DNA of 64,000 nucleotides, taken from positions 9,685-73,684 of the forward strand of contig CAKSDZ010000005.1 of assembly GCA_934446365.1 (NCBI GenBank), written 5' to 3'. The DNA comes from an uncultured Eubacteriales bacterium (GTDB taxonomy: Bacteria > Bacillota > Clostridia > Oscillospirales > CAG-272). Within the stretch, counting starts at the first letter, position 1. The number at the start of each line of letters is the position of its first letter. Below, piece by piece: positions 1 to 64,000 of the stretch. The position numbers were made by a program, and so were the translations under genes. The notes beneath the pieces were generated by a model. It ran no database searches. It was not told the DNA's origin and was given only the letters and a program-made list of their open reading frames with translations.

Positions 1-900
1 CTGAATCGGATCCGCCAAAAGAATGATCAATGCGCCGACAACCGTACCGATGAGCGGTCCGAAAACCGGAACGATGCAGGCGACGCCTACCAAAACGCTC
101 ACGAGCGGATAATATGGGATTCCGATAATGGAGGTACAGATAAAGCAGATCGTCCCGATGATCAGCGCGTCCGCAAGCTGTCCTTTGATGAATCCGCCGA
201 AATTTTTATTGGCAAGATTGGCGCCCTTGGCAAGCGCGGCATACCTCCTCTTGCTGAACAAAGCATATCCGGCCTTCTTGATTTGCGCAATCAAGCGTTC
301 TTTTGCAAATAGGAAATACACCGCAAGAATCACGCCGAGGAAAAAGTCCTTAATAATTCCGACGGCAGTTCCCGCAACGCTTGCGACATCGGGAATGATC
401 GTATTAAGCCCCGAATAAATCTTGTCAAGCAGCTCTACCGCATATTCCGTTATCTTATCGATATAACCCGCCAGCACGCTATCCCCTGCCGAAAGCCCAA
501 GCAGCCATTCCTTGACGGTTTCAAAATAAAGACCCGACATGTTCTGCAAATCCGCATAGCCGCGGAAAACCTGCGGAATGATTCTCCACACAAAGAGCAC
601 CGCGGCGATAACCACAACAAGAAGCGTACATAGAACGGAAAGCGTTCTCTTCAAACGATATAAGCCTTTCCGATCAAGTCCTTTCAGGACAGTTCTCTCA
701 TAAAAATTGACGAAAGGCGAGAGCAGATACGTAATCAGAATTCCATAAAAAACGGGGTTGAATACGGAAAGAATTTTTGAAACATAATGCCCGAAAGTAT
801 TAAAATCCAAAAATAAAAATACACAAAAAACGACGCAGAAAATGACAATGAAAGCATATAGCGCAATGGTCGCATATTTTTTGTTCCATTCGATTTTCAC
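1..900 (-). CDS. AI-2E family transporter (PerM/YtvI-like permease), C-terminal end cut by window edge
   Basis: Absent from the ORF track because it runs off the left edge. My translation of the minus strand from GTG (898-900) gives VKIEWNKKYATIALYAFIVIF...FIKGQLADALIIG...PVFGPLIGTVVGALIILLADPIQ. This is a multi-TM protein with the AI-2E/UPF0118-type C-terminal region. A TTGACT-17-TATCAT promoter-like sequence lies at 961-989 (minus). Confidence 0.8.
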   Translation of the reverse strand, partial: MKIEWNKKYATIALYAFIVIFCVVFCVFLFLDFNTFGHYVSKILSVFNPVFYGILITYLLSPFVNFYERTVLKGLDRKGLYRLKRTLSVLCTLLVVVIAAVLFVWRIIPQVFRGYADLQNMSGLYFETVKEWLLGLSAGDSVLAGYIDKITEYAVELLDKIYSGLNTIIPDVASVAGTAVGIIKDFFLGVILAVYFLFAKERLIAQIKKAGYALFSKRRYAALAKGANLANKNFGGFIKGQLADALIIGTICFICTSIIGIPYYPLVSVLVGVACIVPVFGPLIGTVVGALIILLADPIQ

Positions 901-1177
901 GCGCCGGTCGCCTCCTTCCCGCAAGATTCTCCGCCCGCTCTTTTATAGCGTTATAATATAATGATACACGCCTTCGCCGTTTTAGTCAAGCAAATTTTTT
1001 AATATAAAGAGAAATCTCAATCATTTTAATAGAAAATTAATAAATTCAATAATCAATATAAGAATTTCCTCATGTCGCGGTTCCGCGAGTTCTGTAAACC
1101 GCGGCGCCGAGCAAAAGCCCGACGCCGCAGGTGAATACACAGAAATCCAACGCGGAACCGGAAAAGCCCTTGCGGGA

Positions 1178-1879
1178 TTATCCGTTTGTCACGTTGATAT
1201 AACCAAACGAACAGTCAAACTTGCATTTTACAGCCGCATTTCCCTCCGATTGGTTTTTGATGGAGGCAAAAGCCGCGCTGTTCTGCGGCTCCGCCTTGAT
1301 GCCGGCGGGAAGAAGGATTTTCACTTCGCCGAAATTGGCGGAAACGGAAAGATACGCGTCCTCTGCAAAAACCGCCCCGGAAAAATCCAAGGTCAACGAG
1401 CCGAAGGAAACGCTGTAACTGCAATGGTGCACCGTCTGTCCGGCAAATCGCAGGGTCTCCCCTGTGAACGTATAGCTCACATGATCCCCTGTGCTCTGTG
1501 CTTCTCCGAATATAGCGCCATTGCTGCCGGATTCCGACGGTTCAGCCTTTTTGCCGCCGCGAAACGCATCCACGATGATTTTTCCGCCGAAAATGATCAC
1601 GGCAAGCGCAAACGCCACAAGCCATATATTCACAAAATCCGGAATGATCCCGTTCTCTTTCAGCACGATTGCGCCGAAAATAAGCATAAAGAAGACATTT
1701 CCGACATTCGGACCGTCGCTCACAACGGAGACGAAGAAGCAGAGCATCAGAAGCGCCGCCCACCAGCCGGGGAAAAACAGATCAAAGTTCCAAAAATTCA
1801 GAGCGTCGCCAAGCCATGCCACACCGAGCACAAGAAGAACAATACCGATAATCAGTTTTTTCGCTTTTTGCCGGTTCAT
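1178..1879 (-). CDS. Membrane protein with LiaF-like/toastrack C-terminal domain (cell-wall stress response family)
   Basis: 233 aa. The N-terminal half has 4-5 hydrophobic helices. The C-terminal beta-rich part (SYSVSFGSLTLDFSGAVF...ANFGEVKILLPAG) resembles LiaF/DUF2154-type domains. Family assignment is from memory, not from a search. Confidence 0.55.
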   Translation of the reverse strand: MNRQKAKKLIIGIVLLVLGVAWLGDALNFWNFDLFFPGWWAALLMLCFFVSVVSDGPNVGNVFFMLIFGAIVLKENGIIPDFVNIWLVAFALAVIIFGGKIIVDAFRGGKKAEPSESGSNGAIFGEAQSTGDHVSYTFTGETLRFAGQTVHHCSYSVSFGSLTLDFSGAVFAEDAYLSVSANFGEVKILLPAGIKAEPQNSAAFASIKNQSEGNAAVKCKFDCSFGYINVTNG

Positions 1880-1909
1880 ATGGATGCCCTCTCTTTCCGC
1901 AGAAGCTTT

Positions 1910-3166
1910 TTATTCGGAAGTTCTCATGCTCTCCCGCTTTTTCTTTCTGCTCATCGCAATTATGCAGACCGCAATCACGATGACAACGATAACAGCAACG
2001 GCAATCCAAAAGCCGACGGAAAGACCCGTCACACTGATGGAAATCCACAGATCGTCGAGCAGCTTATTGGTATCGTCGGAGAGATTGATAAATTTTTCCG
2101 TTTTGGATAGTATTTCCTCACTGGGATAGGCATATTCACTTGCAGCAAGCTCAGGATCAATCAAATCCTTTGCGGCCGTAATCGGCGTGGAATAGCCGGT
2201 CGCGCCGCAGTTCTCCGCGGAAATCTTCGGCTCACACATGAAATTGATGAACATTTCCGCGGCTTCCTTGTTTTTGCAGCCTTTCGGAATGCACATCGCA
2301 TCGACAAAGAAATTGGAGCCTTCCTTCGGGAATGCAAACGCGAGATTCTCATTGTCCTCGTGCATGGTGATGAAATCGCCGGCATAATACGGAGCGATCC
2401 AAGCGTTTTCCTCCACCATCTTATCAAAGATTTGATCCATCACATAGTTTTGCACCAGCGGCTTCTGTGCTTTGAGCAGCTCGGCAGCTTCATTGATTTC
2501 ATCCACGTTCTCGGTGTTGACGGAATAGCCAAGCTTTTCAAGCGCGATGGCGAACGCATCGCGGGAATTGTCGAACATCAGAATTTTTTTCGCATAATCC
2601 TCATCCCAAAGGATATCCCAGCTGTCCACCGTTTTCGTCACATATTTGGTGTTGTAGATGATGCCGACCGTACCCCATGTATACGGAACGCTGTATTCGA
2701 GCGTAGGATCGTATTCGACATCGTTTTTAAAGGTGTCGTCCACATATTTTTCAAAGTTCGGAATGTTGGAGAAGTCGAGCTTTTCCAGCATGTCTTTTTC
2801 GATCATGCGGGAAATCATATAATCCGACGGGATGATCACATCGTAATAAGCACTTCCGCTTTGCAGCTTGGAGTAAAGTCCCTCGTTTGTATCATAGGTC
2901 GTGTAATCGACGTCGATGCCGGTGAGCTCCTCAAACATTTTGATGACATCCTCGGAGCCGTCCGAGCCGTCGGCGATATACTCGCCCCAGTTATAAACGT
3001 AGAGCTTGACGCCCTGTCCCTTGAACTTGGAATAATATTCCTCGTCGAACGCATAAGGATCGGAAGACACCGTATTCCCCGGAAGCATTTCCGAAGCCGT
3101 GACGGATGCCGCCAAAGAGGAGGCAAGCAGCAGGACACAGAGAAGAACAGCAAAGATTTTTTTCAT
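1910..3166 (-). CDS. potD: Spermidine/putrescine ABC transporter substrate-binding protein with extra C-terminal TM segment
   Basis: 418 aa. PotD/PotF-like sequence (YNWGEYI, IIPSDYM, VPYTWGT). Last gene of the potA-B-C-D string. N-terminal signal peptide, plus a hydrophobic C-terminal stretch GLSVGFWIAVAVIVVIVIAVCIIAM followed by SRKKKRE. Confidence 0.85.
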   Translation of the reverse strand: MKKIFAVLLCVLLLASSLAASVTASEMLPGNTVSSDPYAFDEEYYSKFKGQGVKLYVYNWGEYIADGSDGSEDVIKMFEELTGIDVDYTTYDTNEGLYSKLQSGSAYYDVIIPSDYMISRMIEKDMLEKLDFSNIPNFEKYVDDTFKNDVEYDPTLEYSVPYTWGTVGIIYNTKYVTKTVDSWDILWDEDYAKKILMFDNSRDAFAIALEKLGYSVNTENVDEINEAAELLKAQKPLVQNYVMDQIFDKMVEENAWIAPYYAGDFITMHEDNENLAFAFPKEGSNFFVDAMCIPKGCKNKEAAEMFINFMCEPKISAENCGATGYSTPITAAKDLIDPELAASEYAYPSEEILSKTEKFINLSDDTNKLLDDLWISISVTGLSVGFWIAVAVIVVIVIAVCIIAMSRKKKRESMRTSE

Positions 3167-3214
3167 TTTTTGACCAATATTCCTTTCAAAATATATAAAT
3201 TTTTGAATAAAGGC

Positions 3215-4018
3215 TTAAAGCCTCATCATTTTCTTTTCCTTCGCACGCTCCGCCCGAATCGAGCGCACATTCACCACAAGAAGAACGGCAAGAACGATCA
3301 CGAACATAATTGTCGAGAGCGCGTTGATTTCCGGACTGACGCGCTTTTTCACCATCGAATAAATCGTAATGGAGAGCGTCTGAACATTGCCCGCCGTGAA
3401 ATAACTGACGACGAAATCGTCGAGCGAATACGTAAACGCCATGAGGAAGCCCGTGATGATTCCGGGCATAATCTCCGGCACGATTACCTTGAAAAACGCG
3501 CGCGACGGATTGCAGCCGAGGTCGAGCGCCGCCTCATACATGTTTTTGTTGATTTGGCGAAGCTTCGGCAGAACCGAAAGAAACACCGTCGGCACGCAAA
3601 AGGTTACATGCGCGATAATCAAAGAGACAAAGCCGCCCGACATATGCGCAAGCGAAAACAACAGCATAAGAGAAATTCCCGTCACGATCTCAGGACTCAG
3701 CATCGGCAGATATGTTACATTTTTGATGGCGCCCTTGACCGCCTTGTTTTTCATCGAGAAAACGCCGAGCGCCGCTCCCGTTCCGAGAATCGTCGATATC
3801 ACGGAGGCCGCCGCGGCGACGATCAGCGTATTCTTCAAGGAATTCAGAATCAGCGTATTGGAAAACAGGTCCTGATACCATTTGAGCGAAAATCCCGTCC
3901 ATGAATAGCCCTTGGAGGAATTGAACGAAAATACGATAAGCACAAAAATCGGCAGATACAAAAACAGCATCATGAGGGCGATATAAACGCCGGAAAATGT
4001 TTTTCCCTTTTTCGTCAT
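3215..4018 (-). CDS. potC: Spermidine/putrescine ABC transporter permease
   Basis: 267 aa, 6-TM MetI-like permease with an EAA-loop-like motif (EAALDLGCNPSRAFFKVIVP). Its start overlaps the potB stop by 4 nt. Confidence 0.85.
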   Translation of the reverse strand: MTKKGKTFSGVYIALMMLFLYLPIFVLIVFSFNSSKGYSWTGFSLKWYQDLFSNTLILNSLKNTLIVAAAASVISTILGTGAALGVFSMKNKAVKGAIKNVTYLPMLSPEIVTGISLMLLFSLAHMSGGFVSLIIAHVTFCVPTVFLSVLPKLRQINKNMYEAALDLGCNPSRAFFKVIVPEIMPGIITGFLMAFTYSLDDFVVSYFTAGNVQTLSITIYSMVKKRVSPEINALSTIMFVIVLAVLLVVNVRSIRAERAKEKKMMRL

Positions 4019-4836
4019 ACGAGTGCCTCCTCCGCTTCTTCACTGTCAAGGCGGTTGAAAATCGCCATCGTGATCAGCACAACGATCATGAGCAGCAGGG
4101 ACGTCGCCGAGCCGCAGTTGAGATCATACGAATTTCCGAGAAACTGCGTTTCGATCAGATCTCCGATGAGGTAATTTCCCGTTCCGCCGAGCATGCCGCT
4201 GATGACGAACGTGCTGACCGCCGGAACAAATACCATCGTCGTTCCGGAAATGATGCCGGGCATGCTGAGCGGCAGCACCACCCGCCGGAACGTGGCAAAA
4301 AAACCGGCACCGAGGTCCCCCGCGGCCTCTATAAGGCTTTTGTCGATTTTTGTCATAATCGAATACAGCGGCAGTATCATAAACGGAATATAATTATACA
4401 CCATGCCGAGCACCACCGCGCCGGAGGTGTTGATGAGCTTTAAGGAAGAAAGTCCGAGGCTGTTCAAGATGGTATTGATTACGCCGTTATCCTCGAGAAT
4501 CGCCTGCCATGCGTAGGTACGCAGCAGGAAATTCATCCACATCGGAAGCATGACAAGCATCGTCATCATCTTTTGACGGGAAAAGCTCAGGCGCGACATC
4601 GCAAAGGCAAACGGATAGGCGAGCACAAGACAGATTGCCGTGGCGATTGCCGCAAGATAAATGCTTTTGACAAGCGTCGGCAGATACTGCACGGACTGCT
4701 TGACGTTGTCGAGCGTAAATGCGCCCGATTTATCCGTGAACGCAAAATAGATGACAAGCAGCAGCGGAAGAATCGTGAAAAGGAGCATCCACAGAATATA
4801 CGGATAAGACGCCCATTTGGCGTTCAGCTTGATCAC
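4015..4836 (-). CDS. potB: Spermidine/putrescine ABC transporter permease
   Basis: 273 aa permease with EAA loop ([21 protein letters not shown]). 4-nt overlaps with potA and potC suggest translational coupling. Confidence 0.85.
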
Positions 4837-5936
4837 GCCTCCTCACCTCCGGTCACAGGCACTTCCTCCGCCGGAGAATCCGATTTGTGCATGATATGGA
4901 TGTCCTCCGGCGTGATGCGAAGTCCGATTTCCGAGCCGACAGGCGAAAAATCCGTCGAATGGACGCGCCACGCCTTCCCGAAGCACTCCACAAGCATCTC
5001 ATAATGAACGCCCTTGAAAGTGACGGCCGTAACCGTGCCGCAGAGAAACTCGTCCGAGGGAGCGGTGATTTCGATATCCTCGGGACGCACGACGACGTCG
5101 ACCGGCTCATCCTTTTCAAAGCCGGCATCGACGCATTCGTAAGCCCTTCCCTCAAACTCGACGCGGTAATCCGTGTGCATGATGCCGGGAACGATATTGC
5201 TTTCCCCGATGAAGCTCGCCGTAAAGGCGTTCACCGGTTCATTATAGATATCCTGAGGCGTGCCGATCTGCTGAATCACGCCGCCGTTCATGACGACGAC
5301 GGTATCGCTCATCGTGAGCGCCTCCTCTTGGTCATGCGTAACATAAACAAACGTAATGCCGAGCCGCTGCTGAATCTTTTTCAGTTCAAACTGCATTTCC
5401 TTGCGCAATTTGAGGTCGAGCGCGCCGAGCGGCTCGTCGAGAAGCAGCACCTTCGGGTTGTTCACCAGCGCGCGCGCAATCGCCACCCGCTGCTGCTGGC
5501 CGCCGGAAAGCAGATTGACGCTCCGGCTCTCGAAGCCGGACAGATTCACAAGCGCGAGCATTTCCCGCACACGGGAAACAATCTCTTTTTCCGGCGTCTT
5601 GACAAGACGAAGCCCGAACGCCACGTTCTCAAAGACGTCGAGATGCGGGAACAGCGCGTATTTTTGAAAGACCGTGTTGACTTTTCTTTTATAAGGAGGA
5701 AGATCGTTGATTTTTTTCCCGAGGAAGCAAACGTCGCCCGTATCCGGTGTGACGAAGCCGCCGATGATGCGAAGCGTCGTCGTCTTTCCGCAGCCGGAGG
5801 GACCGAGGAGCGTGATAAACTCCTTGTCGTGGATGTCGAGATCAATTCCTTTCAGAACCTGTTCGCCGTTGAAACTTTTCGAAATATTCCGAAGCTCAAT
5901 GATTTTCGTGTTTTGATCCATTTCTGCTATGCTCAC
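4833..5936 (-). CDS. potA: Spermidine/putrescine import ATP-binding protein
   Basis: 367 aa. Walker [10 protein letters not shown], signature [15 protein letters not shown], Walker B LLLDEPL, and a PotA-type C-terminal TOBE-like domain. The track start is a GTG at 5936 with no clear SD. An ATG at 5921 is an alternative start. Confidence 0.9.
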
Positions 5937-6012
5937 TTTTTTCAGTATTTTCGTGCGTCACCCTGCCTTTTCGGAGGCTGCCTGCGCACCGGACGGATCT
6001 CTCCGTCAAGCC

Positions 6013-6049
6013 TAAAAAAATGCACGAAAAAAAGACTTTTTCCGTGCAT
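6013..6049 (-). promoter_or_regulatory. Terminator-like hairpin plus U-run inside the potA 5' leader (possible attenuator)
   Basis: Minus strand reads tgcacgg-aaaaagtcttttttt-cgtgca followed by ttttttt. It lies about 70-105 nt downstream of the predicted promoter and about 80 nt upstream of the potA start. Confidence 0.35.
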
Positions 6050-6126
6050 TAAAAAGTGCCGTGAACGATATCAAAAAAATATTTTGAAAAGGACTTTTTT
6101 ACTTGGGTCCCGAATTCACAAGGGCA

Positions 6127-6155
6127 TTATAGCAGATAATATGTCAAATTGCAAG
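6127..6155 (-). promoter_or_regulatory. Sigma-70-type promoter of potABCD
   Basis: Minus strand TTGCAA (6150-6155), 17-nt spacer, TATAAT (6127-6132). Confidence 0.5.
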
Positions 6156-6272
6156 TTTTTTTGAAAAATTTCTGAAAAAACTTTAAAATTTCTGATTTTT
6201 TCCGAAAATCCGCCCGATTAAATCAAAAATCTTGTAAAAATCTCCGTTTTGTTTCAAAATCCGCCGAAATCC

Positions 6273-8654
6273 TCACGCCGCATCCTCGGAAGATTCCGGA
6301 AGCCTGCGGACGCGGATAAGCTCCACCGTCATATCGTCCGCGCGCACGGCCGCGCCCTCTGCCGCACGGATGATTTTCTCCGCCATGGCGCCGAGGTTAT
6401 CCGTCCATTCCCGCGAGATAAATTCGATGAACCACGCAGGGTCGCCGGTCTCGCTCGCCTCGATATCGGAGGCCACGCCGTCCGAACACAGGAGAATCAC
6501 GTCGCCGTCCTCGAGCTCAAACTCCGTGACCTCCGCGGAAACCTGCGGAACGATGCCGATTGGGAACGTGCCCGACGCGATTTTGTATAATCTTTTATCC
6601 CGGATAATATAGGACGGCACCGCGCCGCTCTTGATAAAGGAAGCGACGCCGAGCACAAGGTCCACCACCAAAAGGTCTACCGTGGCAAAGCACTCCGTGC
6701 TTTTGGAGCATACGAGATTGTTAAGCATTTCGAGCGTGGTGGATTTTTTATTGCCGCATGCCAGCATTTTTTCGAGGAATACGCGGCACATGCGCGAGGT
6801 CAGCGCGGCGTCCTCGCCGCTGCCCATACCGTCGCAGATAAAGCAGTAGAAAAAGTCGTCATAGCTTTTCACGACCGAAACGCTGTCCCCGCAGACGTTC
6901 TCGCCTCTTTTGGAAATCTGTTTTCCGGAATATTCCACGGCGTACCGCGGCGCGCCCTCCAATGTCAGTGCGCTTTTTCCGTTTTCCAGCATAAACTCCG
7001 GCATACAGAACCGTGTGCCGCATACCGTCTCGCACAGCTCGCGGATATCCGACGGCCGCAGCGTAGTGCGGGCGATATCCGCGCCCGTCGCGATTACATA
7101 TTTTTTCCGGTCGCCGCAGACAATCAGATTTTCCGCACGCAGTCCCGCGCGCAGAAACTGCCGCCGCAGACGGTCGGACAGCACTCTGTCCACATTAAAG
7201 CCGATATTGCCCTCCGAGGCGGCGTCCGCAAACATCTGTGCCATCGCCTCGTAATCGAATGCGAAAATCTGCGTTTTGTCCTCGCGGATCGCCTCTTCCA
7301 GCATCTTCGCGGAGCAGGCGCTGATCTCCTGCGCAATCACGTCCAGCATCGGGCATTTCACCTTTGTAATATCATAAAGCTTTTCGCGGTCGATTTTCCC
7401 GGACGCCATGAGGCGGGATGCCAGCTTATCGGACACCCTGTCCGTCTCTAAATTTTCAAGTCCCCGGCAGGTACATTCATTCGGACAGCCGTCACAGTGG
7501 CTCTTCCAAATTTCGATACATTTTTCGCTGAGCTTTTCCGGCTTCGGCCGTCTGAATTTTTCCGAAAGGCTGTGCATAATCGCGGACAGCGCATTCATCG
7601 AACCCGCAATGCTGTCCATGCGGCGCTCCCTTTCCTGCTCCTTCTTGCGGGCGATAAGCTCCTTGCAGTCCGCGCCGTTTTCAGGCACCGTCCGCATGGA
7701 AAACGACGGCAGAAGATGGAGCAGCGCGGGAACGGCAATCAAAACGGACGCCGTCACGATTTCCGGCAAAAACTCCGCGATGACCTCCGTCCCGCCGAAA
7801 TACAGCGCGCCGCAGACCATGACGGCAATCGATCCCGCCGCCGCAAGCAGGCTGTTCACTTCGAAAAAGATGCCGGCGATGAGGCCGGAAAGCGCGAAAA
7901 TCGGTGCATAAATCCCGCCGCAGGCAAGGCCGCACAAAAGGCCGACCGCGGAGCTTCGCGTCGGCTGTCCGAGCCAGCCCACGTATAACGTAATCATATA
8001 GGAAACGACAAGCCCAATCGAGAACGACCCGACGGAAATCCCCGAAAGGGAAAGCGAAAGACAGAAAGCCGCGGCGCCGAGTCCCGCTTCAAAGGCCGGC
8101 GTAAAACGGTATTCCGGCTCAAAGAAAAAGGAAAGGAGAAACGCAAACGACGCGGCGCATACCGTATTCAGAGCGAGAGACAGGATGTCATACAGCTCCG
8201 TGCCGCCGCGCACGACATGGATGAGGGAAAAACCGAGCGCGAAAATCGCACAGAGCAGAACCCGCGCCGGCACCGTATCCGGAAGCCGCCCCGTCTTCCG
8301 AAGCATCTTCCGTCCATACACGGCGATGCAGAGAACCGTCCGACACGCGCAAAGCGCGGCGGCGCCGATGCCGAAAAGGAGAATATCCCGTCCGAGCGCA
8401 TATTCATAAGCGCACCGAAGCAGAATGCCGATCACCGCGAACACCGAATAATTCGGCAATGACGCGACAAGCGCGCAGCCAAGCGGAAAGGCGCCCATCG
8501 GAAATTCCGTCCCGCCGAAGAAAAAGCCTATGACGATCGTGCCGAGCGCCATGGCCGCCTTCCGAATCCCCAGCGCGGTGCGGGAGGCAGGCACGGAAAC
8601 CCGTCTTTCGCGTGCGGCCGTCGGCTCCAATTCTTTTATTCTTTCATCTGTCAA
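6273..8654 (-). CDS. spoIIE: Stage II sporulation protein E (membrane PP2C phosphatase)
   Basis: 793 aa with a TTG start. About 10 N-terminal TM helices, a central regulatory region and a C-terminal PP2C domain (FICDGMGSGEDAA ... LLCSDGV). Confidence 0.9.
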   Translation of the reverse strand: MTDERIKELEPTAARERRVSVPASRTALGIRKAAMALGTIVIGFFFGGTEFPMGAFPLGCALVASLPNYSVFAVIGILLRCAYEYALGRDILLFGIGAAALCACRTVLCIAVYGRKMLRKTGRLPDTVPARVLLCAIFALGFSLIHVVRGGTELYDILSLALNTVCAASFAFLLSFFFEPEYRFTPAFEAGLGAAAFCLSLSLSGISVGSFSIGLVVSYMITLYVGWLGQPTRSSAVGLLCGLACGGIYAPIFALSGLIAGIFFEVNSLLAAAGSIAVMVCGALYFGGTEVIAEFLPEIVTASVLIAVPALLHLLPSFSMRTVPENGADCKELIARKKEQERERRMDSIAGSMNALSAIMHSLSEKFRRPKPEKLSEKCIEIWKSHCDGCPNECTCRGLENLETDRVSDKLASRLMASGKIDREKLYDITKVKCPMLDVIAQEISACSAKMLEEAIREDKTQIFAFDYEAMAQMFADAASEGNIGFNVDRVLSDRLRRQFLRAGLRAENLIVCGDRKKYVIATGADIARTTLRPSDIRELCETVCGTRFCMPEFMLENGKSALTLEGAPRYAVEYSGKQISKRGENVCGDSVSVVKSYDDFFYCFICDGMGSGEDAALTSRMCRVFLEKMLACGNKKSTTLEMLNNLVCSKSTECFATVDLLVVDLVLGVASFIKSGAVPSYIIRDKRLYKIASGTFPIGIVPQVSAEVTEFELEDGDVILLCSDGVASDIEASETGDPAWFIEFISREWTDNLGAMAEKIIRAAEGAAVRADDMTVELIRVRRLPESSEDAA

Positions 8655-8864
8655 AGCTTTATCATCCTTTCGTTTTTTAACTTCTGGAAAATCTTTTCCA
8701 CCCTGCTATAAAGCATACACGAAAGGAGCCAAAGAGCGCGTCGATTCTGCACTGTCGTGTAAGACAACTTTCCGTCTTATACCGGCAAATCGGCGCGCTC
8801 TCTGTAAAATAGATGTGATAAATGGCTTTTTTTCGCGGTTTTCGCGAAAAATTTTTATAAAAAT

Positions 8865-9080
8865 TCAGACCGTCGATTCTTCCTCGTCGATTTTGACAAT
8901 CCGAATTGCGGAATCCAGCAAAATATTGATGACCTCATTGCGGGAGCAATTGGTCTTGCCCGCAATCGCGTCCAGCTGCGCGATTGTCTCATCCCGCATG
9001 CGCACCGAAACGATTTTATAGCCGTCGTCGCCGCGTTTGGCGCTTTTTTTCGTTATTTTAATCTCTTTTTCCATCGACAA
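8865..9080 (-). CDS. Ribbon-helix-helix (CopG/Arc-like) small DNA-binding protein
   Basis: 71 aa. The pattern YKIVSVRMRDETIAQLDAIAGKTNCSRNEVINILLDSAI fits a beta-strand plus two helices RHH fold. Confidence 0.6.
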   Translation of the reverse strand: MSMEKEIKITKKSAKRGDDGYKIVSVRMRDETIAQLDAIAGKTNCSRNEVINILLDSAIRIVKIDEEESTV

Positions 9081-9122
9081 ACCCCGCTCCGAAATCCTTC
9101 AACTTTATATTTATATTATACC

Positions 9123-9151
9123 TTGACATTAGAATAAAAATATATTAAAAT
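9123..9151 (+). promoter_or_regulatory. Sigma-70-type promoter in AT-rich spacer
   Basis: TTGACA (9123-9128), 17-nt spacer, TAAAAT (9146-9151), about 60 nt upstream of the 9212 ORF. Confidence 0.45.
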
Positions 9152-9211
9152 ACATGTTATAAATAAACTATATTTTTATAGTTATAAAATATTCAAGGAA
9201 TCGATACGGAG

Positions 9212-9547
9212 ATGCCAAAAGGTTATAAAAATTACGCCGGTTTTGTCGGACAAAAAGGACAAGCTTCCCGCATCACGGCAGCCCACATAATAAAATGGGG
9301 CCAATCCGTCCGTTCGGAAGAAAAGCAAACACCGGAGGATTCCGGAGCGGCAAGCCAAAAGGAGCCGCCGTTCAAGCACGCCGCGTTTCTCTTTCTCCTC
9401 TCTGCCGTGTTTCTGTTATGCGGCCTCGACAAATACAGTGTGAGGGAAACAACGGCGGCGCTTCTCTGTTTTGCTTTTGCCCTCCTCGCCTTTCTTCTCT
9501 TTTCAGCAGCTCTCATCATCGGAATCAAAAACAAGCGGAAACGCTGA
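9212..9547 (+). CDS. Hypothetical small membrane protein (2 predicted TM helices)
   Basis: 111 aa ORF bracketed by a consensus-like promoter and a strong hairpin terminator. Two hydrophobic segments (AAFLFLLSAVFLLCGL, ALLCFAFALLAFLLFSAALIIGI). The GGAG lies directly against the ATG, so the start is uncertain. Confidence 0.4.
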   Translation: MPKGYKNYAGFVGQKGQASRITAAHIIKWGQSVRSEEKQTPEDSGAASQKEPPFKHAAFLFLLSAVFLLCGLDKYSVRETTAALLCFAFALLAFLLFSAALIIGIKNKRKR

Positions 9548-9559
9548 ACCCATAAAATA

Positions 9560-9591
9560 AAAGCACAGCGATTCTCTCGCTGTGCTTTTTC
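9560..9591. terminator. Bidirectional rho-independent terminator
   Basis: aaagcacagcga-ttctc-tcgctgtgcttt flanked by A-run and T-run. It sits between the convergent 9212 ORF and spoIVB. Confidence 0.6.
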
Positions 9592-9770
9592 TTATCCGCA
9601 TCCATGGGATAAGATATCTTTGACAGATGATACCGATGAGAATATCCGCGAATCTGAGCTTCGGCGCCGCATAAAAATTGTCTCCTTTTCCCTAACCGGA
9701 ACAGCTCGCTTCCGACTTCGCTCAAATCTATTCTCATTTTCCGCGGCAATCGGCCGCGTATATTTTCAGA

Positions 9771-10844
9771 TTATGCCGCGAGACACGACTCCGTCGCAGC
9801 AGACTCCGAAATCTCCGCGAGCATGTTCTCGATAAAGATTCCGTAGCCCTCCGTCGGATTCGAGACAAGCACATGCGTCACGGCTCCGATGATTTTGCCG
9901 TTTTGAATGATCGGACTTCCGCTCATTCCCTGAACGATGCCCCCGGTCTTTTGGAGCAGGGCCTCATCCGTCACGCGGACGGAAAAGTTTCGGCCGTTTC
10001 CGTTTTTATCGATTTTGGAAATCTCAATCTCGTATTTCTGGCGTCCGTCTCCGTCAACCGTTGTGAAGATATAGGCTTTGCCCTCCTTCACCTCGGAAGA
10101 TTTTCCGACCGGATAAAGCTCGTCCGAAAGTCCTTCGGGCAGCTCGGTCAATACGCCGTATATCCCGCAGTCCGTATTCTTAATCAGTTTTCCCTGCTTT
10201 TTCCCGGTAAACGAACCTTTCAGCTCTCCCGGTGTGCCGGCGCGTCCGGGTGTAATTCCGGAGAGCGCGACCTCCTCGGCGCTGCCATACGCAAACGGAA
10301 CAAGCGCTCCGCTTTCCGCATCACAGATTCCGTGTCCCAGCCCGGCAAAGAGCATGGTTTCCGGCTCGATAAAGGTTACCGTTCCGATTCCTGCGGCGCT
10401 GTCCTTGATCCAGACGCCCAGTTTATATTCGCCGTTTTCATCGAGGATCGGTTCTACCTTAGCCGTGTGCATAAGCCCGCCGCTCTTGTATTCGAGCTTT
10501 ACCGCCGCACCGTTGGAATTGCGGATCGCTTCGGCAAATTCTCCCACGTTTCCGACCGGATTGCCGTCGATCGTCATAATGACATCGCCTTTTTTCAGTC
10601 CCGCATCCGCCGCAGGCCCGCAGTTTCCGCAGATTCCGACGACGACAACGCCCTCCGTGTGAAATTTCACACCGAAAGGAGTGCCCGCCGCGATGAGCTT
10701 CATCTGCGAGACATTTTTTACCGCCGGTGTCGGAAGCATCTCTTCCGCTTCCGCGCCGTCCGCCGCAAGCGCTCCGAAAGAGAGTCCTGCCGCCATCACG
10801 GCGGCGATAACCGCGCTCATAATCGCTTTCACTCTGTTTCTCAT
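9771..10844 (-). CDS. spoIVB: SpoIVB peptidase (S55 serine peptidase with PDZ domain)
   Basis: 357 aa. Signal/TM at the N-terminus, a PDZ region (GLKKGDVIMTIDGNPV), and the S55 catalytic region (GIGTVTF...GHGICD...QGMSGSPIIQNGKIIGAVTHV). Confidence 0.9.
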   Translation of the reverse strand: MRNRVKAIMSAVIAAVMAAGLSFGALAADGAEAEEMLPTPAVKNVSQMKLIAAGTPFGVKFHTEGVVVVGICGNCGPAADAGLKKGDVIMTIDGNPVGNVGEFAEAIRNSNGAAVKLEYKSGGLMHTAKVEPILDENGEYKLGVWIKDSAAGIGTVTFIEPETMLFAGLGHGICDAESGALVPFAYGSAEEVALSGITPGRAGTPGELKGSFTGKKQGKLIKNTDCGIYGVLTELPEGLSDELYPVGKSSEVKEGKAYIFTTVDGDGRQKYEIEISKIDKNGNGRNFSVRVTDEALLQKTGGIVQGMSGSPIIQNGKIIGAVTHVLVSNPTEGYGIFIENMLAEISESAATESCLAA

Positions 10845-11130
10845 GTTTTTCGCCTTTCGACGACTGATTTGTTTTTTTTAAAACCACGGTGCCGCCGATC
10901 CGTGGTTTTTTCGCACGGCGTTTTCCGTGCTGTTTTTAATTTGCTGCATATGCGTTTTTTTATGTGTAACAAATTTTTTTCATCTAACCAGATATTTTGT
11001 TTTTCTATTGAAAAACCCTGTTTTCTTTGATATAATGTAAGATATTCCATATACCTATTTATTTTATATGAAACAAAACTTTATTCACGATAATCTGCAA
11101 AATGCCGGATTCATCGGAAAAGGAGCGGTT

Positions 11131-11484
11131 ATGCGCGTCGCCATCGTCGGTTCCAGAAGCATCGAATATGACAGATTAAAGGACAAGGCATATGAGCTTT
11201 TATGCCGATATATTCCCGCCAATGCGACGGAAATCGTGAGCGGCGGCGCCGTCGGAATCGACACGCTCGCGGAAATTTATGCGAAAAGCAATCATCTGCC
11301 GACCAAAATTTTCAAGCCGGATTATGCCAAATACGGCAGAAAAGCGCCGATTCTGCGCAACGACGAAATCGTTGCATATGCACAGTACGTGCTGGCGTTT
11401 TGGGACGGAAGCTCCCACGGCACCGCTTATACCGTCGCCACCTGTATCAAGGAAGGCGTACCGGTCAAAATCATCACCATATAA
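11131..11484 (+). CDS. DUF2493/SLOG-family (DprA/LOG-like Rossmann) protein
   Basis: The track ORF starts at 11068. AAAGGAG lies 6 nt before the ATG at 11131 (MRVAIVGSR...), so that start is preferred. Motifs IVSGGAVGIDTLAE and AFWDGSSHGT are typical of this family (from memory). Confidence 0.6.
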   Translation: MRVAIVGSRSIEYDRLKDKAYELLCRYIPANATEIVSGGAVGIDTLAEIYAKSNHLPTKIFKPDYAKYGRKAPILRNDEIVAYAQYVLAFWDGSSHGTAYTVATCIKEGVPVKIITI

Positions 11485-11574
11485 AAGCGGAAAAAACATA
11501 TATTTTACAAAAAATTCTTGATATTTTACAATAAATCCGGGGCAAAGGCATGTATAATAGAAAGGACGGAAGCT

Positions 11575-12840
11575 ATGCAGTCAGGCGAAAAATTTGAACG
11601 GCAGCTGCGTTCGTTCTCCATGCTTGCGGGCTGCGGCTGCATGTGTACGGACGATAACCTGTCCGTCGGATATAATAGGGGCTCCTGTTCTTTCTCCTGC
11701 CCGGCCAAGGGCGGAATCGAATCCTCCTCCGGCGACGAGGGCTGCATTTGGTCCCACCGCCGCGCAGCCTACGGCGCTGAAAAATTCGGCGGGAAATACA
11801 TTTATTTCTGTCCTGCGGGCTTCATTTTCTGTATCGCGAAATACGCCGGCAAAACGGAAAGCGGTTATCTTTTGGCAGGGCCTATGAACGTTTCGGAAAA
11901 CGCCGACTTCGTCCCGGGCGATGCTTCCGGGGAAATCGATATCTCGCGAATCGACCGCGAGCAGTTTCTGGCTTTTCAGCGCACCGTTCCCTATGTGGAT
12001 TCCCAAAAGGTCAGCGCCGTTTCCGACATGCTGCAAGCGCTCGCGTTATCGCAAAGCGAAAACCGAAGCGACATGCGCGAAAACGAAGAAAAAATGCAGA
12101 TCCAGCAGCAAATCGGCGATTATGTGCAAAGCATCAAGAGCCGCATGATCCTCGGCATCGATAAATATTCGCCCTATCCCTACGACAAAGAAAAGCTTCT
12201 CGTCCACGCAATCAAATCGGGAGACGAAAAGGAAGCCAAAAAATATCTCAACGAAATTCTCGGACATATCTTTTTCGCATCCGCAAACAATATAGATACG
12301 ATTAAGCTTCGCGCGTTCGAGCTTACGGTCCTCATCTCCCGCGCGGCGCTCGACGGCGGCGCGGACGCGGGCAGCATTTACCAGCTCAGTCCGCAGTTCA
12401 TCTCCGATTTTTTCGCGCTCGATACCATCGACGACATCTGTTACTGCCTCATGGGAATCCTCAAAAAATTTTCGGCGGAAACCTTCGGAATCGAAAAAGC
12501 GAAGCATGTGGGAATCATCACACAGGTAGTTTCCTTCATCCGCAACAATTATATGCATAAAATTACGCTTCTCGACGTCGCCTCCCACGTTTTTTTGTCG
12601 CCGTCCTACCTCAGCAAAATCTTCAAGGAGGAGATGCAGACGAGCTTCAACAGCTATCTCAGCGAGGTCAGAATCGAAAAAAGCAAAATTCTGCTGCTTT
12701 CCAACGACCTTTCCATCGTCGAGGTGTCCGAGCTTGTCGGATTTCTCGATCAGAGCTATTTCAACAAGGTATTCAAAAAGCAAACCGGCATGACGCCGAA
12801 AAAATACCGCGAGACAAACGGCGGGCTTTTAGCAGACTAA
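11575..12840 (+). CDS. AraC-family transcriptional regulator with N-terminal PocR sensory domain
   Basis: Cys-rich PocR-like N-terminus (FSCPAKGG, CIWSHRRAAYGAEKFGGKYIYFCPAGFIF). C-terminal double HTH (ITLLDVASHVFLSPSYLSKIFKEE ... SIVEVSELVGFLDQSYFNKVFKKQTGMTPKKYR). The ORF is open from 11518. I prefer the ATG at 11575 because a TGTATAAT extended -10 sits at 11551-11558. Confidence 0.8.
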   Translation: MQSGEKFERQLRSFSMLAGCGCMCTDDNLSVGYNRGSCSFSCPAKGGIESSSGDEGCIWSHRRAAYGAEKFGGKYIYFCPAGFIFCIAKYAGKTESGYLLAGPMNVSENADFVPGDASGEIDISRIDREQFLAFQRTVPYVDSQKVSAVSDMLQALALSQSENRSDMRENEEKMQIQQQIGDYVQSIKSRMILGIDKYSPYPYDKEKLLVHAIKSGDEKEAKKYLNEILGHIFFASANNIDTIKLRAFELTVLISRAALDGGADAGSIYQLSPQFISDFFALDTIDDICYCLMGILKKFSAETFGIEKAKHVGIITQVVSFIRNNYMHKITLLDVASHVFLSPSYLSKIFKEEMQTSFNSYLSEVRIEKSKILLLSNDLSIVEVSELVGFLDQSYFNKVFKKQTGMTPKKYRETNGGLLAD

Positions 12841-12887
12841 CGAATTTGTTTATTAATAAAATTATTTGATACACAGGAGAAATGATC

Positions 12888-13529
12888 ATGTCAGCAGCTA
12901 TTTTACAGGAAATTTCCGAAAAGCTCCAACAGGGCAAAACCAAGGACATCAAGGTTTTGGTACCGCAGGCGCTGGAAGAGGGCGTTCCCGCCAAGGATAT
13001 TCTGAATGAGGGACTGCTCGCCGGAATGAGCGTCATCGGCGTCAAATTCAAAAACAACGAGGTATTCGTTCCCGAGGTCCTCATCGCCGCAAGAGCGATG
13101 AAAACCGGAACGGAGATTTTAAAGCCTTATCTCGTCTCCGCGGATGTTCAGCCCGCCGGAAAAGTCGTCCTCGGCACGGTGCGCGGCGACTTCCACGACA
13201 TCGGCAAGAATCTCGTCAAAATGATGATGGAGGGCAAGGGACTTGAAGTCATCGACCTCGGCGTCGATGTGGCGCCCGAAGCCTATGTCGCCGCGGCAAA
13301 GGAACACGGCGCCGGCGTGATCGCATGTTCCGCGCTTCTCACGACGACGATGGGCGAGATGAAAAACGTCGTCGACCTCTGTGTTGCCGAGGGGATTCGG
13401 GACAAAGTGAAAATCATGATCGGCGGCGCGCCCATCACCGATGCCTACTGCAAGGAAATCGGCGCGGACGCCTATACCTCCGACGCGGCCTCCGCCGCGG
13501 AGGTCGCGCTTTCCTACTTCACAGCATAA
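12888..13529 (+). CDS. Corrinoid (cobalamin)-binding protein, MtaC/MtbC-like, stand-alone
   Basis: N-terminal helical B12-binding cap. Rossmann B12 domain with a DxHxxG motif (GDFHDIGKN) and downstream SALLTTTM / GGAP motifs. AGGAGA lies 8 nt before the ATG at 12888. Confidence 0.8.
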   Translation: MSAAILQEISEKLQQGKTKDIKVLVPQALEEGVPAKDILNEGLLAGMSVIGVKFKNNEVFVPEVLIAARAMKTGTEILKPYLVSADVQPAGKVVLGTVRGDFHDIGKNLVKMMMEGKGLEVIDLGVDVAPEAYVAAAKEHGAGVIACSALLTTTMGEMKNVVDLCVAEGIRDKVKIMIGGAPITDAYCKEIGADAYTSDAASAAEVALSYFTA

Positions 13530-13553
13530 ATTACAGTGTAAAAAGGAGTTTTG

Positions 13554-14312
13554 ATGATTATGAAACTGAAAATTATGACGTACAACATCGCCGGCGGACG
13601 GGATTTTTCCAATCCTAACGCAAAGCCGGCGGTCAATCCCGAGGCGTGCATCGCCGTTATTCGGGAAGAAGCGCCCGATATCTGCGGCCTCAACGAGGTC
13701 GATTATAAGCTCCCGCGCAGCGGAAGAATCAAGCTCGCGGAGCATATCGGAAATGCGCTCGGCTATGAAAGCGCCTTCGCGCCCGCCGTCACATGGGCGC
13801 CCGGCACCTACGGAAACGGCTTTGTCTCCAAATATCCCATCAAGGAAGTGGAAATCTTCCCGATTCCCGACCCGCTCGACCGTTCGGAGCCGACCTACTA
13901 CGAAACGCGCGTCATCCTGCATACCGTCGTCGATTTCGACGGAAAGGAAACGGATATTTTCGTGACGCACTTCGGTCTTGCGAGAGCAGAAGCGGAAAAT
14001 GCCGCCAAAACGCTGGTGGGGCTCCTCAAGGATGCCTCGCGTCCTGTCATTCTGATGGGCGATTTCAATCTGCTTCCCGAGGATCCCATTCTTACGCCGA
14101 TCCGCGAGCTTCTGCGGGACACCTTTGACGTTTATCCGAAGCAGGACGATTTCACATGGCCGTCATACCGCGATATCATGAAGCCCGGCGAGCGCCTGCA
14201 AAAGATCGATTACATTTTTGTAAGCCATGACATCAAGGTAAACTCCGTAACCATCCCGGCGCCGCACGCCTCCGATCACAAGCCTTATATCGCAGAGATC
14301 GAGCTGCCTTGA
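13554..14312 (+). CDS. Endonuclease/exonuclease/phosphatase (EEP) family protein
   Basis: N-terminal MTYNIAGG, GLNEVD, a mid GDFN motif and a C-terminal SDHKP motif, as expected for the EEP fold. GGAG lies 5 nt before the ATG at 13554. Confidence 0.75.
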   Translation: MIMKLKIMTYNIAGGRDFSNPNAKPAVNPEACIAVIREEAPDICGLNEVDYKLPRSGRIKLAEHIGNALGYESAFAPAVTWAPGTYGNGFVSKYPIKEVEIFPIPDPLDRSEPTYYETRVILHTVVDFDGKETDIFVTHFGLARAEAENAAKTLVGLLKDASRPVILMGDFNLLPEDPILTPIRELLRDTFDVYPKQDDFTWPSYRDIMKPGERLQKIDYIFVSHDIKVNSVTIPAPHASDHKPYIAEIELP

Positions 14313-14330
14313 TACGAAAGGAAGAAACCC

Positions 14331-15038
14331 GTGGCGGAAAAGATATATACCATACCGATCAACGAAGCGTTTGAGCATGCCGTTTTGCACGAGCCGGCGG
14401 ACTGTCCGTTCTGTCTGCTCCACGACATGCTGGAAAAAAACGAGCTTGGCATTATTCTCGGCGCTTCCATGATGGAACCGGACATCCGGATCGAAACAAA
14501 TAAAAAGGGCTTCTGCCGACAGCATTTCGACAAGATGTTTGAAAAGGGCAACCGGCTCGGCCTCGGACTGATTCTCGAAAGTCATATTGCCGAGGTCGAA
14601 AAAAATGTGTTTTCCGGCGGAACGGCCTTCGACGGCAAGGGCGAAAAGGAGCAGGCAAAGCTTGAAGCGCTTGAAAAAAGCTGTTATATCTGCGACCGTA
14701 TCGAAGCCGCATTTGCCAAAATGCTCGACAACATGGTTTATCTTTGGGAAACCGAAGAGGATTTCCGCGGGAAATTCGCAGGGCAGAAGTATTTTTGTCT
14801 TCCCCATTACGCGGCGCTTTTAGAATACGGAAGAAACGGCCTTTCCAAGAAGGATTTCGCGGTTTATTTTAAAACGGCGAGGGAAATCGAGAAAAAATAC
14901 ATCACGGAGCTTGGCGGCGACGTCTCATGGTTCTGTAAAAAATTCGATTACCGCTATGACGCGGAGCCGTGGTATAACGCCAAGGACGCGATTCCGCGCG
15001 CGCTCGCCTTTCTCTCCGGCGGAAAACCGACGCGGTAA
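14331..15038 (+). CDS. Cys/His-rich protein of unknown function (DUF6062-like)
   Basis: 235 aa with a GTG start. Two repeats of a CxxC...FCxxH pattern (C25,C28,C62,H65 and C118,C121,C156,H159). The DUF6062 family name is from memory. Confidence 0.55.
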   Translation: MAEKIYTIPINEAFEHAVLHEPADCPFCLLHDMLEKNELGIILGASMMEPDIRIETNKKGFCRQHFDKMFEKGNRLGLGLILESHIAEVEKNVFSGGTAFDGKGEKEQAKLEALEKSCYICDRIEAAFAKMLDNMVYLWETEEDFRGKFAGQKYFCLPHYAALLEYGRNGLSKKDFAVYFKTAREIEKKYITELGGDVSWFCKKFDYRYDAEPWYNAKDAIPRALAFLSGGKPTR

Positions 15039-15081
15039 TTTTCAAAAAGCAAGTTTATAGAAAGAAAGATAAAACGAACAT

Positions 15082-16143
15082 ATGAAAAAATTCAGAAGAA
15101 TCGGCATTCTGACCTCCGGCGGCGACGCACCCGGTATGAACGCCGTCATCCGTGCGGCAGCCCGCGCGGCTCTTGCCCGCGGCGTCGAGGTTTACGGTAT
15201 TTACGAGGGCTATAAAGGCCTCATTCACGACAATATGAAGCTCTTTTCCTCCCCTGCCGACCTTTGCAACATCATCACAAGAAGCGGCACCATTCTTTAT
15301 TCCGACCGCTGTCTCGAATTCAAAACACCGGAGGGCATGGCGAAAGCCATCGCCACCTGTGAGAAAAATCACATCGACGGCATCATCGCCTGCGGCGGCG
15401 ACGGTACGTTCCGCGGCGCGACGGACCTTTCCAATCATGGGATACCGACCATCGGCATTCCCGGCACCATCGACAACGACATCACCTCCACCGATTACAC
15501 CGTCGGCTTCGATACCGCGATGAACACGGTCGTGCAGATGGTGGACAGGCTCCGCGACACCTGCGAATCCCACGCGCGCTGCGATGTGGTCGAGGTCATG
15601 GGACGCTGGGCGGGACATATCGCGCTTCGTACCGGTATCGCCTGCGGCGCCTCCGCTGTCGCCATTGCGGAAATCCCGTTTGATGAGGACAAGGCCATCG
15701 CGGACATCATCAAGCAAAAGAAAGGCGGCAAACGCTCTTTCATCGTCATCGTTTCCGAAGGACTGGTCGGCTATGCCGAAAAGCTCGCAAAAACGATCGA
15801 AGAAAAAACCGGAATCGAAACCAAATTCGCAAGACTTGCACATGTTCAGCGCGGCGGCTCTCCTACGCTTGTCGACCGGCTTGTTGCCTCTGAAATGGGC
15901 GTCGAGGCCATCGACCAGCTTTTCGCCGGCAAATCCAATCTTGTCGTCTGCAAAAACGACGACAGAATCTGTTGCGTGGATATCGACAAGGCGCTTATGG
16001 TCGACCGCATGTTCAAAAAGAAAATCACCCCCGAAGAGCTTGCTTCGCTCTCGCCGGAGGACAAGGCTTGGATGGAAGCGCGCTGCGCAGACGTTCAGGC
16101 TAAAATGCAGAAGCTTTACGACATCGCAAACGAAATCAAATAA
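15082..16143 (+). CDS. pfkA: ATP-dependent 6-phosphofructokinase
   Basis: 353 aa. GILTSGGDAPGMNA, GGDGT, IPGTIDND, and the MGR motif region. Confidence 0.92.
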   Translation: MKKFRRIGILTSGGDAPGMNAVIRAAARAALARGVEVYGIYEGYKGLIHDNMKLFSSPADLCNIITRSGTILYSDRCLEFKTPEGMAKAIATCEKNHIDGIIACGGDGTFRGATDLSNHGIPTIGIPGTIDNDITSTDYTVGFDTAMNTVVQMVDRLRDTCESHARCDVVEVMGRWAGHIALRTGIACGASAVAIAEIPFDEDKAIADIIKQKKGGKRSFIVIVSEGLVGYAEKLAKTIEEKTGIETKFARLAHVQRGGSPTLVDRLVASEMGVEAIDQLFAGKSNLVVCKNDDRICCVDIDKALMVDRMFKKKITPEELASLSPEDKAWMEARCADVQAKMQKLYDIANEIK

Positions 16144-16152
16144 GGAAAAGGC

Positions 16153-16185
16153 GGCACGGAATTCCGTGCTGTTCTTTTCCTTTTA
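16153..16185 (+). terminator. pfkA rho-independent terminator
   Basis: Perfect palindrome gcacgg-aatt-ccgtgc (16154-16169) followed by tgttcttttcctttt. Confidence 0.6.
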
Positions 16186-17400
16186 GAAAAGGAGAACACA
16201 TGCTTTTCTTTACAGAAAGAAAAGCATCAAAAGAACTGCAAGCCTCCGGCTTGATCATTTGTGCGGACGGCAGCGGTTCGGTGGCGGCTATAAAAGACGG
16301 CGTCCACGCTCGCGGGGCTTCGCGTGATCCGTCAACCGCCGCCCCTATTTTGAATATCGTACCGGAAGGCGCTCACACAGCGCGCGCCTTGCGCCCGCAG
16401 GCGCGGGTTTCTCAGTGGCACAAAACTTTCTGCACGGCGAGTGGTGGCCTGTGCGAGCTTTGCGAGCACTGCAACACCTTCGAGCCGTGGGTATGTGCTT
16501 CCCAGCAGAAGAATGAGAGCCCGAGACGGGAGTCTCGGTGAGTCTTTTGGTGCTTTTCTCCTCAGTGAGAAAAGCACATATCTTCTCCTTTGGCAAAGAA
16601 GAAACGTGTCCTTTTCTTGTCCGCACAAGAAAAGGACGAAAAGAAACCGCAAGCGTACCGCTTGACCGTTTGTGCGAGCCGAGGGCACATTCCGTCGGCT
16701 CCCAGCACGTGTTTGCACTCGTAAGCTCGTGCAATCCACGGCGGAACACGCCGAACGGGCAGCGAGTGCGCTCCGGCAGCCTTGCGCCTGCGGGCGCGGG
16801 CTTCTCAGTGGCACAAACTTCCCGCACGGCGAATGACGGAGAGCGCACGTAAGTGCGCGGTTCCGTCTGTTGGGAGCCGTGGGTATGTGCTTCCCAGTAG
16901 CACGATGAGAGTCCGAGACAGCGTCTCGGTGAGTCTTTTGGTGCTTTTCTCCTCAGTGAGAAAAGCACATATCTTCTCCTTTGGCAAAGAAGAAACGTGT
17001 CCTTTTCTTGTACGGACAAGAAAAGAACGAAAAGAAACCGCAAGCCTTTGGCTTGACCGTTTGTGCGGCCGGCAGCGGTTCGGTGGCGGCTATAAAAGAC
17101 GGCGTCCACGCTCGCGGGGCTTCGCGTGATCCGTCAACCGCCGCCCCTATTTTGAATATCGTACCGGAAGGCGCTCACACAGCGCGCGCCTTGCGCCCGC
17201 AGGCGCGGGTTTCTCAGTGGCACAAAACTTTCTGCACGGCGAGTGGTGGCCTGTGCGAGCTTTGCGAGCACTGCAACACCTTCGAGCCGTGGGTATGTGC
17301 TTCCCAGCAGAAGAATGAGAGCCCGAGACAGCGTCTCGGCGACTCTTTTCGTCGTTTTCTCGTCGGTGAGAAAACGACATATCCTTCTCCTTGATAAAGG
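16186..17400. repeat. Tandem array of three ~400-bp hairpin-dense units (unit starts 16229, 16639, 17030); candidate structured ncRNA or MITE/REP-like element
   Basis: Units 1 and 3 are identical over 267 nt (16261-16527 vs 17063-17329) apart from 1 mismatch. Unit 2 shares only conserved boxes and the hairpin module. Helices carry compensatory changes. All six frames are open and give nonsense-like products. See findings. Confidence 0.85.
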
Positions 17401-17431
17401 AGAAAACACACAAATTTCACAGGAGCAATTC

Positions 17432-17917
17432 ATGTCTCAGACAAAGCAAACAGAAAAAACCAACGTCATGCGGATATTGGACGCCGCGGGAGTCGCGTAT
17501 CGAAGCCACTGCTATGCATCAAGCGGCGCAGTATCCGCCGTAGACCTTGCGTCAGCACTTTCCGCCGATCCCGCCCGCGTTTTCAAAACGCTTGTGACCG
17601 TCGGAAAAACGGGAAACCATTATGTGTTTATGATTCCTGCGGCGGAAGAGCTGAATCTCAAAAAGGCCGCCGCGGCAGTCGGCGAAAAAGCGATCGAAAT
17701 GATCAAACAAAAGGAGCTTCTGCCGCTGACAGGCTACATTCACGGCGGCTGTTCGCCCATCGGCATGAAAAAGCCGTTTCGCACAACGATCCACCGCACG
17801 GCGGCGGATTTTGAAACGATCCTTTTCAGCGCGGGAAAAATCGGCTATCAAGTAGAAATGCCGCTCGCGTCGCTGCAAAAAATCATAAACGTACAAACGG
17901 CGGATTTAATTATATAA
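17432..17917 (+). CDS. ybaK: Cys-tRNA(Pro)/Cys-tRNA(Cys) deacylase YbaK/EbsC
   Basis: The track ORF begins at 17243, inside the repeat. The true start is the ATG at 17432, 6 nt after AGGAG. MRILDAAGV..., TGYIHGGCSPIG are typical of YbaK. Confidence 0.85.
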   Translation: MSQTKQTEKTNVMRILDAAGVAYRSHCYASSGAVSAVDLASALSADPARVFKTLVTVGKTGNHYVFMIPAAEELNLKKAAAAVGEKAIEMIKQKELLPLTGYIHGGCSPIGMKKPFRTTIHRTAADFETILFSAGKIGYQVEMPLASLQKIINVQTADLII

Positions 17918-17993
17918 GTTAAGCACAAAATAATTCCTGCGCAAACACAGCATAATTGCATGTTTCAGTTAGGAGCGCCGGAAAGGAATTCTT

Positions 17994-19208
17994 ATGCAAA
18001 TCAAAAAAATAATAGCGGCTTTTACGCTGCTCGCTCTGCTTTTTACGGTATCCTGTGGAAAAACGCCGCAGGATGCTCCTACAACGTCCTCCGGCACGAC
18101 AGAGCCGGAGACGACTGCCGCCCTTTCGCCGACAGAACAAATACTGGCGGGGATGACAACAGAACAAAAGATCGCTCAGCTTTTGGTAGCGGGACTTGCC
18201 GGTACCGAGGCAGGTGCGGACGGCACATCGGCAGTCGCGGATTACCAGGTGGGAGGCATCATTCTGTTCGGCAGAAACGTGTCGGACAGCTGCCAGCTGA
18301 CAGCACTCACCAATCAATTAAAAGCCCTGAATGGTGACTATATCCCGCTCTTTCTATGCGTGGACGAGGAAGGCGGCAGAGTTTCACGCATGCCGCCCGA
18401 AATCACCGATATTCCCTGCGCATATACCTATGGGAACCTATCAAAGCCCAATCTCTTGACACATCTTGGCAGCACTCTCGGCGCCGAATGTGCCGCATTC
18501 GGTCTCAATCTTGATTTCGCGCCCGTCATGGATGTTTTTTCAAATCCGGATAATACCGTCATCGGTGACCGTTCTTACAGCAGTGTTCCGGATACAGCCG
18601 CATGGGCGGCGGCACTCGTCGCCGGCGGACTTCGGGATACCGGCATTATCGCCGCGGGGAAGCATTTTCCCGGACACGGCGACACCGTGACCGATTCCCA
18701 TACGGAGCTGCCCGTCATCGACAAAACACGCGAAGAATGGAACCAAACCGATGCGGTTCCTTTCCGGGAAGCAGTTCGTTCCGGCATTCCTGTCATCATG
18801 ACAGGACATATTCTAATGTCAAGTTTAGACTCGGAGAATCCTGCTACCCTTTCCCACACCATCGTCACGGAAATTTTACGGGAGGAGATGGGATTCGACG
18901 GAGTGATCTGCACCGACGACCTTACCATGGGTGCGATTTCCAAAACCTATGGTATCGGAGAAGCGGCAGTACGCGCCGTCGCGGCGGGCTGTGATCTGCT
19001 GCTTATTTGCCATGAGTCGGAGAATCTGAAAGCAGCCTATGATGCCCTCTGCGCCGCCGTGGAAAGCGGCAGAATTTCGGAGGAACGCCTGAATGAAAGT
19101 GTATCGCGGATTCTATCCTTAAAAATAGAATATAAGCTGACAAACGATCCGATCGCCATCCCTGATGTGGATGCGCTTAACCGTCAGATTAAAGAAATTT
19201 TGCCGTAA
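17994..19208 (+). CDS. Glycoside hydrolase family 3 beta-N-acetylhexosaminidase-like lipoprotein (NagZ-like)
   Basis: 404 aa. Lipobox LFTVSCG. GH3 N-terminal domain motifs (VDEEGGRVSR, GKHFPGHGDTVTDSH, TDDLTMGA). Confidence 0.85.
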   Translation: MQIKKIIAAFTLLALLFTVSCGKTPQDAPTTSSGTTEPETTAALSPTEQILAGMTTEQKIAQLLVAGLAGTEAGADGTSAVADYQVGGIILFGRNVSDSCQLTALTNQLKALNGDYIPLFLCVDEEGGRVSRMPPEITDIPCAYTYGNLSKPNLLTHLGSTLGAECAAFGLNLDFAPVMDVFSNPDNTVIGDRSYSSVPDTAAWAAALVAGGLRDTGIIAAGKHFPGHGDTVTDSHTELPVIDKTREEWNQTDAVPFREAVRSGIPVIMTGHILMSSLDSENPATLSHTIVTEILREEMGFDGVICTDDLTMGAISKTYGIGEAAVRAVAAGCDLLLICHESENLKAAYDALCAAVESGRISEERLNESVSRILSLKIEYKLTNDPIAIPDVDALNRQIKEILP

Positions 19209-19253
19209 AATCTTCAATTTGCAGGAAAACACATACCCGAAAATTTTTCATAC

Positions 19254-19283
19254 AGAAAGCCCCGTCGAAGGACGGGGCTTTCT
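19254..19283. terminator. Hairpin terminator between convergent genes
   Basis: agaaagccccgtc-gaag-gacggggctttct, located between the NagZ-like gene and the 19367 minus-strand ORF. Confidence 0.5.
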
Positions 19284-19366
19284 GTCTTATATGCTTCTAT
19301 AAACTGCCGCAAAATCAGACCGAATTACACCGGGTCTTGCCGTACCGGCGCACTCCTGCATTCAAT

Positions 19367-19864
19367 TCAAATTTCGGTGGGCTGCTTGTCCTCGCGTCGC
19401 AGCTTGCAGTCATCCACCATTTTCTCATAAAACGCAATGAGCCTTTGATTGGTGGTTTCCCGGCAGCGAACGACCTCCGCCACAGCTTTGGCGAGTTCAT
19501 CCGCCGAACCGCCTTTTTCCAAAGTCGGCTCGTTGTCCACTGTGGAGATGGTATCCAATGCTTTCATGATAACGGACACGTCGTTTGCGATCCTTTCAAT
19601 CTGTTCCAGCGCATATTCCAAAGAGTATTTCGCAGTCAACGCCGTTTCCTCTGACGTAAAATTGTTTTCTTTTCTGTTTTCTGTATTTGTCATTTTCATA
19701 TCCTCCGAAATTATGTTTTGTTTGTTCGGCGGACACGCAAGACAGATCGTGTTTTCATCGATAAAGCGCGCCCTGCCGTTTTTGACGAGTCCTCTTGCCC
19801 GTCTCTCCCAGGTCGCTTCATACCGGATGCCGGCTTCATCGACAACTTGTACCGTTTTTTGCAA
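19367..19864 (-). CDS. Hypothetical protein
   Basis: 165 aa, TTG start preceded by GGGGGAG. No family recognised. The N-terminal ~45 aa are basic (YEATWERRARGLVKNGRARF) and the C-terminal part is helical/acidic. Confidence 0.55.
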   Translation of the reverse strand: MQKTVQVVDEAGIRYEATWERRARGLVKNGRARFIDENTICLACPPNKQNIISEDMKMTNTENRKENNFTSEETALTAKYSLEYALEQIERIANDVSVIMKALDTISTVDNEPTLEKGGSADELAKAVAEVVRCRETTNQRLIAFYEKMVDDCKLRREDKQPTEI

Positions 19865-20094
19865 TGGGTGTCTCCCCCTTTATTCGATTTTTTTGCCGGC
19901 CATGGTATGCCGGACCGTGTTTGCCGTTTTTTGTGATGGGTGCCGTCCCCGCGCGAAGAATCGGATAGAACCTCCGCATTGTCATCATAACACAAAAAAA
20001 CTTATTTGTAAAGTTTTTTGTCAATTTTTAATACCCGCGAGAACGGAGTTTCTTTTCCTTTATCCAAAAAAATGACGTTTTCCCCGCAAAGCGG

Positions 20095-20124
20095 TTGACA
20101 AGCCTGTTTAAAATGGGCTATAAT
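20095..20124 (+). promoter_or_regulatory. Sigma-70-type promoter of the yicC-remA-gmk-rpoZ-priA string
   Basis: TTGACA (20095-20100), 18-nt spacer, TATAAT (20119-20124). Confidence 0.5.
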
Positions 20125-20169
20125 ATATAATAATATTATAATTATACTCTTATGGAAAGGCAGCCACCC

Positions 20170-21051
20170 ATGATTAAAAGCATGACGGCATACGGCAGGT
20201 CGAAAAAAGAGGTCGGCGGACGCGACATTCTTGTGGAAATCAAATCCGTCAATAACCGGTACCTCGACTGCACCGTGAAATTGCCGAGACTGTTCGGCTT
20301 TTTAGAAGAAAAAATCAAATCCTATCTTTCATTGAGGGGCATTTCCCGCGGAAAAATAGAAATTTTCGTATCCATCGATATTTTGGAGGAAACCGGCATA
20401 TCCGTCGAGCTGGATACCGCATATGCTTCAAGCTATATCGCGGCGCTGCGCCGTCTTGCGGCGGAGTTCGGACTTCCGGAGAACATCACGACCACATCCG
20501 TCGCCGCAAACCGCGATATTTTCGCCATCAAACGGGCGGACGACGATATGGACCGCGAATGGCAGAATCTGCTCCCCGTGCTGGAAGAGGCGACCGACGC
20601 TTTTATCGCCTCCCGCGAGCGGGAAGGCGCCAACATGAAAGCGGACATTCTCACAAAACGCCGCCGCATTGAGGAGCTGACCGCAAAAGTCGCGCCTTTA
20701 TCCGAGGCCGACGTCAAAAATCAGTACGCCAAGCTGGAGACCCGCATTAAGCAGCTGCTCGGCGACGTCTCGGTGGACGAAAGCCGGCTGATTACGGAAT
20801 GTGCTCTCTTTGCCGACAAAATCGCCATCGATGAAGAGCTGGTGCGGCTCGCTTCCCATTTCGAGGCTTTCGACGCCATCATCGAGGCGAACGAGCCCGT
20901 CGGGCGCAAGCTCGACTTCCTGCTTCAAGAAATCAACCGGGAAACCAACACAATCGGCTCCAAGGCCTGCAACGTGGAAATCGCAAAAATCATTGTGGAA
21001 ATCAAGAGCGAGCTGGAAAAAATCCGCGAGCAAATTCAGAATATCGAGTAA
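20170..21051 (+). CDS. yicC: YicC-family stress-induced protein
   Basis: MIKSMTAYGR start is typical of YicC. C-terminal DUF1732-like region (NRETNTIGSKA). The track ORF starts 18 nt upstream, at 20152. Confidence 0.85.
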   Translation: MIKSMTAYGRSKKEVGGRDILVEIKSVNNRYLDCTVKLPRLFGFLEEKIKSYLSLRGISRGKIEIFVSIDILEETGISVELDTAYASSYIAALRRLAAEFGLPENITTTSVAANRDIFAIKRADDDMDREWQNLLPVLEEATDAFIASREREGANMKADILTKRRRIEELTAKVAPLSEADVKNQYAKLETRIKQLLGDVSVDESRLITECALFADKIAIDEELVRLASHFEAFDAIIEANEPVGRKLDFLLQEINRETNTIGSKACNVEIAKIIVEIKSELEKIREQIQNIE

Positions 21052-21078
21052 TTCCGCGGAAGAGAGGATTCTTTTTAT

Positions 21079-21354
21079 ATGAAATTCATAAGCATCGGAA
21101 ATGGAAATATGGTGGCTGCGCATCGCGTGATTTCGGTCGTAGGCCCGGATTCCGCCCCGATCAAGCGTCTCATTCAGGACGCGCGCGACGCGGGACGCGT
21201 GATCGACGTTTCCTGCGGACGGCGCACAAGATCCGTCATTTTCACGGACAGCGACCACATCATCCTGTCCGCAATCAAGCCGGAAACCATCTCCACCCGT
21301 CTGAACGGTCAGGCGGAACAGGAGGATGAGGAAGAAAGCGACGACGAGAGCTGA
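21079..21354 (+). CDS. remA: DUF370 regulator RemA
   Basis: 91 aa. [28 protein letters not shown]...[19 protein letters not shown]. Conserved position before gmk. Confidence 0.85.
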
Positions 21355-21371
21355 CGGAAAGGAACACGACA

Positions 21372-21980
21372 ATGAAAAAAAGAGGTCTGCTTTTTATCAT
21401 ATCCGGTCCCGCCGGAAGCGGCAAGGGCACGATTGTCAAGCGGGTGCGCGAGCTTGCCGAATTTGATTTTTCCGTTTCCGCAACCACAAGGGCGCCCCGT
21501 CCGGGAGAGACCGAGGGCGTGCATTATTTCTTCACCGACAAAGAGGAATTCAAACGGAAAATCGCGGCAGGCGAAATGCTCGAACACGCGGAATACGTGG
21601 GAAATTACTACGGAACGCCGAAAAAACCTGTCGACGACGCGCTTTCCGCCGGAAAAAACATCATTCTCGATATCGACGTACAGGGCGCGCTTCAAGTCAA
21701 AACAAAAATGCCGGAGGCCGTGATGATTTTCGTGCTTCCGCCCGATTTCGAGACGCTGATGCGCCGCATTCGCGGCCGCGGAACGGAATCGGAGGAAATC
21801 ATCGCCAAGAGAATGGAAAAAGCGCGATTTGAGCTTCAATGCTTCGACCGATACGATTATGCGGTCGTCAACCGCGATAACGGCGTGGAAGAAGCCGCAG
21901 GCGACGTTCTTTCCATTTTGAAAGCGGAAACGCTCAAAACCTTCCGCAACACCGATATCAAAGACAATTTCTTTCAATAA
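21372..21980 (+). CDS. gmk: Guanylate kinase
   Basis: 202 aa. P-loop GPAGSGKGT, SATTRAPRPGE, EYVGNYYGTP. Confidence 0.92.
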   Translation: MKKRGLLFIISGPAGSGKGTIVKRVRELAEFDFSVSATTRAPRPGETEGVHYFFTDKEEFKRKIAAGEMLEHAEYVGNYYGTPKKPVDDALSAGKNIILDIDVQGALQVKTKMPEAVMIFVLPPDFETLMRRIRGRGTESEEIIAKRMEKARFELQCFDRYDYAVVNRDNGVEEAAGDVLSILKAETLKTFRNTDIKDNFFQ

Positions 21981-22011
21981 ATCAACGCCATAAGGCCAAA
22001 GGGAGAAACTT

Positions 22012-22302
22012 ATGATTACACCGTCCATCGAACAGCTCACAAAAGGAAAATTCAATCGCTACTCGCTCGTCATCGCAACCGCAAAATGCGCAAGAATGAT
22101 TACGGATGAATATGTCGTGCAAAGAGAAAAAGCGGAAAAAATGATTGCGGACAAAAAGACCGACAAGAGCATCGCCTCGCTGATTGCAAGCGATATCCGC
22201 GACAACAAAGCGGTGGAAAACGCCGTGCAAAAGCTATATCACGGGGAATATCGGGTCATTCTGCCGGAAGAAAAGCAGAGCGAGAACGGACAACCGGAAT
22301 AA
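22012..22302 (+). CDS. rpoZ: DNA-directed RNA polymerase subunit omega
   Basis: 96 aa. NRYSLVIATAKCARMI motif. Conserved gmk-rpoZ order. Confidence 0.85.
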   Translation: MITPSIEQLTKGKFNRYSLVIATAKCARMITDEYVVQREKAEKMIADKKTDKSIASLIASDIRDNKAVENAVQKLYHGEYRVILPEEKQSENGQPE

Positions 22303-24749
22303 TGGAAGCGTATGTCAGGACGCTCGGCGTTCGTCTGCTCGACGTACCCTATCATCTCGATATCGAATACACCTATTATGTTCCGGAAAACATCACCGCC
22401 GAATTCACCGTCGGTGAATTTGTTTTGGTTCCGTTCGGCGGTGCGAACAAAAAGCACTGCTCGCTCGTCACGAGCATCGGAGAAACGGAGGATTTCAGCC
22501 GGCTCAAGCCTGTGCTCTCCCCCATTAACGAACAGCTCGCGTTAAATGAAGAAATGATGGCGCTCGTCCGTTTTTTATGCGACCGGACGCTCTGCACCGT
22601 CGGCGACGCCGTGCGCCGCCTGATTCCGGCCGGCGCGTTTGAACGCGCCGACGAATACTATTTCGCCGCCTCGAAGACAGAAGAATTTTCCCTCAATGCG
22701 AAAGCGGCGGCGATTCACGCTTTCATCGCGCAGCATGCGCCGACCTCGGCAGCGCGGCTTGAAAAGGAATTCGGCGAAGATGTCCGCCCCGCCCTCAAAA
22801 CGCTGCTGTCCGAGGGCTATGTCACCGCGGACACACGCATCAAGGAAGCGCGCGGCGCCACGGAAGAGATCGCAGCGCCCAAAGAGGGCGCGGATCCCGC
22901 GTCGCTGACAAAGCCCCGCACACCGGAGGCCTACCGCCGCCTTTACGCGGAAATTTCGGAGAACGGAAGCATCCCGACAAAGGCGCTGATCGAAGCGGGC
23001 TACAAGCCGGCGCACATCAAGGCGCTCGAAAAAAGAGGGCTTATCACGCTTACGAAAACCGAAGTTCTGCGCAATCATTATAAGGATATTCCGGCCGACA
23101 CCGAAGAAATCACGCTGTCCGACGAGCAGCAGGAAGCGTTTCAGACGCTCGCTTCCCTCATGGACGAAAAAAAGCCGCACGCCGCCCTGCTCTACGGCGT
23201 CACGGGAAGCGGCAAGACCAGCGTCATTCTCTCCCTCTGTGAAAAAGCGGTTTCGGACGGCAAATCCGTCATCGTGCTGGTTCCGGAAATCGCACTGACA
23301 AGACAGACCGTAGCGGTGTTCGTTTCCCGCTTCGGGGAGCGCGCCGCCGTAATTCACTCGGGGCTTTCCGACGGCGAACGCTTCGACGCCTACAAAAGAA
23401 TCCGGCGCGGCGATATTTCCGTCGTGCTCGGAACGCGCTCCGCCATTTTTGCGCCGCTTGGCAATATCGGTCTTATCGTCATCGATGAGGAGCAGGAATA
23501 TACCTACAAATCCGACATGTCGCCGAAATATCATGCGCGCGATGTGGCAAAGCACAGAGCCGCCGCGCACGGCGCGCTGCTTCTCATGGCATCCGCCACG
23601 CCCTCCGTGGAAAGCTTCCATGAGGCGGAAACCGGCAAATACACGCTTGTGAAGCTGACCCGGCGATACTGCGGCGATGCGCTTCCGGCCGTCAAAATCG
23701 CCGATATGCGCCTTGCCTCACATGGCGAGGACACCGAAGGCTATATCGGCTCCACGCTGCGCGAGCTGCTTTGCGAAACCTATGAAAACGGTATGCAGTC
23801 CATGCTGTTTCTAAACCGCCGCGGATACAACAGCCTGCTCTCCTGCCGCGCCTGCGGAGAAACGCTGCTCTGTCCGAACTGCTCCGTTTCCCTGACGCAT
23901 CACAAAACAAAGCGCGGTTCCAAGCTCGTCTGCCACTATTGCGGATACAGCATACCGGCGCCGCATTTCTGCCCGAAATGCGGAAGCGAGCACCTCGCGT
24001 TTGCCGGCTTCGGCACACAGCTCATCGAAGAGGAAATCGCGGCGTTCCTTCCGGACGCAAGAGTGCTGCGCATGGACGCGGATACCACCAAGGAACGCTT
24101 CTCGCAGGATGAAATCACGGCCGCATTCGGACGCGGAGACGCGGATATTCTCGTCGGCACGCAAATGATCGCCAAGGGACACAATTTTCCGAAGCTCGCC
24201 CTTGTCGGCGTCGTCGCGGCGGACAATTCGCTGTTTCTCGACGATTTTCGCGCGAACGAGCGCACCTTTTCTCTCATCACACAGGTTATCGGCCGCGCCG
24301 GCCGCACCGGAGGCGGCGGCACCGCCGTCATACAGACCTTCAATCCCGACAATGAAACCATTCGGCTTTCGGCGGCTCAGGATTACGACGCATTTTATCG
24401 GAACGAAATCGCCGTGCGCCGCGCGCTCGTGTTTCCGCCGTTCTGCGATATTGCCGTTTTCTCTTTCTCCGCGGAGGAAGAAACCGAACTTCGGATATTC
24501 GCTGCGGATTTCGCAGGGCAGCTGAGAGAAATGCAAAAAAAAGGAACCGACGAGGTAAAGCTGCTCATCTTTGGACCGTTTGAAGCACCCGTATTCAAAG
24601 TAAAAAACAAATACCGAATGAGAATCGTCATCAAATTCAAAAACAACAAGTATGCGCGCGCGCTCTTCTCCGAAATGCTCAAAGCATACGGCAAAAAAGC
24701 ACAGGGAAAAATCACACTCGCGATCGACATCAACCCCACCAGTACATAA
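22302..24749 (+). CDS. priA: Primosomal protein N' (replication restart helicase PriA)
   Basis: 815 aa. Walker A GVTGSGKT, DEEQE box, and Cys-rich zinc module (CRACG..CPNC..CHYCG..CPKCG). Its start overlaps the rpoZ stop by 1 nt. Confidence 0.92.
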   Translation: MEAYVRTLGVRLLDVPYHLDIEYTYYVPENITAEFTVGEFVLVPFGGANKKHCSLVTSIGETEDFSRLKPVLSPINEQLALNEEMMALVRFLCDRTLCTVGDAVRRLIPAGAFERADEYYFAASKTEEFSLNAKAAAIHAFIAQHAPTSAARLEKEFGEDVRPALKTLLSEGYVTADTRIKEARGATEEIAAPKEGADPASLTKPRTPEAYRRLYAEISENGSIPTKALIEAGYKPAHIKALEKRGLITLTKTEVLRNHYKDIPADTEEITLSDEQQEAFQTLASLMDEKKPHAALLYGVTGSGKTSVILSLCEKAVSDGKSVIVLVPEIALTRQTVAVFVSRFGERAAVIHSGLSDGERFDAYKRIRRGDISVVLGTRSAIFAPLGNIGLIVIDEEQEYTYKSDMSPKYHARDVAKHRAAAHGALLLMASATPSVESFHEAETGKYTLVKLTRRYCGDALPAVKIADMRLASHGEDTEGYIGSTLRELLCETYENGMQSMLFLNRRGYNSLLSCRACGETLLCPNCSVSLTHHKTKRGSKLVCHYCGYSIPAPHFCPKCGSEHLAFAGFGTQLIEEEIAAFLPDARVLRMDADTTKERFSQDEITAAFGRGDADILVGTQMIAKGHNFPKLALVGVVAADNSLFLDDFRANERTFSLITQVIGRAGRTGGGGTAVIQTFNPDNETIRLSAAQDYDAFYRNEIAVRRALVFPPFCDIAVFSFSAEEETELRIFAADFAGQLREMQKKGTDEVKLLIFGPFEAPVFKVKNKYRMRIVIKFKNNKYARALFSEMLKAYGKKAQGKITLAIDINPTST

Positions 24750-24781
24750 CCCGGCACGCCGCAAAAGGAAAGGATAATTTC

Positions 24782-25273
24782 ATGGCCCAACTGAAAATAC
24801 TCACGGAAAAGGAGCCCGCTCTGCGCAAAAAAAGCAGACCGGTCACGGAAATTTCTCCGAGAATCAAAACCCTGCTCGACGATATGCTCGAAACGATGCG
24901 CCAGGCGGACGGCTGCGGTCTTGCCGCACCGCAGGTCGGCGTTCTCAGGCGGATTGTCGTCATCGAGGTCACGCCGGGCGAGGTCTTGGAGCTTATCAAT
25001 CCGGAAATCATCGCGCAAAGCGGCGAGATGACGGGACCCGAGGGCTGCCTTTCCGTCCCCGGTAAGCAAGGCATTGTCAAACGTCCCTCCTATGTGCGCG
25101 TGAGAGCGCTTGACCGAAACGGCGTCATGCAGACCTATGAGGGCACGGAGCTGCTCGCACGATGCTTTTGCCATGAAATCGACCATCTTGACGGCATTCT
25201 TTACACCGATAAAGCGGAAAAAATCCTCTATCCCGACGAGGATGGAGACTATGACGAGGACGAGGAAGCATGA
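24782..25273 (+). CDS. def: Peptide deformylase
   Basis: 163 aa. GLAAPQVG, EGCLS, HEIDHL motifs. Confidence 0.92.
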   Translation: MAQLKILTEKEPALRKKSRPVTEISPRIKTLLDDMLETMRQADGCGLAAPQVGVLRRIVVIEVTPGEVLELINPEIIAQSGEMTGPEGCLSVPGKQGIVKRPSYVRVRALDRNGVMQTYEGTELLARCFCHEIDHLDGILYTDKAEKILYPDEDGDYDEDEEA

Positions 25274-26211
25274 GAATCCTTTTTATGGGCACACCGGAGT
25301 TCGCAGCGGCGGCACTTGACGCCATCGCGAAAGCCTATCCGAACGAAGTCGTCGGCGCCGTGACAAGGCAGGACACGCCGAAAAACCGCGGACACGCCAT
25401 GACGCCGCCGCCGGTCAAAATTTTAGCACAGTCCTTGGGGATTCCTGTTTATCAGCCGGTCAATCTGAAAGCGGAAAATTTCCGTGAAACGCTCGATAGC
25501 TGCGCACCCGATATCATCATCGTCGCCGCTTACGGGCGGATTTTGCCCGCATATGTGCTGGACGCACCCCGCTTCGGCTGTATCAACATCCACGCATCCC
25601 TGCTTCCGAAATACCGCGGCGCGGCGCCCATTCAGCGCGCGATTCTCGCGGGCGAGAAGGAAGCAGGCGTCACCATTATGAAAATGGCGGAGGGAATCGA
25701 CACGGGGGACATGTATAAAAAAGCATCCTTTCCCCTTTCCGGAACGGAAAATTACGGAGAAATCCACGACAGGCTTGCCGCACTCGGCGCCGAACTCATC
25801 ACCGACGTGATGGAGCAAATTTTCCGCGGTGTGGCTCATGCCGAAAAACAGGACGATGCGCTTGCGACTTATGCCGCGAAAATCGAAAAAGAGGACCGAC
25901 TTCTCTCTTTTGACGCGCCGGCGGAGGAAATTATCAACAAAATCCGCGCGTTCTCTCCTGCCCCCGGCGCGGAAGCGGCGCTTCCCTCGGGCAAAGTCAA
26001 AATCACGGCGGCAAAATGCGCGGGCGACGCGCCGGACGGGGCGCCCGGCACGGTATCCGTGCTTTCCGCCAAAGGAGACGGAACGCTCGCCGTCAACTGC
26101 AAAGACGGCAAAATCCTCATCGAGCGCCTGATTCCGGAGGGCAAAAAGGAAATGACGGCAGGCGATTTTATCCGCGGCCGCAGAATCACACCGGAGGATA
26201 AATTCCTTTAA
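25270..26211 (+). CDS. fmt: Methionyl-tRNA formyltransferase
   Basis: 313 aa. HASLLPKYRGAAPIQ motif. 4-nt overlap with def. Confidence 0.92.
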   Translation: MRILFMGTPEFAAAALDAIAKAYPNEVVGAVTRQDTPKNRGHAMTPPPVKILAQSLGIPVYQPVNLKAENFRETLDSCAPDIIIVAAYGRILPAYVLDAPRFGCINIHASLLPKYRGAAPIQRAILAGEKEAGVTIMKMAEGIDTGDMYKKASFPLSGTENYGEIHDRLAALGAELITDVMEQIFRGVAHAEKQDDALATYAAKIEKEDRLLSFDAPAEEIINKIRAFSPAPGAEAALPSGKVKITAAKCAGDAPDGAPGTVSVLSAKGDGTLAVNCKDGKILIERLIPEGKKEMTAGDFIRGRRITPEDKFL

Positions 26212-26268
26212 TCGGAAATTACAAAACGCCGCAGCCAAAAAGAGCGCGGACGGAATACGGAGACACCC

Positions 26269-27585
26269 ATGAACGCAAGAGAAGCCGCCTTTTTGTCGCT
26301 TTTAAAATATGAAAATCACGGCGTTTACTCCAATATCGAGCTTTCCTATTCGATCGAGCGCAATCATTTGGAGGGCGCCGAAAAAGCGCTCTATACTGCG
26401 CTGTTTTACGGTGTAATCGAACGAAAGCTCACACTCGACTACTATATCGCGGCACTCTCGGACAGACCGGAGCGAGAGATCGACATCAATATCCGCGTGA
26501 TTCTTCGCATCGGGCTTTATCAGCTCCTTTATATGAACAAAATTCCGGAATCCGCCGCCGTCAACGAAAGCGTAAAGCTCGCCGGCAGATTTTATGCCAA
26601 AAAGAACAGCGAAAGCTTCATCAACGCGGTGCTTCGCAGCTTTCTCAGGCGGAAGCATGAGCTTTCCTTTCCCGATAGGACGAAAGACCCCATCAAAGCG
26701 CTTTCCGTTCTCTACTCCGTTCCGGAATGGATCTGCCGGCTTTGGCGCGATACCTACGGAACGGAAACGGCGGAGAAGATATTGAATACACTGAATGTCC
26801 CGCCCGCGATGACGCTCACGGTCAATCCCTTAAAAAATACGCCGTCCGAATTTTTATCTTTCCTTGCAGCCTCCGGAATCGATGCCGTACAAAGCGAGCT
26901 TTCCCCGAGCAGCGTCCGGCTCGCCGGCGCGCTTCCGTTGAACAGGCTCTCTCCGTTTGAGGGCAGATATTTCGTTCAGGACGAGGCCTCCGCGCTGTGC
27001 GTTCTCGCGATGGGTGCACAGCCGGGGGAAACCGTGCTCGACGCCTGCGCCTGTCCCGGTGGGAAAAGCTTCGGCATGGCGATGGCCATGCAAAATACCG
27101 GTCGAATCTGTTCCTTCGATTTGCACAAAAATAAGCTCTCCTTAATCGAAAAGGGAGCCGCCTCGCTCGGAATCTCCATCATAGAAACGGGCGTGCAGAA
27201 TGCGGCCGCTTTTCGAGAGGACATGCCTCGCTTTGACCGGGTCCTCTGCGATGTTCCCTGCTCCGGACTCGGCGTCCTCGCCAAAAAGCCCGATATCCGC
27301 TATAAATCGGAGGACGACGTGCAAAAGCTGCCGGAGCTGCAATACCGGATTCTCAAAACCGGCGCGGAATATCTGAAAACCGGCGGCACCCTCGTTTATT
27401 CCACCTGCACCCTGAATCCCGCCGAAAACCATGATGTCGTCAACCGCTTTTTGGACGGGCATCCGGACTTTTCGCTTTGTCCGTTCGAGGCGGGCGCGCT
27501 TCATTCGGACGGCATGCTGGAAATTCTGCCGCACGAATACGGAACGGACGGCTTTTTTATCGCAAAGCTTGCAAAGAAAGACTAA
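26269..27585 (+). CDS. rsmB: 16S rRNA (cytosine967-C5)-methyltransferase
   Basis: 438 aa. NusB-like N-terminus, SAM MTase motifs DACACPGGKS and DVPCSGLG, and catalytic TCT region (YSTCTL). Confidence 0.9.
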   Translation: MNAREAAFLSLLKYENHGVYSNIELSYSIERNHLEGAEKALYTALFYGVIERKLTLDYYIAALSDRPEREIDINIRVILRIGLYQLLYMNKIPESAAVNESVKLAGRFYAKKNSESFINAVLRSFLRRKHELSFPDRTKDPIKALSVLYSVPEWICRLWRDTYGTETAEKILNTLNVPPAMTLTVNPLKNTPSEFLSFLAASGIDAVQSELSPSSVRLAGALPLNRLSPFEGRYFVQDEASALCVLAMGAQPGETVLDACACPGGKSFGMAMAMQNTGRICSFDLHKNKLSLIEKGAASLGISIIETGVQNAAAFREDMPRFDRVLCDVPCSGLGVLAKKPDIRYKSEDDVQKLPELQYRILKTGAEYLKTGGTLVYSTCTLNPAENHDVVNRFLDGHPDFSLCPFEAGALHSDGMLEILPHEYGTDGFFIAKLAKKD

Positions 27586-27624
27586 ACAAAATCTGCGCCG
27601 CAAATGCGGCATGAGGAATCAAAC

Positions 27625-28659
27625 ATGGACAAGGCAGACATATTAAGCATGACAAAAGCCGAGCTCTGCGATTTCATTCTGACGCTCGGAGAACCGAAAT
27701 TCCGCGCGTCTCAAATCATGGAATGGCTGATACGCGGCATGGACTTCTCCGATATGAAAAACCTGCCGAAAGCACTGCGGGAGAAGTTAGATCAGACCGC
27801 CTTTATCGCCGGTGCGGCCGTCTCCCGCAAGCTCGTTTCCGCCGATGGGACCATCAAATATCTATTCGAGCTATACGACGGGGAAAAAATCGAATCCGTC
27901 TTTATGCGGTATAAGCACGGCAACACGCTCTGCATTTCCACGGAGGCCGGCTGTCCGATGGGCTGCGCCTTCTGCGCCTCCACCCTGCGGGGACTTTCCA
28001 GACGGCTTCTTCCCTCCGAAATGCTCGCACAAATCATAGCGGCCGAAAAAGATACCGGAGAGAGGATTTCCGGCGTCGTGCTCATGGGAATCGGCGAGCC
28101 GCTCGACAATTATGACAACGTGATAAAATTCCTGCGGCTTGTAGGTTCTCCCGACGGACTTAATATCGGCTACCGCCATATCTCGCTTTCTACCTGCGGA
28201 CTTGTAGACGGAATCCGCCGCCTCGCGGAGGAAAATCTGCCGATTACGCTTTCCATCTCTCTGCATGCGGCGGACGACGAAACCCGCTCGTCCTTGATGC
28301 CGGTGAACAAAAGATGGAACATCGCCGAGCTTCTCTCCGCCTGCCGCGATTATTTTGAAAAAACGGGCCGGCGCATTTCCTTTGAATACACCCTTGTCCG
28401 CGGCAAAAACGACGGCAGGCAGGACGCGGAAAAGCTCGCGGACACGCTGTACCGCTGCTGCTCCGGCATGCCGCTTCATGTGAATCTGATTCCGGTGAAT
28501 CCCGTGCGCGAGCGCGGCTTTCAGCCAAGCGGCAGACAGGGCGTTCGGAAATTTGCCGCGGCGCTGAAAGCGCGCCGGATTACGGCGACGGTACGCCGCA
28601 CACTCGGGTCGGACATCGACGCCTCCTGCGGACAGCTGCGCGCCGGGGAAAAGGAATAA
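27625..28659 (+). CDS. rlmN: 23S rRNA/tRNA (adenine-C2)-methyltransferase, radical SAM
   Basis: Radical SAM cluster CPMGCAFCAS and C-terminal CGQL. GAGGA lies 7 nt before the ATG at 27625. The track start at 27604 is less likely. Confidence 0.9.
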   Translation: MDKADILSMTKAELCDFILTLGEPKFRASQIMEWLIRGMDFSDMKNLPKALREKLDQTAFIAGAAVSRKLVSADGTIKYLFELYDGEKIESVFMRYKHGNTLCISTEAGCPMGCAFCASTLRGLSRRLLPSEMLAQIIAAEKDTGERISGVVLMGIGEPLDNYDNVIKFLRLVGSPDGLNIGYRHISLSTCGLVDGIRRLAEENLPITLSISLHAADDETRSSLMPVNKRWNIAELLSACRDYFEKTGRRISFEYTLVRGKNDGRQDAEKLADTLYRCCSGMPLHVNLIPVNPVRERGFQPSGRQGVRKFAAALKARRITATVRRTLGSDIDASCGQLRAGEKE

Positions 28660-28720
28660 TCGCCACGGCAATTCCATATATTTTTATCAAAAAATCTGAA
28701 CCTTTGAAAGGAATCCATAC

Positions 28721-29500
28721 ATGTATTTTTGCGGAAAAAGCGACGTCGGCATGCGTCGGCAGATCAATCAGGACAGTTTCCGCTGCATCAGCATTTGGGG
28801 CGGCGACGCCGTACTGCTCGTCGTGTGCGACGGTATGGGCGGACATAAGGCGGGAGAGATCGCGAGCAAAAACGCCGTCGAGGTTTTTTGCAGCAAAATC
28901 ATCGCCTCTCCCTGCCTCGAAGAAAAACCCGACCGAATCCTCGAATTTATCCGTTATACGCTCGTCTGTGCCGCCTCCGAAGCCAATTCGGTGATCTTCC
29001 ATCTATCCAACCAGTATGACGAGTATCACGGAATGGGGACGACGCTTGTCGCGGCGATCCTCTTTAAGGGCTGGTTTTACGCCATCAACATCGGGGACAG
29101 CCGTCTTTATATCGTGACAAGATATGAGGCAAAGCAAGTCACAAAGGACCATTCCTTTGTCCAGTACTTAATCGACAACGGCAAACTGACGCCGGACGAA
29201 GCAAAATATTATCCGCGCAAAAATGTAATTACCCGTGCGGTCGGTGTCGGAGAAAAGCTCGACGTCGATTTTTTCAGCGCGCCGCTTGAACCGTGGGAAA
29301 GCGGCTATCTGCTTCTCTGCTCGGACGGACTCTCCAACTATGCGGACAACAAAATTCTTGTCGATATCCTATATGGCTCCATGTCCCGTTCCCGCTCCTC
29401 TCCGGAGATCGATCTATCCAAAAAAGCCGATATGCTCATCGCATATGCCAACGCCAAAGGCGGCGCCGACAACATCACCGCCGTTCTCGCCAAATTCTGA
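28721..29500 (+). CDS. PP2C-family Ser/Thr protein phosphatase (Stp/PrpC)
   Basis: 259 aa. RRQINQDSF, VCDGMGGH, LLLCSDGLSN, GGADNITAV. Confidence 0.88.
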   Translation: MYFCGKSDVGMRRQINQDSFRCISIWGGDAVLLVVCDGMGGHKAGEIASKNAVEVFCSKIIASPCLEEKPDRILEFIRYTLVCAASEANSVIFHLSNQYDEYHGMGTTLVAAILFKGWFYAINIGDSRLYIVTRYEAKQVTKDHSFVQYLIDNGKLTPDEAKYYPRKNVITRAVGVGEKLDVDFFSAPLEPWESGYLLLCSDGLSNYADNKILVDILYGSMSRSRSSPEIDLSKKADMLIAYANAKGGADNITAVLAKF

Positions 29501-29519
29501 GCATCGAGAGGGAAAGAAA

Positions 29520-30737
29520 ATGGACGTTTTCAAAAAAAATATCGGTGAGGTCTTCGACGGACGATACAAAATCAACCGCACCATCGGCGTCGGCGGAATG
29601 GCAATCGTCTATGAGGCCACCGATCTCATGACAAATAAGCGCGTCGCGCTCAAAATGCTCAAAGATTCCATCTCCGATAACACACAGGCGCTGCGCCGCT
29701 TTATCAACGAATCCAAGGCTGTCGCGATGCTGAATCATCCGAATATCGTGAAAATTCTCGATGTATCGGTCAAAACCGACCACAAATTCATCGTGATGGA
29801 ATATATCAGCGGCATCACGCTTCGCGAATATATGAACCGCAAGGGCGCACTTGACTGGCGGGAGGCGACGGAGTTCATCTCCCAGATTTTGCTTGCCCTC
29901 GACCACGCCCATATGAAAGGCGTCATTCACAGGGATATCAAGCCGCAGAACATCATGGTCATGGAAGGCGGTGTGATTAAAGTCGCGGATTTCGGAATCG
30001 CGAAAATTCCGAATGCGGAAACGGTCACAATGGTCGATCATGCCATCGGAACGATCTACTATATCAGTCCGGAGCAGGCCAAGGGCAAAAAAATCGACGA
30101 GAGAAGCGATATTTACTCCCTCGGCGTCATGTTCTATGAAATGGTGACGGGCAGGCTCCCGTTTCTCGCGGAAAATTCCTATGGAATCATGCTCAAACAC
30201 ATCAGCGACACGCCGATTCCGCCGACAAGGCTGAATCCGAGGCTCCCGCTCGGCATCGAGCAAATCATCCTCTGCGCGATGGAAAAGGATGTCGTAAACC
30301 GATATCAGAGCGCTTCTCAAATGCTTCGCCATATCTACCGAATCAAAAAGGATCCGACGACCATTTTCCAGAAGCAGACTCCCGCACCCCGCACCCCGAC
30401 GGCGGAGGTTGCAATCAAACGCACCACGGTATTTCCGGACGAGCAGGAGCAAAACGCAGGACGTACATCAAGACCGAATCCCGCGCCTCAGCCCAAACGG
30501 CAGAGCGCCGCTCCGGTAAGAAAGAAAAAACGGTCGCCGGAATATGTCCCGTTCTCCGTTGTCATCGTCATCTGCATCGCGTTTCTGGTTCTTGCCATCA
30601 TCGGATTTGTGATTCTTTTCAATACACTCTATAACGGCAAGCTTGCACAAATCGCACTTCCCCTTGCCGATATGGAACAGATTAAAATTTCGTTCCGTAC
30701 CATAGTCACGGAAACGGTCGGATTTCTGCGCCTATGA
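29520..30737 (+). CDS. Ser/Thr protein kinase (PknB/PrkC-like) with one TM and no PASTA repeats
   Basis: The track ORF (29235) overlaps stp. The real start is the ATG at 29520 (MDVFKKNIGEVFDGRYKI). Kinase motifs GVGGMAIVY, HRDIKPQN, DFGIA, SPEQ. A TM helix (VVIVICIAFLVLAIIGFVILF) is followed by only ~38 aa. Confidence 0.88.
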   Translation: MDVFKKNIGEVFDGRYKINRTIGVGGMAIVYEATDLMTNKRVALKMLKDSISDNTQALRRFINESKAVAMLNHPNIVKILDVSVKTDHKFIVMEYISGITLREYMNRKGALDWREATEFISQILLALDHAHMKGVIHRDIKPQNIMVMEGGVIKVADFGIAKIPNAETVTMVDHAIGTIYYISPEQAKGKKIDERSDIYSLGVMFYEMVTGRLPFLAENSYGIMLKHISDTPIPPTRLNPRLPLGIEQIILCAMEKDVVNRYQSASQMLRHIYRIKKDPTTIFQKQTPAPRTPTAEVAIKRTTVFPDEQEQNAGRTSRPNPAPQPKRQSAAPVRKKKRSPEYVPFSVVIVICIAFLVLAIIGFVILFNTLYNGKLAQIALPLADMEQIKISFRTIVTETVGFLRL

Positions 30738-31666
30738 CTGAAAGAACAGAAGGGATTATTTTGTCCGGCGTCGGCGGACTTTATACGGTCAAGACCGACG
30801 CGGGCGATACCGTTGGCTGCCGTGCAAGAGGCGCTTTCCGCCGCGAAGGCCGGTCGCCGCTTGCCGGCGACCGCGTAGCCGTGCGTCCTCCGGAGCATCC
30901 CGGCGAAGAGGCTTTTATTGAGGAAATCCGTCCGCGGAAAAATGCCTTGATTCGTCCTCCGATCGCGAATTTAGATACGCTTTTCGTCGCCTTTGCGCCG
31001 AAACAGCCGGAACCGAGCACGCTGTATCTCGATAAGCTGCTCTCCATCGCGGTATATGAAAAAATAAAGCCCGTCGTCGTCGTCACCAAAAGCGACGTTT
31101 CGCCGGAGCTTGCGGAAAAATATGCGGAAATCTATCATAAGACAGGCTTTCCCGTTTTCGTCTGCTCCTCGGCGGACGGCACGGGAATCGTCCCACTGCA
31201 AGGCTTCCTATCCGAGGCAACCGGCATCTGTGCGTTTGCAGGGGCTTCCGGCGTCGGGAAATCAACGCTTATGAACGCACTTTTTCCGTCGCTTTCCCTT
31301 GATACCGGCAGACTTTCCGAAAAGATCGCCCGCGGACGCCACACCACGCGCAGCGTCACGCTGTATCCGATGCGGGAGCTTTCGGGCACAGGAGAAAATG
31401 CATATGTCGCGGACACCCCCGGCTTCTCCATGCTGGATTTTATTGAATTCGACTTTTATACGGTGGAGGACCTTCCGTACTGCTTTCCGGAATTTGAAAA
31501 ATATTTGGGCGGATGCCGCTACTCGGACTGCTCCCACACCAAGGAAACGGACTGCGCCGTCATAGAAGCGGTCGCGCGCGGAGAAATCGCAAAAGAGAGG
31601 CATGACAGCTATCTTTCCATTTATGCGGACCTTGTGAGAAAACGCCCGTGGAATAAAAAATCATAA
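30734..31666 (+). CDS. rsgA: Ribosome small-subunit-dependent GTPase A
   Basis: 310 aa. Circularly permuted GTPase (VTKSD ... GASGVGKSTL) and a zinc knuckle CRYSDCSH. ATGA overlap with the kinase gene. Confidence 0.9.
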   Translation: MTERTEGIILSGVGGLYTVKTDAGDTVGCRARGAFRREGRSPLAGDRVAVRPPEHPGEEAFIEEIRPRKNALIRPPIANLDTLFVAFAPKQPEPSTLYLDKLLSIAVYEKIKPVVVVTKSDVSPELAEKYAEIYHKTGFPVFVCSSADGTGIVPLQGFLSEATGICAFAGASGVGKSTLMNALFPSLSLDTGRLSEKIARGRHTTRSVTLYPMRELSGTGENAYVADTPGFSMLDFIEFDFYTVEDLPYCFPEFEKYLGGCRYSDCSHTKETDCAVIEAVARGEIAKERHDSYLSIYADLVRKRPWNKKS

Positions 31667-31710
31667 AGGCTCACGAGAGGCTTTGCAAACCGCCTCCGTG
31701 AGCCTTTTCT
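31666..31710. terminator. Bidirectional hairpin terminator
   Basis: aaaggctcacg...cgtgagccttt long stem, between convergent rsgA and the DUF3267 gene. Confidence 0.55.
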
Positions 31711-32303
31711 CATTCTTTTTCAAATGCCCAAAAGCCGCACTCCGTCGGATGATCGATGATAACGGCATGTCTATGTTTTAACAGGATACAAGCGATTGTC
31801 GTATCGCCGCCGGCAGATAGGATATTATATAAACTACACAGCAAAAGCATTTCACTTTTCGCGAATAAAGCCGCCAAAAACAATCCGAGTCCGAGAACCA
31901 AAAACGGCATCAGGCTGCCGAGAAGATATTTTCCGAAGGTCAAAGGCTTCATGCAGCAACAAAATGGCGTCAATTTCTCCCACATGACGCCGATATGAAT
32001 ATCCCGCCAGCCGTTTTCCGAAAAGCGCGACCATGTGAGGCCATGCAGTCCCTCATGGATAAAGATCGATGCAATGAAAATGAGAAGCACGACAAAAAGC
32101 TCCCATGCGTCAAATCGAAAGGATATTCCGCCGTTTACAAAAAAGAAAACGACCGCGCACAAAACGGCAACAGGACCGGCCGTCACAAACGCCATCACAT
32201 TGGCCCGAAGCACAGAAATGGTGCATTCTCGTCCGACGTAGCCCTCTTCCTCCATTCTTTCCTTTGTCTGCCGGAAACGTTCTGTTCGCTGTTTATCGTC
32301 CAT
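31710..32303 (-). CDS. DUF3267-family putative membrane zinc metallopeptidase
   Basis: 197 aa. TM helices and an HExxH-type motif in FIHEGLHGLTW. Confidence 0.7.
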   Translation of the reverse strand: MDDKQRTERFRQTKERMEEEGYVGRECTISVLRANVMAFVTAGPVAVLCAVVFFFVNGGISFRFDAWELFVVLLIFIASIFIHEGLHGLTWSRFSENGWRDIHIGVMWEKLTPFCCCMKPLTFGKYLLGSLMPFLVLGLGLFLAALFAKSEMLLLCSLYNILSAGGDTTIACILLKHRHAVIIDHPTECGFWAFEKE

Positions 32304-32336
32304 GCTGTCCTCCTATTCTTATAAAACTAAGACGGT

Positions 32337-33062
32337 TCAATCCGGCTTCCGGCTTTTTTCCGATGCGTCTCCCTGCCGCACCGAAGCCATAAGCCTTGCC
32401 GTCCGACCGGCACTGAATACGGCAACCAGAAAGCCGATACCATCAATAACATACTCGATTCCGAGCGCGAGAAAATTTTCCGCGACATATTCGCCGGACA
32501 AAACGAACATGATCGTAGAAAGCACCGCGAGCGCCGCAAAAAAGATCAGCATGGCAAGGCCGACCGGATTTTTCGGAGATATCATTTTCGACGTGTTCTC
32601 CGGTTTTTCCTTCAATATCCATTTATAAAACGCACGTTCCAGCCAAATGATAATCAGAGCGATTCCTGTATACATCAGAAGATACAAAGAAGTTTCCATA
32701 TCATCTTCATAATAGCTGAGCATCTCCACAACCGTCGCCGTCGACAGAAAGCAGAAATGCCGAACGACATACTGCAACAATGGCTGAATAAAGGCGATAA
32801 GCAAAAAAGCGATAGACAAGAGGACTGCTTTTCCCGGCTTCTCAAAAAAGACAAAGTAAGCGGCAGCACCGATAGCTGCAAAAACCGAAAGCATGATAAT
32901 ATAAGAGGCAAGCACGTTGGGAAGCGCGCAAAGCCACTCCGAAACCCAATACCATTCATAATATTGATTGCTGAATAGACAGTATAAAGCGGTCAAAAGC
33001 AAGGCTATGCCAAGCGGAATCAGCACAACAAAGAGAAACATTTTAAAAATCGCTTTTTTCAA
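32337..33062 (-). CDS. Hypothetical polytopic membrane protein (~6 TM)
   Basis: 241 aa, strongly hydrophobic segments throughout. No family recognised. Confidence 0.55.
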   Translation of the reverse strand: MKKAIFKMFLFVVLIPLGIALLLTALYCLFSNQYYEWYWVSEWLCALPNVLASYIIMLSVFAAIGAAAYFVFFEKPGKAVLLSIAFLLIAFIQPLLQYVVRHFCFLSTATVVEMLSYYEDDMETSLYLLMYTGIALIIIWLERAFYKWILKEKPENTSKMISPKNPVGLAMLIFFAALAVLSTIMFVLSGEYVAENFLALGIEYVIDGIGFLVAVFSAGRTARLMASVRQGDASEKSRKPD

Positions 33063-33168
33063 AATATTGTCCTCATTTCGGGTAAATTCTATTTGTCTCT
33101 ATTCTATCATTTTTCTCTGATAAAAGAAAGGGCTTTTTGTAAAAATTCTTGATTTTTCCGTTTTTGCA

Positions 33169-33197
33169 TTGACTTCCCCGACAGAAAGGACTATACT
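33169..33197 (+). promoter_or_regulatory. Sigma-70-type promoter
   Basis: TTGACT (33169-33174), 17-nt spacer, TATACT (33192-33197). Confidence 0.45.
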
Positions 33198-33230
33198 TTT
33201 GATGTTACAGAAAAATTGGAGGTATTGCAT

Positions 33231-34508
33231 ATGGATCTTAACGCGATTATCCGTTCCCTCGATGGATGCCCGTGCGGCAGACCCCATCGCTTTGATTTAA
33301 AAACCTATGAAGCAGACCGAGGCCTTGTCCACAAGGTCGGCGAGATATTGGAAAACAGCGGCTTCCCGAAAAAGCTTTACGTGGTATCCGACGAAACCGC
33401 CATGCGCGTATCAGAGGGAATTTTAACCTCACTCGACCAGTGCGGATATCAATATGAGGTAAAAATTTACCCCGATATGCGCTACGCATATATGGCCACA
33501 TCCAATGAAATCATGGCGGCCTCGGCTGATTTTGACGGGATTCTATCTATTGGAACAGGCTCGGTCAACGACGTATGCCGATACGCCGCCGCAAGAGCGA
33601 ACAAGGCGTTCGCTATCTTCGCGACCGCACCGTCCATGGATGGCTTTGCTTCGGATTCCGCACCGTTGATTGAAAACAATTTCAAAATTTCCTATCCCTG
33701 CCGCCAGCCGTCCGTCGTCATCGCCGATACCGATATTCTCGCCGCCTCGCCAACGGAGCTGAAAGCCGCCGGCTATGGCGATATCCTCGGCAAATATGTC
33801 GGAATCGTCGATTGGAAGGTTTCCCATTACACGACCGGTGAATATTATTGCGAAAATGTCGTTTCCCTCGTAAAAAAAGCGGTGGCGGATGTCGTCGCTA
33901 TGACGGACAAGGTAACCGCCTGCGATCCGGAAGCGGCACGTGCTATCATGGATTCCTTGATTTTGACCGGATGCGCCATGCAGCTTGCAAAATGTACAAG
34001 ACCGGCTTCCGGCTCAGAGCACGTCGTCTCTCATTTTTGGGAAATCCACAAGCTCGAAAAGGGCATTTGGCCTGACTACCACGGTAAAAAGGTCGGCATT
34101 GCAACGCTTCTTGTGACACGGATTTACAAAAAGCTCCTTGCCTATCAATCCATCAATCCGCACAAAGAAAGCTTAAATCTCGATGACGTTTTGGCGCATT
34201 ACAGTCCCAAAAACCGCGACGAAATCATCGGCTATAACGTGCCGAATCCGACGGATGATATCGATCCTGCCGTTTTAAAAGCCCGTTGGCCGGATATCCT
34301 TGAATCCATCGAACAGGACCTTCCCGATGCGGATATACTGCTTGACATGATGAAGCGTGCCGGCTGCGTTACCGAGCTTGCAGATGCCAATCTGACACCT
34401 GAATTTGCTTTGGAAGCGCTTCGTTACAGTCCTTATATGAGACGTCGGATCACGCTTCTCAGAATCCTCAATATGCTTGGCATTGAAGACGATATTTTAT
34501 CGCTTTAA
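33231..34508 (+). CDS. Iron-containing alcohol dehydrogenase superfamily protein, sn-glycerol-1-phosphate dehydrogenase (AraM/EgsA)-like
   Basis: GGAGG lies inside the first codons of the track ORF, so the ATG at 33231 is preferred. The GTGSVNDVCRY glycine-rich loop and GSEHVVSHFWE metal-site region are typical of G1PDH/DHQS-like dehydrogenases. Confidence 0.72.
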   Translation: MDLNAIIRSLDGCPCGRPHRFDLKTYEADRGLVHKVGEILENSGFPKKLYVVSDETAMRVSEGILTSLDQCGYQYEVKIYPDMRYAYMATSNEIMAASADFDGILSIGTGSVNDVCRYAAARANKAFAIFATAPSMDGFASDSAPLIENNFKISYPCRQPSVVIADTDILAASPTELKAAGYGDILGKYVGIVDWKVSHYTTGEYYCENVVSLVKKAVADVVAMTDKVTACDPEAARAIMDSLILTGCAMQLAKCTRPASGSEHVVSHFWEIHKLEKGIWPDYHGKKVGIATLLVTRIYKKLLAYQSINPHKESLNLDDVLAHYSPKNRDEIIGYNVPNPTDDIDPAVLKARWPDILESIEQDLPDADILLDMMKRAGCVTELADANLTPEFALEALRYSPYMRRRITLLRILNMLGIEDDILSL

Positions 34509-34523
34509 AACAATTTCCATTCA

Positions 34524-34570
34524 AAACAAGCCCTGTTTTCAATAGAAAACAGGGCTTGTTTTTCTGTTTT
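34524..34570 (+). terminator. Rho-independent terminator
   Basis: aaacaagccctgttttc-aata-gaaaacagggcttgttt followed by a T-run. Confidence 0.65.
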
Positions 34571-34719
34571 TCCGCATATTTTTCCCGCATTTATGAAATA
34601 CTTGTATATGACATCAAGTCAATATGAAATTTCAAAAAATATCCAAGCTATGATCGAAATTTCATAAATTCTTCGCCTTTGAATGGGGCAGACACTGCTT
34701 CCGCAGTGAATGGAATATC

Positions 34720-35142
34720 ATGAAAAAATCAAAAAGAGATCTTATATTTTCAATTTTATCCGTGTTTTTGATTGCTTTTTTGATGTTTGCGGAAATTTCA
34801 AGCGGAATGGCTATATATGCGGATACTTTCAATAATAACGGAGCGATGCCGAACGAAAACAACGGCGGCATAGACGGCGATATCGACAACGGCATGCCCG
34901 GACTCGGAAATGGCAGCGATAACAACGGCAATGACAACTTGAACGGGACTGGAAATACCCCGGCTGATGGCAGTGACAATTCAGGAAACGATACCAACAC
35001 CAATACGGGCGATAAAAACACCGCCGGCATGGAGACATGGGGATGGATCCTTGCGGTTGTTGCTATCATTGTTATCATCGCAATTATTATAGCAGCCACA
35101 TCAAAAAAGAAAAAAACAGATGAAAAAAGAGATGACTCCTAA
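34720..35142 (+). CDS. Hypothetical secreted/anchored low-complexity protein (signal peptide, N/G/D-rich region, C-terminal TM plus KKKK)
   Basis: 140 aa. N-terminal signal-like helix, GNGSDNNGNDNLNGTGN low-complexity core, and C-terminal WILAVVAIIVIIAIIIAATSKKKK. Confidence 0.5.
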   Translation: MKKSKRDLIFSILSVFLIAFLMFAEISSGMAIYADTFNNNGAMPNENNGGIDGDIDNGMPGLGNGSDNNGNDNLNGTGNTPADGSDNSGNDTNTNTGDKNTAGMETWGWILAVVAIIVIIAIIIAATSKKKKTDEKRDDS

Positions 35143-35161
35143 AAGGAGCCATCTCTTTTTT
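35131..35161. terminator. Bidirectional terminator between convergent genes
   Basis: gatgactcct-aaa-aggagccatc with T-runs on both strands. It serves the 34720 ORF and the SLH protein gene. Confidence 0.55.
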
Positions 35162-35183
35162 ATAATTAGGGAAATACTACTAA

Positions 35184-38100
35184 TTAACCGAGAATAAACT
35201 CATCGGAGAATACGCAGTACGTATCGCCAACCTTCACATAGTTGAATGTCAAGGTGGACGTCGGCTGCTGGAAGGAACCGGAACCGAGCTGTACATACAG
35301 ATAGTACGGCGAGTTCGGAACACCCCAGAATCTACCGTTGAAGTATCTGTCGAGCAGCGAGTTCTTTGCTTCTACCAGTTCAGCTTCGGTCTTATCAACC
35401 TCAGCCTTGTAGTAAGCGATTCTCTCTTCGCTGAGATATCCCTTAGCAAGAGCCTCTTCGTAAGCCTTAACAGCCTTGTCATAAGCTTCCTGCTGAGTCT
35501 TAATCTGAGCGTTGTAGGTCTCTCTTGTAGCAACTGTTACGCTGGTTGAATCGCCGGCCTTATAAAGAACGCTTGCATCCGCATTTCTGTAGAAGAACGC
35601 GAAGTCGTAATTCGTAACGTTGACATTCTTCACACCGTCGATCGTAGCATATGTGTTGCCCGCAGCGTCGGTCTTTGTGATCGTACCCTGCTTAGTGCCA
35701 AGAGGCTTCACTTCTACTTCAATCTTGTGTACCTGATCGTCTACTGCATAAGCAACCGTACCCTCAACCAAATAGTTCTTACCATTGCTCAAATAAATAT
35801 TGTTCCCCTCGGTGGTTGTAGAAACCAAAGTCGACAACTCAGGAACCAGACAACTTACAGTTCCCTTAGCTGTTCTTGTGAATCTGTAAACACCATAATT
35901 GGTCCAACCCGATGCTTTCGTATTTGTGTAATAGGTAAGTGATCCATCGTCGTTGACATAAATAAGCTCTGTTCCTTCCGGTACCTCATTATACGTTCCG
36001 GCCGGTGCATTGCCATACGGATTCTTACTGGTAAACGTTCTTTCAGTAACTTCTGTATCGGCAGAAACATAGAACTCAAAGACATTTCCAGTCCAGTTAC
36101 TACCGCTGTTATTACCTATCATTGTGATCTTCTGATAGCCGTCAAGGGAAACAACCGGCAAAGTCTCATATGTTATATCAGATGCATCCGACAAAATCTT
36201 GCCGTTTTCATCAATTCTATACCAGTGACCGCCAACAATCATCAAATCAATAGCCGCAGCTTTCGTTGCCTCTTCGTAAGTGGAATACTCACGATAGATA
36301 ACACCGATTTCCTCACCGGTCGGAAGCGCATAAGCGGATCTGTCGGAAACGACGAGCCAGCTCTTGCCATAAGCAGCCGCTCTGACAATGGCTTTCGCAT
36401 TGGAATCGAGGTAAACGAGCGTTCCTTCATCAGTCGGATCAGGTGTGACCGTACCGCTGCCATCGGTATAAGCCGCGGCCTTCTCACCAACAATAGCGAT
36501 TGCAGAAAGCTTGCCGTCTGTAACAACCGCATTCCAATCCGTCACAAAGAGACCGTCTGTAGAAACATTTGCAAGAGTCGTTGTCGTGGTGGTGAAACCA
36601 TCAGCCGAAGGAGTAACGATCACAACAGGTGTGGACGATGTAGCCGTATAGGTTGTACCGTCAAGTGTAACGGTGCTGAGACCCGGATACCAGCCTTCTG
36701 TCGTATCTCTGTCTGCTGCCGCATAGGTAAAGGTAGCATATTTGCCGACCTTATAAGTCGAGAAGAGAACTTCCGTACCGGAGGTATACTCGACTGCGAT
36801 TTCAGCAGATTCTTCGTCATACTTAACATCAGAATAAACGATGTTGCCCTTGTCGTCAGTCTTGTAAACAATTTCAGCCTTATCGATGAGCTGATATACA
36901 AGATTTGTCACATCATCAATATAGAAACCGTTTGCAATGGTATACTTTTCAAAATCAGCATCTGTGGTAGCTTTCAGCTGAGTAGAAACTGTACCGCTCT
37001 CACCGACATAAACAGGTGTCATGAGTGTCTTTGTCTTATCGATTACCGCGGTTGCAGAACCGGTAATGCCCGTGTATTCCACAACTCTTGTGAATTTCAG
37101 AACATACTCATAAGCTTTCTTTGTCGTATTATAAGTTCTCTCATAATACGGACCAAAGCCTACCGTGCCCTTATAATCAGCAGTATAGCTGCTCTTGTCG
37201 TCCGCATATACTCTCGAGCCTTCAACTTCCGTCAGGCTGATATTGTATCTGCCTTCAACATTGACCCAAGAACCTGCAGAAAGCGTGCTATTGTACTTCA
37301 AATACTTAGTAGCAGCATCCTGATATACGGTTACATAAATCAAATCTTCATCCGCATTTACTCTGCCATCTTCCATGCCATACGGATCAGCAAGCTTGCT
37401 GGAGAAGATCGCATTGTAAACTTCATAGTTCTGCCAGTCAAACATAGAAGAAGCATTCGCTCTGACTTCATATGTTGAAACGCCGGCAACTTTGCTCGAA
37501 GTGTATCTTGCGATCGAAACATTAAAGGTATTCTCACCTGTATCCGTCTTTGTGACACCGGTTACGAAACCGCTGACATTGGCAGAGGAATCCGTGCCGA
37601 GCATAACGATAACCTTGCTGTCCGAATCAACCGCAAACTGAACATATTTACCAGCCATCCAAGCCGCGGTTGCAGCTTTATAGCTGGGATCTTCGACGCC
37701 GGATACGATGCCGCTTGCAATAACTTCATCTTTCATCTGCGTCAAGAATGTGCACCAGTTGGAGCTGTCGAAAGTGTAATCCGCCGTAACGCCGTCAACC
37801 GTAACGGGAAGCGTCGTCTTCTCGGCAGGAGTAACCGGAATATAAACCGTCTTAGAGGTTCCATCCGTCTGTACGATCTTCGCAACATAATAGTTGTCGA
37901 GAGCGAACGCATCAACCTCCTCGATGACACCTACGCCGAACGTAGCAAGATCCACAACCTTATAGAAGTGAGGAGATGCGTTGCCATACGTGTCAGTGGC
38001 ACCGTCGATAAAGAAGTGCTTGTTAGAAGCTCTCAGAATCAGCTGCATTTTACCGGTTGCACTGTCTTTGAGCAGATAACCGTCGGTTCTGTAATCCGCA

Positions 38101-39827
38101 ACACCGGTTGTTCCACCGGCAGCAAATTCAACAGACTTGTTATAAATAACCGTACCGAGAGCATTGCCCTTCATCCGAGCATTGCCGATAACCGTGCCGT
38201 TGCTGATAGAAGAATAGTAATCATATGTGTCCGTTGTCGAGCCGGCAACATTCGGGGTGCCGACAAAAAGGAACGGGTCAGACTCTTTGACAATGGCGGA
38301 ATCATATCTGCCGTCGCCGTCGATATCGTTGAATACGACCAAAGCCTCGCCTTGTGCAATGTTGATGATGGCATTTACAGCCTCATTCGGAGTCAGAACA
38401 GTGGTCAGGTCATCACCGGAATAGATCGCGATTTCATCGCTTGAACCGTTCACGGTATAAGTCTGTCCCTTGAAGTTAAGAACCGCAGAGGTGACAACGC
38501 CGTCTGCATCCTTCACAACATTCGTCCAAGAGGTTGCAAGCTCCGCGCTGTAAGAAGCGGGAAGCACCGGGCAGGTATTCTCCGTCGTTCCGATCTCACG
38601 GATGGTCCAGCCGACATACTTGGAAAGGTCAGCCGCACTGATGATGAGGTTGGTCGCCGCAGATGCACCGTTGGAACCATCACCGTAATCCTCGCCTTCC
38701 TTTGCGCTTGTCGCCTGCAAATAGGTATCGACAATCACGCTGTTGGAGGAAGCGCTGAGAGAGGAAACCGTGATCTTTTGGTCTGCCTCGGTATACGTGC
38801 CGTCGTTATCGTTATCAAGGTAAGCGTTTGTGCTCGTCGCGCTCTTATCGATAACAATATTGACAATCGAGCCGACATCAAGATAACCAAACACATTGAT
38901 TTCAGGCTCTTCGTTTGCAATATCTCTCTCCGGATTGAGGCCGAGAGAAATTCTGAGCATTTTCAGGAAAGACGCACCGTCGATCACGAGCGGAGCTGTG
39001 CCATCCGTCGGAAGAAGAACGACATCCTTCGCAGTGTCGAGCTCGTTGGTGTAGAGCAGGCCCTTCTGTCCGCCGAGAGCGAGCAGCGTGGACATGGATT
39101 CACCGTTGCAAACTCTGTTGATCGACTGAACATAGTAAGACTTGCCGACAACGCCTGTGCTGCCGCCGTTTACATCAAACCACTCACCGAGGTTGATGCC
39201 GTCGGAGGTTTCGGAATAATCCGAATCTGTCGGCTGCTTATTGAAGTTCATGATCGTAGCGAGGAGGTAAGCCGCCTCACCCTGTGTAAGCTCATAATCG
39301 GGATTGTAGGTATCCGTCTCTTTCATGAAGACGTCGTCAATCGCATGGCAGTATGTATTGGCAACCTGCATGTAATTGAATGCCCACGCATCCGCTGATG
39401 TGTCATACACCTTGTTCTCGTAGCCCATCACACGAACGATTACGGCACAAGCCTCCGCAAAGGTTGTGGCCTTATCGGGGCTGAACGTTCCGTCACCGTT
39501 ACCGATGATGAAGTTACGTCTTGCAGAGTACGCGATTGCAGCTTTGTGGTGAGCATCGGTTACATCCGTAAAGACTGTATTCGCAATCTGCTCATTCCAA
39601 GCTGTGTCGCTGAGCTGATGAGATTCGATCTTCGCGACCCAAAGCACGAATTCGTTTCTCGTAATTTTCTTGTCGGCATTTGCTCCAATGACCGCGATAC
39701 CGTTCTCTTCAATATAAGTTACGGCCTCGCTGTACCACTTGGAACCGGCTGCTGACAAGCTTGCAAATGTACCCACTACCATAACGATAGCGATTACAAG
39801 TGCAAGAATTCGCTTGAAGTTCTTCAT
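35184..39827 (-). CDS. Giant SLH-domain surface (S-layer-type) protein
   Basis: 1547 aa. Signal peptide, then SLH-like repeats in the first ~200 aa (WYSEAVTYIEENGI..., FTDVTDAHHKAAIAYSARRNFIIGNGDGTFSPD..., AWAFNYMQVA...). The remaining ~1300 aa are Thr/Tyr/Val/Asp-rich, Cys-free and beta-type. Strong AGGAGG RBS. Visibly lower GC and different codon choice from its neighbours. Confidence 0.88.
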   Translation of the reverse strand: MKNFKRILALVIAIVMVVGTFASLSAAGSKWYSEAVTYIEENGIAVIGANADKKITRNEFVLWVAKIESHQLSDTAWNEQIANTVFTDVTDAHHKAAIAYSARRNFIIGNGDGTFSPDKATTFAEACAVIVRVMGYENKVYDTSADAWAFNYMQVANTYCHAIDDVFMKETDTYNPDYELTQGEAAYLLATIMNFNKQPTDSDYSETSDGINLGEWFDVNGGSTGVVGKSYYVQSINRVCNGESMSTLLALGGQKGLLYTNELDTAKDVVLLPTDGTAPLVIDGASFLKMLRISLGLNPERDIANEEPEINVFGYLDVGSIVNIVIDKSATSTNAYLDNDNDGTYTEADQKITVSSLSASSNSVIVDTYLQATSAKEGEDYGDGSNGASAATNLIISAADLSKYVGWTIREIGTTENTCPVLPASYSAELATSWTNVVKDADGVVTSAVLNFKGQTYTVNGSSDEIAIYSGDDLTTVLTPNEAVNAIINIAQGEALVVFNDIDGDGRYDSAIVKESDPFLFVGTPNVAGSTTDTYDYYSSISNGTVIGNARMKGNALGTVIYNKSVEFAAGGTTGVADYRTDGYLLKDSATGKMQLILRASNKHFFIDGATDTYGNASPHFYKVVDLATFGVGVIEEVDAFALDNYYVAKIVQTDGTSKTVYIPVTPAEKTTLPVTVDGVTADYTFDSSNWCTFLTQMKDEVIASGIVSGVEDPSYKAATAAWMAGKYVQFAVDSDSKVIVMLGTDSSANVSGFVTGVTKTDTGENTFNVSIARYTSSKVAGVSTYEVRANASSMFDWQNYEVYNAIFSSKLADPYGMEDGRVNADEDLIYVTVYQDAATKYLKYNSTLSAGSWVNVEGRYNISLTEVEGSRVYADDKSSYTADYKGTVGFGPYYERTYNTTKKAYEYVLKFTRVVEYTGITGSATAVIDKTKTLMTPVYVGESGTVSTQLKATTDADFEKYTIANGFYIDDVTNLVYQLIDKAEIVYKTDDKGNIVYSDVKYDEESAEIAVEYTSGTEVLFSTYKVGKYATFTYAAADRDTTEGWYPGLSTVTLDGTTYTATSSTPVVIVTPSADGFTTTTTTLANVSTDGLFVTDWNAVVTDGKLSAIAIVGEKAAAYTDGSGTVTPDPTDEGTLVYLDSNAKAIVRAAAYGKSWLVVSDRSAYALPTGEEIGVIYREYSTYEEATKAAAIDLMIVGGHWYRIDENGKILSDASDITYETLPVVSLDGYQKITMIGNNSGSNWTGNVFEFYVSADTEVTERTFTSKNPYGNAPAGTYNEVPEGTELIYVNDDGSLTYYTNTKASGWTNYGVYRFTRTAKGTVSCLVPELSTLVSTTTEGNNIYLSNGKNYLVEGTVAYAVDDQVHKIEVEVKPLGTKQGTITKTDAAGNTYATIDGVKNVNVTNYDFAFFYRNADASVLYKAGDSTSVTVATRETYNAQIKTQQEAYDKAVKAYEEALAKGYLSEERIAYYKAEVDKTEAELVEAKNSLLDRYFNGRFWGVPNSPYYLYVQLGSGSFQQPTSTLTFNYVKVGDTYCVFSDEFILG

Positions 39828-39891
39828 AGTATTCCTCCTAATTATTTAAGTAACCGGCAGAAAGGCTCCACCAGTCGTACTTAGTGTAACT

Positions 39892-39920
39892 ATCCTACTA
39901 CAAACGAAAAAAAATTGCAA
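39892..39920 (-). promoter_or_regulatory. Proximal promoter candidate (P2) of SLH protein gene
   Basis: Minus strand TTGCAA (39915-39920), 17-nt spacer starting with T8, TAGGAT (39892-39897). Confidence 0.45.
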
Positions 39921-39931
39921 TAGTTTCCGCG

Positions 39932-39955
39932 ATTTTGTAACACAACTGTAACATT
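39932..39955 (-). promoter_or_regulatory. 24-nt upstream element, copy 2 (aatgttacagttgtgttacaaaat on minus strand)
   Basis: Near-identical to 40034-40057 (1 mismatch). It ends 11 nt upstream of the P2 -35. Confidence 0.6.
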
Positions 39956-39993
39956 CGCGGCAGATTTTCCCGTTTTGCAGAGTTTATATGATT

Positions 39994-40022
39994 AGCATAC
40001 GCGCCCCGAAGATTCTTGTCAA
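39994..40022 (-). promoter_or_regulatory. Distal promoter candidate (P1) of SLH protein gene
   Basis: Minus strand TTGACA (40017-40022), 17-nt spacer, TATGCT (39994-39999). Confidence 0.4.
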
Positions 40023-40033
40023 CGGGTTTCTCC

Positions 40034-40057
40034 ATTTTGTAACACAACTGAAACATT
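40034..40057 (-). promoter_or_regulatory. 24-nt upstream element, copy 1 (aatgtttcagttgtgttacaaaat on minus strand)
   Basis: It ends 11 nt upstream of the P1 -35, the same spacing as copy 2. Confidence 0.6.
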
Positions 40058-40083
40058 GAGAAGCGCTATATATAATATAAAAG

Positions 40084-40116
40084 GAAGAAAAAGCGCGTCC
40101 GGAATCCGAACGCGCC
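40084..40116 (-). terminator. pheT terminator
   Basis: gcgcgtccgg-aat-ccgaacgcgc hairpin, followed on the minus strand by tttttcttc. Confidence 0.5.
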
Positions 40117-40135
40117 GATATATCTGCCGTTATGG

Positions 40136-42571
40136 TTATGACTGCCTGATTGTAATCCCAAGTAGGCGCTCCACACCGCGCAAAATCTTCGCGGCGGCCT
40201 TGTCCGCCTCCTCCACTGTCAGCGTATGGTCGGAGCTGCGCAGGGCAACCGAGAACGAAACGCTTTTTTTGCCGCTTCCGATTTGAATCCCTCTGTAAAC
40301 ATCGAAAAAGGTGATATTCTCAATCAGGGAAACGCCGGACGCACGCATTGCATCCTCAATCGCGCCGACCGTAATGCTCTCATCGCAGATAAACGAGAAA
40401 TCGCGTGTCACAGCCGGGAATTTCGGCAAAGGCTTATAAGCCCTCTTCCGATTGGAGGACGCGTAGAGGTTTTCGAGATCGATTTCCGCAAGATAAACAG
40501 GCGAAGTGAACGTATAACCGGCCGCCACCGTCGGATGCAGCTCTCCCAGAATACCGAGCGGCAGTCCGTTTTTCGCCGTCACCACGGCGCATCTTCCGGG
40601 ATGGAAAGTCGGATCCGATATCTCCGCCGCAAATTTGGCCTCCACGCCCGCATAGGCAAAGATCGCCTCGCACATACCTTTGAGACGGGAAAAATCGCCG
40701 GAACCGTACATTCCGAGCATAATCTTGACCCTTTCGTCCGGCAGCGTGCCTTCAAGTCCGTGCGTATTGGTGACAATACCCTCCCGCGGCAGAAATACGC
40801 GCGCCATCTCATAAAGCGCCGCCGTCTCCGCGCTCTTATTGCAGTTGATTTCGAGCGTTTCAAGCATCGACGGAATTGCCGTCGTGCGCATGGTTTTGGA
40901 ATCCTCGCCGAATGGATTCATAATCTCAACCGAGCGGCGGCGGCTGTCGTCCGGCGCCAAACCGGCTTTGTCATAAAGCTTTGCCGACATAAAGGAATAT
41001 GTGTAGATTTCATCAAGTCCGAAGCCGCAGAGAAGCCCATGCAGCTCCTCCGTGAATTTCTGCTTCTCCGTAAGTCCCCCCTGTGTCATGGCGGCGACGA
41101 TATTGCCGGATTCAATCTCGTTATAGCCGTAGATTCTCACGACCTCTTCGGCGATATCGTTCATGCAGCGCACATCGTCGCGGTACGACGGGACGTATAC
41201 CTTCCCATCCTTCACGACAAAATGAAGGCTTTCCAGAATCTCCGTCATTTTTTCGGCGGACAGACGGATTCCGAGAAACCGATTGATTTTTTCCGGCTCA
41301 AAGGGGACGGTCGCCGTCGCTTTCTTTTCGGGATAAAGATCGATCATGCCGGAAACGACCTCGCCGGCGCCCAATAAATTCACAAGCTCGCAGGCGCGTT
41401 CCAGCGCCGGGACGGTATTCTCGACGTCCAGCCCTTTTTCAAAACGCGAGGAGGCGTCGGTGCGCATACCAAGCTTTTTCGCCGTGATGCGCACGGAGCT
41501 GCCGAGAAACATCGCGGATTCAAACACCACGGTCGTCGTCTCCTCCGTGATTTCGCTGTTCGCGCCGCCCATGACGCCGGCAATTCCGACCGGCTTTTTG
41601 CCGTCGGCAATCACCAGCATATCCGCGTCGAGCAGACGCTCTTGGCCGTCGAGCGTCAGGAAAGCTTCCTTATCGCCCGCGGTGCGCACCTCGATATGCT
41701 TCCCGTCGAGGCATTTATAATCGAACGCATGCATCGGCTGTCCGTATTCCAGCATGACATAGTTCGTGATATCGACAATATTGTTAATCGGACGCACGCC
41801 GGATGCGCGCAGTCTCATGCGCAGCCAAAGCGGCGAGGGCGCAATTTTCACGTTTTTGATCACGCGCGCGCTGTAACGGAAGCATTTTTCCGTATCCTTA
41901 ATCGCAATATCGATATAATTTTTGATATCGTCGCCCGCTTCCTTTACCGTAGGCACCGGAATATGCAGCGGCCGCTCGAAGCTTGCCGCGCTCTCGCGTG
42001 CCAGCCCGATGACGGAAAGACAGTCGGGACGGTTCGGCGTGATTTCAAATTCGACGGCGCGGTCGCGCATTTCGAGCACATCGACGATATCGTCGCCCGG
42101 CTTGCAGCCGAGATGATAGTCATTCAGAATCAGAATGCCGTCGGTTGCGGCGCCCGGCATATCGTGCGTCGTGAGCCCAAGCTCCTCAATCGAGCAGAAC
42201 ATGCCCTCGGAAACAAGACCGCGCAGCTTGCCGGACTTGATTTCCACGCCCGTGGCAAGCTTTGCCACGCGCTTTTCATCTTTCGGACAATAGCAGACGG
42301 GCACGAGCGCCCCCTCAAACACGTTTTTCGCCGCGGTGATGATTTGCAATGTCTTTTCTCCGCAGTCCACCTCGCAGACGACGAGACGCTCCGCGTCCGG
42401 ATGCTGCTCGATCTTCCGAATGAGCCCCACCTTTACATTCTCGATTTCAGAGCCGAGAAGCTCATATCCCTCCACCTTGGAGCCGGTGTCGGTCATTCTG
42501 TCGCAGTATTTTTTGATTTCAATATCTTCACAGTCCACAAAATCGGACAGCCATTTCATCGATAAAACCAT
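40136..42571 (-). CDS. pheT: Phenylalanine--tRNA ligase beta subunit
   Basis: 811 aa. N-terminal tRNA-binding (OB) domain, B3/4, B5 and FDX-ACB C-terminal domain order. Follows pheS. Confidence 0.93.
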   Translation of the reverse strand: MVLSMKWLSDFVDCEDIEIKKYCDRMTDTGSKVEGYELLGSEIENVKVGLIRKIEQHPDAERLVVCEVDCGEKTLQIITAAKNVFEGALVPVCYCPKDEKRVAKLATGVEIKSGKLRGLVSEGMFCSIEELGLTTHDMPGAATDGILILNDYHLGCKPGDDIVDVLEMRDRAVEFEITPNRPDCLSVIGLARESAASFERPLHIPVPTVKEAGDDIKNYIDIAIKDTEKCFRYSARVIKNVKIAPSPLWLRMRLRASGVRPINNIVDITNYVMLEYGQPMHAFDYKCLDGKHIEVRTAGDKEAFLTLDGQERLLDADMLVIADGKKPVGIAGVMGGANSEITEETTTVVFESAMFLGSSVRITAKKLGMRTDASSRFEKGLDVENTVPALERACELVNLLGAGEVVSGMIDLYPEKKATATVPFEPEKINRFLGIRLSAEKMTEILESLHFVVKDGKVYVPSYRDDVRCMNDIAEEVVRIYGYNEIESGNIVAAMTQGGLTEKQKFTEELHGLLCGFGLDEIYTYSFMSAKLYDKAGLAPDDSRRRSVEIMNPFGEDSKTMRTTAIPSMLETLEINCNKSAETAALYEMARVFLPREGIVTNTHGLEGTLPDERVKIMLGMYGSGDFSRLKGMCEAIFAYAGVEAKFAAEISDPTFHPGRCAVVTAKNGLPLGILGELHPTVAAGYTFTSPVYLAEIDLENLYASSNRKRAYKPLPKFPAVTRDFSFICDESITVGAIEDAMRASGVSLIENITFFDVYRGIQIGSGKKSVSFSVALRSSDHTLTVEEADKAAAKILRGVERLLGITIRQS

Positions 42572-42592
42572 AATTTTCCGCCTCCTTACCGA

Positions 42593-43603
42593 TTAAAACT
42601 GATGCAGGAACCGCACATCGTTCTCATAAAGCAGCCGCATATCGTCGATGCCGAGTCTTGCCATCGTGATTCTTTCCACACCCATGCCGAAAGCAAAGCC
42701 GGAATACTCCTCCGGGTCGATGCCGCAGTTCGAGAGCACGAACGGATGCACCATGCCGGAGCCGAGAATCTCAATCCAGCCCTCTCCCTTGCAGAGCCGG
42801 CAGCCCTTGCCGCCGCAGACAAAGCAGGACACATCCACCTCGGCGGAAGGCTCCGTAAACGGGAAATGATGCGGGCGGAAGCGGATTTTCGTCTCCTCGC
42901 CGAACATGCGCTTCGCAAACAGCTCGAGAATCCCTTTGAGGTCCCCCATCGTGATGCCGTGATCGACGACAAGCCCCTCCACCTGATGGAAAATCGGAGA
43001 ATGGGTTGCATCGGCGGGGTCCGCACGGTATACACGCCCCGGTGAAATCACGCGGATCGGCGGTTTCTGCACCTCCATCGTCCTCACCTGTACGGGAGAC
43101 GTTTGGGAACGCAGCAAAATGTTATCCGTAATATAAAAGGTATCCTGTGTATCGCGCGCCGGATGATTCTTCGGCAGATTCAGCGCCTCGAAATTGTAGT
43201 AGTCGTATTCGATCTCCGGTCCCTCCGCGACGGAAAATCCCATTCCGACGAAGATATCGCGCAGCATCGCCTCCGTCTGCGCAAGCGGATGACGGTGCCC
43301 GACCGTAAATTTCTCTCCCGGAATCGTTACGTCAAGCGCTTCCGATGCCAGCCGGCGCTCGAGCTCACGCTTCTTTTTCAGCTCCGCTTTTGCGGCAAGC
43401 GCCTCTTCGATTCTGCCTCTCACTTCATTTGCCAGCTGCCCGATAAGGGGACGCTCCTCGGGAGAAACGTTTCCCATTCCGCGCAAAACGGCGGTCAGCT
43501 CTCCTTTTTTACCGAGATATTTGATCCGAAGCTCCTCGATATCGTCCGAGGAATTGATCTCACGGGTTGCTTTTTCTCTGATTTTTTCCAGCAGTTCCTT
43601 CAT
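42593..43603 (-). CDS. pheS: Phenylalanine--tRNA ligase alpha subunit
   Basis: 336 aa. Class II aaRS motifs ([28 protein letters not shown]...[11 protein letters not shown]). Confidence 0.93.
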
Positions 43604-43639
43604 TCTGTTCTATCCTTTCTTTATAATCGATATGAAAAG

Positions 43640-43880
43640 AGCGAAAAACAAAAAGCTCCCGTCCACATAAAAAGGGACGGGAGCATATTTCTTCCGCGGT
43701 ACCACCCGAATTTCCGCATATAGCGCGGACACTCTTCTCTGTCCGTAACGGGGACAATCCGTGCGCCGCTACTCATGCTTCACGGCGTCCGCTCCGAAGC
43801 GAAAGGCGATATTCCATACGGACGGTTTGCTTTCAGCCGGTGACAAACCTCTCTTTTATCCGCAATCAAAGAAATAAAGC
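43640..43880 (-). promoter_or_regulatory. T-box riboswitch leader of pheST
   Basis: The minus strand carries the T-box sequence aaattcGGGTGGTACCGCGgaag (43691-43713). It is followed by terminator gctcccgtcc-loop-ggacgggagc plus ttttt (43644-43684). AGAGA and AGTA-like boxes lie upstream. UUC (Phe) codons are present in the specifier region (cctTTCgcTTCgga). Confidence 0.85.
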
Positions 43881-44045
43881 CGCTTCTTCCCAGCGTTTTC
43901 GATGTGTTTCATATAGGATACCACAATTCATCGGGATTTGCAACAGAAATTTTAAATTTTTTTACAAAATGCTTCGTAATCATGGCTTATAAGAAAAAAT
44001 AATTTTTTGATAAAACAAATTGTCATGATTTGTTCATAATTTATA

Positions 44046-44074
44046 TTGACTTTTTCTCCTGAACCGTATATAAT
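44046..44074 (+). promoter_or_regulatory. Sigma-70-type promoter
   Basis: TTGACT (44046-44051), 17-nt spacer, TATAAT (44069-44074). Confidence 0.5.
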
Positions 44075-44108
44075 AAAAGTATAAAATTGTTTTTGGAGGA
44101 TTTACTGA

Positions 44109-44546
44109 ATGAAAACTTGTAAAAGAATTTTTGCGGCGTGTCTTGTCGTGTCTCTCGTTTTTCTTCTTGCTTCCTGCGGAACTTTCAGCAAAATCAAGAA
44201 GAATTTCACGGATGCCGGCTATACATATGTAGAAAGCTCCGACGATGATGATGCGAAAACCGCCAATACCATCGCCGCGCAGCTCGAAGAAGGTGAGATT
44301 TCCTGCACGCTTCACATATTCAAAAAAGAACTCGTGTCCGTCGGCAGCGCGACAACCTACAAATGGGCGTTCGTTTTGGAATTCAAGTCTGATGCGGAGC
44401 TTCAGAAGGCTTTTGAAGAAAACGGAAGCGCTACTCTGAAAGGGCTCATTACCGACGCGCAGAATTCCGACTATGTCAACGGAAACTGCATTCTTCTCCC
44501 GTCTATCTTAGATAACAGCGAAAAGGTTGAAATTTTCAACAAATAA
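44109..44546 (+). CDS. Hypothetical lipoprotein
   Basis: 145 aa. Lipobox LLASCG after a signal helix. GGAGG RBS. Confidence 0.6.
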   Translation: MKTCKRIFAACLVVSLVFLLASCGTFSKIKKNFTDAGYTYVESSDDDDAKTANTIAAQLEEGEISCTLHIFKKELVSVGSATTYKWAFVLEFKSDAELQKAFEENGSATLKGLITDAQNSDYVNGNCILLPSILDNSEKVEIFNK

Positions 44547-44561
44547 TTTTCAGAGTAAAAA

Positions 44562-44596
44562 ATTCGCCGGATGATAAAATCCGGCGAGTTTTTTTA
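44562..44596 (+). terminator. Rho-independent terminator
   Basis: ttcgccggat-gataaa-atccggcgag followed by ttttttt. Confidence 0.65.
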
Positions 44597-44662
44597 TTTT
44601 TCACAAATCAAGCAAAATTCCATTTATTTTCAGCCAAAAAGCAGCAAAAAAGCACATTTCGC

Positions 44663-44691
44663 TTGACATTGGTATACAGATATATTATAAT
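44663..44691 (+). promoter_or_regulatory. Sigma-70-type promoter of rny
   Basis: TTGACA (44663-44668), 17-nt spacer, TATAAT (44686-44691). Confidence 0.55.
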
Positions 44692-44798
44692 AATAGTATG
44701 TTGCGGAGGATTTTGAGCGATTGAGCTTTCTCCTTTCGCGGCGGGTTTATTCCTTAATAAAATAAAAGAAATTACAAAAAGGAGGTGTTATATAAGCT

Positions 44799-46343
44799 TT
44801 GAAAGACATCATCATTCCATTGATCGTGGGTATTGTCGCGCTTGTTATCGGTGCGCTCATCGGATATGTGCTCCGTAAGAAAACCGCGGAAAAGAAAATC
44901 GAATCCGCAGAAAAAGAAGCGGAACGAATCGTCGCCGAGGCGGTCAAAACCGGCGAAGCAAAGCGCAAGGAAATGATCGTTGAAGCAAAAGAGGATATCC
45001 TGAAAGCCAAAACCGAGGCGGAGCGGGAAAACAAGGAACGCCGTCAAGAGCTTTTGAGACTGGAAAACAAGGCGCTGGCTAAGGAGGAAACGCTTGAACG
45101 GAAAATCGAAAACTTCGAGCGTAAGGATGAAGCTCTGAACAGAAAGATCAAGGAAAACGAAAGGCTCCAAGGGGAAATCGAGCAGATCCGGCAAAGTCAG
45201 CTTGCAAGGCTTGAAGAAATTTCCGGCTATACCGCCGAAACGGCAAAAGCCGAGCTTGTTTCCAAGATCGAATCCGAAGCGAAACGTGAAGCGGCTGCGA
45301 AGCTCGCACAGATCGAAAGCGATCTCCACAATGAAGCCGATACCAAAGCCAAAAACATCATTTCTCTCGCCATTCAGCGAATCGCGTCCGACCAGGTTTC
45401 GGAAACCACCGTTTCCGTTGTCCCGCTCCCCAGCGATGAGATGAAGGGACGCATTATCGGCCGCGAGGGACGAAACATTCACAAAATCGAAACGCTTACA
45501 GGTGTTGATCTGATTATCGACGATACGCCGGAGGCGATCACGCTCTCCTGCTTCGACCCGATCAGACGCGAAATTGCAAGAATTACGCTTGAAAAGCTGA
45601 TATCGGACGGACGGATTCATCCGTCAAGAATCGAGGAAACCGTTGAAAAAGCACGGCGCGAGGTGGAGGCTTCCATCAAACAGGCCGGAGAAAAGGCCGC
45701 GTTTGATACCGGCGTCAACGGACTGCATCCCGACCTCGTCCGCTTCCTCGGAAGACTGAAATACCGCACCAGCTACGGACAAAATGTATTGACTCACTCG
45801 GTTGAGGTTGCCTATCTCGCCGGTATTATGGCAAATGAGCTTGGCGTTGACAGCGTACTTGCAAGACGCGCGGGACTGCTCCACGACATCGGCAAGGCAC
45901 TGACGCAAGAGGTTGAGGGCTCCCACATTCAGCTCGGCGTCGAAATCGCGCGCAAGTTCAAGGAAAATAAGGACGTCATTCATGCGATTGAAGCGCATCA
46001 CGGAGACGTAGAGGCACAGACCGTCATCGCGGTTCTCGTTCAGGCGGCGGATGCGATTTCCGCGGCAAGACCGGGCGCAAGACGCGAGGATCTCGACAGT
46101 TACATTAAGAGACTGCAAAAGCTCGAAGAAATTTCCAACAGTTTCCCGGGAGTGGAAAAATCCTATGCCATTCAGGCGGGACGCGAAATCCGAATCATGG
46201 TAAAACCCGAACAGGTTGGCGACGACCAGATGATCGTCGTGGCACGCGACATTGCAAACAAGATCGAATCGGAGCTTGAATATCCCGGCCAGATCAAGGT
46301 CAATGTCATCCGCGAAAGCCGTGTCGCGGAATACGCAAAATAA
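44799..46343 (+). CDS. rny: Ribonuclease Y
   Basis: 514 aa. TTG start after AAAGGAGG. N-terminal TM, coiled coil, KH domain ([11 protein letters not shown]) and HD domain ([10 protein letters not shown]...LLHDIGKA). Confidence 0.92.
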
Positions 46344-46427
46344 AAAACGGCAAATTTTATATATAGATTTTCATATAGATTGCAATAAATGAAAACATCG
46401 GGCAACCGAGCATATATAAGATTATAG

Positions 46428-46457
46428 AAAGAGCGGGCGATGCCCGTTCTTTTTTCT
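46428..46457 (+). terminator. rny terminator
   Basis: gagcgggc-gat-gcccgttc (one G.U pair) followed by ttttttc. Confidence 0.5.
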
Positions 46458-46517
46458 TGACAAATTTTTCTCAGACCGATATACTGGACATAATTTATAA
46501 GGAAGGAACTTTCTCCT

Positions 46518-47009
46518 ATGAAGCCGCTTTTTGAAACGATGACGTTCCATAACAGCCGTCCGCTTTCGGATAATCTGAAAGCGCTCTCATTTGACACGGT
46601 ACCGTCAAAGCTTTCCGCTTTTTCGGTTGTCCGATATCATGAACATAAACACTTTGCAGGGGAAATATCCGAAACGGACGGTACTTTCCGCATTTACCCG
46701 ATCGTTTCGTATCGGTCTTCTTTCCTGCCATCTATCATCCATGGCAGCATAACAAAAGAAAATGGCGGCTCAAAGATCGAGCTTATAATTTCACCGCCGG
46801 AATTACTCCGCATCTTTTTTATTTTTCTCCTGAGCTTCGCCTGTCTTATCTTGCTTTTCGCTATCCTGATGAAACCGTTTTCTATTCTCATGCTGCTTTT
46901 CCTGCTCTTGATTTTTCTTGCTTTTTTCCTCTCAGCCTATGGCATGATGTACCGCTTTTATCGGAAAGAAGCGAAAAAATGCAAAGAAAGACTAACCTCT
47001 CTATTTTAA
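46518..47009 (+). CDS. Hypothetical membrane protein
   Basis: 163 aa. Soluble N-terminal half, then two long hydrophobic helices. Followed by a perfect terminator. Confidence 0.5.
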   Translation: MKPLFETMTFHNSRPLSDNLKALSFDTVPSKLSAFSVVRYHEHKHFAGEISETDGTFRIYPIVSYRSSFLPSIIHGSITKENGGSKIELIISPPELLRIFFIFLLSFACLILLFAILMKPFSILMLLFLLLIFLAFFLSAYGMMYRFYRKEAKKCKERLTSLF

Positions 47010-47013
47010 CATC

Positions 47014-47051
47014 AAAAGAACCACCCTTTGTGCGCAAAGGGTGGTTCTTTT
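47014..47051. terminator. Bidirectional rho-independent terminator
   Basis: aaaagaaccaccctttg-tgcg-caaagggtggttctttt. Confidence 0.65.
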
Positions 47052-47088
47052 GATTGCTCATAGAAAAATTTCCATTTATAAACGGTTT

Positions 47089-47541
47089 TCAGCTATTTCC
47101 GCGCTGAAAGAGGAAACCCTCCTCCACATTGCCGCGCAGAACATACCCATAGGTCCCGCCGTAGGAGACGGCGATGCCGAGACTGCCTGCCCGCACCTCA
47201 GAGCCGTCGGCAAGCACAAGATATAATTCAAAGCTGAAAGCTCGCAGGTCGGCATCCTCAGAAAACATATCTTTTTCAAATCGGAAAGTAAGCGTCTCTC
47301 CCTTTGGGAGCGAACTTCCCGTCGTGCCTGCTGCCGCAGAGGAAGAAGCCACCAATATTTTCCCGATTTCATCCGTATCGCCGACGTAATATTCCACAAA
47401 AGCCGACTGTATTTCCGCATCGCATTGATTTTCAAATGTCACGGAAAAGCTGTTTTTCGATTTACATCCGGCAGCAGGGAGCAAAAAAAGCATCGACAGC
47501 AAGAAAGAAAAAAATTTTTTCATATTTTTCCTCACATGCAC
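47089..47541 (-). CDS. Hypothetical lipoprotein
   Basis: 150 aa. Signal helix plus lipobox LLPAAGC. 10-nt overlap with the upstream dipeptidase gene. Confidence 0.55.
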   Translation of the reverse strand: MHVRKNMKKFFSFLLSMLFLLPAAGCKSKNSFSVTFENQCDAEIQSAFVEYYVGDTDEIGKILVASSSAAAGTTGSSLPKGETLTFRFEKDMFSEDADLRAFSFELYLVLADGSEVRAGSLGIAVSYGGTYGYVLRGNVEEGFLFQRGNS

Positions 47542-48920
47542 AACCGAAGAATGGCCTCGGCATAAATCTTGGCGGAAAGTGTGAGGTGCTCCAATGATAT
47601 AAATTCATCGGCACCGTGCATACGGCTCTCCGTACCGGGAAATTCTGCGCCGAACGCCACACCGCCGTCCACATTATGGACATAGGTACCCCCGCCGATG
47701 GCAATGCAATGCCCGTTTTTATTGGTCAGCTCCGTATAAACGGACAAAAGTGTTTTTATAAATTCGCTGTTTTCATCCACATAATGCGGTTCGTTCCCGT
47801 TCCATTCATCGATCGCAAGCCCTGCCCTTGCGGCGGCTCTCTCAAAGCCGGCCCTCACCTTCTCCGATGTCCGGCAAATCGGGAATCGGATATCAAAGCG
47901 CCCCTCAAAGCTGCCTTTTTCAAAGGAAAAAACGCTGAAAACGAAAGTCAGCGCACCGGATTTCTCATCGGAAGCCGCAATTCCGAGCGAAGAACCGTCC
48001 GTCTCGCCAAATCGGAATATTTCAGATAGTCCCGCAAAAAACGCCGAAGTGCCGTCGTCCGTCGGCAGCGCGCCGAGAAAGGCAAGAAGCGCCGTTACGG
48101 CATTTTTTCCGTCCTCCGGCGTGGAGGCATGCGCACTTTTCCCCTTGACGGTCACATTTATGATATCGTTTTCCACCGCATATTCGAGAATCACACCCTC
48201 CGGCAAAGCCTTTTTCGCCGCCGCAAGCTCTTCTCCGGAAAAGCCGCGAAGCGAAGCATACGCTCTGTCCGGCACCGCGTTGACGACGGTTCCGCCGGAA
48301 ACGGATAAAATCGTCTTTTTCCCGTCGGCGGTGATTTTCTTTATGACCTTGCCGCGCACCATGCCTTTTTCCAAATTGATCACGGGAAAGCTTCCGTCCG
48401 GTGTGAATACGCGTGGCGGCAGCGCTTCCTTTTTCCGGTAATATGCGAGGTCGGACGAGCCGCACTCCTCGTCGCAGCCGACAAGAAACCGCACATTCTG
48501 CGAAAGCTCATATCCGCATTCACGGAGCGCGCGAAGCGCAAAAAGAACAGCGACGGCCGGTCCTTTGTCATCTGCGGAGCCGCGTCCGAGCAGCTTGCCG
48601 CCGGCAAGCGTCAGCGTATACGGCGGATTGCTCCAACCGGTCCCCTCCGGGACGACGTCGAGATGACAGAGCACGCCGAGTGTCGTCTCCTTTGAGGGGT
48701 CAAAATCGATCGTCCCCATATAATTCTCATGATTTTTGACGGTAAAACCGTATTTTTCCGCCATTTCCAGCATTTTTGCAAGCGCGCGCGCCGGTTCCTT
48801 CCCGTACGGCATTCCTGCCTCGGCCTCTCCGCGAACGCTCGGAATCGCGACAAGCGACGACAGCGCCGCAATCATATCGCCGGCATGATCATCGATATAT
48901 TTGCTGATTTTCAGCTGCAT
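47532..48920 (-). CDS. pepV: M20-family dipeptidase (PepV/Sapep-type)
   Basis: 462 aa. HLDVVPEG, GRGSADDKGP, DEECGS, and a C-terminal GGGTY motif. Confidence 0.82.
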   Translation of the reverse strand: MQLKISKYIDDHAGDMIAALSSLVAIPSVRGEAEAGMPYGKEPARALAKMLEMAEKYGFTVKNHENYMGTIDFDPSKETTLGVLCHLDVVPEGTGWSNPPYTLTLAGGKLLGRGSADDKGPAVAVLFALRALRECGYELSQNVRFLVGCDEECGSSDLAYYRKKEALPPRVFTPDGSFPVINLEKGMVRGKVIKKITADGKKTILSVSGGTVVNAVPDRAYASLRGFSGEELAAAKKALPEGVILEYAVENDIINVTVKGKSAHASTPEDGKNAVTALLAFLGALPTDDGTSAFFAGLSEIFRFGETDGSSLGIAASDEKSGALTFVFSVFSFEKGSFEGRFDIRFPICRTSEKVRAGFERAAARAGLAIDEWNGNEPHYVDENSEFIKTLLSVYTELTNKNGHCIAIGGGTYVHNVDGGVAFGAEFPGTESRMHGADEFISLEHLTLSAKIYAEAILRLCM

Positions 48921-49008
48921 AAAAACCCCTCTCCCCGCCTTGCGGCCTTGATTTTTAATTACCGATCACGGTTTATTGTATGACAAACCCGCAAACCGGT
49001 ATACAACA

Positions 49009-49548
49009 TCATTTTGAAAGAATATATTTTTTCCCTGCCACCGCCCGCAGTCTGTCACGGACGGCATTTTCATCCTCCGTGGAGGAAAAGCCGATTTTTG
49101 CGACGATGAAAGCGCCGGCAGTCGTATAAATATAAAATTCGCCGCTCGTTTCCCATACCTTTTTAATCATTTGATAGGAATAAGTCTCTTTTGCGCTTAT
49201 TTTTTCGGACTGTACTTGAATTTCGACATTTTCATCATGAAATATATATTCCGCACATGAAATTCCGCGAGACTGATAGGTTCTTGCAAGCTTTTTCCGG
49301 TAAAAAATGCGCCAAATGACCCAAAATACCGTCAGCAGAAGATAGAGTCCGGAGACAAAATACCGATCGGTATCGTCCCCTATCCCCCAGTTGACAACAG
49401 ACATGACAACGATCAGGACAACAAGCAACAGAGCGATTCCATAATAAATCCAATTCAGAAAACGGTGTTTTTTAAACAGGCTCGACCAAAAGCAGGCAAA
49501 CCGTTTCATGAGAGATTCATCAAAGTTTGTTTGATTGACGATATTCAT
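49009..49548 (-). CDS. YcxB-like membrane protein (paralog 2)
   Basis: The track start at 49611 overlaps the upstream paralog. GGGAGG lies 7 nt before the ATG at 49548 (MNIVNQTNF). That start gives 179 aa, matching the 178-aa neighbour. Two TM helices plus a YcxB-type C-terminal beta domain. Confidence 0.6.
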   Translation of the reverse strand: MNIVNQTNFDESLMKRFACFWSSLFKKHRFLNWIYYGIALLLVVLIVVMSVVNWGIGDDTDRYFVSGLYLLLTVFWVIWRIFYRKKLARTYQSRGISCAEYIFHDENVEIQVQSEKISAKETYSYQMIKKVWETSGEFYIYTTAGAFIVAKIGFSSTEDENAVRDRLRAVAGKKYILSK

Positions 49549-49582
49549 GCAAAAGCCTCCCGATCCAAAGTTCTGATTGGCA

Positions 49583-50119
49583 TCAACAAAACTTGAAATA
49601 TCGATTGCCAAGCTTTGTTTTTAACTTCTCACGCAGCAAAACCGCGCCATTTTCCGCATCGAAAGCATCCTTTTGAAGGATATAGACCTTATCTTTCGCA
49701 GCATACAAATAAAAAAACTTTTTGAGTTCATAGCATTTGACAATCGCGGAATCGTCAAAATCGACAGCGCCGGCACTGTCTTTTGCAGAAAACTCGACAT
49801 GAAAAGCTTCATCCCGGAAAACAAAGTGAATGGTAAACGGCTGTTTCTTCTTCCATGTCACTGCGAGCAAAAAGATAACAATCATGACAGGATAAATTAC
49901 AAATAAAGCAGATAATACAAACAACCGATTACTGAGAAAAGCGGAAAGACGCGCTTCCAATGTATTTTCCAAATAAAATCCGATAATCCCCATGGCAAAC
50001 GAGAAAACGAAAAGAAGAATATTCCATCTGCCGGCCTTTTTTATCGGACACAATGCAAAAAAAGAGAATGCCCGCAAGGTTTTCTTGTCGTATACCGTCG
50101 TACCGGAAAGTTCCATCAT
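49583..50119 (-). CDS. YcxB-like membrane protein (paralog 1)
   Basis: 178 aa with the same architecture as 49009-49548. Its start overlaps the recX stop (ATGA). Confidence 0.6.
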   Translation of the reverse strand: MMELSGTTVYDKKTLRAFSFFALCPIKKAGRWNILLFVFSFAMGIIGFYLENTLEARLSAFLSNRLFVLSALFVIYPVMIVIFLLAVTWKKKQPFTIHFVFRDEAFHVEFSAKDSAGAVDFDDSAIVKCYELKKFFYLYAAKDKVYILQKDAFDAENGAVLLREKLKTKLGNRYFKFC

Positions 50120-50778
50120 GATTCCTCCGTGAGAAGCCGCTCCGCCGCCGCCTTGATATCCTCATAGGTAAAGCCGTACCGCATCAGCGCCGCAACCGTT
50201 TTCTGCCTCTGATTCCGGTCCGTCAAAAGCTCCCAGCCGCCCATCATATCCATGCGCTTTGCGCAGATTTCGACAAAATCCTCATCTTCCATTGAGGCCA
50301 TGACTTCTTTTATCACATCTCCGTCAAAGCCTTTGGCGTAAAGCTCCTTTTTGATGCGGTTTCTGCCGTAAAGCTTCCGTTTTGCCAGTGTTTCCGAAAA
50401 AAGCTGCGCGTCGTTTTTTTCATGGATAAAGCCATGTGACAGGAGATATTCCACAGCTGCGGATGCCGCCTCTGCAGAATATCCCTTCTGCATGAGCTTT
50501 CTTTTCAGCGTTTTCGCCGTATTCTGCGCATATTCAAGCAAAGACAGCCCTTTTTTGATTGCCGCCGTCTTTTCGATGCAGAAAATCAGTTCATCGCATC
50601 GATTCTTGTCAATGGCAATCGGAGAGGTAAACTCCCACGGCAGTCCAAGCTCCATAAGCATTTCCGCCAACAGGTTCCCTTTTAAATTCTGCACGGCACT
50701 TCCGCTGCAAATTCGGACGGAAACTGCCGCTTCGGCGCCGCCCGCCATCGCACGGATTTCGGTAACGGTGATTTCCAT
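50116..50778 (-). CDS. recX: Recombination regulator RecX
   Basis: 220 aa, three-repeat helical RecX pattern (LLEYAQNTAKTLKRKLMQKGYS...AVEYLLSHGFI...). Lies immediately after recA. Confidence 0.85.
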   Translation of the reverse strand: MEITVTEIRAMAGGAEAAVSVRICSGSAVQNLKGNLLAEMLMELGLPWEFTSPIAIDKNRCDELIFCIEKTAAIKKGLSLLEYAQNTAKTLKRKLMQKGYSAEAASAAVEYLLSHGFIHEKNDAQLFSETLAKRKLYGRNRIKKELYAKGFDGDVIKEVMASMEDEDFVEICAKRMDMMGGWELLTDRNQRQKTVAALMRYGFTYEDIKAAAERLLTEES

Positions 50779-50783
50779 ACAGC

Positions 50784-51911
50784 TCAGTCGTCGTTTTCGA
50801 TATCGAGAACACGGATATCGAATTCGTCACCGGCGCCGTCCTCGTCATCCTCCAAGGAATACGCCTCGCCGGCGGAAAGATCCAGCTCATCTCCATGCGC
50901 CTTGATTTTTTCTTCCAGCTCTTTCATCAGAGCAGGGCTTGCGGCAATCGTTTTTCTGGCGTTGTCCTTGCCCTGTGCGAGCTTTTCTCCGTTATAGGAG
51001 AACCAAGAGCCGCTCTTTTGCACAAGACCGAGCTCCATCGCGATATCCACGATCTCGCCGGCTTTGGAGATTCCTTTTCCGTAGAGGATATCAAATTCCG
51101 CAATACGGAAAGGCGGCGCGACCTTGTTTTTCACAACCTTGCATTTAACACGGTTGCCGTATACCTCGTCGCCCTGTTTGAGATTTTCAATCTTGCGCAC
51201 GTCGATTCTCACCGACGAGTAGAATTTCAGTGCCCGACCGCCCGGCGTCGTTTCAGGGTTGCCGTACATTACGCCGACTTTTTCTCTGAGCTGATTGATA
51301 AAAATGACGACGCAGTTCGTCTTTGCAATCGAGCCGGAAAGCTTGCGCAGCGCCTGGCTCATCAGTCTCGCCTGCAAACCGACATGGCTGGAGCCCATAT
51401 CGCCGTCGATTTCCTGCTGCGGAACGAGCGCCGCCACGGAGTCCACCACGACGACGTCGATTGCCCCGGAACGCACGAGCGCATCCGTGATTTCAAGCGC
51501 CTGCTCGCCGCTGTCGGGCTGCGACACCAAGAGATTGTCGATGTTGACGCCGAGCGCCTTCGCATAAACGGGGTCCAGCGCATGCTCCGCATCGATGAAC
51601 GCCGCTTCTCCCCCAAGCTTCTGCACCTCGGCCGCAATATGGAGTGCGACGGTCGTCTTACCGGAGGATTCCGGCCCGAAAATCTCTACGATTCTGCCGC
51701 GCGGCACGCCCCCGATGCCGAGTGCGAGGTCAAGCGTCAGCGATCCTGTCGGAATCGCCTCCACGTTCATATGCGCGTTTTCGCCGAGCTTCATAATCGT
51801 TCCCTTGCCGAAATCCTTTTCGATTTGGGAAAGCGCCGTCGCAAGCGCTTTTTTCTTGTCCTCGGCGGAAACCGGCGCTACGACCGCACTTTTTTTCTTT
51901 TTATCTGCCAT
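50784..51911 (-). CDS. recA: Recombinase A
   Basis: 375 aa. GPESSGKTT Walker [18 protein letters not shown], and an acidic C-terminal tail. Confidence 0.95.
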
Positions 51912-51940
51912 ATTCCTGTCCCAATCCTTTCTCAGTTTGT

Positions 51941-54481
51941 TCAGATATCGTCGTCGGAGACATCGATTGCTTCCTCCTCGTCCGTTTTCATTGTCTCTTC
52001 CGTTTGCTCGGCTTTGCCGGCTGCCGCCTCAATCTCCGCCGTTTCTTCCTCCTCGGATTTCACCGCCGCAAAGCTGATGATATGCGCGTCGGCGGCCAGT
52101 CTCATGATGATAACGCCGGCCGTATTGTTCCCCTCATAAACCGGGATTCCCGAAACAGGCGTGCGAATCATTGTTCCGTCGTTGGTAATAATCATAATAT
52201 CGTCGTTTTCACCGACGGAAGCAATTCCCGCAAGATATCCCGTCTTGCCCGTGATTTTTTGGCAGATGATGCCCATCGTGCCGCGGCTGTGCGCCGTATA
52301 GATATCAAACGCATTGCGTTTCCCGTATCCCTTTTCGGTCAAAGTAATCAGATGGCGGTTCTTCTCTACGATTGCCGCGCCGATGACGACATCGTCGCCG
52401 CGCAGCTTGATTCCGCGCACACCGCGCGCCGCACGTCCCATCACACGGGCATCCGTCTCCTTAAAGCGGACGGCTTTCCCCTCGCGTGTGGCGAGAATCA
52501 CGTCGTTTTCTCCCGTCGTGTGCTTGACAAAAACAAGCTCGTCTCCGTCATCCAAATGAATGGCGATTTTGCCGCCCTTTCTCTGATACTCAAAATCTTT
52601 GATGTTCGCACGCTTGACGATGCCATGCCTTGTGACCATGACAAAGTACTCGTTTTCCTCAAAGCCCGCAACCGAAATAACGGAGGTAATCTTCTCTCCC
52701 TCGCCCATATCGATTACATTTACGATATTGGTGCCCTTCGCCGTCCGGGAAGCCTCGGGAATCTGATAGGCTTTTTTCATATAAACTCTGCCCGTATTGG
52801 TGAACAGAAGCAGACAACTGTGGGAATCCGCGATGATGACGTCCTCGACAAAATCCTCCTCCTTTGTGGTCATGCCGATGATGCCCTTTCCGCCGCGCTT
52901 CTGCGCGGAATACGTCGCGGCAGGCGCGCGCTTGATATAACCCGCGTGCGTCATCGTAATCACACATTCATGCCGCTCAATGAGGTCCTCGTCGATGATA
53001 TCGTCGATTGCGGAGGAAATCTCCGTGCGTCTCCCGTCCGAAAATTTCTCCTTGATGGCGAGAAGCTCTTCCTCCAAAATGGATTGCAGCTTGCTCTCGT
53101 CCGCGAGAATGCCTTCCAGCTCTTCAATTAAAGCCTGTTTTGCGGCCAGCTCATCCTCGATTTTAAGCCGTTCAAGTCCCGCAAGGCTTCCGAGCGTCAT
53201 ATCGACAATCGCCTGCGCCTGAACCTGTGAGAGGCCGAACCTGCTCACAAGCGCATCCCTTGCATCCTGCTTTGACGAGCTCTTTCGGATGGTATCGATG
53301 ACTTCGTCGATATCGTCGAGCGCGAGCTTGAGCCCTTCGAGAATATGCACTCTGGCACGTGTTCTGTCAAGCTCAAAAATCGTTCTGCGGCGAATGACGT
53401 TCTCTTGGTGCGCAATATAATGACGCAGAATATCCCGCAAACCGAGCAGCTTCGGTTCCCCATTCACAAGTGCAATCATATTGACGGCACAGGTGTCCTG
53501 AAGCTGTGTATATTTATAAAGCTGATTGAGAATCACCTGTCCATTGGCGTCGCGGCGGTATTCAATGACGATTTTCATGCCCGCCTTGCCGGATTCGTCG
53601 CGGATTTCCGTGATACCGTCGACACGCTTGTCCTTGACAAGCTCCGCAATCGACTCCACAAGCATGCTTTTGTTGACCTGATACGGAATCTCCGTCACGA
53701 CGATTCTGCGTTTGTTTTCGTCCACTTCGGCGCGCGCACGCACGATAATGCGTCCCTTGCCGGTCTGATATGCCTGATAAATGCCGGAGGAACCGCAGAT
53801 AATGCCATAGGTTGGGAAATCCGGCCCCTTGATATAATTCATCAGCTCCGCGACGGTTGCATCCGGATGCTTCATAAAATAGATTGTCCCGTCAATAACC
53901 TCTCCGAGATTATGGGGCGGCACATTCGTCGCCATACCGACGGCGATTCCCACCGAGCCGTTGACAAGAAGATTCGGGAATCTCGACGGAAGCACCTGCG
54001 GCTCTTCAAGGCGGTTATCGAAGTTCGGATCGAAATCGACAACATTCTTGTCGATATCCGTCATCATTTCGTTGGCGAGCCTCGACATTCTCGCCTCCGT
54101 ATAACGGTAAGCGGCGGCGCCGTCGCCGTCTACGTTGCCGAAGTTTCCGTGTCCTTCGACGAGCGGATAACGCATATTGAACGGCTGTGCAAGACGCACC
54201 ATCGCGTCGTAAACGGAAGCGTCTCCGTGCGGATGATAACGGCCGAGCACGTTTCCGACCGTCGTCGCGGATTTGCAGAACGGTCTGTCATAGGTCAGCT
54301 TATCCTGATACATTGCGTAAAGGATTCTGCGGTGGACAGGCTTGAGTCCGTCGCGGACATCGGGAAGCGCACGTGCCACAATGACGCTCATCGCATATTC
54401 GATGAACGATTTCTGCACGCGCTTTCCCATTTCCACGTCGACTATTTTCTGATTTTCATACGATATGTCTCTGTGTTCCAT
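51941..54481 (-). CDS. gyrA: DNA gyrase subunit A
   Basis: 846 aa. [28 protein letters not shown], active-site [10 protein letters not shown], and a beta-pinwheel CTD with an acidic tail. Confidence 0.95.
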
Positions 54482-54520
54482 GAATTTTGAAATCCCTTTC
54501 GTTTTCTCACTTATCGGAGA

Positions 54521-56464
<1,944 letters not shown>

Positions 56465-56480
56465 TCATACATGTTCCGAA

Positions 56481-56735
56481 TCAAAGAATATCCTCTGCCC
56501 TTTGACAGAGTGTTTTTACCGACAGCTGTGAAAAATAAACGGTGTTTTTTCCCTTTACCGCCGTCACGACGAACGATTTCGGAAGTTCGTACGTCACATT
56601 CACGGTTTCTCCTCTTTTTTCACTGCCGGAGAGATAATTTTTTGTATTTTTCGATATCGTTGCGGTATCCGTATCGAATATCCCGACGATATCGGAAAGC
56701 TTAATATTTTTGTTGTTCCCCACATGAAGATACAT
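56481..56735 (-). CDS. remB: DUF370 protein RemB/YaaB-like
   Basis: 84 aa. Conserved position between recF and gyrB. IVGIFDTDTATIS motif. Confidence 0.72.
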   Translation of the reverse strand: MYLHVGNNKNIKLSDIVGIFDTDTATISKNTKNYLSGSEKRGETVNVTYELPKSFVVTAVKGKNTVYFSQLSVKTLCQRAEDIL

Positions 56736-56741
56736 AAAACC

Positions 56742-57113
56742 TCACAGAATACTGACTATCAATAAAGTTAAATAACCAATCGGGCATATAAGTGCCAAAA
56801 CTCCATTGACTGCAAGAAGTGCACGCGCCGAATTGCGCGTTGCTCTCACCTCACACTTAACATTGAAGCAAGACAAAACCGCACCGATAAGCCCTGATAT
56901 CGCAGCAGCGATTGATATCATCATGGCACGCCCCAATGCCGCCATGCTCAAAAATTCAATAAAAATCATTGCCGGAGTGTCACTTTCGCTTGCCGCCGCC
57001 GTAATTTCCAAAAAGCTCGAAAACGCAAAGATGAGCGGAAAATACAATAAAATGCTGAACATGAGAAAAAGAATCGAAAAACACCAGCAAGACAGATGCT
57101 CTTTTTTCAGCAT
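56742..57113 (-). CDS. Hypothetical membrane protein (4 TM)
   Basis: 123 aa, entirely hydrophobic helices. Inserted between recF and remB. Confidence 0.45.
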   Translation of the reverse strand: MLKKEHLSCWCFSILFLMFSILLYFPLIFAFSSFLEITAAASESDTPAMIFIEFLSMAALGRAMMISIAAAISGLIGAVLSCFNVKCEVRATRNSARALLAVNGVLALICPIGYLTLLIVSIL

Positions 57114-57262
57114 AAGATTTCCTCCCGTCGGCGATATGATAAAATTCTTTTCCTTATGAGAGACGAGAAGTGCTATTGATTATCTGTATGCATAAAAATA
57201 TCGCAAACAGAGACAGGACAATCGCAAGAATCCAGCGGATTTTCTCTTTTCGGGCAGATTTA

Positions 57263-58381
57263 TCACCGGTAAGTATAGGTTCCATTCTCAACATAAATCC
57301 TCGTCGTATTTCCAATGCCTTCAAAATCGCTTTCGTCACAGGTCGTGATAATCACCTGTCTCCCCGAAAGCTCGGAAAGAATATAATTCTTCCGGTCGCG
57401 GTCAAGCTCGGAAAGGACATCGTCGAGCAAAAAAACCGGGTATTCGCCGCTTTCCTCCCTTGAAATTTCACCCTCCGCAAGCTTCATGGAAAGCGCAATG
57501 CTTCTTTGCTGGCCTTGGGATGCGAAAATTTTCGCATTTTTCCCGTCAAGCCGGATTTCAAAATCGTCACGGTGTGCGCCCGCCAGCGTGGAGCCGATCA
57601 AAATTTCCTTTTGTATATCCTTAGAGAGCACTCTTCTGTATTTTTCCAGATTCGTTTCTTTATCGAAAAGCTCTTCCATCGTTTCACCCGCAATATGAGA
57701 TAAATACCGAATATCAACGCTTTCCCGCCCGTTTGTCATCTCCGCCATATAATGGCCCACATGCGTGAAAAGGCGATCCAAATATTTCGCCCTTATCTGC
57801 GTGATAAAAGCGGCGCTTTGCGCCAGCTTTTCCGATAAAATCTCAACTGTCAGGGAAAAGCCCTCCCGATTTTCCTCATAGTTTCGGAGAAGCGCATTTC
57901 TCTGCTCCAATATTTTTTTGTGTTCCATCAGCGCGGCAAGGTAAGGTCTGTTTATCTGAGAGATCGCATGGTCGAGGAAGCTTCGCCTTTCCGCCGGCTC
58001 GCTTTTTACAATGGCGAGGTGCTCCGGGCAGAATAATACCGCCTTAAAATTTCCGATGAAATTCGACATCCTGCCGATCTTAACGCCGTTTTTGAACATC
58101 TCCTTGGAAAGATCGCGGAAAAGCCGTATCGACATTTTGTTTTCCCTCACGGAATCGACATAGGCGATGCTGATCTGCCCATGATTTTCCTCCGATTTGA
58201 TGAGATCTCTTTCCTTGGCATGACGAAAGCTTTTCCCGCTGCCGAAAAGATAAATCCCCTCAATCACATTTGTTTTTCCTTGGGCGTTTTTTCCGTAAAG
58301 GATATTGATTCCCCGATCAAATGAAAAAGGAAAATGCTCGATATTTCTGTAATTTTCAAATACGGCGCAGTCAAGATACAT
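57263..58381 (-). CDS. recF: DNA replication and repair protein RecF
   Basis: 372 aa. Walker A GKNAQGKTN, signature SQGQQRSIALSMKLAE, Walker B VFLLDDV. Confidence 0.92.
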   Translation of the reverse strand: MYLDCAVFENYRNIEHFPFSFDRGINILYGKNAQGKTNVIEGIYLFGSGKSFRHAKERDLIKSEENHGQISIAYVDSVRENKMSIRLFRDLSKEMFKNGVKIGRMSNFIGNFKAVLFCPEHLAIVKSEPAERRSFLDHAISQINRPYLAALMEHKKILEQRNALLRNYEENREGFSLTVEILSEKLAQSAAFITQIRAKYLDRLFTHVGHYMAEMTNGRESVDIRYLSHIAGETMEELFDKETNLEKYRRVLSKDIQKEILIGSTLAGAHRDDFEIRLDGKNAKIFASQGQQRSIALSMKLAEGEISREESGEYPVFLLDDVLSELDRDRKNYILSELSGRQVIITTCDESDFEGIGNTTRIYVENGTYTYR

Positions 58382-58383
58382 AC

Positions 58384-59562
58384 TCAGTCTCTCATTTTGA
58401 CGGGGAGCGCGAGATACAAGAAGCTGGAACCATCCTCTCTCATGCTCGCCCCTTCTATAATCATACTCATATAGGAGGACGTCAAAGACAGCTTCAAAAC
58501 GTCGTCGTCCGTCGCACGCAGGATTTCAATCAAATATTTGCACGGGAAGTAAATTTCAAGGTCGTCGCCCTTTTTCTCGATGTTGATTTCATCAAAGAAA
58601 TTTCCGGACACGGATACCACGCTGACGCCGAGCAAATTCTCGCCAAACTGAAAACGCACGTTGCTTTTTGCCTGTCCCGCGACTCTTTCCTCCGTCACGA
58701 CGGCAGCTCTTTCAAGCGAATCCTCAAGGGCGTTTCTGTCGATTTCCACAAAGGTTTTGCTTTCTTTCGGAATGAATCTCTTATATTCGATATAAGGTAC
58801 GTCGATCAGACGTGAGAAAAGCGTCGCTTCCTTCTCCTCGGCTCCGCATTTCATGCCGAAGCTGAAAAGCGCATGCTTTCTCGTCAGAGAAAACTGAACA
58901 GTTTCATCCTTATCTTCAAGAAGCCTTGCAAGCTCCGCCACGGTTTTCCCGGGTATCAGGAAGCTGATTTCCGTTTCTCCGCCTTTGGTCACGATATTCG
59001 TTCCGTATTTTACATTTCTCACAGCCAGCTGATAGCTGTCGCAGCCGACGACGGTCACGCCGTCCTCCGCAATCTCAAAATAAAGTCCCATCAAGGCAGG
59101 ACGTGTCTCGTCCTGCGCCACGGCAAACATGGTCTGATTGATCAGCCTTTTGAGCATCTTCTGCGGGAGAGAAAAACGCCTGTCCGGATTGAGCTCCGGC
59201 ATCTGAGGAAACGCATCTCCCGAAATATAATGGAGCTGAAACTTTGTGCGGCCGCTCGAAATCGTCGCAAGCCCGCCTTCTCCCTCGTCCGCCGTTTCAA
59301 TCGTGACGTCGCCGGGCATATATTTGACAATGCTGGAAAGCTTGTTTCCGTTCATAACGATAGCACCACCGCTTTCAACCTGCGCGCTTATCATGATTTT
59401 GATTCCTTTTTCGAGATCATAAGCGCAAAGCTGGCATTTCTTTTCTCCGATTGTCGTAATCAGGATTCCTTCTATCGCGTTGATGGTTTTTTCCGTGGAA
59501 ACGCATCCGAGGGATTTTGTGATGGCGAGCAGCAGCTCGTCCTTTTTGAAGGTGACTTTCAT
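58384..59562 (-). CDS. dnaN: DNA polymerase III beta sliding clamp
   Basis: The track ORF starts at 59622. AGGAGG precedes the ATG at 59562 (MKVTFKKDELL, a typical DnaN N-terminus). Three-domain clamp of typical length. Confidence 0.92.
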   Translation of the reverse strand: MKVTFKKDELLLAITKSLGCVSTEKTINAIEGILITTIGEKKCQLCAYDLEKGIKIMISAQVESGGAIVMNGNKLSSIVKYMPGDVTIETADEGEGGLATISSGRTKFQLHYISGDAFPQMPELNPDRRFSLPQKMLKRLINQTMFAVAQDETRPALMGLYFEIAEDGVTVVGCDSYQLAVRNVKYGTNIVTKGGETEISFLIPGKTVAELARLLEDKDETVQFSLTRKHALFSFGMKCGAEEKEATLFSRLIDVPYIEYKRFIPKESKTFVEIDRNALEDSLERAAVVTEERVAGQAKSNVRFQFGENLLGVSVVSVSGNFFDEINIEKKGDDLEIYFPCKYLIEILRATDDDVLKLSLTSSYMSMIIEGASMREDGSSFLYLALPVKMRD

Positions 59563-59622
59563 GGTTCCTCCTGCCTTTCGATATTGATATGCAGAGCATC
59601 TGCCGTATTGTATTTTCAACAT

Positions 59623-60091
59623 CGTTCTCTTTTCGTTGTTCTTTTAAAAAGAGAAGATAAAAATAATGTTTGTAGTATTCGTGTTAGAGTGCGTCGAAAC
59701 TTTTGAAAACCCGAAAAAATCTTAGAATGAACGGGAAAAAGCGGATTTTCTCTTTGTGAAAAAGTGTTTTGAAAATCGGGAGAAATTTTGTTTTCGTCTG
59801 TGAAAAACCGGATTGAAAAAGCGCGGATGGGTAAAATCTGAAAAAATAAGTCTGTGGAAAAGAAGAATTTGTGGAGAAAAAGTTGGAGAGAATTTTGATT
59901 TCCAAAAATGGAAAATCAAACGGAAGAAACAGTAAGAGTCTAAAATTGGTGAATGTTGAAAAAATTTCAAATTTTCAACAAGGAATATGGGAGCAAAAAG
60001 AGAAGAAAATCAAGATTTTCAACAGGTTTTTCCACAGCCTGTGGAAAAATAAAATTCAGAATCAAAGAACTGCTTTTCCATTTCCAATTTG
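59623..60091. other. oriC-type DnaA-box cluster in the dnaA-dnaN spacer
   Basis: A-rich 470-bp non-coding spacer. One-mismatch DnaA boxes TGTGGAAAA at 59853-59861 and 60040-60048, TTTTCCACA at 60028-36, and TGTGGAGAA at 59870-78. Two-mismatch TGTGAAAAA boxes near 59754 and 59799. Confidence 0.7.
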
Positions 60092-61453
60092 TCACATAAA
60101 TTCATTGCAGATGCTGTTGATTTCATATTCAAAGGAGCTGTCCTCCGCCATTTTGTTTTTGATTACATCGACGGAGGCGAGAATCGTCGTATGGTCGCGG
60201 CCGAATATTTTCGCCGTGTTTTGGAGGGAAATATTGGTTACGCGGCGAATGACGTAGATTGCAATATGTCGGGGCAAGGCAATTTCGTTGGTTCTCTTTT
60301 TCCCTTTGATATCCTCTACTGATATGTTATATCGTTTTGAGATATTTTCGATGATTTGCTCGGCTACAAGCGCCGGCGGAACGGTACCGGAAATCACGCC
60401 GGAAAGCACGTTTCTTGCAATATCCACCGTGATGGTGGAGCCGTTGACAAAGCTGTATGCACCGAGCTTTTTGATGACGCCTTCGAGCTGACGGATATTG
60501 CTCTTGACGTTTTCCCCAAGAAAGTTCAGAACATCATCGGAAAGCTTGACATTCATAATCTGTGCCTTGCGTTTCAGAATAGCGACGCGCAGCTCCGTGT
60601 CCGGCGGCTGGATATCGACGATAAGCCCCCCTTCAAAACGGCTTTGAATCCGTTCCTCCAAATGCTGAATGTCTTTCGGGGGACGGTCGGAGGTTAGAAT
60701 AATCTGCTTTCCCGCGTCATATAGGGAATTGAACGTATGGAAAAATTCCTCTTGTGTTGCGACCTTGCCGGCAATAAACTGAATGTCGTCGATCAGCAGC
60801 ATGTCGGCGTTGCGGTATTTTTCCTTGAATTTGGAGGTCGTTTTCTTTTCGATTGAACGGACGAGCTCGTTTGTGAAATCCTCTCCCTTGACGAAGATAA
60901 TATTGAAAGTCGGTCTTGTCCGCTTGACCTCGTTTGCAATCGCTTTCATCAGATGGGTTTTTCCGAGACCGCTGGCTCCGTATAGAAAGAGCGGATTATA
61001 TGCGGTCGGATGATTGGCTACCGCAACGGAAGCGGCATGCGCGAGCTTGTTGGAGCTTCCCACAATGAAATTTTCAAAGGTATAGTCCTTTTCCGAAACA
61101 AAGGCAGAACCGCTTATCTCGCTTTGTGCCTCGGAATCCGCTGTATCGGCCTCGGGAATATCCGGTTTTTTGATTTCCTCGGATAAGGCATTTTCAAGAC
61201 GGAAGGAGGATTTTGCAAAAATTTTGACAGTTATATGAAAGTTTAAAGTATCGTCGAATATCTTTTCAATTTCAGGCGCATATTTTTTATTCAATAAATC
61301 GACAAAGCCATCGCTTGTGGTTGTAATGAAGCCTTTTTCGTCGTCAAGATAGACAAGCTCAAAATTGTTGAACCAAAGCTCCATGACCGCATCCGTGTAT
61401 TTTTTTGAAAGCTCGTCGAATACGATATTCCAAATGTCCTTGTAGGAATTCAA
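60092..61453 (-). CDS. dnaA: Chromosomal replication initiator protein DnaA
   Basis: AAA+ motifs GASGLGKTHL and LLIDDIQF. C-terminal DNA-binding helix region (FGRDHTTILAS). The ORF is open to the ATG at 61519, which has no SD. The TTG at 61453 follows AGAGGGA and gives MNSYKDIWNIVFDEL, aligning with canonical DnaA N-termini. Confidence 0.93.
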   Translation of the reverse strand: MNSYKDIWNIVFDELSKKYTDAVMELWFNNFELVYLDDEKGFITTTSDGFVDLLNKKYAPEIEKIFDDTLNFHITVKIFAKSSFRLENALSEEIKKPDIPEADTADSEAQSEISGSAFVSEKDYTFENFIVGSSNKLAHAASVAVANHPTAYNPLFLYGASGLGKTHLMKAIANEVKRTRPTFNIIFVKGEDFTNELVRSIEKKTTSKFKEKYRNADMLLIDDIQFIAGKVATQEEFFHTFNSLYDAGKQIILTSDRPPKDIQHLEERIQSRFEGGLIVDIQPPDTELRVAILKRKAQIMNVKLSDDVLNFLGENVKSNIRQLEGVIKKLGAYSFVNGSTITVDIARNVLSGVISGTVPPALVAEQIIENISKRYNISVEDIKGKKRTNEIALPRHIAIYVIRRVTNISLQNTAKIFGRDHTTILASVDVIKNKMAEDSSFEYEINSICNEFM

Positions 61454-61519
61454 GTTTTTCCCTCTTTCCGGTTTTTGATTTTCCGCCGCTTGAAATAGAA
61501 ATAAGTTCGGCAACACCAT

Positions 61520-61733
61520 AGATTATATAATAATATATAATATTATATCATATAACGATGGAAAAATCAAGGTATATTTTAGGATTCCTGCTTTTCCTTT
61601 GTCTAAATGAAAATAAAAAATGGAGCAAAGGATAAAAATATAAAAATAACAGTGGAAATCGGCTGAAATTTATGATACACTGATTGCGAAAACAAGGTAT
61701 TTTAGATGTAGGTCAATTTGTTCGGAGGAAAAA
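61520..61733. other. AT-rich dnaA upstream region (dnaA promoter and possible second oriC half/DUE)
   Basis: Near-pure AT run gattatataataatatataatattatatcatataa at 61521-61555. Only weak DnaA-box-like words appear (cagtggaaat). Confidence 0.4.
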
Positions 61734-62513
61734 ATGACAACGATAAAGCTTTTGATGCTCGGCGATGTGAGCCGTCCCGCATCCTGTGATTATCTTGCGG
61801 AAAAGCTATGGACTTACCGAAAGGAAAACGAAATCGATTTTGCCGTTGTCAACGGAGAAAACAGCGCCGAGGGAAACGGAATCGATAAAACGTCGGCGCA
61901 TACACTGCTTTCTGCGGGCGCCGACGTCATTACAACAGGGAACCATGCGTTTCGCCGCTATGATGCAAAAAATTTGTTTGAGAAAAACAAAAATATCCTG
62001 CGGCCGGCAAATTTTCCGGGAAGTGTTCCGGGAGACGGGGCTGTTTTGACGGAAGCTGCGGGAATGTCGGTTCTTGTTATCAACATACTTGGAATTGTCA
62101 TGATGGAGCCGCTTGAAAATCCGTTTGTCTGCGCCGACAGGATATTGAAGCGCTACGAGGGAGAATATGATATTTCCATCCTTGACTTCCATGCGGAAGC
62201 GACCTCCGAAAAGCAGGCACTCTCCCATTATCTCGACGGAAGAGTGACAGTCTTTTTCGGCACGCACACGCATGTGGCGACGGCGGACGAATGTATTCTG
62301 CCGAAGGGAACGGCATATATCACCGACGTCGGCATGTGCGGACCGGATTTCAGCGTGCTTGGAATCAAGCCCGAATGCATCATAGAGAAAATGACGACCT
62401 ATCTGCCGGTGAAATTCATTCCGTCGGAAAATAAGATTACGGCGCATGGAATCCTTGTGGAAATCGACAGGGAAACAAAAAGGGCGGTTTCGATTCGGCG
62501 CATTGCGTTTTGA
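61734..62513 (+). CDS. ymdB: YmdB-type metallophosphoesterase (TIGR00282 family, 2',3'-cyclic-nucleotide phosphodiesterase)
   Basis: 259 aa. LMLGDV, NGENSAEGNG, TTGNH, DFHAEATSEK, GTHTHV motifs. Confidence 0.88.
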   Translation: MTTIKLLMLGDVSRPASCDYLAEKLWTYRKENEIDFAVVNGENSAEGNGIDKTSAHTLLSAGADVITTGNHAFRRYDAKNLFEKNKNILRPANFPGSVPGDGAVLTEAAGMSVLVINILGIVMMEPLENPFVCADRILKRYEGEYDISILDFHAEATSEKQALSHYLDGRVTVFFGTHTHVATADECILPKGTAYITDVGMCGPDFSVLGIKPECIIEKMTTYLPVKFIPSENKITAHGILVEIDRETKRAVSIRRIAF

Positions 62514-62536
62514 ATTTGCCGGAATATGTGTGAAAA

Positions 62537-63127
62537 ATGAAAGCGGAAAAGACTCCAATAACGATACGAATGGCTGATATAAGCGACGCCGAAGCCCTGT
62601 TGAGGATTTATGCGCCGTATGTGGAAAAAACCGCAGTCACTTTTGAATATGAAGTGCCGACAGTTGAGGAATTTCGAGCGAGAATCGAAAAAGTCAGAGG
62701 AAAATATCCGTATCTTGCCGCGGTGGAAAATGGAACGGTTGTCGGCTATTCCTATGCGAAGCCGTTCGGAGAGCGGGCAGCCTATGAAAGAGCTGCGGAA
62801 ACGGTTCTCTATATCTCGGAAAGCCAAAGGGGAAAAGGGATAGGGACGCTTCTTTACAGCAGACTTGAAGAAATTTTAAAGCGGCAAAATATCGTCAACT
62901 TATATGCGAGCATCGCCGTCACAAAGGGAGAGGACGACATGTATCTGACAAAGGCAAGTCCTGCGTTCCATGCCGTCCGCGGATACCGCGAGATCGGATA
63001 TTTTACAAAATGCGGGTATAAATTTGGAAATTGGTACGATATGATTTGGATGGAAAAATTTATCGGTTCTCACGATATGGCTCCAAAAGCATTTCTGCCT
63101 GTCACAGAGCTTACGGAAAAAATTTGA
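62537..63127 (+). CDS. GNAT-family N-acetyltransferase (phosphinothricin/YncA-like)
   Basis: 196 aa. IRMADISDAEALLRIY..., acetyl-CoA loop QRGKGIGTLLY. Confidence 0.8.
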   Translation: MKAEKTPITIRMADISDAEALLRIYAPYVEKTAVTFEYEVPTVEEFRARIEKVRGKYPYLAAVENGTVVGYSYAKPFGERAAYERAAETVLYISESQRGKGIGTLLYSRLEEILKRQNIVNLYASIAVTKGEDDMYLTKASPAFHAVRGYREIGYFTKCGYKFGNWYDMIWMEKFIGSHDMAPKAFLPVTELTEKI

Positions 63128-63173
63128 TAAGCGTACCGACGAAAATTCAAAAAATAAAATTTCAGGAGAAAAC

Positions 63174-64000
63174 ATGAATATTATCAAGGATAAAGCGCTT
63201 GCAAAAAGCGGACATGACAAAATAAACTGGGTGAAAAGCTATATGCCGGTTTTAAATTCCATCGAGGCGGAATTTGAGAGAACAAAACCGTTTGCCGGCA
63301 AAAAAATCGCGATGTCGATTCATTTGGAGGCAAAAACGGCGTATCTTGCCACGGTATTGCGTGCGGGGGGCGCCGAGGTACATTCCACCGGCTGCAATCC
63401 GCTTTCCACGCAGGACGACGTTGCGGCAGCTCTCTCCGAGCTTGGTGTGAACGTATATGCCGTCCGTGGTGTGGACGAAAAGACATATATATCCCATCTT
63501 ACCCGCGCGCTTTCCTGTCATCCGGATGTCATCATCGACGACGGAGGGGATTTCATCGGGCTTCTGCACGGAGACTGCCGTGCATACGGCGACAGGCTGC
63601 TCGGCGGCTGTGAGGAGACGACGACGGGCATACATAGACTCCGCCAGAGAGAGGCCGCGGGAACGCTCGATTATACGATGATCGATATCAACGACGCGGA
63701 CTGCAAGCATCTTTTCGACAATCGATACGGCACGGGGCAGTCCACGCTGGACGCTGTCATGCATGCGACAAATCTCGTGATCGCCGGCAAAAAGGCGGTT
63801 GTGGCCGGCTACGGCTGGTGCGGCAAGGGAATCGCAAAGCGGCTTGCCGGCATGGGCGCCGTCGTGATTGTGACGGAAGTCGATCCGGTGCGCGCATTGG
63901 AAGCGACAATGGACGGATTCACCGTCATGAAAATGGACGATGCGGCGGCGGTCGGAGATCTTTTTATCACCGCAACGGGCTGTGAAAACGTCATCGTGGG
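63174..64000 (+). CDS. ahcY: Adenosylhomocysteinase, N-terminal part (runs off right edge)
   Basis: Not in the ORF track because there is no stop in the window. My translation from the ATG at 63174 (AGGAGA RBS) gives MNIIKDKALAKSGHDKINWVKSYMPVL...KPFAGKKIAMSIHLEAKTAYL...GCNPLSTQDDVAAAL...EETTTG...DNRYGTGQS...VAGYGWCGKG. Confidence 0.9.
   Translation, partial: MNIIKDKALAKSGHDKINWVKSYMPVLNSIEAEFERTKPFAGKKIAMSIHLEAKTAYLATVLRAGGAEVHSTGCNPLSTQDDVAAALSELGVNVYAVRGVDEKTYISHLTRALSCHPDVIIDDGGDFIGLLHGDCRAYGDRLLGGCEETTTGIHRLRQREAAGTLDYTMIDINDADCKHLFDNRYGTGQSTLDAVMHATNLVIAGKKAVVAGYGWCGKGIAKRLAGMGAVVIVTEVDPVRALEATMDGFTVMKMDDAAAVGDLFITATGCENVIV

Follow-up and report, generated by a model that had tools for sequence, protein, structure and literature searches.

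Three tandem units between pfkA and ybaK: probable members of a lineage-specific family of mosaic palindromic repeats in human-gut Clostridiales

Results

A three-unit array fills the pfkA-ybaK spacer

The 1.2-kb spacer between pfkA and ybaK in the analysed DNA (a stretch of 64,000 nucleotides, hereafter the window) is occupied by three units placed head to tail (Table 1). This layout had been given in a preliminary description made from the sequence, and all of its coordinates are correct. In the first boundary palindrome, hp0, the left arm is supplied by the T-tract of the pfkA terminator. Units 1 and 3 are nearly identical, as described before, with a single mismatch in 267 nt (16261-16527 vs 17063-17329; A vs C at 16267/17069), and the direct repeat between them reaches 299 nt at 97% identity (16229-16527 vs 17031-17329). 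The 3' modules are spaced 391 and 410 nt apart, the same periods as first reported. Unit 2, recognised early as divergent, is a mosaic by module typing; the sequences quoted from it are all correct, and the metagenome contig L003 carries a copy identical to it. Tandem Repeats Finder was silent on the array because unit 2 is too mosaic. Two conserved boxes occur three times each in the window, compared with 0.45 and 0.00 occurrences expected from shuffled sequences.

The three copies had called for confirmation against an assembly artefact, and independent contigs show that the array is not one. Contig L003 reproduces pfkA, units 1 and 2 and the start of unit 3, contig L013 contains at least 2.4 units running up to ybaK, and a 2.2-Mb contig has two-unit arrays at two other sites.

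Table 1. Features of the pfkA-ybaK spacer and its neighbours, in window coordinates
Feature	Position	Strand	Other copies or equivalents	Description and basis
pfkA	15082..16143	+		ATP-dependent 6-phosphofructokinase, upstream neighbour; ORF, PF00365 on identical protein
pfkA intrinsic terminator	16150..16186	+		hairpin GGCGGCACGG-AATT-CCGTGCTGTT and T-tract; terminator scan
Unit 1	16187..16591	+		hp1 'ATGC', M1-A, M2-A, hp5-X, hpN 'GC'; nhmmer 442-486 bits, module typing
hp1	16200..16227	.	16608-16637, 16999-17028	5' terminal hairpin of unit 1, 12 bp perfect, 4-nt loop; inverted-repeat search
hp2	16239..16253	.	16650-16664, 17041-17055	CAAGCC-TCC-GGCTTG
M1 type A	16261..16385	.	17063-17187 (unit 3)	nested GGCGGC../..GCCGCC, GACGG/CCGTC, CACGC/GCGTG
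hp3 and box B	16386..16424	.	16779-16817, 17188-17226	CCTTGCGCC-NNNN-GGCGCGGG, then box B TTCTCAGTGGCACAAA
Closing helix of M2	16433..16489	.	16825-16881, 17235-17291	CACGGC/GCCGTG enclosing the variable M2 arm
Box C	16482..16505	.	16874-16897, 17284-17307	GAGCCGTGGGTATGTGCTTCCCAG, best-conserved non-palindromic segment
hp5 (allele X)	16521..16538	.	16913-16929, 17323-17339	CCGAGAC/GTCTCGG
hpN	16550..16577	.	16941-16968, 17351-17378 (last = CG allele)	3' terminal hairpin GTGCTTTTCTC-CTCAGT-GAGAAAAGCAC, then U-rich tail (terminator-like)
hp0, junction of units 1/2	16582..16604	.	16973-16995; terminal copy 17383-17407	palindrome CTTCTCCTTT-GGC-AAAGAAGAAA
Unit 2 (mosaic)	16595..16982	+		hp1 'GTGTC', M1-B, M2-B with GCGCAC-GTAA-GTGCGC arm, hp5-X; nhmmer 368-432 bits, module typing
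M1 type B	~16672-16778	.		unit 2, non-homologous to type A
Unit 3	16986..17392	+		hp1 'GTGTC', M1-A, M2-A, hp5-X, hpN 'CG'; nhmmer 462-512 bits, module typing
ybaK	17432..17917	+		Cys-tRNA(Pro) deacylase, downstream neighbour; PF04073

Each unit is a fixed series of different hairpins

Units are 389-411 bp long and contain about 10 different hairpins of 15-33 nt in a fixed order, with the modules arranged as hp0-hp1-hp2-M1-hp3-M2-boxC-hp5-hpN. They are bounded by imperfect terminal inverted repeats (TIRs) of about 50 nt, in which 34-41 among 53-55 aligned positions are identical (41/53 in unit 1), and each TIR is made of an A/T-rich arm (AAAGGAGAA / TTCTCCTTT) and an 11-13-bp hairpin. The palindrome hp0 is formed either by pairing of the arms of adjacent units, namely the T-rich 3' end of one and the A-rich, RBS-like 5' end of the next, or by the T-tract of a host terminator. 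Neighbouring units are separated by spacers of 2-3 nt that vary in sequence. The tails of the putative terminators are interrupted U-tracts.

The core has a GC content of 62-64%, with 40-50% at the unit ends and 50.5% in the window, and comprises at least six short hairpin modules, each with 2-3 internally compensated alleles. Reading the sequence bears out the helices singled out earlier: the caagc hairpins (CAAGCCTCCGGCTTG, CAAGCGTACCGCTTG and CAAGCCTTTGGCTTG), the helix with a GC/CG swap (TGCTTTTCTC..GAGAAAAGCA vs TCGTTTTCTC..GAGAAAACGA), the CACGGC/GCCGTG closing helix and the GCGCAC-GTAA-GTGCGC arm. Across the family, hp2 has three alleles (AAGCC, AAGCG and GAACG), the M2 arm is of at least three types (A, B and C), and hp5 has an allele Y (TTGAGGC/GCCTCAA) in other copies, with three hp5 pairs changing on both sides. 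The stems of the type A M1 module are invariant and its loops vary.

The units are non-coding

At the start of each unit, the RBS-like arm is followed 5-7 nt on by ATG or GTG, and ORFs have been called there. Coding was considered unlikely from the outset, and this judgement stands, with public gene callers using different frames for the same DNA in different copies. The accompanying statement that all six frames are open is only loosely true: long ORFs lie on both strands, but no ORF is conserved. At least 92 spurious protein clusters run through units in differing frames, one called protein (P0005) reads two units in two frames, and the called "proteins" that span units contain no Pfam domains. 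A protein-coding reading was rejected because reading frames differ among copies, with switches both between and within them.

The array belongs to a dispersed family restricted to one species complex

A pattern scan with box C matched 40 metagenome loci, at least 10 of them from one sample at about 12x coverage. Box B is too variable to serve as a scan pattern. In the collected loci (0.64 Mb), 81 arrays of 1-4 units contain 71 distinct units, and the arrays are located at no fewer than 18 intergenic sites as defined by their flanks. These flanks are 88-99% identical, and all copies belong to a single human-gut species complex named "Clostridiales bacterium". No unit is present in 36 kb of the nearest outgroups (pfkA at 85% and 78% amino-acid identity), downstream of pfkA included; in the outgroup at 85% identity, the gene downstream of pfkA is also different. 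Plasmids and phages searched by blastn and viral contigs searched by pattern scan gave no match to the element. A scan of a genome collection with CTCAGTGGCAC-N40-70-GCCGTGGGTA returned 7 matches, against about 8 expected by chance; six came from unrelated taxa, and one match (L009) is located in coding sequence.

Between strains and species, spacer lengths change in steps of whole units, with 417, 813 or 1219 bp between pfkA and ybaK and 392 vs 811 bp between rplT and SpoU. Units at orthologous sites in different species share 82-89% identity, compared with 79-82% at third codon positions, a divergence close to the synonymous rate. Contigs end at the units, and different assemblies join one and the same flank to different partners across arrays. 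These alternative joins, among them pfkA|guaA, pfkA|rplT and pgk|ybaK, may be assembly chimeras.

Module alleles assort almost freely, and compensatory changes are mostly allele swaps

All six combinations of M1 and M2 types are present, as are all combinations of M2 and hp5, and the two units of locus L012 are A/B and B/A recombinants of the A/A and B/B units of the window. Module alleles assort almost freely and are found in nearly every combination. Five pairs are changed on both sides, and 97.4% of cells are paired, compared with 48-61% in slid controls. The covariation score is 0.218 vs 0.108 in shuffles and comes from only 2-3 alleles per hairpin; M1-A, with its invariant stems, has a covariation term of -0.5. 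The compensatory changes of the preliminary description hold in that the helices lie as placed and double substitutions keep pairing, but they are mostly swaps among 2-3 pre-existing hairpin alleles and represent few independent events. These results come from modules analysed one by one, and RNAalifold on a MAFFT alignment of whole units was uninformative because non-homologous modules were forced together.

A long-range closing helix joining the 5' and 3' ends of a unit was considered and rejected. End alleles do not co-vary within units (in L001, for example, a GCATCAAAAGA 5' end occurs together with a TCTTTTCGTCG 3' end in one unit), and the complementarity of the ends is therefore TIR similarity and not a maintained helix.

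Some constraint acts on the units beyond what pure junk would show. Diversity is lower in paired than in unpaired columns (0.081 vs 0.176, p=0.002; 0.148 vs 0.216, p=0.02), and GTGGCGGCTAT, box C and other long stretches that are not palindromic do not vary between species.

Stem constraint is the same on both strands

Several of these features would suit a new kind of large, structured non-coding RNA, about 390 nt long, that is built of tandem modules, made by its own or by processed read-through transcription, and acts in trans or as an RNA scaffold. The folds are very stable (RNA fold z -8.8, unit 2; -3.1, unit 3), hairpin alleles carry double compensatory changes, loops are more variable than stems, several unpaired boxes are invariant, and no ORF is conserved. 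In some helices, such as 34:66 and the outer pairs of hp3, an invariant G·U is found on the plus strand only.

We nevertheless consider such an RNA unlikely. The two strands fold equally well, with a DNA fold z for unit 2 of -8.5 on the plus and -8.9 on the minus strand and a plus-minus difference in RNA minimum free energy of 1.2 +/- 4.7 kcal/mol on average (26 units). Single mismatches in Watson-Crick stems are similar in number: 13 contexts (18 cells) have G·T, and 11 contexts (22 cells) have A·C. The GTAA loop, initially noted to be GNRA on the plus strand only, is not conserved and reads GTAG, GCAG or GCAA in other copies. No sigma-70-like promoter was found on either strand of 15900-17700, and the terminator-like sites, though numerous (14 vs 3.7 +/- 2.0 in shuffles), are weak. 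Furthermore, arrays occur in both orientations relative to adjoining genes, truncated and module-swapped copies are tolerated, and the few alleles behind the covariation, the near-synonymous divergence and the confinement to a single species complex also count against a dedicated RNA.

The absence of a known RNA family from the first reading was confirmed. With Rfam 15, the whole window gave no match at the gathering threshold, covariance models applied to 15000-18500 at E up to 10 gave chance snoRNA and S15 matches only (17-25 bits), and five other loci with 14 units gave the L20 leader alone, a positive control. ARAGORN found no tRNA or tmRNA. As to the original choice between a functional RNA and a DNA-level hairpin element, the latter fits, and the promoter search, the two orientations and the strand-symmetric folding and mismatches speak against the former.

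Arrays usually abut terminators, and mobility is unproven

Most arrays directly adjoin an intrinsic terminator, and both orientations occur. At about 7-9 of 12 independent sites, a figure judged by eye from flank listings, the T-tract of the upstream terminator provides the left arm of hp0; a script for terminator-abutting flanks flagged 8/20. Gene 3' ends account for about 26 among about 40 array flanks. With the strands of flanking genes taken from a codon-usage log-odds model trained on Pfam-supported genes, arrays are co-directional and sense at 4-5 sites, co-directional and antisense at 3, between convergent genes at 5-6 and between divergent genes at 1-2.

It seems rather unlikely that the units are parts of an undescribed hairpin-recognising system. 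They might then be substrates of an HUH-type or similar single-strand-DNA recombinase that targets T-tracts after terminator-like hairpins and builds head-to-tail arrays, or they might encode a genus-specific multi-hairpin RNA of about 390 nt from read-through transcripts; the conserved non-palindromic boxes GAGCCGTGGGTATG and GGCGGCTATAAAAGACGG and the 9-2-9 palindrome TTCTCCTTT-GG-AAAGGAGAA would be putative protein-binding sites.

Improbable, too, is an active MITE or the relic of a hairpin-dependent single-strand-DNA transposon that is served by a transposase in trans and targets the T-tract after a terminator-like hairpin. The long TIRs, the many non-coding, intergenic copies of about 400 bp, the contig breaks at units, the terminator T-tracts adjoining array ends and the outgroup loci devoid of the element would all agree with it. 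The 3' end of a unit (hpN and its T-rich tail) also resembles a terminator and would recreate the target site, so that tandem arrays would result. However, none of the distinct flanks (20 left, 27 right) shows a target-site duplication, no empty orthologous site exists among species with 88-94% flank identity, where arrays differ in unit number only, and the 0.64 Mb of loci contain no solo ends or longer element with the same ends. The element is also missing from the plasmids, phages and viral contigs searched. The units share with MITEs their small size, non-coding nature, TIRs and strong secondary structure, and differ from them in target-site duplication, insertion polymorphism and AT-richness relative to the host, the core being GC-rich; AT-richness is among the criteria listed for MITEs (Croucher et al. 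2011, PMC3049150). Neither a transposase nor a target-site duplication nor an empty site came to light, and mobility is therefore unproven.

It is highly improbable that the array falls into a class already described, whether as an ORF-less group IIC intron, as a riboswitch or T-box leader of ybaK, as a gene for a small protein or as a duplication made in assembly. Group IIC introns likewise stand directly after terminators, a GTGCG follows a hairpin and TTT (hp2, then ACCGTTT|GTGCG), box C begins with GAGCCGT, and unit starts carry the RBS-like arm with called ORFs, but neither Intron_gpII, group-II-D1D4 nor any other Rfam model matches at E up to 10, the boundaries of the element lie at hp0/hpN, about 95 nt upstream of GTGCG, orientation is independent of the downstream gene, frames differ among copies, and arrays recur in independent assemblies, the 2.2-Mb contig included. 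The GTGCG and GAGCCGT motifs resemble features of group II introns, the latter those of domain V. The ORF-less group IIC intron was rejected on the model searches and on the position of GTGCG inside the boundary.

Discussion

The array between pfkA and ybaK is probably a lineage-specific repeat in three copies, non-coding and mosaic, palindromic in the manner of BOX/BIME and outlined like a MITE. For the element as a whole, the best reading is a new, dispersed, multi-copy family of BOX/BIME-like, MITE-shaped palindromic repeats, where BOX is an analogy and not a membership. Such a family would have proliferated in the ancestor of the species complex and would be essentially immobile today. Unequal homologous recombination would lengthen and shorten its arrays, and gene conversion would shuffle its modules. 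The hairpins would be a property of DNA, as single-strand or cruciform palindromes, or of read-through transcripts from either strand, and would not form part of a dedicated RNA gene; template-switch correction possibly keeps the palindromes perfect.

Judging from the layout of the unit ends, the most likely role for the host would be a passive one. A hairpin with a U-rich tail at both ends of a unit could act as a weak bidirectional transcription barrier, and the same end hairpins could serve as a 3'-end stabiliser between pfkA and ybaK. If arrays act as bidirectional terminators or insulators, changes in unit number would tune read-through between housekeeping genes of the pfkA-ybaK type.

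The repeats add an unannotated family to an abundant, uncultured human-gut Clostridiales lineage and could, in a genome of about 2.2 Mb, fill roughly 1% of the sequence, a value extrapolated from the sampled sites and not a genome-wide count. They pollute protein databases with clusters of spurious "hypothetical proteins" and break or mis-join short-read assemblies, and inverted copies could cause real inversions. For RNA discovery they give a caution, in that DNA palindromes with exchangeable alleles can mimic compensatory changes and strongly negative fold z. Counts of G·T vs A·C mismatches and the folding energies of the plus vs minus strand are cheap discriminators between an RNA and a DNA palindrome.

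Comparison with known systems

Group IIC introns have a ribozyme size of about 400 nt, stand directly downstream of intrinsic terminators and are multi-copy. The units resemble them in size, in their place next to terminators and in copy number, but have TIRs, both orientations, boundaries other than GUGYG...AY and no match to domain V/VI or D1-D4. Large RNAs such as OLE, GOLLD, ROOL, HEARO/omega RNA and raiA are similar in their several hundred nucleotides, many hairpins and sometimes multiple copies; in contrast, the units have exchangeable modules, are confined to one species complex and show neither an Rfam match nor a strand-specific signal.

With MITEs such as Correia/NEMIS, RUP, ERIC and Nezha, the family shares small size, lack of coding, TIRs, strong structure and many intergenic copies, and it differs in that it is not AT-rich, forms regular tandem arrays and yielded neither a target-site duplication nor an empty site nor an autonomous partner. 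In three traits the family is unusual beside MITEs, REP and BOX alike, namely its GC-rich core, its unit of 400 bp and its strictly head-to-tail arrays with spacers of 2-3 bp.

REP/BIME sequences of enterobacteria such as E. coli are extragenic imperfect palindromes arranged in species-specific mosaics. They cluster at gene 3' ends and between convergent genes, and roles in termination and mRNA stabilisation have been proposed for them. An individual REP is one GC-rich palindrome of 20-40 bp; REPs alternate in orientation and are linked to a RAYT transposase, as in REPIN/RAYT systems. The pfkA-ybaK family likewise consists of extragenic imperfect palindromes, mosaic and species-specific, with placement at 3' ends and between convergent genes, whereas about 10 different hairpins follow one another here in a fixed order within a 400-bp unit that is repeated head to tail.

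BOX elements of Streptococcus pneumoniae and S. suis are composite and modular, with tandemly repeated modules, and are highly base-paired with mutually complementary terminal modules (Croucher et al. 2011, PMC3049150). They are intergenic and co-transcribed with adjoining genes, and large copies generate ORFs on both strands and provide start codons (PMC3049150). They are also restricted to very close relatives, with past proliferation and slow transposition now (PMC3049150). The tandem repeat of the present family is the whole 400-bp unit, whereas that of BOX is the 45-bp boxB, and a GC-rich core, alternative compensated alleles for each module and flanks with no target duplication seen further set the family apart. 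In its modular composite build, variable tandem copy number and complementary ends, the pfkA-ybaK repeat family nevertheless finds its closest parallel in BOX, an analogy that claims no sequence relationship.

Results

A three-unit array fills the pfkA-ybaK spacer

The 1.2-kb spacer between pfkA and ybaK is made up of three head-to-tail units, as the preliminary description had it, and all the hairpins quoted there lie where it placed them. Its near-identity of units 1 and 3 also holds, with a single difference between the compared stretches (see table); the two units form a direct repeat of 299 nt at 97% identity, and the 3' modules of the units lie 391 and 410 nt apart. Two conserved boxes each occur three times in the 64-kb window (shuffle expectation 0.45 and 0.00), and the unit HMM found no fourth unit in this whole window. 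Units 2 and 3 are far more stable than shuffled sequences in RNA folding (z = -8.8 and -3.1, respectively), and for unit 2 as DNA the plus- and minus-strand z-scores are -8.5 and -8.9. An assembly artefact is ruled out by independent contigs that carry such arrays: one (L003) has the same pfkA-u1-u2-u3' order, another (L013) has at least 2.4 units leading into ybaK, and a 2.2-Mb contig has two-unit arrays at two other sites. Tandem Repeats Finder, run on 15500-18000 of the window down to score 30, reported no array, because the mosaic unit 2 drops identity below its threshold.

Features of the array in the window and of related loci collected outside it (L numbers)
Feature	Position	Remark
pfkA	15082-16143	PF00365
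ybaK	17432-17917	PF04073
Unit 1	16187-16591	M1/M2 type A/A
Unit 2	16595-16982	type B/B
Unit 3	16986-17392	type A/A
Compared stretches of units 1 and 3	16261-16527, 17063-17329	single difference
RBS-like unit starts	16187-16202, 16595-16610, 16986-17001	
M2 type A loop repeat	16455-16472, 17257-17274	GCGAGC-NNN-GCGAGC
Alternative joins through a unit	L017:8957-9444, L002:5063-5601, L075:3666-5000, L037:6998-7472	pfkA-rplT (inverted), pfkA-guaA, pgk-ybaK, 563-aa gene-pfkA
Ribosomal protein L20 leader	L016:7632-7777, L047:8349-8494	5' of infC; 40.1 bits, E = 2e-4
Hairpin after pfkA terminator, nearest outgroup	L078:6078-6145	

Units have terminal inverted repeats and variable modules

From 5' to 3', a unit consists of hp0 with the half-palindrome AAAGGAGAA; hp1, a hairpin of 12-13 bp with two alleles; the linker GAAAAGAAACC; hp2, with three alleles; the segment ACCGTTTGTGCG; the module M1, of non-homologous types A and B; the hairpin hp3; box B; the module M2, an arm between CACGGCGA and GGGAGCCGTG of types A, B, C and rarer ones; box C; hp5 (alleles CCGAGAC/GTCTCGG and TTGAGGC/GCCTCAA); hpN (alleles GC, CG and AC); and a 3' end of ATAT followed by TTCTCCTTT. 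When the first 50 nt are aligned to the last 50 nt in reverse complement, 34-41 of 53-55 positions agree; the unit thus has terminal inverted repeats. GC content is 40-50% at the ends and 62-64% in the core.

Adjacent units are separated by variable spacers of 2-3 nt, and where two units meet, the T-rich end of the first and the A-rich start of the second make up the hp0 palindrome. At array borders its outer arm is often host-derived. In 12 independent left flanks read by eye, the T-tract of the upstream gene's intrinsic terminator serves as this arm about 7-9 times (an automatic detector flagged 8 of 20 flanks), and in the window that of the pfkA terminator does so. At the other border, a convergent gene can supply the arm through the A-tract of its terminator.

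The loop of the M2 type A arm is a direct repeat whose middle trinucleotide varies freely (TTT, CCC, TCT, CCT, CTC, TCC, TGT, TTC); one copy has a triple GCGAGC, and the type C arm carries the related CGAGC-RAA-GCGAG. Eight loci (L030, L043, L046, L048, L055, L058, L060 and L064) have extra insertions of ~85-95 nt outside HMM coverage, at model positions ~268-275 (M2 region) or ~370-372 (hp5-hpN interval), so the module repertoire exceeds the catalogued types.

The family is dispersed within one species complex

The pseudo-proteins, the adjoining genes and a single box pattern led to related loci totalling 0.64 Mb. Among them are 81 arrays, each of 1-4 units, with 71 distinct units in all; their flanks define 18 or more sites. 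These include rluD>++>upp (two units, sense), rplT>-->SpoU-type methylase gene (two, antisense to both neighbours), topA>+++>plsX (three), AAA_18>+++<ABC transporter gene (three, convergent), glmS>++<pyrG (two, convergent), and sites 5' of guaA and of pgk. A single sample at ~12x coverage has at least 10 element-bearing loci. The hosts form one species complex of an uncultured human-gut 'Clostridiales bacterium' (flank identity 88-99%). The nearest outgroups share upstream synteny, with pfkA amino-acid identities of 85% and 78%, and have no units in 36 kb that include the pfkA downstream region; none were found in plasmid, phage and viral collections either. In the nearer outgroup (L078, pfkA 85%), the pfkA terminator is directly followed by a small hairpin, CGCTTTTC-GCAAA-GAAAAGCG, and then AAAAGCATCACG, which resembles hp1 and the unit 5' end (ATGCTTTTCTTT-ACAG-AAAGAAAAGCAT CAAAAG) and may be the relic of such an end, or a seed sequence.

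Arrays change by whole units and shuffled modules

At orthologous sites the array is always present and differs by whole units, with pfkA-ybaK lengths of 417, 813 and 1219 bp and rplT-SpoU lengths of 392 vs 811 bp. The collected loci and flanks contain no empty site, target-site duplication, solo end or longer same-ended element. Module assortment is almost free: six of six M1 x M2 combinations and every M2 x hp5 combination were seen, and in L012, a strain of the same species, there are A/B and B/A recombinants of the A/A and B/B units found in the window. The one missing pair is the hp1 'ATGC' allele with M1 type B: none of the 12 M1-B units has this allele, and the 21 units that do have it are all M1-A. 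The gap could reflect residual linkage or incompatibility; every other combination was found.

One flank can also meet several partners through arrays, depending on the assembly (pfkA|ybaK, pfkA|guaA, pfkA|rplT, pgk|ybaK). Such joins are either real inversions and translocations from recombination among dispersed or inverted copies, or chimeric short-read assembly joins. Units that occupy orthologous sites in different species share 82-89% identity, and third codon positions of pfkA and ybaK share 79-82%. Constraint as a whole is therefore weak, and it is concentrated in ends and stems.

The units are non-coding and match no known RNA

The earlier judgement that coding is unlikely is borne out, and no known RNA family matches. 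A translated unit used as query retrieved 92 'protein' clusters, which are different frames of the same DNA, some switching frame between their two units, and all lack Pfam domains. ORFs are indeed called in the repeat by gene-calling programs: at the start of each unit stands a strong RBS-like AAAGGAGAA, with ATG or GTG 5-7 nt further on in the hp1 stem, and ORFs are therefore begun there. At least 92 public 'hypothetical protein' clusters (P0001-P0092) are translations of the repeat. Rfam gave no match in 15000-18500 at E up to 10, nor at gathering threshold over the entire window, and ARAGORN was negative. Five further loci with 14 units gave no Rfam unit match and returned the L20 leader as a positive control; scoring below the Rfam gathering score of 58.7, this leader is probably a diverged true member in the lineage.

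Pairing is maintained symmetrically on both strands

The helices described as kept by compensatory change clearly maintain pairing. Across 45 distinct sequences of the 3' region, 97.4% of cells are paired (48-61% in slid controls) and five pairs have changed on both sides. These double changes boil down to two or three alleles per hairpin, the M1-A stems are invariant (covariation term -0.5), and paired columns have about half the diversity of unpaired ones.

Such conserved pairing might mark a strand-specific RNA gene or cis-regulatory leader, but the strand tests are symmetric. The plus-minus difference in RNA minimum free energy averages 1.2 +/- 4.7 kcal/mol over 26 units, DNA z-scores are equal on both strands, and the single mismatches flanked by Watson-Crick stacks comprise 13 G·T and 11 A·C contexts. 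The GNRA loop singled out earlier varies by copy (GTAG 5, GCAG 2, GTAA 1, GCAA 1), no promoter-like site was found in 15900-17700, and the units show no orientation bias with respect to adjacent genes (co-directional sites 4-5 sense, 3 antisense; convergent 5-6, divergent 1-2), all of which argues against this explanation. Gene 3' ends make up about two-thirds of array flanks. The evidence fits DNA-level palindromes, or hairpins acting in read-through transcripts of either strand; of the two alternatives first offered, the DNA-level hairpin element is thus supported and the functional RNA is not.

Discussion

The element is a lineage-restricted, MITE-shaped, mosaic palindromic repeat adjoining terminators, which changes in length by whole units and shuffles its modules. 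The family probably spread in a burst in an ancestor and then became immobile. Unequal recombination and gene conversion may drive array dynamics, and the palindromes would persist through template-switch correction or because hairpin formation is selected for. At either end of a unit, a hairpin precedes a U-rich tail on the outgoing strand, and 15900-17700 contains 14 terminator-like sites (3.7 +/- 2.0 in shuffles). Judging from sequence, the host effect may be passive, as a weak bidirectional transcription barrier or a 3'-end stabiliser. That an RNA, or an as yet undescribed recombinase recognising hairpins, makes use of the conserved boxes and hairpins seems unlikely.

The repeat is a new family within a known kind of element. 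With group IIC introns it has only the terminator-adjacent position in common. It resembles MITEs in size, terminal repeats and structure but departs from them in target duplication, AT-richness and insertion polymorphism; with REP/BIME it shares gene 3'-end preference and mosaicism, although the architecture differs. BOX elements of pneumococci and S. suis are modular and highly base-paired with complementary end modules, have ORFs on both strands whose start codons the repeat itself provides, and are confined to close relatives, with past proliferation and slow current movement (PMC3049150). Without any claim of homology, they are the best analogue of the pfkA-ybaK repeat family.
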